The position numbers were made by a program, and so were the translations under genes. Below are positions 1 through 64,000 of a DNA stretch of 64,000 nt, one piece after another. This DNA comes from Eledone cirrhosa (Eukaryota): assembly GCA_964016885.1 (NCBI GenBank), contig OZ024742.1, forward strand, positions 332,134,001-332,198,000. Reading direction: 5' to 3'. Each line of letters starts with the position of its first letter. Position 1 is the stretch's first letter. The notes beneath the pieces are model-generated. The model searched no databases, was not told the DNA's origin, and saw only the letters and a program-made list of their open reading frames with translations.

Positions 1-240
1 CGTTTTATAATCATAATATTTTTCTCGTTTGGGTAAGTTATATTGTTAATTTATATATGATTTTTTAAATTTATATTAACTATTAAAAGTCAGACAATAT
101 TTTTATACATCTTACAATAATATTTCTAAGATCATTTATAAAATAACAATTATATAATCTAATTACATTACAACGATAATGTATTATTAATATATATCAT
201 GTTTAACTAGAGTTATTACAAGCGTTGCCTTAAAAAAATA

Positions 241-692
241 TTAAACTAATCCGGAAAAATGCGCAAGCTCCAAAGAGCCACAGAATGTTATAATAAACCT
301 TCAAAAGTGTGGGACTAGAGTTGTTGCTCAAAAATATTGTAATCATTATCTATCGTACACTCTGTGGCATCCTTTTATAAAAAAAGAGACTCATAACGAA
401 CTCAAGACGACACGATAATTATTTAAATGAATTTATAATATAGAATTCGGTTTAAGTGCATTTCGTATTAATCATTACTAAACATCTAATATGAGATATT
501 CAACATTAGCTTAAATAATTATCGCGTCGTCTTGAGTTCGTTATGAGTCTCTTTCTTATAAAAGGATGCCAGAGTGTACGATAGATAATGATTACAATAT
601 TTTTTAGCAACAACTCTAGTCCCACACTTTTGAATGTTTATTATAACATTCTGTGGCTCTTTTGAGCTTGCGCATTTTTCAGGTCTAGTTAA
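241..692. repeat. Fold-back inverted repeat (arms ~241-426 and ~511-692, spacer ~85 bp); MITE/Helitron-like candidate
   Basis: ccggaaaaatgcgcaagctc...gataattatttaa is matched by its reverse complement ttaaataattatcgcg...gcttgcgcatttttcaggtctagtt with few mismatches. Confidence 0.85.
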
Positions 693-1374
693 TTTTGGTT
701 ATTCTCACAAAATATATTATGGATTATATTTTTAAATGAACACAGGAAAACAAATAGCTTTTCATCATAGAGCCATGGGTGGTTTCAGTTGAATTGATAT
801 CAAAGCGTTATGAATTGGTTATGCTTATCACATTAAATATGTTACCTTTTCTCTAATTTAACTATAACAATTGCATTTGGCTCTGTACATCATGTTCTTT
901 TATAAAACTCTATTTTATTGTTGACAAGCTGTCAAAGCCATATTATGAAATTAATTGGGTGAAGACGCGTGACATAATGATTAAGATATTCGGCCTACGA
1001 TTGTAAAACAGCATAATTCTTATCTTGTTCTGAGGGATAACAGCATAATTCTTATCGTGTTCTTATCGCACGCTGCCCTAAGGCTACAGGCAGGGGATCG
1101 ATGCGTTAGATAAAAATGTTGCTAAATATTTTCCGGCTTTTTGTGTTGTTCAAATGACAACAAAATCAAATACCCTCTATTGCTATGCCAAACCCTTTTT
1201 ATCCCCAGGAAAATCCTGAAAGATTTTTGCAACGGAAGGTATTTATAATCGGATATACGTTTCAATGTCACGTGGATACAGGAGTTTTGAATATCATGTA
1301 CTGCGAACACCTAAGCTACTACACTTTATCCACGATAATCCATCAAATGGGTACCACGTTTCAGAAACACTGAA

Positions 1375-1580
1375 TCATCGTCAAGTGAGCGTCGGAAAAC
1401 AGGCTTTATGGCATATATCTACGCTCCTTTATGACCTGAGTTCAAATCGTGCCGAGGTTAGCTTTGCCATTCATCCTTACGGAGTCGATAAAATAATGGA
1501 CCAGTAATGCATTGGGATCGATTTAATCGACTTTCCCCTCCCCAAAAACTGCTGGCCTTGTGTCTAAATCAGAAACCAAT
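1375..1580 (+). mobile_element. tRNA-derived SINE (family 1), diverged copy
   Basis: B-box-like gagttcaaatc, central gccgaggttagctttgccattcatccttacggagtcgataaa and tail gctggccttgtgtctaaatcagaaac; homologous to 59721-59910. Confidence 0.75.
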
Positions 1581-2253
1581 ATAATATTGTAACGCGTATC
1601 TAAACAAACGCAGTCCGTAACGAAACGAGTAGATATGTTTGCATATACATATATGTAAAAATATGTTCATTTATGCAAAAATGTATATATATTCAAATTT
1701 CAACATCTCCTTTTACTTGGGTGTGATAATCCATAGCACGAAGAAAAAACACAAAAATAGAGAAAAGTTAACGTATTACGCCTCGGTGAATATCAAAGCT
1801 TATCAAGATTTCGGACAATACGCACTTTGTCAAGATAGAGAGAAAGAGAATAGAAAAGAAAATTGTTGGGAAAAAATTGCATTATAATAAGGCCAGTGTT
1901 TTTACTTATGATGAAGCGGATGTAGATATGTATGTGGTTTCTGTGCGAAGAGAGTGCGTTGAATGGTACGTGAATATTTAGGTCTTGGGCAGAGAGTCAA
2001 GTATATAAACTGGTGTTTGTATGTGTGTTCAAATGGCAAAAGTAGTTGGTATTACTTGTGGGGTAGGGGGGGGGGGTTACCAAAACAACGGATATAGGTG
2101 GGACTGTATGAGTGGGCATATAGGTTCGAAGCTGTGTGTATGCGAATGTTTAAAAATGTATTTGTATGGATCGGGGTTAGAGAAAAGATAGTCAATTATA
2201 AGCTAAAGTTGATCAATAAATTATGATTAAAATTTAGTACATGGAAGCCCGAC

Positions 2254-2304
<51 letters not shown>

Positions 2305-2432
2305 TTGTGTGTGTGTGTATGTGTGTGTGTAAGTGGACATTTCATTAACTGCTACATAATCATTCTGCAAGTCTGAAATTAACAACAAAAATGAAAACTA
2401 ACTTATATATATATACGATATCAGGTTATATT

Positions 2433-2519
2433 CACATTCTGATTTGAAAGAGTTTGCCAGGTGGTGCTATTAAGTTAGACATGGCCTGGTCCAATACTGG
2501 CCACAACCTATCAGAGTTA
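2433..2519 (+). mobile_element. 3'-terminal fragment of CR1-type LINE family B
   Basis: gccaggtggtgctattaagttagacatggcctgg...ctggccac matches the 3' UTR at 45305-45381 and ends at (TA)n. Confidence 0.75.
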
Positions 2520-2526
2520 TATATAT

Positions 2527-2582
<56 letters not shown>

Positions 2583-2586
<4 letters not shown>

Positions 2587-2742
2587 GTGGTAACACAACA
2601 GTTAGTTCACCATACCGAGAACAATTGTTTCACCTTCGCGCATCTTCAGCTCGGGATCCCGAGTGTAACCATTTCTACCTAACTCGTCCCTTGGACTGAG
2701 TGCTCTACCACTACGGATATTACCTTCCAGTGTTCCACCACT
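2583..2742. mobile_element. Short PLE-type insertion: inverted HHR-bearing arm, 14-nt forward arm and ~65-nt tail, between (TA)n tracts
   Basis: tagaagtggtaaca (2582) vs tgtaaccatttcta (2664-2677) are imperfect reverse complements; an HHR lies on the minus strand at 2615-2654. Confidence 0.65.
2615..2654 (-). ncRNA. Minimal type-I hammerhead ribozyme
   Basis: Minus strand reads CCGAG-CTGAAGA-tgcgcgaaggt-GAAA-CAATTG-TT-CTCGG: stem I CCGAG/CTCGG, palindromic stem III ACAATTGT, weak stem II. Confidence 0.7.
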
Positions 2743-2761
2743 ATATATATATATATATATA

Positions 2762-3322
2762 TATTGTTATACTTTGGGAGGGTCATGTTGCCAATAAGAA
2801 ACACACGCACCAGGTGCTTTCACTTCAATTTATTATAATAAATTTAGGAATTTATAAATTTCTGGTTGGTTGGTTGGTTCCACAACCAGATAGTTGTTTA
2901 TATATTGTCAAAGTTCTTTCGTCACACATTCTGTGACATCTTCAGTGACTGGGGATTCTTTTCTTTGTTTGTGTGCCTCTCCTTTGGTCTGTCCTACGCC
3001 ATTTTGTTTCTGAACAAAATGGCGTAGGACAGAACAAAGGAGAGGCACAAAAACAAAGAAAAGAATCCCCAGTCACTGAAGAGGTCACAGAATGTGTGAC
3101 GAAAGAACTTTGACAATATATAAACAACTATCTGGTTGTGGAACCAACCAACCAACCAGAAATTTATAAATTCCTAAATTTATAAATTTATTATAATATA
3201 TTGAAGTGAATGTTATTGGTGCGTGCGTTTCTTATTGGCAACATAACCCTCCCAAAGTATAACAATATCGGTTTCAACACACGTTTTCAGATAAAGAATC
3301 TTGCTAAACAAATTCAGAAACG

Positions 3323-3325
<3 letters not shown>
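2762..3325. mobile_element. Palindromic insertion of the pLTR/3' end of the PLE at 11401-12860 (arms ~250 bp, centre ~3010, tail 3268-3325)
   Basis: Near-perfect inverted arms; the right arm matches 12590-12860; each arm carries an HHR (plus-strand copy 3071-3115: AGTCA-CTGAAGA-GGTCAC..GTGAC-GAAA-GAAC-TT-TGAC). Confidence 0.9.
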
Positions 3326-3356
<31 letters not shown>

Positions 3357-4060
3357 CTTTGAAAACATTGATAGGTTTTGGCCCAGTCCATTTCTAACTA
3401 TATAGCACCACCTGGCGAAGTCTTTCAAATCAGGATTTGGACACCATGGCCCACTCAAGAAGGGAGTTACTATACATATCTGAGTGGGGAGGTTTATCCA
3501 GAATTTCTTGAAGGAATTTGTCCAAAGACTTCTTGAACTTTATGGGGTCTTTTTCTATTTTAAAGAGAGCGGACGAATTGAGATGAATAATTGTGCCGTA
3601 TTATTGTTATGAGGTGCGAGTGTGATTTTTGTTGTGGGTGCATTGCATGGGGCCCAAGCCTTGGGGGTACCTTAAAGGTGTTGCCAACATCATTTGGGCA
3701 ATGCTGGTGGAATATATTCCCCATCATGCAGATGATGCAGCGATCCGGAGACGTAGGAGAAAATAAAGTTTGAGTTTTTTCTAATCGACCCCTATAGTCA
3801 ACGCCTGACATGCCATCTATCTTTATCGCGATTGAGTTTTGAGGAGCTTCAAATTTCATGATACTTTGTTTCGTGTGGCTCCCCACACGAAACAAAGTGG
3901 ACAACAGTATTCAAGGTGGGGTCGGGCAAAAGTGGAGAAGAGAAGGATGACATTGTGGATATCTCTCGACTGGAAGGTTCTGAGAATCCAGGGACACATT
4001 CTGCGGGCCATATCAATTTTGCTATTCATATGAGTGGCTCAGTTTATGTTGCTGTCCACA
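3357..4060 (-). mobile_element. 5'-truncated, decayed CR1-type LINE (family B), ORF2 C-terminus and 3' UTR
   Basis: Translation includes [11 protein letters not shown] / KIDGMSGVDYRGRLEK / HCPNDVG / PRLGP; homologous to 44693-45381. Confidence 0.85.
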
Positions 4061-4061
4061 A

Positions 4062-4567
<506 letters not shown>

Positions 4568-5243
4568 GAACCAGGCTACAACAAAAAAGAGTTTCGGGGT
4601 TGATGATATGATCGAGAAAATCCTTTTCGGGTGTTGCACTAGCATGGCCGCAGTCTGATGTATTAAACCAGTAAAATGTTGAGTTAATCAACTTATATCC
4701 CATTAGCAATATGTAGACAAATAAAAGAGTATAGTCATTGCTACTTATATTTCGGCATTCAGCACATTAATGATACCGCTTCTACTGCTGCTGCTGCTAC
4801 TACTACTATTACTACTACTACTACTACTACTACTACAGATATTGATAATAAAATAGTATCAGTAGTAGTTGTATTAGTAGTAGTAGTAGGAGTTGTTAAT
4901 TTACTAGCATTGATATTTCTATTGAGAGTACACATACTTTCAACACCGACTGTGCCTACGTGGAAACAGGTAAGTTAATAGGTGTGCAGGGGAGGCAACT
5001 CAAAAATATGAACGTTATATTACCTCCCTCACAGAAGCAAAATCACTTGCGAAAATAAATGAATGATACTTAAAGGTACACGTAAATACAAAACACATCA
5101 TTATGCGTATCATATATATATATATATATAAATATATACACACACACACACATACACACTTACACACATACACACATACACACATACATACATACATACA
5201 TACATACATACATACATACATACATACATACATACATACATAC

Positions 5244-5525
5244 ATGATGATGGCTTCCCCCTCGTTATCGAGTGTGGTCGTTGCACGATATACCATTATT
5301 ACTAATTATTAATTAATTCTATCGTGCAATGCCTGTACGTGAAGATATTTTTGCCAATACCACTCTCTGGGCGACAGTAGCTATAACCCGAAAAGAAGAA
5401 AAGATCAACATCATCGGTAACTACTGAACTGCAGGTTTTATATCGGAGTTATCCCTGTTTCCTGAGTTGCCTTCTCCTAGAAGAATTCCCTGAGAAAGGC
5501 TAGGAGTCCTTCACTCCCAGTGGTT
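5244..5525 (-). mobile_element. Older relative of the RTE-related non-autonomous element
   Basis: Shares aagatcaacatcatcgg and ccttctcctagaa...aaaggcta blocks with 5537-6025; adjoins a (TACA)n tract. Confidence 0.55.
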
Positions 5526-5536
5526 TATACATACAT

Positions 5537-6243
5537 AGTGGCTGCCAACTCGTTTTCGAGTACGGCCACTACTTTATATCCATGTACGAGAACCATTACC
5601 GATGCGCTGAACGAGTGTGACTTTTTTGTCCAGCCAGCGACTTGAAAACTCTGGTACAAAAACTACACCTGTGACAATTATTGACACATAGTGCTGGGCC
5701 GATGGTACCATGGGACGATAAGTGCAGAGAGATCTCCAGATATAAAGCAATGCCTGTGTTGTGAAGCTTTTATAGTGAGCAAAGGCACTGCACAAATCCA
5801 GTTCCACTCTCTTAACCAAGATGATATTTACCAAAAAGAACAACAAGTCAACATCATTGGATACCATCAGGGTTGCAGGTGTTATATCAGAGTTTTCCTT
5901 CTCCTAGAATTCTGCGTTGACAAAGGCTAAGGAGTCATCTCTCCCGGTGATTTTGGATGGCCATTGACTCTTAAGAGCTCCTTTGCCCTTTGACAGGATT
6001 TGTTTTTAGTCCTGCAGGATCTCCAAATTCAAGAGAAGCCCTACCAATGCGCTGAACGAGTGTGACTTTTAGTCCAGCCAGCGACTTTAAAACTCTGGTA
6101 CAAACACTACACTTGTGACAATCATTGACACATAGTGCTAGGCCCATGGTACCATGTGACGACAAGTGCAGAGAGATCTCCAGATATAAAGCAATGCCTG
6201 TGACGTGAAGCTTTTATAGTGAGCAAAGGCACTGCACAAAGCT
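5537..6243 (-). mobile_element. Non-autonomous RTE-related retroelement with (TATG)n tail; 6026-6243 is a second, internal partial copy
   Basis: Closely matches 43044-43652 and 47684-48241; contains the RTE-5'UTR-like ctaggagaaggaaaactctga; no credible ORF. Confidence 0.75.
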
Positions 6244-9045
<2,802 letters not shown>

Positions 9046-9402
9046 ATACCGACAGCGGCACCAAACGGTTTCGGCTTGCGAGTCACACACAAGCTGGAAC
9101 CGCGATTGAGATGTTATACATCTCTCTACCAACTCTTCATCTTCCCCTGAATCGAGTACTCTCATGATGGGTACAGTCTGCCCGGTCTCAGTGCTGCAGG
9201 CTCCACATACACACACACACACATATATATATATGAGAGAGAGAGAGTCTGTAATGCTTAGACCAGGGAGAACACAAATCAGGCGAGTACTCAATGATTG
9301 GTGAGATGCACATTCGGCATAGAGAGTGGTATGAAACCGTCCGCTTGTTATCGGCATCATACCTCTCTCTCTAACTATGTATCAATCTCTCTCTCTCTCT
9401 TC

Positions 9403-9442
<40 letters not shown>

Positions 9443-9660
9443 CATTCACTTCATTCACTTCATTCTCCGATGTATCTATAAATACCAATACCATGTGTTA
9501 CACCCTCCTGTATTTCGATGATTTGATGAGAGATACAACCTGTATTTAAGGTCGAGTGACGCAATCTCGAGTGATCGGCAGCCTTTAGACTCACCTGATC
9601 AATGAAACAATAGTTAATACTGTCAATAAAACCCTTTTTGTACAGCCGACCCATGTTATT

Positions 9661-9715
<55 letters not shown>

Positions 9716-9759
9716 TCCAACTTTGTCTGATTTACTCGTTTTATTTACGATCCTTTAAA

Positions 9760-11400
9760 ATATATATAATGGTATTATAATGAAATAGTATGATAGAATA
9801 TTAAATTCTAAGTGTTAATTGAACAAGTACTTTCATGCTTTCGCAATCTTCAGGTTCATGATATGTGGTGACAGTCGAGTTTGCAATTTTCAACTGTAAT
9901 GAGATGGGTAAATTTCCTACCTTTTATACATTTTATACAGAGAAAAGTGGCTCCAGAATGCAAAGCCCTGTAAACTGTATTTCGACCAATCAGTGTGTAG
10001 TTTCACTGAATTACTACAGCTGATTGGTTTAAGCGTCACGGCTGGTTGAGCATGCTAACGACCAATAGTCATACCCAACGTATCAATTGTTTTGCTTTTT
10101 GAAATGATGAAAATAGCATTTTCTATTAATCATCACCATCAACATCACTTTTATTATTATTATTATTGTTGTTGTTGTTGTTGTTGTTGTTAGTGGTCGT
10201 GGTCATAGTGGTAGTAGAAGTAATACCCCTAGGCGTTATTATTGTTCATTTAGCTTGGGTTTGAATTTATCAATAAAATTCTTTTCTTTGATTTTTCTCT
10301 TGATTTCACTTGGGCTGTGTAATTTGTAGAATGGGAATATTATAAATATTCCCTGACCACATGTTGTCAGGTGGCCGCTTAGGGGTATCTGACGGACATT
10401 TGGGTCTCTGATTTGTTGACGGTGTACCCTTGCACGTTCCGATAGTGCATTTCCAGTTTGACCGACATATAGTTCTTCACAATTCGGGCATTTAATGCAG
10501 TAAATTAGATTTCTGCTTTTGCAGTTCATATTTGCATTTGGGAATATTTTTCCAGTTTTTGTTTTCATATATTGACCGGCGTGTATGGATTGACATGTGC
10601 CGCATCGATTATCATTGCATTTAGATACAGTGAACTTTGCTTTTGTTAGCAATTGCTTCAAATTTTTTGGCTGTCTTTTACTAAGAGTCAAAGATCGATC
10701 TGTGATTAAGCCTTTTATTCATTACTTTGAGCAATGATCGGTAGGTTTGCTTTGGCAGTGTTGAAGATATTCTGGTGACATGGGTTGTGTGTCATTATAA
10801 ATGGTATGACCAGTTCTTGGTTTCTTCTTCCTTGGGTTGTTCTAAGTTGTTGTATATGTATTTTTATAGCCCGCTGTATGCCATTTTCTATAAGTAGAGA
10901 TGGGTATTTTTGTTTGAGCAAAAATTCTCTTAGTTCTGTTAGGCGTTTGTACCTGGTATTCGTATCTTCTACAATGGTACAAATTCTTCTGGCTAGGCAG
11001 TATGGGATGTTGCGTTTTGTATGAGGTGGATGGCACGACTTAAAATTCAGATATTGATGGGTGTCTGTGTGTTTATAATATATATCCGTGGTAATGGTGG
11101 TGTCGTTTTTGATTATCATTATATCTATGAATGGTAATTTGGTCCTACTCATCTCTTTTGTGAATTGGAGAGATGGGTGTAGGTTATTCAGGAGGATATT
11201 GAACTCATCCAGAGTATCTAGAGATTCTGTCCAGATGATGAAACAGTCGTCAAGGTATTTCTTCCAAGATTTTTCAATGTACTTTCTAAAGTCAGTACTA
11301 TATTTTTCCTCTATTTCTTGGTAGAGTTGTTGTTCTAAGTATCCCATTACAGAGTTCGCGTAAACGGGAGAAAACTTCGTTCCCATCGCTGTGCCTTGTA
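9760..11400 (-). mobile_element. 5'-truncated Penelope-like element (Neptune-type): RT C-terminal half, Cys linker, GIY-YIG endonuclease and pLTR with HHR
   Basis: ORF 10715-11386 has QGTAMGTKFSPVYAN, YLDD, YYKHTDTHQYL, SCHPPHTKRNIPY. ORF 10239-10691 has CNDNRCGTC, NLIYCIKC, YVGQT, KPKLN. The two ORFs are separated by a disruption. The 3' boundary is approximate. Confidence 0.92.
9820..9858 (-). ncRNA. Minimal hammerhead ribozyme in the PLE pLTR
   Basis: Minus strand reads TGAAC-CTGAAGA-TTGC gaaa GCAT-GAAA-GTAC-TT-GTTCA; palindromic stem III AGTACT. Confidence 0.85.
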
Positions 11401-12853
11401 CTAGACACAGAGCTCTGGTTAGATACCATTAACAACCAAAAACAAATCCTCCATTCCCATTATGCCAAACCCATGACTTCCAAACATCTGATCCACCGAA
11501 ACTCGGCCATTTCGGACCATACCAAAATCAACATACTGATTGCGGATTTGGTACGGGTGATGAGAAATGTGTCCCGCATGTGCAACCCCGAAGAACTAGA
11601 GAGACACATACAACACTTCATCCACCGTATGCAGTTCTCTGGCTACAATCAGAGAGATAGAATCAGAGTGTATAAAGGAGCCAGAACCAAATGGGAAAAA
11701 ATGGTAAATAATGACATAAATGGGACCTGCCCCTTGTATAGGAGCACATTTTGGAATAGAATAGAAAGAACTAGGAACAAGGCCAATAGAATAAACTCAT
11801 GGTATGATAGCAATAAATACCAGAGTGTAATGTTCATCAATACAACCCCTAGAGGCGAACTAGCCTACAAATTTAGAAGGGCCCTAAATAAACATAATCT
11901 CAATATTAAGATAGTAGAAAGACCTGGTACCTCCGTAAAAACACTTATTAGCAAGACATACCCGTTCCAAAGACCCTCATGTATAGATAAGAAATGTATA
12001 ACCTGTAAAATAAGCCCCCATATTAACTGTAAAACTAGAAATGTAGTGTATAGCATAAGATGTACTGAAGGACAATGTAGAAACAAAAATATAGTGTACA
12101 TAGGTGAGACAGCTCGTAGTATAGGGGAACGAATAAATGAACACTGGCGAGACCTCCAAGATAATAAAGAATCATCTGTGCTCTACCAACATGCTAAGAT
12201 AGAACACAGGGGTAGATTAGAGAGCATAGAAATAAAAATAGAATCCACGCACAGAAAAGACGCAATGTTTAGGCAAAATACAGAGGCAGTAAGCATAAAA
12301 GAATTAAAACCAAAATTAAATAGAAAATATGAGTGGAACAGCAACATCACAACTTACAATTAAGGACAAAATGAAAACACACACACACATAGAACAAACA
12401 ACTTACAATTGAAAACACACACAAAATGAAAACACACACAGGACAAAATGAAAACACACACACACATAGAACAAACAACCAACCAACAATAAATAAATAA
12501 ATAAATAAACAAATAGAAAAATGAACACAAACACACACAGACACCCGGATGTGGCGCATGCGCAAACTGAGCACACAACACACACACAGAAACAAAATGG
12601 CGTAGGATAGAAGAAAGAAAAGGCACAGAAACGAAGAAAGGAATCCCCAGTCACTGAAGAGGTCACAGAGTGTGTGACGAAAGGACTATGACTATATATA
12701 TAAACAACTATCTGGTTGTGGAACCAACCAACCAACCAGAAATTTATAAGTTTGTAGATTTGTAAATTTATAAATTTATAAATATATAATAAATTGAAGT
12801 GAAAGCAACTGGTGCGTGTGTTTCTTATTGGCAACATGACCCTCCCAAAGTAT

Positions 12854-12860
<7 letters not shown>
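11401..12860 (+). mobile_element. 5'-truncated Penelope-like element of a second family (possibly Naiad-like): RT thumb, Cys linker, GIY-YIG and pLTR with HHR
   Basis: Open frame 11401-12363: LDTELW...HYAKPMTSK...SAISDHTKINILIADLVRVMRN...CIDKKCITC...NVVYSIRC...YIGETARSIGERINEH...KPKLN. Ends at (TA)n. Confidence 0.9.
12649..12693 (+). ncRNA. Minimal hammerhead ribozyme in the PLE pLTR
   Basis: AGTCA-CTGAAGA-GGTCAC..GTGAC-GAAA-GGAC-TA-TGACT. Confidence 0.8.
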
Positions 12861-12901
<41 letters not shown>

Positions 12902-12904
<3 letters not shown>

Positions 12905-13285
12905 TAAGTATGTTTTGAAACAGCGAGCAGGTTTGAAATTAGTAAATAGAATAACTTTCAACGTATTTTTGACTAAAGAAATGTTAGCCTGATAATGGGG
13001 TTTATTTAGAACCCTCAGATAAATGGAAAAAGATGCGTATTGACGTACATGGGAGTCGAACCCACATATTTGGTTATCCAGACCACTGTGCTACCATTAC
13101 ACCAACACATCACCCATGTGTTGGTGTAATGGTAGCACAGTGGTCTGGATAACCAAATATGTGGGTTCGACTCCCATGTACGTCAATACGCATCTTTTTC
13201 CATTTATCTGAGGATTCTAAACCCCATTATCAGGCTAACATTTCTTTAGTCAAAAATACGGTGAAAGTTATTCTATTTTCTAATA
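12902..13285. mobile_element. Head-to-head palindrome of a tRNA-headed SINE (arms 12939-13110 and 13116-13285; tail 12902-12938)
   Basis: A box tggtgtaatgg and B box ggttcgactcc (13164-13174) occur in each arm; 5-nt loop; shorter palindromic relatives at 59021 and 60788. Confidence 0.85.
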
Positions 13286-13495
13286 TATATATATATCTAT
13301 ATATATATAGTGTTTAAGTTTGCTTCAAGCATTGTGGAATATGAAAGATGTTCATTTTAGAAGCATCTACAATGCAGATAGATACGTCTCCGGGTAACAA
13401 AATCAGTTGGCATTAGGAAGAAAGAGGTAAACGGCCTAATTTTGTCATGCGGAGATGTTTCCATCAGCATTTTAAAAGCTTGCAAAGCGAGCAAT

Positions 13496-13527
<32 letters not shown>

Positions 13528-13645
13528 TGGGGCTGTAGTAACGAATCGTTTATTTACTAAGATTTCACAATGTCTTATTAAGTTAGTCATCATTAGAATA
13601 TTAATTAATACTGAAAATGATGTAAACGAAGTTAACATTAAATAA

Positions 13646-13832
13646 TAATTGTTTCTACTTTAGGCACAAGGCCAGCATTTACCCAGTGCATTACTGGTAG
13701 TTTATTTTATCGACCCCGTAAGGATGAAAGGCAAAGTCAACCTCGGCGGGATTTGAACTCAGATCGTAAAGGGACGTAACTATGCTGGAAAGCATGGTGT
13801 CTGACCCTCCACCGATACTGCATATCCACCGC
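13646..13832 (-). mobile_element. tRNA-derived SINE family 1, full length
   Basis: Reverse complement of 59721-59910. Confidence 0.85.
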
Positions 13833-14132
13833 AATGTTACCTCAAAATATTCATGACAGTTCCACACCGATTTGTTTCCTGAAAAGCAGTCAATTTAGGT
13901 GCGAGCAACGACCTATGAAACAATATGTTGTCGGAATATTACACACGACTGACGCTACACCTGCCAGAATGGATACCACTTCCAACTTCCAACTCGGCTG
14001 TGCATATCAATCCTGTTCATGAAGATTATGAACTGGAGAGTTGAAAGTACACTGCCATCTTGTACTTGATTATATATATATATATATTAAATAACAGATT
14101 AATGTTTAAGCAAAGTATCCCTGCTTTCACCC

Positions 14133-14179
<47 letters not shown>

Positions 14180-14345
14180 TATAGAATTAGAATTTAGCTT
14201 TGAACATAGCTGTATGCATATATGTATTTGAATTTCGTATATCTAAAGAAATACGGTAGGTTTATAAATAAACATTTAGAAAGCCATAGCTATGAACAGC
14301 ACTCGCCGCTAACGCCACCATCGGGTGCTCGGCCAAAGGAAGGGA
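14180..14345 (-). mobile_element. Diverged 3' fragment of the 336-nt retrozyme family
   Basis: Reverse-complement similarity to 4310-4456; abuts (TA)n. Confidence 0.65.
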
Positions 14346-15619
14346 GACAATATTATATACATGTGTGTGTGTGTACGTGTGTGTGTATGCGTACGGGTGC
14401 GTTCGTTTGTGTGCGTCCGCGCGTGTGGGTGCGTATATGTTCAACTGTCTGTGTGTGTTTGCATGTGCCCTTCTGTGGTTGTGTCATTCTGTGTGCGTGT
14501 GTGTAGGTGTATAAATGCGTGCGTGGGTGTGTATGTAAAGACAAAACGAAAAGATGCTGCTTTTATACAACAGCGAAAGATAATTTATTTTTGAGATGTA
14601 GTGAAAATTACCTCCAAAATATTCTACTAGGAAATATATGTTATAACCACATAAAAGAAACAGGAACTATTCTACGTGGTAAATAGACACACATGCACGT
14701 TACTCTACATTTTAATACGTCTAAACGAGACATTTATTCACTGAATATATACAAAGACTAATTAAGAAAGTGTGTATGTACTGACATTAATACTTACATA
14801 CATACGTTATCTCCAATCTATTCCGAAATGTAATTGGAGTTAGCAGCGCTAATAAATCTGCCAAGTATTAATTATATATCATATACTTTTATCAGATTAA
14901 CTTGAAAAATGTTTCTTGGTAACACTAAAGGTCATTACTTTAGGAAGCTTAGTGTCGATTTTGGTAGGAATTTGGTCTGCATTGGTCAGAGTTCAAGCCA
15001 TCCAATTTCCATTTCATTCTCCTATTAACACCCGCAAAGCTTACAATGCACACCCACACAGACAGACAAACACACACGCACACGCACACACAATCGCATA
15101 ACATATACTTATAAATATATATATATATATATGCATGTGTGTTCATACATATAATGTTACTTACACATATATGCATATTTATGTGTGTAAGCATGGTTAT
15201 ATATATGCATATAAGTAATTATTTGTGAGCTTTATAATGGCGTTTGAGTATAACATTGACAGTAAATGGGTTATAATGAATTAAATATACAAATATAACT
15301 GCTATTTATTTTTTATTTCTTCCAACATGGTGACTTAAGAGAAAACAATATCCTTATATTTATAATTCTTCACATTATTCTTGTTTATTATAGTCAACCA
15401 CGACACATGCTTCCGCACATATACATAGAAGCAAACACACTCACAGATACACACAAACCCACACACACAGAGATGCACATAATCCCAGAAACATTTGCTG
15501 ATAAAACCACACATAAATACACATAATATTTGCTGATTTCAATCATTGGACTAAGGCCATGCATATTTTATAAGCTTCGTATATTTTGTTTTATTATTTA
15601 TTTCAACAGGGTCTTGAGG

Positions 15620-16340
15620 ATTTCAAGAATCGTTTGAACATTGGACAAATTGCATTGTGCTATTTATTACGACTTTTAAGTTTAGAGTTCAAATTCAGTG
15701 GGGATCAACTTTAATTTCGTTCTTGCAGAATCGATTGCCAAATGTACCTTTCAAGTACGTGAAGTCCATTTAAATTGCTAGCCTGTTTCATGAATCCGAA
15801 TAGATTATTCATTTCGGCAGAATGTAGTGGGTTGGCACAATTGTTAGAGCTTCAGATAAAGTGATTTGCATTATTTAGTTACGGCCCATTAATTCCGATT
15901 ACAACTTAAATCACGGTCACCTTTGCATTTCATCTTTCAGGTGTGGATTAAAAGTACTAAGATCTATTTACACGATTTTGCTTAATTCCAAATTTCCATG
16001 ATTGTGCCTCAATTAGAATCCATTAATTATTTCGCCAATCTTGTAGGACCTACTTCTATTATTTGATTATTATTACACCATTTTTACATTAATATTTGTT
16101 ACGCTTTCTTCATTTGAAGGATAATATATATTCGATTCATTTACAAAACAAAGATCGCAAAGCATCCTGCCTGGTTCTTTAACATTTCTGCTAATCCATT
16201 AGCTCATGGGAAGGTCATTTATTTATCGACCAGATAGGATAAAAGGCAAAACCTCAACGGGATTTCAAATCAGAGCGCAGGTAACTGGAATACAGAAACA
16301 TTTAATCCAGCATTCTAATGATTCTAAGACGGGCGGATTA
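15620..16340. mobile_element. Cluster of three highly diverged SINE family 1 relics (+,+,-)
   Basis: Residual gagttcaaattc, cctttgcatttcatc and ggataaaaggcaaa motifs. Confidence 0.45.
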
Positions 16341-17444
16341 AACATCTTATTTCTTCCGACTTTTTACAAAGGGCTTAACTGTTAATGCTTTTAATGCATA
16401 TAATTCACACAATATTTTGAAATGGAATACATTTATTTAGCAATTGTACTTGGTTAGTAAGTGACTTGATCTCTAACCGTGTTGAAACTAAAGTTTAAAC
16501 GAAAAAATGTTACCTTGACTTTATGTTTATCATGTGTTTGTTGGTGCGAACATTTTTGTCGCACGTTAAGTGACCTGGTTACTGAATGTACACTGCAACA
16601 ATGCATGTTTTATATAAATACGCAGCTTTTGAGCTTCCAATCATTTTGACAGACTTCCATATATAGGAAACTTAAGTTTAAAAGTTAGCGAATGTAAAGG
16701 GAAAACACATAATATGTCCGTTGTTTCATCTAACTATATGTTTAGAAGAGTTAGCGTTTTAAGTTATGAATAATATATATAAATTAATGTATTTCATATT
16801 TCAGACAAGGGAGAGGAATATTTAGTTATATTTATATTGAATATTTTTTCCTGTTGCTTTGGGAAAAATACAACAATGTTTTGTGATGTCATTTCAAAAA
16901 TGATTTTTACTAATATTATTCCGAATTTGTTTTCCTTTAACAAAAGTAATTTTTTAACCATCTAAACGAAAATATTTAGTTTCAATATTTTGGATTTATG
17001 GATTCTTAAGTACATGGAAATGAAACTGGATAATATAAATAAATATTTTCTGTGCTGCAATATTACAATTAGTTGTATGTTTAGTATTGGCAGCACTTCA
17101 CTATACATAATATTACAAGTGATATTTAAATGAAGATAATTTCGCTAAGGAAGTTCTGAGATATTTTGTTAGAATAAACAAAAGATCAACTGTGAATTGT
17201 TCATGCCTAGTGTCAGGAATTTTTGCTACAATGTCACTATTATGCATGTTACCAGAATGGCAGAAGTATAGTTAAGCATGTCGCTTTGAAAAGATAAATT
17301 ATCCACTTCGATCTTACTCGAGTCGACCCAGTTGAGCTAACTCTAAATTTGCATGAATATGTTTTGTAATCGGCCAGCCTATGTGTAAATGTGTAAGGCT
17401 TTGATTCTCTCTAACTCTTTCCTTATTTTATGTCATAACGATAT

Positions 17445-18526
17445 TATGAACAACACAACCAATAAGTTCCTTGGCAAACATCGCCCTATCAAGAAGCCCT
17501 AGGTCAAATTTGACATACTTGATATGTACAACAGACGGAAGGAGCTGAAGAGGAAGAAGAACGATGAGGAAGGAGCAAAACAGTACGGGGCAGTCAACCA
17601 AGGATTAAAGAAAGCCATGATAAGAGCAAATGAGAAATTGATTGAAGAGAAGTGCCAGAACATCGAAGATAACCTGAAAAAGAACATTAGCAAAAAAGCT
17701 TACCAACTGGTGAAAGACCTGGCCAGCACTAAACAAGGGCTAATAACATCCATACAGGAAAAGGACGGAAAATCCTGACTGAAGAACAGGACATCCCAAA
17801 GAGATGGACTGGGTACTGGTGAGAGCTATACAACCAGAGAGCCACAGGAGATCCAGAAGTACTGAAAATCCCTCCAGGAACCAACAACGACAACTACCGC
17901 ATTCTTCTTGAGGAAGTGGAAGCAGCAGTGAAATCGCTCGAGAAGAGGAAGTCTGCAGTGGAAAGCATCCCATTGGAGCTTGTGCAGGCAAGGGAAGAAG
18001 CCATGAGAAGCGCCTTAATGACCATCTGCAACAAGATCTAGCAGAGAGGGGAATGGCCAACAACATGGATCTAGTCACTCATCATCAACCTCCCCAAGAA
18101 AGGTAACCTACAGCTATGCCAAAATTATCGTAATATCAGCCTCATCAGTCACCCGTGAAAAGTCAATCATGAAGATCTTGCTAAACTGACTGAAATCGCA
18201 AGCAGAAAAGATTATCGCAAGCAGGCTTCCAACCAGAACGAAGCATAATAGAGCAGTGCTTCAAACTTAGAATGATATGTGAAAGGTACCTCCAAAATTA
18301 ATAGAACGTCTACCACCTCTTTTGGACTTGAAGATGGTGTTCAAAAGGGTTTGCCACGCAGCACTTTGGGCCACAATGAGGCTGTACAATATCAATGGAA
18401 ACGTAATCAGAGGGATACGGAGCCTATATGACAAAATAATCCGGAATGGATAGGCGAGAGGATAGAAGGAGCTGGTTGCCAGGACATCTGTGGGGCCCCA
18501 ACGGTCTACTAGACTACGGGACAGAT
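17445..18526 (+). mobile_element. Decayed, internally deleted RTE (BovB-like) LINE
   Basis: IEEKCQNIE, LPKKGNLQLCQNYRNISLISHP, many stop codons; RTE-like 3' end gccccaacggtc...ctacgggacaga next to (TA)n. Confidence 0.85.
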
Positions 18527-18528
18527 AT

Positions 18529-19669
<1,141 letters not shown>

Positions 19670-19830
19670 TTTGATATAATAGAAAATCGAGGAGGTTTCG
19701 TTTACATATAAAAAATATTTATCGTGTATCGACCTGTCACGCGCGTTTCGCAGATGATTAGCTCAATGTGGCCCTTAGGAGTTATCGACCTACACTATAT
19801 ATATATATATATATTATATATATATATATA

Positions 19831-20160
19831 TAATAAATCGAGGACGAATCGTTACTCCTTCATTAGGTTTGTTGGTTGGTGACGCAAGGTTCGATCTGTA
19901 TCGATCTCGTCCAGCTCTGCAATCATTGGCTCATCGGACCTATGTGATAGTAGCGTGCATTACTACCACAGAGGTCGATGCAGATCGAACCTTCAGCTGA
20001 TCAATAGCGAAATGCGCGTCACCAACCAATAAACGCAATGAAGGCGTAGCTATTTGTCCTTGTTTTATTATAGTACACTCTGAATACTTCTAATATATAT
20101 CCGACATGAACCTAAACATCGAGTGGTCACACAGGTGAACCTACAGCAACTCCGCGTTTC

Positions 20161-20163
<3 letters not shown>
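19831..20163. mobile_element. Diverged inverted-arm-plus-tail element with a split HHR with long stem II; a related fragment lies at 19680-19795
   Basis: Arms 19831-19908 and 19972-20070. The minus arm has GGT-CCGATGA-GC, the plus arm has GC-GAAA-TGCGCG-TC-ACC. Tail 20071-20163. Confidence 0.6.
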
Positions 20164-20195
<32 letters not shown>

Positions 20196-20215
20196 TCAAC
20201 GTGCAGTGCACAAAC

Positions 20216-20268
<53 letters not shown>

Positions 20269-20338
20269 CAATTTATCGTTTATATATATTTATCAATTTA
20301 TCGTTTTCGGTATGCCTGACCGATTTAACTCACTCAAT

Positions 20339-20346
20339 ATGCAAAT
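20339..20346 (+). promoter_or_regulatory. Octamer motif ATGCAAAT (present in each 466-bp unit)
   Basis: Exact octamer ~80 bp upstream of each HHR; function not shown. Confidence 0.35.
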
Positions 20347-20419
20347 TAGGCTGCTCAGCCGTTAATTTTCATAAGGAAAGTATATACTTTCGAACGTTCA
20401 ACTATCTGGCAGATGGGTA

Positions 20420-20464
20420 AACGGTGCTGATGATAGCTAACAAGCTTGAAACTAGTACATCGTT
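20420..20464 (+). ncRNA. Canonical minimal type-I hammerhead ribozyme, unit 1
   Basis: AACGGTG-CTGATGA-TAGCT aaca AGCTT-GAAA-CTAG-TA-CATCGTT; GUA cleavage triplet; palindromic stem III ACTAGT. Confidence 0.92.
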
Positions 20465-20885
20465 CCTGTGTCAGTGTTGAACAAAAAGGTGACGTGGTTG
20501 CCTTAACACCGTATGGCATAAATTCAGGCTGTTCAGTTTGTTTACAAACGAACAAAGCGACGTTAGCGCCGCTAAACTGATACGTGCATATATGTATGTG
20601 TACCTGTATGCATATGTATGTATATATGTATATATATATATATATGTGCATGCTACTGTACGTCTGTATACATATATGTATGTACGTATGCATGCATACT
20701 TACATTTAAGTAAGTGCCATACTAAGAGTGAGAAATGAAATTTCGTTTTCATTTTGTTTCAATTTATCGTTTTCGGTATGCCTGACCGATTTAACTCACT
20801 CAATATGCAAATTAGGCTGCTCAGCCGTTAATTTTCATAAGGAAAGTATATACTTTCGAACGTTCAACTATCTGGCAGATGGGTA

Positions 20886-20930
20886 AACGGTGCTGATGAT
20901 AGCTAACAAGCTTGAAACTAGTACATCGTT
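20886..20930 (+). ncRNA. Hammerhead ribozyme, unit 2
   Basis: Same sequence as unit 1, offset +466. Confidence 0.92.
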
Positions 20931-21351
20931 CCTGTGTCAGTGTTGAACAAAAAGGTGACGTGGTTGCCTTAACACCGTATGGCATAAATTCAGGCTGTTC
21001 AGTTTGTTTACAAACGAACAAAGCGACGTTAGCGCCGCTAAACTGATACGTGCATATATGTATGTGTACCTGTATGCATATGTATGTATATATGTATATA
21101 TATATATATATGTGCATGCTACTGTACGTCTGTATACATATATGTATGTACGTATGCATGCATACTTACATTTAAGTAAGTGCCATACTAAGAGTGAGAA
21201 ATGAAATTTCGTTTTCATTTTGTTTCAATTTATCGTTTTCGGTATGCCTGACCGATTTAACTCACTCAATATGCAAATTAGGCTGCTCAGCCGTTAATTT
21301 TCATAAGGAAAGTATATACTTTCGAACGTTCAACTATCTGGCAGATGGGTA

Positions 21352-21396
21352 AACGGTGCTGATGATAGCTAACAAGCTTGAAACTAGTACATCGTT
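21352..21396 (+). ncRNA. Hammerhead ribozyme, unit 3
   Basis: Same sequence as unit 1, offset +932. Confidence 0.92.
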
Positions 21397-21817
21397 CCTG
21401 TGTCAGTGTTGAACAAAAAGGTGACGTGGTTGCCTTAACACCGTATGGCATAAATTCAGGCTGTTCAGTTTGTTTACAAACGAACAAAGCGACGTTAGCG
21501 CCGCTAAACTGATACGTGCATATATGTATGTGTACCTGTATGCATATGTATGTATATATGTATATATATATATATATGTGCATGCTACTGTACGTCTGTA
21601 TACATATATGTATGTACGTATGCATGCATACTTACATTTAAGTAAGTGCCATACTAAGAGTGAGAAATGAAATTTCGTTTTCATTTTGTTTCAATTTATC
21701 GTTTTCGGTATGCCTGACCGATTTAACTCACTCAATATGCAAATTAGGCTGCTCAGCCGTTAATTTTCATAAGGAAAGTATATACTTTCGAACGTTCAAC
21801 TATCTGGCAGATGGGTA

Positions 21818-21862
21818 AACGGTGCTGATGATAGCTAACAAGCTTGAAACTAGTACATCGTT
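21818..21862 (+). ncRNA. Hammerhead ribozyme, unit 4
   Basis: Same sequence as unit 1, offset +1398. Confidence 0.92.
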
Positions 21863-22196
21863 CCTGTGTCAGTGTTGAACAAAAAGGTGACGTGGTTGCC
21901 TTAACACCGTATGGCATAAATTCAGGCTGTTCAGTTTGTTTACAAACGAACAAAGCGACGTTAGCGCCGCTAAACTGATACGTGCATATATGTATGTGTA
22001 CCTGTATGCATATGTATGTATATATGTATATATATATATATATGTGCATGCTACTGTACGTCTGTATACATATATGTATGTACGTATGCATGCATACTTA
22101 CATTTAAGTAAGTGCCATACTAAGAGTGAGAAATGAAATTTCGTTTTCATTTTGTTTCAATATATATATATATAATTTTTGTGCATTGCACGTTGC

Positions 22197-22243
<47 letters not shown>

Positions 22244-22973
22244 CTACGTGCAGTGCACGCAAATTCACAAGTCCCGCTAAATTAGTGAGATTGATGATGT
22301 CTTAATAAGAGGAGGAGAGTTTCTGAAGTAAGATGTCGTCTCAATGAGTGGAAGAGAGTCGCAATTTATTTTTTATATATATTTCTTTTTAGGGGAGAAG
22401 AGACGGGTGACTCTGGGGGGAGGCATCGTTTCACTAAGATTTAGTTACTATCGATAGCATGTCTAGCCAACAGGGAATGGCTTTCCCTCCATCGCCGATT
22501 TCACGAGGAACAAAGTTAAGGCGAAAGATGACAAGACGAAAGAAAGAACAGGAGAAAGATGGAAAAAAACAAAAACGATAGGAGGTAAGGCGGAAAATGT
22601 TGAAGAGGGAAAGGTCTACCAGCTAAAAGAAAGTGGGAAAGTATTCAATTAAATAAAACAAAAACGAACGAAAGGAAGGAAAAAGAAGGAAATAATAACG
22701 TATAAAAAACTGAAGACAGGAAGGAAATTGGAAATGAATATAAAGTAGGAAAAAAGAAAGAAGGAATGAAAGAAATAACGATGAAATGAAACAGGAAATT
22801 AAATAAGGCAAAAAGATATAAAAGAAAATAGAGAAAGAAAAAGCAAAATTCTGAAATATGAGAGAAGAGAGAGACATACGAGAAGAGAGAGACTGAGAAT
22901 AGGACACACACACACACATTTAAATATATATACATATAGAGAGAAGAGCCAGAGTGACATGTATATATATAGA

Positions 22974-23053
<80 letters not shown>

Positions 23054-23589
23054 GAGAGAAAAGAGAGTGAAATGTGCACAGAGAGTATCTCAAGAATGTT
23101 CCAGATATATAATGGAATGAGTCACGTGTCAAAGTTCATTAGTAGCTGTTAGTGCGTGTGTATAAGTTTTGTAAACGTTTGTCTTTGAATGGTTCTGTGT
23201 TCTTTAGTTCCTTGAACAGAGTCAGTGTGTATAAGTATTTTCGAGGAAGATACAGTTGGAAAGAGAGGAACTATTTGTTTATGTATATCTAAATAAATAT
23301 GTGTATGTGTGGATATGTGTGTAAATGAATATGTGTATGTGTGGATGTAGAGAGGGTTCATGCCCATGTCTACTTAAATATGCGTGTTTGTGGGGAGTGG
23401 TTGAGAAAAACTCTGTGATTGTGTATGTGAGGGAATAAAAGGTGATAGTGATAGTGTATGTGTATGTGTGCGCGTAAATAGCTGCACTGGTCAAACTTGT
23501 GTTATAGGTCAACTAGTTTTGATACAGGTCAGTAAGAACTGAGATGTCGAGAAATTCTAGAAGGAAATCGGGGGGAGGAGGAGACAAGA

Positions 23590-24400
23590 AAAACAAACAA
23601 ACAGACGAAACCAAAAAAAATAACAAAAAATAAAATAACTTCATCAACAACAACGTCAATACAAATACCAATAACAACAACAACATTAATAAGAGAAGCA
23701 GTAGAAATAATAAAAACAAAATAAGAAGAAATAATTGGTCAGATGAAAATCTGTCCAAATTAATTTCCATCTGATTTCACCACCAATACCACCATCACCA
23801 ACATTACCCTGCCACCAGTAACATTACTACCATCACTATACCACCAATATTACCATCATCATCACTACCCCAACCATCAACACGAGCAACAACATTACCC
23901 CCATCACCATAAAAAACAGTACAATCATCATGATCAGTAACACAACCACCAACACTACTGTCATCATCACTACCAAAGCTACTACTATTACTTCTACCAC
24001 CATTACAAGCATCACCACTACCACCACCACCACCAAACATACCTCAACACAATCCTCACACCACCACCATCAATCATGCCCTCAACACCATCCAAACACC
24101 AACTACATCGCAATGCAAAAATCATCACCACCTCCATCTGTATAAAATAATCATGTTTCCTCTTTATGAATATCAACATCAACATTATCATCGTCACCTC
24201 CATAACCAACATCATCCACATTAACATCAACACCACTTATAACTATGATGCTATTGCTTCAGCATTGCCAATGTCAAGGCGTTACTACAACTACCAGCAC
24301 CACCCTCATATCCATACCATTGCTAACACTACTATCACCAACACCATCATCTCCAAATTCAAGTTCCCTCCGTCAGCATCACCACAGCCATGGTCATTAC
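23590..24400. repeat. Degenerate (CAC/CAT/CAA)n low-complexity tract
   Basis: Direct reading. Confidence 0.85.
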
Positions 24401-24840
24401 CACATAAAACACACAGAGATGACAATACAAACACACACACAAAACACACATAGACATGACAACACAAAACACACACAAAACATAGTCATGGCAATACAAA
24501 ACTCTCGCAAAACACACGACCATGATGCGTGCGCAAACGCATGCGTAGACACGAATCACAAAAAGCACACCACAAAACAAAGACAAGATGGAGTAGAAGT
24601 TTAAGACCAGAAAAAAGAGGTGGCACAAAACTGATAGTCGTTCAGTAGGTCACAGGATGTGACACGAAAGAACGTTGACAAACAAATGAATAACGAACAA
24701 TAAAGAGAAAGATCAAGTGAAAATTATAAGGTGCGTATGTTTATTTCTATTGGCAACATGACCATCTCCAAATATAAATATATCGGATCCAACAGACGAT
24801 TTCATATTAATAATTTTGCTGGACAAATGCATAAATTTGT
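24400..24840 (+). mobile_element. Old diverged copy of the 3' UTR/pLTR and tail of the 11401-12860 PLE family
   Basis: ggtcacaggatgtgacacgaaagaac, tattggcaacatgacc, and a tail atcggatccaacagacg similar to 3268-3325. Confidence 0.7.
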
Positions 24841-24862
24841 ATATATATATGTATCACAACAA

Positions 24863-25103
24863 AAACACCCAGTCCACACTGTAAAGAGGTCATGTCGGAG
24901 ACACGGTAAAAAGGCTCCCAGTCCACACTGTAAAAGTAGTTGGTGTTATGAAGGGCATCCAGCCATAGAAAACCTGCCAGAGACACTTTCGTACGAGCGA
25001 GATACGGTCTCCCGACCAATCCCGCATCAAATGGTACAAAACTGTCTAACCCATGTAGGCGTGGAAGATGGGCGTTAAACGATGATGATGATGATGATGA
25101 TGA
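24863..25103 (+). mobile_element. SINE 3' part with (GAT)n tail
   Basis: gaagggcatccagccatagaaaacctgcc...ggcgttaaacgatgatgat. Confidence 0.65.
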
Positions 25104-27900
25104 TTTATTAATATTCGCCCACTTATTCCAGGTAGGGTCGATGGGGCAGGGTCTTCAAACACACGTTCCAACGCATCCTTTCAATAGCATCCATCTCCAA
25201 TTGATCCGGCAGGATCCCCAGACTAAACTGACCGAGTTCATGGATGTTATCCAAACATATTGCTCAGAATCTACCCCTGAGTCTCCCGCTGATTGATTTC
25301 GCCAGTGAAATCTGTCCAGTGAGATTTTCTCACCATATGTCCATATTATCAGAGCTTTGATCTCTCAATTCGGAGATGTAGAGATTCTACTTGAAGCAAC
25401 ACTCGTATCTCCAAGCTACGCATTCAATCGAGTAACGTTATTCCAAAGACCTGTCGGAAGAACCTAATTTCTGCTGCTTGTATCTGCGATAGTGTTATTT
25501 CGATCATTAGCCAAGAATCATGAGCACGTGAAAGGGTTGGCACAAATAGCAAAATGAATGTAGCGAGCTTGGCTTTTATACCTATCTCATTTTTTTCTGA
25601 TTACCGAATGATGAAGCAGGCACATTACTTTGACAGCTCCTACAATTCTTGCCCTTAGTTCAAATTCCTGCTTTCCATTATTCATAACCACGGTCCCAAG
25701 ATATTTGAAATCCTCCACCTGCTTCAGCGGATTACCACTCTCATGTGCACTGCGCAGAATTCCTTGAGTGGATGAGTGCTTTCATCTCAGCCCTGATTTA
25801 TATTCCAGCTATACAGCAGTCAACATCAAACCTATAAATTGCATGTCGGATATCAACTTCTTGCGAGTTAAGTAATACCATGTCGTCTGTAAATTCCAGC
25901 CGACGGATCCTACACTCACCACTCGGTTCACACATCCAACCCGACTGCGCATATCAATCCAGTTCATGAAGATTATAAACTAGAGAGGTGACAGTTCACA
26001 TCCATGTCTGAGTCGGACTACCAAATTGAATGGTTTCAATTTAGTACCATTTATCCGAACGAAATTACTAGGGCACTCGTAGAAAAATATCAGGCACCAA
26101 AACTTGTCCATCGATCCAATACTCCTGCAGAATCCTCCGCTGCAGGTCACGTGGAATGCAATCGTATAACGTTTCGAGGTCTATGAAATAAGCATAGACC
26201 AATTGGAAATACACCCATCATTCTTCATATACCTACCGCAGCCTGAATAAATCGTAATCTCTGCTGCATCCAGGGCGTAAACCACACTGTTCTTTAGCAA
26301 GCATGGATTCGACAATCTCTCTACCTCTCTTTTCCAGACATTTAGCATATATTTTACCGGGAGGTTTAACAAGGAAATCGCTCTACAATTCGAGCAATTT
26401 CTCTTGTCTCTCGTTTTGAAAATTGGGATCATCAGCCCCGTTTGCCATTGCTTAAGAGTATTTCCAGAGACGAGGCGATCTGGCACACACGATTCAACCC
26501 GAGTATACCTTCTCTGCATAAGGCTTTTAACATCTCGGTCTTACCCCCCCCCCCCCCCCCCCCCAACGGCCTCACCGCAGTTGTGCTCATTAATTGCTTT
26601 TGATTCATAAGGTTAAGAGAGATTAGTCATCGTTCCCAGCTACACCTCATGGACATTAGAAAGTGCCTTTTGTGACCGGCTTTAGATCAGCAAAATATTA
26701 TTTCCGTCTCGAGATGATGTACATCTCTGAAGAGAGAACCCCGGACACTTTTCTGATAAGGTATGGAGGTGCACCACATTTTATTATGAAGTCAGTAGAT
26801 GGTTTGCGAATTGTCTGCCAGAACAATTTATTTGCTATTCTTACCCACAAATCCTCCCATGACTTAACTTTGGACGCCTTTACTGCCTCCGCTGCACCTT
26901 TTTGTGCTTGCTTAGGAGGTGGGCTATTTCCAAGCAAATGTTTGTTTGCCTCCTTCTTTGCTTAGATAGCATATTTGATCTATTGATTGAACGAAGTGTC
27001 CTTCGTCCACATGAAGCCATTTTCGTCCGCAACATTTAAGAGCTGAAGCTGAAAATGGAGTGACCACACTATTTTAACGTTCTCAGTTTGATCAGCGTGT
27101 TCTCCGAATTTGGATGCAATAGTGTCTGTATACCTGGTCCTGATTTCCTTATCAGTCAAAGCTGCCCGCTTTATTCTGTAGATCGGCTTGGACCTGCCAG
27201 TTTTATGGGCTTCCTTGTCTTTAGGTAGTCTCGGGTTATAGCTTACGAGATGGTGATCGGTTGACAGCTTAGCCACTCTTCTAACACGAAAATCTAGCAG
27301 AGAATCGAACAGATCAGAGACTGATTCCCATTACACCATATATATGAATGGATGAATTTATGCTGGAAGAAAGAGTCCATAATAGAGAACCCATTACTAG
27401 AACAGAAGTCTAATAAGGCCTTTCAATTCCTATTTATATCAGGATGACCGTGCCTTCCAATCACACCTATACATGTCAGATTGTCAGTGCCAACATGACA
27501 TTGATGTTTCCTATTAGGATATATAGCTCAATCTTAACTAGATCTAACGCAGCAGTTATTTCATCCAGGAAGGACCTGTATCCTGACTAATTATTTGGTA
27601 TATCAACTTGCACCACCTACTGAGATCTATCTTTCAACCGAAGTTTCAAGAAGCAAAACCTTCATACTAATAGAATCCAGTCCATAATACATTCTCAAAG
27701 CAAGGGGGCTTTTGAGTATCCCACCTTCCGCCTATGCAGTCATTTCCTGTGCCACACCTGAATAGTGGAGTGTCCATCCTCTAAACACAGAGCCATGGAG
27801 AGTTAAGGAAACCTGATTATATCAAGCCGGGAGGAATTAGCACCCCACCACAATTTTCCGATCATTATATCTGATATTCCAGATTCCAGGTTTCTATTTG
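25104..27900 (-). mobile_element. Decayed, near-complete RTE LINE ORF (APE endonuclease and RT)
   Basis: STDHHLV (endonuclease end), WQTGLMIPIFK..NCSNCRAISLLNLP, VEDFKYLG; many frameshifts. Confidence 0.85.
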
Positions 27901-28198
27901 CTCCCTTCCAAACTCTCCTTGAGGTCTCAAGATATGCAATATTTTTGTGTCTATCCCACGCTTGCGGGACAGGTCACAGGTTCATCGCCAGTTTTTACAG
28001 CATAAGATGGAGACTACAATATATTTTTTTGAAAAAGGCTCCTCTAAGGCCTGAACGAGTCGTTTGTTATCCCGCGCGAATGACGATGTGATTGGACTTA
28101 CTGTGTTGTGTCTAGACATACTGCAGTCATTTTTGGTGTTCTTATTCACCCCAGCCACTAATGCAACACTTTTCTGTGACCCACGAATCCACACACAT

Positions 28199-28250
<52 letters not shown>

Positions 28251-29289
28251 TTTACAACTTATCTGTTGTTTACTCTTGTCATTTAGTTGAAGCTGCGCGC
28301 ACACGGACACACATACCTATGCACACGCACACATACAGACACCTATACACAAATACGCAATGAATTGTGGTCATGCAGGGGCAGCATTTTGAAGTGCTTA
28401 ATCGATCATATCAACCCTAGCAATTATCATGTCCATCGCTACTTTATCTCTCTCTCTCTCTTTCTCTCTCTCTCGTTATATATATCTCTCTCTCTCCCCC
28501 CCTCTCTCTCTCTCTCACACACACACACTTTGAAAAACATCAGATCTATTCCCGTCTATTAAGTCATAATCACAAGTCAATGTAGTAGAGAGAAACCTGC
28601 TAAGTGAGATCGAAACTAGAGCTACATGGTTTCGAAATGAATTTCTTAACTACACAGCCATGCTTGTACCGATATAAAATTTTCTGTAATTTGTCATTCC
28701 ATTTTATTTGTATATTTTCTAAACTTTCTAACTTTTCTTTAAAATTCAGTATACAAAGGAGATAGTGTAGGTGGGATGTGTCACATTGCCTTAACCAGCC
28801 AACTGGTTTTAATGAAGTTGAGTCTAATTAGGAGAGACAATTCGTGGGAGAATGGAGCTTGGAAAACTATTTTTCCAGCTGGTTTGCCAGCTCACTCTAA
28901 ATTCATACTTCAATGCAGAACACACATCAGTCGTTATAGAACGAACCTAATTAAAATTTCATGGCTAGTACCAAGGTACAACACATAATTGTCCATAATA
29001 TGTCCGAAATTAAATTAGTTAGAAGGGTCGATCTCATGGCAAAAAGTCGGTGGACCGTGTAACATTGAAAATAAATAAAACAAATAATTTCGACCGTCAG
29101 CTATTATTAGCCATGGTAGTTCGGTTCTCGTTCAACCAATTTCACAGTTTCCGTGTATCGAATTTCCACCAAACGGTTTTTGTCGTCCCGAGATTATGGT
29201 AGAGAACATTTGCCCATGATTCTGGGCATTGAAAATGAACCAGATTCCAGGAATCTGTGAATCGAACTCTTTAGTCACTTAATTACAAA

Positions 29290-49370: not shown

Positions 49371-49637
49371 ACAAGGGTCCCAAACTTGCGCTCACAGTCC
49401 CCAGGAAGTTTGCAAAGGTATTGCCAGATTAGCTAAATTCAAAATATCAATACTTTGTCAAAAACATATACACACGGTTTTATATGTTTCTACTTATCTA
49501 ATTATAAACATGCATATTTTTCGAATTTTATTCTCGGCGTATTATCATTGTGGGGGGAGAGTAATTTTTGTGTATGCACGTGGAAAAGTTCATACAATTA
49601 AAACTTGTTATTGTTGTGAAAGGTTTCTGAACCACTG
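49371..49637. mobile_element. Possible decayed hAT-type MITE
   Basis: Ends caagggtcccaaact / aggtttctgaaccactg resemble CAGGGGTTCCCAAAC-type TIRs. Confidence 0.35.
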
Positions 49638-51027
49638 GGCTGGACTGTGCCACTCCCGACTATAAACATGCCTTGGTTGATTTGACCGATACACCTTATC
49701 AACAACTACGAAACTATTGAAGGAAATTTGAACTCCTGACACACCAGAAAGTAGTAATTGTTGAAATTATGTCTGTTTCATTGAGACGCATAACTGGGAG
49801 AGCTAGCCGGGGCGCTAAATATACAAACATCGGCCTTTTGACCTGCCTGTAATATTGGGATGATTAACATTCAGATTAGCGGAGGAAATGTTATGTTCTG
49901 ATCAGAAAGCATATATTTGTTATTGTGATATTCAATTTATGTTTGTATAATTTTCTTGACAACAATACGTGTAGCATATTTCTATCACTACTAAAATATA
50001 TACAAAAAAAATTGACATTGACTTTAGAACCAAAAAGTACTTCAGCTTTGATTAGTTGGTTTTATTGAAAGCATAGAAGTCTTTATAGATCCCCTCTCCT
50101 TCAAAATCTCTTTATCTCCGCACTAAAGTACTATTTCAATGTAAACACGAGTACTGAAATAGAACAATTTATTATGCTAATTGTTTTTTTATAATTTTAT
50201 ATTTTCTTTCATGATGTTTTTACAAAAGAACCTAAAATAATTCCGAAAATGCAAAGATCAATAAGAAAAAAAAATACAACTAATACAGTATATTTTCTCT
50301 ACAGCATATGCACTCAGTAGTGAACAGACCAGGTGCAAGGAGGGCATAAATTGGTAAAAATCAATACACATTGAGTATGAGTATGACTATATCATACACG
50401 TAAATTAGTAGGTGAAATGTCATGTGATCAGAAAGTGGAACCTACCGTAGTTATTATAAAGTCAGAGCGATTTTGTTATTATATATATTCATTCATTTAT
50501 ATATATATATATGTTTGTATTATTGGTTTCAAATATTTGAATGCGACCATTCTGTAGCACTATCTTAAAAGGATTTTGGTGATTATATCGACTCAAAATA
50601 TATAATATATAGATGTATTTTGTCGGACAGGATAAATAAACGCACACATACACTATATATGTGTGTATATGTGTGTGTGCATGTGTATTCATATGTGTGT
50701 GTGTGTGCTTATTTGGAGAAAGACATACACACATATACATAAATATATACACTCACTCATACGAAAACAAACACACAAAAATACACAAGAAAAACCCACA
50801 TTTAGCCACACACGCGTACACACATAAAACACCAAATAATTTACACGTAAACACACACACACACACTCATACAAGCAGAAGCAATAATGCACAAACACAT
50901 GACACACATAGACCTTCCACCTCGGCTCCAATTCCCGAATGCCTGACCACTCGCTAGCCCAAACCCAACCTTCTTAAAATGTTCAAAACAGTCATGTGCC
51001 AACCTGTTTTGTCTCTCTCGAAACTCT

Positions 51028-51075
51028 CATTTTCTGACGAAGGACGTCCGTCGAATGAGCCGAAACCTGCTCTAC
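51028..51075 (+). ncRNA. Degenerate HHR-like core in a PLE-type remnant
   Basis: CTGACGA-AGG..CC-GAAAC; stems I and III are not convincing. Confidence 0.35.
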
Positions 51076-53074
51076 TTCATATTAAGCGTGATTGTAATAA
51101 GACTATTTTTGCATCCCTGTATTTATGTTATTTCTAAAACAATAATTGACCAAAGTAGATGATCAGCGGCCTTAATAGAGAGTGCTGAAGTGATATTGGC
51201 TCGAAAGCCTTTAAATTCTAACCACTTCTGCTACCTGAGAGCGATAACAGGAATTATTAGTGCCGTTGGTTATATCAGAAAATGTCTACGTGCCTATCAC
51301 AACATGTTAGGATTTTCAGTAAAAAGAGTGACCAGTTAATATATCTTTTACATATACAATATGTAAGCAGAACAGTAAAAATATCCGAGACATTCTAATG
51401 ATTAAAATGTAACATTTATCGTTTTCATGTCCAAATTCAAGTGCAGGATTTCAGTTTTTAGTCAAACACCAGCTCTATTCTTATAGAAAGAATTTAAATA
51501 ATTAAAAAAAACACAGAGAAACATACATTCATACATACACATTAATTTCATATTCAACTATGGTGTGTTTTCTTTAACAGTTTCCGGAATAATAAAGAAA
51601 ATGTACAAGGTGAAAAAGGAAGGCTACATCCTTGGAACTAGCAATGGATACGATGTGTTTATCCTCAAAAGACTAGCATGCCAAGACGATTAGAATGACT
51701 TCAAGCGAACACCACAGTTGTTTGGATAATTATTCACCATACCAACTGTTTAGTGATCTATCTACAAATTATGGTCAGTTAGTCTGTCAGCCAGACAACT
51801 GGCCCATCAACTCTTCCTTGTATTTATACAATTGCTGGGTTTGTTTTGTTATTTTGTTATCTTTCTTTCTCTCCCTACTCCCTATGTTTATGTACATTAT
51901 AAATATATATATATATATATATTTGTGTGTGTGTGTGTCTGTGTCTGTGTGTGTATACGCACACATTATTAACGGTATATTACGATGGAAGCGACTACCC
52001 CAAAATACGCTAGAACAGAAATATAAATATAGAAATTATAAGCAAGAAAAACACCAACATTATGAATATAATTATCCTTGGTATTGTATAGAACACACAT
52101 CTGATCTGTGCGTTCGACATAGATAGAAGTTATAGGGAAGGGGCGCAGTTACTAGGAGCAGAACGCGACATTCCGTGTGTGCAAAAAGACTCCAGAGACC
52201 GGATTAACGAATTAGTTTAGCGGCCGTTAACGAGGAAAGGAATCATGAAAAACCTATAGTGGGGCGCTTTGATGGGTGTGATTAGAGGAGAATCTGTGGC
52301 ATTTAACAAAGAAATAGGAATAAAGAGAAATAAATGTGTGTGTAAATAACGAAAAGAAAGAACAAAATCCGTTATAAAAGACATTGCAAGAGACACTCAA
52401 TCTCTGGGAGGGAGCCAACCCTTTTCTTAACATGAAAGACAAAAGTGGCGTTCTCATGACTATGGTGCGTTGTCTTAGAACCTTTCAATATTCAGTCGCA
52501 TATATCCAGTGGTTAGATTAATTGGCTACCCGGCACAAGCTCTATCCGCCAATAGTGTATTCTCACATCTCCTTTGTATATGCCGATGCTTAAGTCACAA
52601 ATGTTCAAATAAGAGGAGTTTGTATGTATCTTTGTCAGCAAAGACAACGGACAGTCGAGGTGGAATACACGACAATATTGCGATGATTTCGAACACCGTG
52701 GAATCAAGGTGGTTAGCGCCTTTCAAAATGTACCTGCTTATTAAGGAGCAAAAATTATTTAGGTTTTGTCGGTGGGACTCCAGTTCAGTTCCCGATCGGT
52801 TAAGCTGCTTCTGGTTGGAACTGCAACGGTACGTACAAGCATGCTGATAAGAATAACCAGGAAAATGGTTGAGCAAAAGCTATTCCCTAATTGTGTAACA
52901 GATGTGATGATCATCTATATTACCTCCGACACCATACAATCCTGTATACAACACACAGCCTTAATTATATCATTAACCTCTTCTATGCTATTCAGTACTC
53001 CTACTTACTTTCATCAACAATAAACTTATATGTATGTAAATATATATCTATGTAAATATATATATATATATATA

Positions 53075-53454
53075 CGTCTGTTTAATGGTAGCTATGGTGC
53101 TTCCATATGCGGTATGCCAGTTGAGCACTCTATTTTCTTACAGAGCAGAGCGTGATATAATATTAAAAAAACGAAAAATCAGTGATGCATCTAGACTCAG
53201 TTTATTGCGTGTTACAATTGTTTCGCCGGCAGATAGCTCGAGACATGATCATTGTATGGATCTGCCTGATTCTATAACAGCGGGTTCTTCGGACAAATTC
53301 GGTCCGAAATCATTGCATGTGTCCGAAGAACCCGCTGTTATAGAATCCGACAGATCCATACAATGATCATGTCTCGAGCTATCTGCCGGCGAAACAATTG
53401 TAACACGCAATAAACTGAGTCTAGATGCATCACTGATTTTTCGTTTTTTTATAT

Positions 53455-53458
<4 letters not shown>
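53075..53458. mobile_element. Palindromic insertion (arms 53157-53295 and 53319-53458; tail 53075-53156) with a long-stem-II HHR variant
   Basis: GTGT-CCGAAGA-(61 nt)-GAAA-CAATTG-TA-ACAC at 53319-53406; the arms are nearly identical. Confidence 0.85.
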
Positions 53459-53549
<91 letters not shown>

Positions 53550-53824
53550 GTGTCTGTGCGTGCGTGTGTGTGTGTGTATGTTTTTTAGACGAGAAATGCT
53601 TAATAATTAAGTTAGATTGTGTAATTTTTCTATTAGAAACTGATGCTTCTTAAAATGGTTCAATGATTTTTTTCATTATCGATACTTTAGACGATTAAAT
53701 TAGATATCACCGTAAAAATATCTAAGCAAATATATTCTCGAAAACATTTAAATACGATTAGACAGCAATATTTCTAGATTTAATTCTTGAAAAAATAGCG
53801 TAAGTAAAAGGTACAAATACTCCT

Positions 53825-54076
53825 CTAAAGGAGTTGGCGTTTCTTCCCTTGAAATACCAGGTTTGTCAGTTCCAGGAATTGATATATTGTAATTTTGTCA
53901 CCATCATACTTGAATATTGTAAGGTATTAAAGCAATATACGCTAACAAATAACTTTATTATTTTGGGAGGAATTAATCGTGGTATACACAATGCTCACTA
54001 TTCTTTCCCACTTTGCAGTTCTCCCATCATCAACATTCCTTCCCAAAAGTGATGTCAACATTTCTATTAAGGCCAT
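53825..54076 (-). CDS. Candidate last two exons of a host gene (53999-54076 and 53825-53908); EF-hand-like peptide
   Basis: ctttcag|MALIEMLTSLLGRNVDDGRTAKWERI|gtgag, 90-nt intron ending aag, then YDGDKITIYQFLELTNLVFQGKKRQLL*; phases are compatible. Confidence 0.35.
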
Positions 54077-54242
54077 CTGAAAGCAGATCTCTTCCTGCAA
54101 ATCATATCTTTTATAAAAATTGTTATAGAATTATGCCAGAGTTCTTTTGATAGTTCAGATATAGGTGTGCATGTTTATATTTTCTTAGTGATTTGTCTGT
54201 GTGTAAGCCATATAACAGAGTTTACTTGCCTGTGTATGTGCG

Positions 54243-54278
<36 letters not shown>

Positions 54279-54823
54279 CATATGTGTATATATATATTGT
54301 ACTGTAGGACGGAGGTCTGCTTGCACGCTATTCTCACTCTTACTGTGTTTCGGTGTGTGAATGTGTGTATGAGTGTGTCTCTGTGTGTCTGTGTAAGACT
54401 TATAATATTGTTCAGTTGTACAAACACCAAAGTCTTGACTGAACACCAAACATTGGATGTCATGTAAATTGTGTTGACAGTTAGTTGAACACATTCCATA
54501 ATGTCACCTGATTGCTAACTTCTGCTATAGAAACACATGTGTATATATACTAACTTTTGTTTATCTAACGTGTGTGTGTTACTACACACTCACACACACA
54601 CACGCACATTCACACATGCACACACACACAGACGCACACACACACACAAACACACACACATACCCACACATATAGACATACATACATATATATATACATA
54701 TATCTACACATATACATATACGCATATATATATGCAGACATATACGTGTTTGTCTGCATGTTTGTCTTCTTCATGTTTGTATACGAATATATATATGTAT
54801 ATATATATATACACATATGAATG

Positions 54824-54886
<63 letters not shown>

Positions 54887-54937
54887 CATATGAATGTATT
54901 TTATGTATATATATATATACATACATACATATGAATG

Positions 54938-54977
<40 letters not shown>

Positions 54978-55210
54978 CATATCTAATAACTTCTACAGGA
55001 ATGTTTTGATGATTTCATACAAATTAAAATAGTTCTAGTCCTGTAGAAATCATTTATATATATAATAAACATGCCTATACATTACCAACGCATTGTATAC
55101 CTTCTTTAACTGTAACCTGTATATATATATATATATATATATAAATATATGTATACGTTTATCCCGGGTTCAATCGGGGGTTAACAACAGCCAATACATA
55201 CATAGCTAAT

Positions 55211-55244
<34 letters not shown>

Positions 55245-55298
55245 GAAAGAGTGAAGAATAACATGGTCAACAGTACAAAAAATGGTTTTATTTATATA

Positions 55299-55379
<81 letters not shown>

Positions 55380-56455
55380 ATATGTATGTATGTATATAGT
55401 GTGTATGTGTGGTCCTAATGGCGAGACGGCGCACATATCTATATTCCATGTTATAAGATTTCTCTACATATGTTACGTACATAGTGCAGGGAAGAATCAT
55501 CTGCCATTCTAGACCTGGAGCTCTGTCAGTTTTCCTCTGCAACTGTGCATCTACTGATAATGGATACTCTCATATCTCTATTAAAATATTAACTACAGCC
55601 ACAATTAGAGAGTGATTGTTTTCTGGACCTGTAGATGGAGTGCATCTTAGCTCAGTGTTTGTGATTCATGAGGTTACTGATGCTATATCTGTACTCACGT
55701 ATCTCAAATAATAGTGGAGATTAGAATAAGCGGAAGGGATGGAACAAGCGATGGCAATGGAAAATCGATAATGTTTCCAGATTTTCTCCATTGATTTAAA
55801 AAAAAAAAATTATAACGTATGGTAATTGTAATAATGTAATTTGTTGTCATATATAATGTTATTTAATATATCAAGAAAATTACATGTCGCAGAAATGCTG
55901 CCACTTAAAATAAAATTTAATTAAACGGAGCGTTGGAATAAGAGGATGGGAGATGGTGTTGGGAAAAATCTAAAAAAGCAAAAGGCGTGGAAAGGGACGA
56001 TATTCGAGACTCGAGAGTAGCCATTGTCATTTTTAGATTGGTTTGGATGGGATAGATATTGTTACTCAGACGTGTTTAAAATGTATTAACCTGGGTGTTT
56101 ACAAGTGGATTAGTTAATGTGAAGAGTGGTATTTTATACCTTATTGCTTAGTCTGATTGTAAAATTATGAGTTCGGTTTCCGATGGCGTGTTATTTTCTT
56201 ACTTTTTCTTGTGTATGGCAGTTTCTCCAGTCTATGAATATAGTTGTAGTTCAAAATTACTTGTAGTTCAAAATTATGTCTCGGGTTCGTTTTCACTTTG
56301 TGGTTTCTTAGGCAAGTATCATTTACCATAGCCCTATAGCGACCTATGTTCCGTGAGTAAAATTGCGTCGACGGAATATCTTTTGAAAGCCCCTCGAATC
56401 TACTGTATCGTCTCTATAAAATAGTATATATAACCGGAATATGGTAATGAAAGGG

Positions 56456-56860
56456 TTAAGTAATCATATTGATGGCCTCCACACAGCCCCGGTAGGTAGA
56501 CAGAATGGAGAAGGCGTTTCTCCGAAGGATGGTAAGGGAAATGCGCTGGAAGAGCCATTCCAACTCACAAGGCTCACACCTGCGGCTGGTCAGCTCAGCG
56601 CCTATGTTGGTAATTAGAGAGGTAGCCCTAGGGCCGAGGACACCCGAAGTCTCCACTGCCAAGGGTATGACCGCAAACCTGTCGGAGAGCGACCGGTATT
56701 TGGAGATTTTGGCCTCCTCAGCCCGATGTGCAGCAGCACCTGGGTTAGTCGCAACCAGCACCAGGTTGCAGCTGGAGAAAGTGTCGCTGCATGTGGCATC
56801 CCAGACGAGGGATTTGCCACCGCGGAACTGGAAGATGGTCATGCTGTCTGATCACACACT
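56456..56860 (-). mobile_element. CRE-clade non-LTR retrotransposon fragment (restriction-like endonuclease domain)
   Basis: GKSLVWDATCSDT...AEEAKISKY...IPLAVETSGVLG...LFQRISLTILRRNA. Confidence 0.85.
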
Positions 56861-57059
56861 GTCCCAAGCTGAATCAAACTGAGAATTGTGTTTACGGTAT
56901 ACGTGTCTATGGAATGCCCAATCACTTTCACCTTCATTGTATGAGAGCAGATTATGTTCCTTTGTCCAAACAACAAGAACAATCCCCATCAAAACGGACG
57001 GACGTTTCATTCTCGGTCTCTGCATCTCTCCCCCTCTCTCCCTTTCTCTCTCTCTCTCT

Positions 57060-57093
<34 letters not shown>

Positions 57094-57267
57094 GATCCCG
57101 TTAAGGGTGAAAGCAGCGATTCTTTGCTTAAACTTTAATCTGTTATTTTAATAAATATTTGTTCTACGGTTCTTATATATTTGATATATATTTATCCTTA
57201 TCGAGTCCTCTTTGGATTTTAGTCTTCACATTTATTTATATTACTATATATATATATATATAGTAAA

Positions 57268-57454
57268 TAATTGTTTCTACTTTTGGCACAAGGCCAGCAA
57301 TTATCCAGGACATTACTGGTACTTTATTTTATCGACGCGTAAGGATGAAAGGCAAAGTTAACCTCGGCGAGATTTGAACTCAGATTGGCAAAAGCCGTAA
57401 CTCTGTGCGGCAAAGCATGGCGTCTGACCCTCTACCGATACTGCCAATCCACCG
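57268..57454 (-). mobile_element. tRNA-derived SINE family 1
   Basis: Reverse complement of 59721-59910. Confidence 0.85.
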
Positions 57455-57727
57455 TAGTAAATAATGGTTCATTTTTGAAGTATTGATGAAACTTGGAAAT
57501 ACGTTCACTTTATAAATAACGACCTCAATACGGATAAACTGAAAATAAAATGGGTAAGATACCATTTGAGAACAGATTTCTTACATCAGCAAGAGTAATT
57601 TGACCGATTTAAGTGTCTATTATTTATTGTACATATACACTGTGATTATTTTTTGTAATAAGCAGTCCCACACCACAACGCTGACAAATGTGTGTGTGTT
57701 TATATATATATATATGTTTATATCTAC

Positions 57728-57810
<83 letters not shown>

Positions 57811-57863
57811 ATAAATATATATATGTATATATATATATATGTATACATACATACATTACATAC

Positions 57864-57912
<49 letters not shown>

Positions 57913-57965
57913 GTATGTATACATACATATGTATATATATGTATACATACATACATTACATATAA

Positions 57966-57996
<31 letters not shown>

Positions 57997-58619
57997 AATT
58001 TGTGTGTGTATGTGTATACTATTAACTGGAATAGAAATCTTTCTGGTAGTCTGATATACAGCGACGTTTATGACCACTTGTGACTTTTGTCACTGTAAGT
58101 CCAAAGACGGTCATAAATATGTTGTGCTGTTTTTATTCACCTTACCACAGACAGTGGTGAAAAAAAAATCTAAGGAAAACACATACTCTCAATTTCCAAT
58201 ATATACTTTACAAAAATAAAATGAAATACTTTTAAAGAGTGCTCGAATTCTTTAAACAAATATTTAAAAGACTTAAACAATTTACTGAGGTATTATCGTA
58301 ATAATTGTTTCTATTGTGGATAGATATATCGCAGTTATATATGGAAAGTTTCTTTCTGTCGATATCAGCTGCGTCTTTACAATGATTAGAAATATTCAGA
58401 AACAGGATAGTTCCACTAACGAAGGTAACACAGAGTTTTGGGTTACTTCATACAGCAAATTTCTCAAAACAGAGACAATATCTAGAGATAGAATATGTAT
58501 AATTATATGTATATTCTAACTAAACACACACGTGCATTTTCTTTATTTCCAATCTTTTTTTTCCTTTCTTCCACTTCTTACTCTTTCATATATTTGCCTT
58601 TCTTTATTTATTTCTCATT

Positions 58620-58660
58620 CTATCATCTGATGAAGAACTACCGTCCGAAACGTAAATACT
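58620..58660 (+). ncRNA. Degenerate minimal HHR (duplicate copy at ~60640-60680)
   Basis: CTGATGA-AGAAC tacc GTCC-GAAA-CG-TA; stem I is weak. Confidence 0.55.
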
Positions 58661-58794
58661 ATTTTCCTAATATATCAAGCATTAAAATAATATATACTTA
58701 CCTTTTACTGTATCGTATGGATTGTTGTTTTACGATTACGTATCACATATACACAAATATAGATGAAACACCCCCCTCGATACACACATATATA

Positions 58795-58984
58795 TAGGAA
58801 CATTTTTTACCCCGACGGCAGAGATCAAGCCGTTTCGACGGCTATTGCAGGAAATAGCCATCGAAACGGCTTGAGCTCTGCCGTCGGGGTCAATATATTA
58901 TCCTATTACTCACTCTATTACCCTAAGTATTGAGTACTCTGGTGCGTTGTGGTCCATCTGGTTCCTTACCACACCTCCTTCGTA
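58795..58984. mobile_element. Short palindrome (58795-58905) plus ~80-nt tail
   Basis: ccccgacggcagagatcaagccgtttcga / tcgaaacggcttgagctctgccgtcgggg; same family as 61750. Confidence 0.85.
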
Positions 58985-58991
58985 ATATATA

Positions 58992-59020
<29 letters not shown>

Positions 59021-59028
<8 letters not shown>

Positions 59029-59262
59029 TTAGTAGCTTTCACCGTCTTTTTTGATTAAAGAAATTTTACCCTGATAGTGGGGATTAGAACCCTCAGAAAA
59101 ATGGAAAAAGATGAGTATTTACGTCAATACCCATCTTTTTACATTTCTCTGAGGGTTCTAAACCCCACTATCAGGCTAAAATTTCTTTAGTTAAAAAAAA
59201 TACGGTGAAAGCTTATTTTTTTCTAATTTCGAACTTGCTCGCTGTTTCAAAACATACTTACT
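59021..59262. mobile_element. Palindrome of the tRNA-SINE body (head truncated) plus 35-nt tail; duplicate at 60788-61029
   Basis: Homologous to 12902-13285; centre ~59122. Confidence 0.85.
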
Positions 59263-59470
59263 ATATATATATATATATATATATATAACTTAATAAAAAT
59301 AATGAATAAAAACAAAGAAACAGCTCCTTATATTAAAAAATTCATCATTTTACGATCGTTTCTAGGATATATATGTGTGTGTTGGTATGTATATCATATA
59401 GATCTATGTAAAATTTTTACAAACTATCAGAGGGGATATACATACCTACACATATATATGCTGTCTTCAG

Positions 59471-59526
<56 letters not shown>

Positions 59527-59527
59527 C

Positions 59528-59576
<49 letters not shown>

Positions 59577-59591
59577 GTATATTTATATGTA

Positions 59592-59635
<44 letters not shown>

Positions 59636-59720
59636 CACACACACAATAAATATATATATGTATATATATATGTATACATACATACATACATAACATACAT
59701 TATATATATATATATATATA

Positions 59721-59910
59721 AGGGCGGTGAATTGGCAGTATCGGTAGAGGGTTGGACGCCATGTTTTCTAGCATAGTTACGTCCCTTTTCGGTCTGAGTT
59801 CAAATCCCGCCGAGGTTAACTTTGCCTTTCATCCTTAAGGGGTCGATAAAATAAAGTACCAGTAATGTACTGGGTAATTGCTGGCCTTGTGCCTAAAGTA
59901 GAAACAATTA
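59721..59910 (+). mobile_element. tRNA-derived SINE family 1, full length, inserted in (TA)n
   Basis: A box tggcagtatcgg, B box gagttcaaatccc, central ctttgcctttcatcc..ggggtcgataaa. Confidence 0.88.
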
Positions 59911-60739
59911 TATATATATATATATATATTTATATATGTATGTATACATACATATGTATATATATGTATGCATACATATATATATATTTATATGTAATGT
60001 ATGTGTGTGTGTGTGTGTATTTGTGTGTGTATGTGTATACTCTTAACTGGAATAGAAATGTTTCTGGTAGTCTGATATACAGAGACGTTTATGACCACTT
60101 GTGACTTTTGTCACTGTAAGTCCAAAGGCGGTCATAAATATGTTGTGCTGTTTTTATTCACCTTACCACAGACAGTGGTAAAAAAAAATCTAAGGAAAAC
60201 AGATACTCTCAATTTCCTATATATACTATACAAAAATAAAATGAAATACTTTTAAAGAGTGCTCGAATTCTTTAAACAAATATTTAAAAGACTTTAAAAT
60301 GTACTGAGGTATTATCGTAATAATTGTTTCTATTGTGGATCGATATATCGCAGTTATATATGGAAAGTTTCTTTCTGTCGATATCAGCTGCGTCTTTACA
60401 ATGATTAGACATATTCAGAGACAGGCTATTTCCACTAACGAAGGTAACACAGAGTCTTGGGTTACTTCATACAGCAAATTTCTCAAAACAGAGACAATAT
60501 CTAGAGATAGAATATGTATAATTATATGTATATTCTTACTAAACACACACGTGCATTTTCTTTATTTCCAATCTTTTTTTCCCTTTCTTCCACTTCTTAC
60601 TCTTTCATATCTTTGTCTTTCTTTATTTATTTCTCATTCTATCACCTGATGAAGAACTACCGTCCGAAACGTAAATACTATTTTTCTAATATATCAAGCA
60701 TTAAAATAATATATACTTACATTTTACTGTATCGTATGG

Positions 60740-60795
<56 letters not shown>

Positions 60796-61171
60796 TTAGA
60801 AGCTTTCATCGTATTTTTTTTACTAAAGAAATGTCAACCTGATAGTGGTGATTAGAACCCTCAGAAAAATGGAAAAAGATGAGTATTTACGTCAATACTC
60901 ATATTTTTACATTTCTCTGAGGGTTCTAAACCCCACTATCAGGCTAAAATTTATTTACTAAAAAAATACGGTGAAAGCTTATTTGTTTCTAATTTCGAAC
61001 TTGCTCGCTGTTTAAAAACATACTTACTATATATATATATATAAATTAATAAAAATAATTATATATTCTATAGATCTATGTACAATATTTATACAAACTA
61101 TCAGAGGGAATATACATACCTACACATATATATGCTGTCTTCAGAAATATATATATATATATATATATATA

Positions 61172-61701
61172 TAAGTTTTACTATAGAAGAGTTTCTACAG
61201 GACTAGAACTGTTTCATTCTTGAAAAATCATCAGGAAGCTGTCTGTCCAAGTAAATGTTTGTATTTATGTCTTTCCTTACCTTCTAAAGAATTTCCCTTT
61301 TCTTTAAACCAGTGAACCTCACCCATCCTGTAGACACCTGTCTTACAGGCATTGTTACTTTAAGTGATAAACAAGAATTGATATTCCAATTGTAAACTTC
61401 TTTACAGTATTCTTTCTGCCTTTGTTAATATTATAGCTTTAAAGAATTAGCTTTTAATGAATCACCTTTCTTTAAATCCTTCAGCCAATGACCTACACCC
61501 ATCCCAATCCCCACCCTTCCCTACCACCAGATAAGGAAAGACATAAATACTACCATTTACTTCAGCCAGCTTCCTGATGATTTCTCACGAATGAAACAGT
61601 TCTAGTCGTGTAGAAGCTCTTCTATATTAAAACATTTATACTATGCTATGTATTGAGTACCTTACTTACTGTGGTTATCTCCGATTCAACCCGGAATAAC
61701 T

Positions 61702-61703
<2 letters not shown>
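61172..61703. mobile_element. Inverted PLE pLTR pair plus tail, with an HHR at 61569-61618; decayed relative at ~54990-55195
   Basis: AGCTTC-CTGATGA-TTTC tcac GAAT-GAAAC..GTC..GAAGCT on the right arm; its reverse complement lies at 61185-61240. Confidence 0.8.
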
Positions 61704-61749
<46 letters not shown>

Positions 61750-61753
<4 letters not shown>

Positions 61754-61935
61754 AAAAAGTATGACCCCGACGGCAGAGCTCAAGCCGTTTCGACGGCTAT
61801 TTCTGAAATAGCGGTCGAAACTGCTTGAGCTCTGCCGTCGGGGTCATACTTTTTCCTATTTCCCACTCAACTACCCTAAGTATTGAGTACTCTGGTGCGT
61901 TATGGTCCATCTGGTTCCTTACCACAATTCCTTTG

Positions 61936-61937
<2 letters not shown>
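61750..61937. mobile_element. Short palindrome (61750-61858) plus ~80-nt tail, between (TA)n tracts
   Basis: taggaaaaagtatgaccccgacgg...ccgtcggggtcatactttttccta; the tail is nearly identical to 58906-58984. Confidence 0.9.
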
Positions 61938-61995
<58 letters not shown>

Positions 61996-63219
61996 ATAAT
62001 AATAAATGTGAAGACTAAAATCCAAAGAGGGCTCGATAAGGATAAATATATATCAAATATATATATGTATGTAGAGAAACGATTCCGTTCAGTTTCATTG
62101 CGCTCTTATATGAATTGATATGTGCAAAAGCGGTATTTAGTTATAACTTCGAAATACTTTTTTCATATATTTTCAAAATATGTTAGGAAGGAGAAAATCA
62201 ACTGGTATCTATTGTGTTGTTGACTATTATACATTTTGTGTTAGAGTTTATTTTGGAATTTATTGTGTTATATATACTTATGTTCATGTGATGATGTTTT
62301 TGTGGAGAGGTCTACAGCAGTTCTTCATAAACTTTCTGATAACAATAACTCCTTTTGTGTCAATGAATTTTCGCACGGACTTCCCACCGACAATACAATG
62401 ATTTCTTCCTCAGATTTTTATACGACAGTGAGAATAAAAATTAAAAGAGAGAAAAGTTTATAACTAGAGAAGAATGGATACCCAATAGCGTACGTATGTA
62501 TACAATGTTAAGCATGAGGGTGGGCTGACATTTTCATAAGCTCACTATGAAGAAGTGATGCTAGAGCTGTGAAATCTTACAAAGCTATAATTTAAACTCT
62601 TCTTATTAATAACTACGTTTTTCTTTTCCGTGGACTATGTTGAAAAATAAACCTTATTTAGTAATTCATTGAGAGTGTCAAGGTCAGCCTATGAAAACTT
62701 TAGTTGAATCTCGTGAGTGTTTGAAATTCTCGAATTGCTACTTTGCTACTTTGGCGGACACCAGGTTGAAAACGGCTGGTTTATAGTGATTATTTCAAAG
62801 TCTTAAGGGACGTATTTTTGAGATAGTTCTGTGATATTTAGAATAGGTTGTGATGTCTGTATTGCAGAGTCATTTCTAATGCGGCCTATAGGCGACGTAA
62901 AAATATATGCCCTTGAGTTGGCAGACTTACATTGAACAAACTGACACTTCTTGTGTGGCCCATCAAATTAATCAAGTAGCAGATAATGTTGCATGTACAC
63001 CCACACATACACAAAAGACACTCACAGACACACACGAGCAAAATTTACCACCTCTCCCACAAAAATCCGTCGCGTTTACATACATTCAAACACGCAGAAA
63101 CACACGGACGTCTGTATGTGTGTACACATACGGGTGTTTATGTATCTATGTTTATACCAATATATACATATATATGTACACACACAACCACACTTACACA
63201 CACTCACACATGTGTATAT

Positions 63220-63250
<31 letters not shown>

Positions 63251-63419
63251 AATATATATATATAAATATATATATATACACACAATTGCGCGCACATACT
63301 TTCACATGTAAGGCGCGCAAACATAATCTGAAAAATAAGAACACGTGCATACATATGTGTTTACATATGCACGCTCCAAAGCGTTCTCTCACTCAGTACA
63401 CACAGGGATATATATAGAG

Positions 63420-63458
<39 letters not shown>

Positions 63459-63756
63459 GAAGTTATATTTAATTTGTTGGGATACAACAAGCAAATATTT
63501 GTATAACTGATATAAAGTACTCAACAAAGTTTTGTAGTAAAAATACAATATATTAACAAATGGAAACTATATTTATAAAACCATATTTATTTCATTATAC
63601 ATAATTCAAGGACACCAAAGCAAAGTATGGTGCGCTTTCATCAGATAAAATATAATATAGATCAGTTTTATAAACAAATATTGACATACCCTTAAAGAAT
63701 GCAACCATGTCGGTTGGAAGCTCCCGGATAGTATTTATATATATATACGTGTGTGT

Positions 63757-63840
<84 letters not shown>

Positions 63841-64000
63841 CGCTATGTGTGTGTAAATATATATATATAAGTGTGTCTTTACGCAAGGATAGAAGGAAGA
63901 GATTGTGTTTCCATGCTAGACTTACGTATACATATATAGATAGACCCTAATATATAGATAGGTTCTTGAACTGTATCGACATACAGAATAGAATGAAATA

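Follow-up and report, generated by a model that had tools for sequence, protein, structure and literature searches.

The array and its family

The window analyzed here is a 64,000-nucleotide stretch of the Eledone cirrhosa genome (contig OZ024742.1, positions 332,134,001 to 332,198,000, forward strand). It contains a tandem array, the parts of which are listed below with a solitary member of a sister family.

20293..22161, + strand: retrozyme insertion made up of four identical units of 466 bp and a further 5 nt, a single tail-bearing arm without an inverted arm
20256..20292, + strand: 5' junction; short duplicated stub of the unit start between (TA)n runs, period 25, two copies
22162..22175 (3' side) and 20218-20268 (5' side), no strand: (TA)n target site
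20338..20349 (also 20804, 21270, and 21736), + strand: U6-type upstream element TATGCAAATTAG, containing the octamer
20381..20387, + strand: TATA-like box; spacing from the first base of the upstream element, 43 nt
20396..20482, + strand: stem I extension enclosing the ribozyme; covariation in the inner helices, outer helix formed by 20396-20402 and 20476-20482
20420..20464, + strand: type I hammerhead with a palindromic stem III; predicted cut after 20457 (also 20923, 21389, and 21855)
20580..20705, + strand: self-complementary TA/TG-rich stretch, the main source of unit-length variation between insertions
22093..22106 (20695-20708 in unit 1), + strand: short 3' end, a putative second priming site, at which the inverted arms of other insertions stop
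22107..22161, + strand: 55-nt tail with T4 runs and a 3' hairpin (22131-22152); (TA)n follows the long 3' end at 22161
4080..4460, + strand: solitary family C copy; hammerhead with a G-C-rich stem II at 4255, upstream element partly deleted

Identity at a period of 466 spans 20293-22161. As originally predicted, there are exactly four identical units, which start at 20293, 20759, 21225, and 21691 and show 0 differences in six pairwise comparisons. The tandem organization is backed by 86 unit-to-unit junctions at 50 other loci and in the window. The array was also correctly described as embedded in (TA)n with a short repeat of its first bases; (TA)n lies on either side, and the array start recurs in a 25-bp duplication at 20256-20306. 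All four units carry a G at 20690 and equivalent positions, an allele present in 9/408 units counted at 120 loci. Unit positions below are numbered from window position 20298, such that the 3' end of an insertion is 466 and the cut is 160/161.

Among open reading frames (ORFs) passing a low-complexity filter, none of at least 120 aa overlaps the array, in agreement with the earlier remark that it holds no real ORF; an ORF with reverse transcriptase (RT) and a GIY-YIG endonuclease, as in autonomous Penelope-like elements (PLEs), was not found in it. The GC content is 0.35-0.37. The 466-nt monomer folds at -156 kcal/mol (z -7.2, 0/100 shuffles), which is partly owed to the TA-rich stretch, and Rfam microRNA matches on that stretch were all far below the cut-offs. 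Three diverged copies of ACGTGCARTGCAC lie at 20199, 22181, and 22246, in alternating orientation, between the (TA)n runs flanking the array. We rejected this trio as a recent target duplication; it was absent from every other locus examined.

The family was sized by exact pattern searches of the 3.0-Gb genome. A ribozyme pattern of 40 nt gave 10,122 matches and a promoter pattern of 23 nt gave 16,734, versus 0 for the reversed control of either one; the 3' junction of the window's subfamily gave 1,029 exact matches. The array had been regarded as the strongest single candidate for an undescribed system; instead, it is one insertion of a family of more than 10,000 units in the described retrozyme class. 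Judged by its sequence, in which each feature expected of such an element was found, the array is almost certainly a young and abundant non-LTR retrozyme. The loci read in detail, 50 picked by the ribozyme pattern and 80 by the 3' junction, were all among the first matches listed on contig C1.

Sister families were retrieved with a pattern that placed the upstream element 60-90 nt before CTGATGA and excluded most of the window's family (983 matches, 0 reversed). This pattern imposed the element and the core and left the TATA box and the downstream ribozyme stems free. Thirty loci were sorted into the window's family and a relative (5), family B (5), family C (14), and family D (6). Family B is a 467-bp tandem family, the insertions of which have two 3' ends approximately 70 nt apart with a tail at one end only, and family C consists mostly of solitary copies. 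The element-bearing families are approximately 50% alike between the upstream element and the hammerhead core.

Other repeats occur in the window. Two tRNA-like copies (Rfam tRNA, 48 and 41 bits) lie head to head at 13041-13185 as a near-perfect palindrome, which probably represents a tRNA-derived repeat carrying an inverted arm. A broken PLE ORF with GIY-YIG occupies 10242-11428 on the minus strand, with a hammerhead-like motif 3' of the ORF at 9853 (minus). Hammerhead-core-like motifs at 2649, 2945, 3076, 12654, 58627, 60646, 61234, and 61574 include several near-identical pairs, and some are probably the ends of other PLE families. An RT ORF was found at 39030-40865 on the plus strand (RVT_1, E 3e-30), fragments of another RT element at 7436-8929, and a degenerate (TA)n tract of 6.7 kb at 40943-47667.

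Words of the unit (0.72-0.98) were present in sequencing runs X3-X8, from three studies under three organism labels. Contigs in X7 match parts of the unit exactly (33 records in X7, 0 in X6). The two runs guessed as RNA gave 0 records and 5 records confined to the TA-rich stretch, which says nothing on expression. None of the sequencing-run matches listed spanned a unit junction with 31 nt to either side of it.

Hammerhead ribozyme and upstream element

The hammerhead consists of stem I (AACGGUG/CAUCGUU, 7 bp including one G-U, 20420-26 paired with 20458-64), the core CUGAUGA at 20427, a 4-bp stem II (AGCU/AGCU), GAAA, the palindrome ACUAGU, and a GUA site. A canonical minimal ribozyme had been claimed for each unit; the hammerhead is present in all four, but is not fully canonical, with a U-U at the base of stem II. 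Rfam gave no match for the array at the gathering level, the best being Hammerhead_HH9 at 18.5 bits (E 0.16, gathering score 52). In predicted folds, the active form of a single ribozyme is at -2.0 kcal/mol versus -9.5 for the inactive lowest-energy fold, while two ribozymes sharing the palindrome are at -18.7 versus -20.0 kcal/mol. Among 28 distinct hammerheads of related families, 20 retain at least 6/7 stem I pairs and 20 have a palindromic stem III, with five different palindromes. Across 11 aligned relatives, 12/18 predicted pairs are altered on both sides; relatedness inflates such counts, and this level was reached by 0/500 shuffles and 0/6 slid controls. The original prediction of a minimal hammerhead that cleaves as a dimer gains support from this covariation as far as the dimer-type structure is concerned; cleavage itself is predicted. 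For Xenopus retrozymes, 8/9 dimers were reported as uncleaved (bioRxiv 2026.07.22.740005). Two older relatives differ at stem II, which is G-C-rich in L276 and gone altogether in L250, where the core, palindrome, and stem I are retained.

The octamer ATGCAAAT, noted previously as lying approximately 80 bp upstream, is at 20339, 80 nt before the hammerhead core. The host U6 genes (L163 and L164), tandem U6 genes (L165-168), the best U6atac match (L229), and RNase MRP (L235) have a TATGCAAATKAG-like element at -77 to -79 and TATA at -30. This element was present in 8/16 host loci examined and was absent from L169-170, five weaker U6atac matches (L230-234), and RNase P. A matrix from five host genes, built after the match had been noticed, gave TATGCAAATTAG 17.4 bits (leave-one-out, 13.2-19.7), a score equalled by 0/123,762 background positions and 3/5,000 shuffles. 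The octamer forms the core of this host element, and at least four diverged hammerhead families retain the octamer-containing element. A TATA-like box, on which the search pattern placed no condition, is present downstream of the element in 11/13 representatives scored. Based on host spacing, Pol III is predicted to start at approximately 20411-20416; the next T4 run after this point is at 20746.

The octamer had also been proposed for comparison with host snRNA promoters. This comparison gave a divided result: the U1/U2 element was unmatched, and that of U6/U6atac/MRP was matched. Host U1/U2 genes have a TCAGT element at approximately -56, and we rejected a newt-like Pol II promoter of this type (best score 3.6 bits versus 9.5-23.6 in leave-one-out); the exact octamer was found upstream of only 1/11 host U1/U2 loci. 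The RNase P RNA gene (L236) has a TCAGT element of the U1/U2 type and not the U6 type, which suggests that RNase P RNA is transcribed by Pol II. The U1, U2, and U6 genes (L151-L178) are in tandem arrays.

On sequence grounds, we consider the element likely to be a working Pol III promoter. Rather less likely, it is not one, but a newt-like Pol II promoter, an RNA element, or a relic, with passive transcription of the units. The element-to-TATA spacing, which is 43 nt here and 41-45 nt in most sister families, is 4-6 nt below the 47-49 nt of host genes and speaks for this second reading, as does the outer conserved helix, which takes in bases 5' of the predicted start. Newt satellite 2, with its snRNA-type Pol II promoter, provides a precedent (PMC2220036, PMC6765202). 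However, the mismatch with the host U1/U2 element and the TATA-like box in 11/13 representatives argue against it, and older, partly decayed copies (L267-L270) have the host-like spacing of 48.

Insertion ends, candidate enzyme, and template

In the 50 ribozyme-picked loci and the window, 41/42 terminal ends halt at one place, followed by (TA)n, and 86 further unit ends run on into the next unit. A head-to-head inverted arm was found by alignment in 57/80 junction-picked loci and by eye in six more (63/80). Fifty-one of the 57 aligned inverted arms stop at positions 402-411 and not at 466, within 9 nt of the short 3' end, again in (TA)n; among those stopping elsewhere, two run past the fetched stretch. 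Based on these end counts, each arm of an insertion has its own fixed 3' end, the two lying 55 nt apart. A survey of permutation points had been proposed with the original prediction; freely permuted ends were rejected on the same counts. The 5' ends of the arms are variable: tail arms have at least four units in 14/80 loci and inverted arms in 10/57, while the tail arm is a bare tail in 11/80 junction-picked loci. The window array keeps the tail arm only, four units long. Both flanks of the insertions, inspected for a target-site duplication longer than 4 bp, are (TA)n.

The family therefore shows the PLE-type characters of a one-ended tail, an inverted 5'-truncated arm, variable 5' truncation, and a microsatellite target. 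The one-ended tail with an inverted arm has been described for PLEs (Craig et al., bioRxiv 2021.04.23.441226). In PLEs, priming takes place at two neighboring internal sites that bracket the tail, and two internal reverse-transcription starts with nicking and extension of both target strands have been obtained in vitro (PMC11167929). We consider it very probable that PLE machinery inserts the retrozyme.

In the junction-picked set, 5' ends appeared to be enriched 3' of the cut (19/247 passes at 161-190 versus 5/228 at 131-160, p=0.007), with a window width chosen after inspection. This excess was not replicated in 49 ribozyme-picked loci (0 versus 5), where selection disfavours such ends. Since the second locus set was without the excess, we treat an accumulation of 5' ends at the cut as unproven. 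At three loci (L045:4533-4600, L106, and L126), arms of different (TA)n-targeting elements are joined head to head, which suggests that the two primers are able to copy two different RNAs.

Pieces of Hydra-type PLE ORFs occur in 23/120 loci and pieces like the PLE of L065 in 7/120. Three of the 120 loci have retrozyme sequence fused to Hydra-type ORF DNA without intervening (TA)n: the units run into a young Hydra-type ORF in L034, the ORF runs into a unit in L031, and the tail arm is head to head with another Hydra-type family in L147. The three fusions break at unrelated unit positions. L114 was left out because (TA)n separates its parts. These joins could also be explained by later deletion between neighbors. 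The young Hydra-type family is represented by 150 scored matches that are 96-100% identical in protein, many with open frames of approximately 820 codons. Pfam assigned no family to the candidate donor (L209-L218); motifs read in its translation, a C-terminal endonuclease, a CxCx5C linker, DKT, and no CCHH, together with a hammerhead and a (TA)n target, agree with the Hydra clade as described in the available text of Craig et al. Hydra elements are generally under 3 kb in that description, and the candidate monomer is 3,703 nt, with an intact ORF of 800 aa. This young Hydra-type PLE shows the same two-end anatomy; its ends, one on each arm, fall approximately 45 and 135 nt 3' of the cut in its own hammerhead. 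In blastn, the unit had no similarity to the Hydra-type pLTR at L034 and L045, and the tail of that PLE is approximately 90 nt versus 55 nt in the retrozyme; for these two reasons, this PLE was not pinned as the donor. A Hydra-clade PLE is nonetheless the donor that we moderately favor. Our first guess, Naiad, was discarded, given that Naiads carry their endonuclease at the N-terminus and lack a hammerhead in the available account of Craig et al.

The unit might also be the pLTR of an autonomous PLE and the loci its 5'-truncated copies. In Xenopus, 24/57 retrozyme families match annotated TEs, nearly all of them PLE termini (bioRxiv 2026.07.22.740005), and our reading covered 120 loci of the retrozyme family and, for PLEs, 20 full-length loci from a single family. 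Nevertheless, arrays of up to 12 turns pass from unit to unit with no ORF, the ORF fusions break at unrelated positions, and no similarity was found to the pLTR in L034/L045. We regard a pLTR origin as highly improbable.

The sequences of the units bear on the template. Cut-to-cut units are identical in 274/488 pairs within young insertions and 82/130 across arms, versus 379/13,708 between insertions. Thirty arrays of at least three units (two of which are one locus) have 23 different modal haplotypes, common to both arms, and L130 (8/8) and L093 (4/4) each have private alleles that are fixed across the two arms. Most within-array variants are confined to one unit and few occur in subsets. A sister-family array has 12/12 identical units. 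Insertion by rolling reverse transcription, as originally proposed, fits this unit identity within and across arms, from which arrays look copied from one monomer. We infer that one monomer was copied repeatedly by both primers, the simplest such template being a circle, and we consider it fairly probable that a circular monomer is the usual template. Repeated jumping on one cleaved linear monomer would give the same pattern. L066, with 8 haplotypes in 14 units, L076, L008, L120, and L125 are mosaic; therefore, one circle is insufficient for these arrays. Unit lengths in L008 alternate (484/502/484), and L077 changes part-way from units of 460 nt to units of 466 nt, the pattern expected of a template switch.

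A linear template used by the same element and PLE enzyme, with uncleaved read-through multimers or jumps between linear monomers and a minor role of the ribozyme in insertion, is possible, albeit on balance unlikely. Uncleaved RNA was the main substrate in vitro, where an anole PLE used it and the ribozyme was dispensable (PMC11167929). Mosaic arrays (L066/L076 and L008) would follow from such a template, and long homogeneous arrays (L091, L097, and L107) are possible donors. However, an array cannot lengthen by linear copying, yet the 30 arrays have 23 modal haplotypes common to both arms. Long Pol III read-through must also repeatedly pass four T4 runs per unit (and one T7 in the older L008/L056), and the structure of the ribozyme is conserved through compensatory changes.

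Monomer insertions may alternatively have grown into arrays later by unequal exchange or gene conversion, as proposed for vertebrate retrozymes (bioRxiv 2026.07.22.740005), or been homogenized by assembly; unit number and identity were read from the assembly here. This is improbable considering that both arms are often multimeric with one haplotype, variants are mostly in single units, and unit numbers and haplotypes differ from locus to locus.

Known systems and proposed mechanism

The promoter of schistosome hammerhead repeats consists of tRNA-like boxes, whereas that proposed here matches the host upstream U6-type element with TATA. These SINE-like repeats of Schistosoma have a Pol III promoter and then a hammerhead, and likewise need tandem copies to keep the promoter (PMC6765202, PMC2220036). 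Newt satellite 2 is a tandem hammerhead repeat with an in-unit snRNA-type promoter and dimer cleavage (PMC2220036, PMC6765202, PMC7229834); its promoter is Pol II, whereas the present unit matches the host U6/MRP element and not U1/U2.

Metazoan non-LTR retrozymes are short tandem type I hammerhead units of low GC with no ORF and a self-paired monomer; circles were shown and PLE mobilization was proposed (Cervera and de la Pena 2020, PMC7229834). Circular RNA was demonstrated there, whereas circles are predicted for the present family. A palindromic stem III also occurs in axolotl HHR_Amex1 and a U-U at the base of stem II in HHR_Amex2 (PMC7229834). The unit of 466 bp exceeds the range of 150-450 in PMC7229834 and lies inside that of 51-972 in bioRxiv 2026.07.22.740005. 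The promoter, two-ended tail, and clonal head-to-head arms found here are not described for metazoan retrozymes in the available text of PMC7229834. Vertebrate retrozymes are likewise non-autonomous, PLE-linked, and range from monomer to multimer (Li, Clavereau, Pollet, bioRxiv 10.64898/2026.07.22.740005). Their PLE link comes from co-occurrence and pLTR similarity, whereas ours comes from junctions and fusions; unlike vertebrate retrozymes, the present family has no pLTR similarity to the one PLE family compared.

Two starts, a one-ended tail, and an inverted truncated arm are shared with PLEs (Frangieh et al. 2024, PMC11167929; Craig et al.), as is the target, which is AT-rich or (TA)n in PLEs and (TA)n in the retrozyme. 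Unlike PLEs, the retrozyme encodes nothing, and its tail is 55 nt versus the typical 30-40 (PMC11167929; bioRxiv 2021.04.23.441226). Its putative start sites are approximately 250 and 305 nt 3' of the cut and both of its arms can be multimeric, in contrast to PLEs. Our literature search, beyond which lay subscription papers, Repbase, Dfam, and supplements, returned no report in which a retrozyme was linked to a U6-type promoter or to the tail signature. An entry for the family, or for a cephalopod retrozyme, may already exist in Repbase, Dfam, or supplements. The two-ended PLE signature, clonal units across arms, and the U6-type element go beyond the papers searched.

The two-ended PLE signature and the match to the U6 element make Pol III transcription likely, as well as the copying of a circle by a borrowed Penelope enzyme. 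The explanation to which we incline, with some reserve, is a young non-autonomous hammerhead retrozyme with Pol III/U6-type transcription, a cut and circularized 466-nt monomer, and PLE insertion into (TA)n. Pol III would start approximately 45 nt before the cut site, from the U6-type promoter inside each unit, and the transcript would pass the weak T4 runs as far as the next ribozyme. Paired ribozymes would then cut the transcript into a 466-nt monomer, for which ligation into a circle is predicted. A plain Pol III transcript would lose the promoter, whereas the cut-to-cut monomer would carry that of the next unit. A dimer of PLE protein would nick both (TA)n strands and prime two cDNAs at the two fixed sites; each cDNA would make between zero and twelve rounds of the template before the two were joined at their 5' ends. 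In the copy in the window, the tail arm alone would have been retained after four turns.

More tentatively, we speculate that such families form a superfamily of RNA-circle retroelements, in which ribozyme cutting and circularization solve the problem of the U6 promoter and each insertion is the record of two Penelope RTs that rolled round one circle, starting at two fixed sites. The transcription of retrozymes and their inserting enzyme were previously argued from co-occurrence and similarity, and circular and linear RNA are both candidate templates of PLEs. The present family offers junction-level evidence for PLE insertion, a named candidate promoter, exact starts, a young and intact candidate enzyme, and more than 1,000 recent insertions. 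With its junctions, promoter, starts, and enzyme, each step may be tested in vitro using a 466-nt RNA. If the speculation is true, the 55-nt tail region would be a small portable signal that writes any RNA circle into (TA)n, and PLEs themselves, with their own starts approximately 45 and 135 nt 3' of the cut, would normally copy circular templates.
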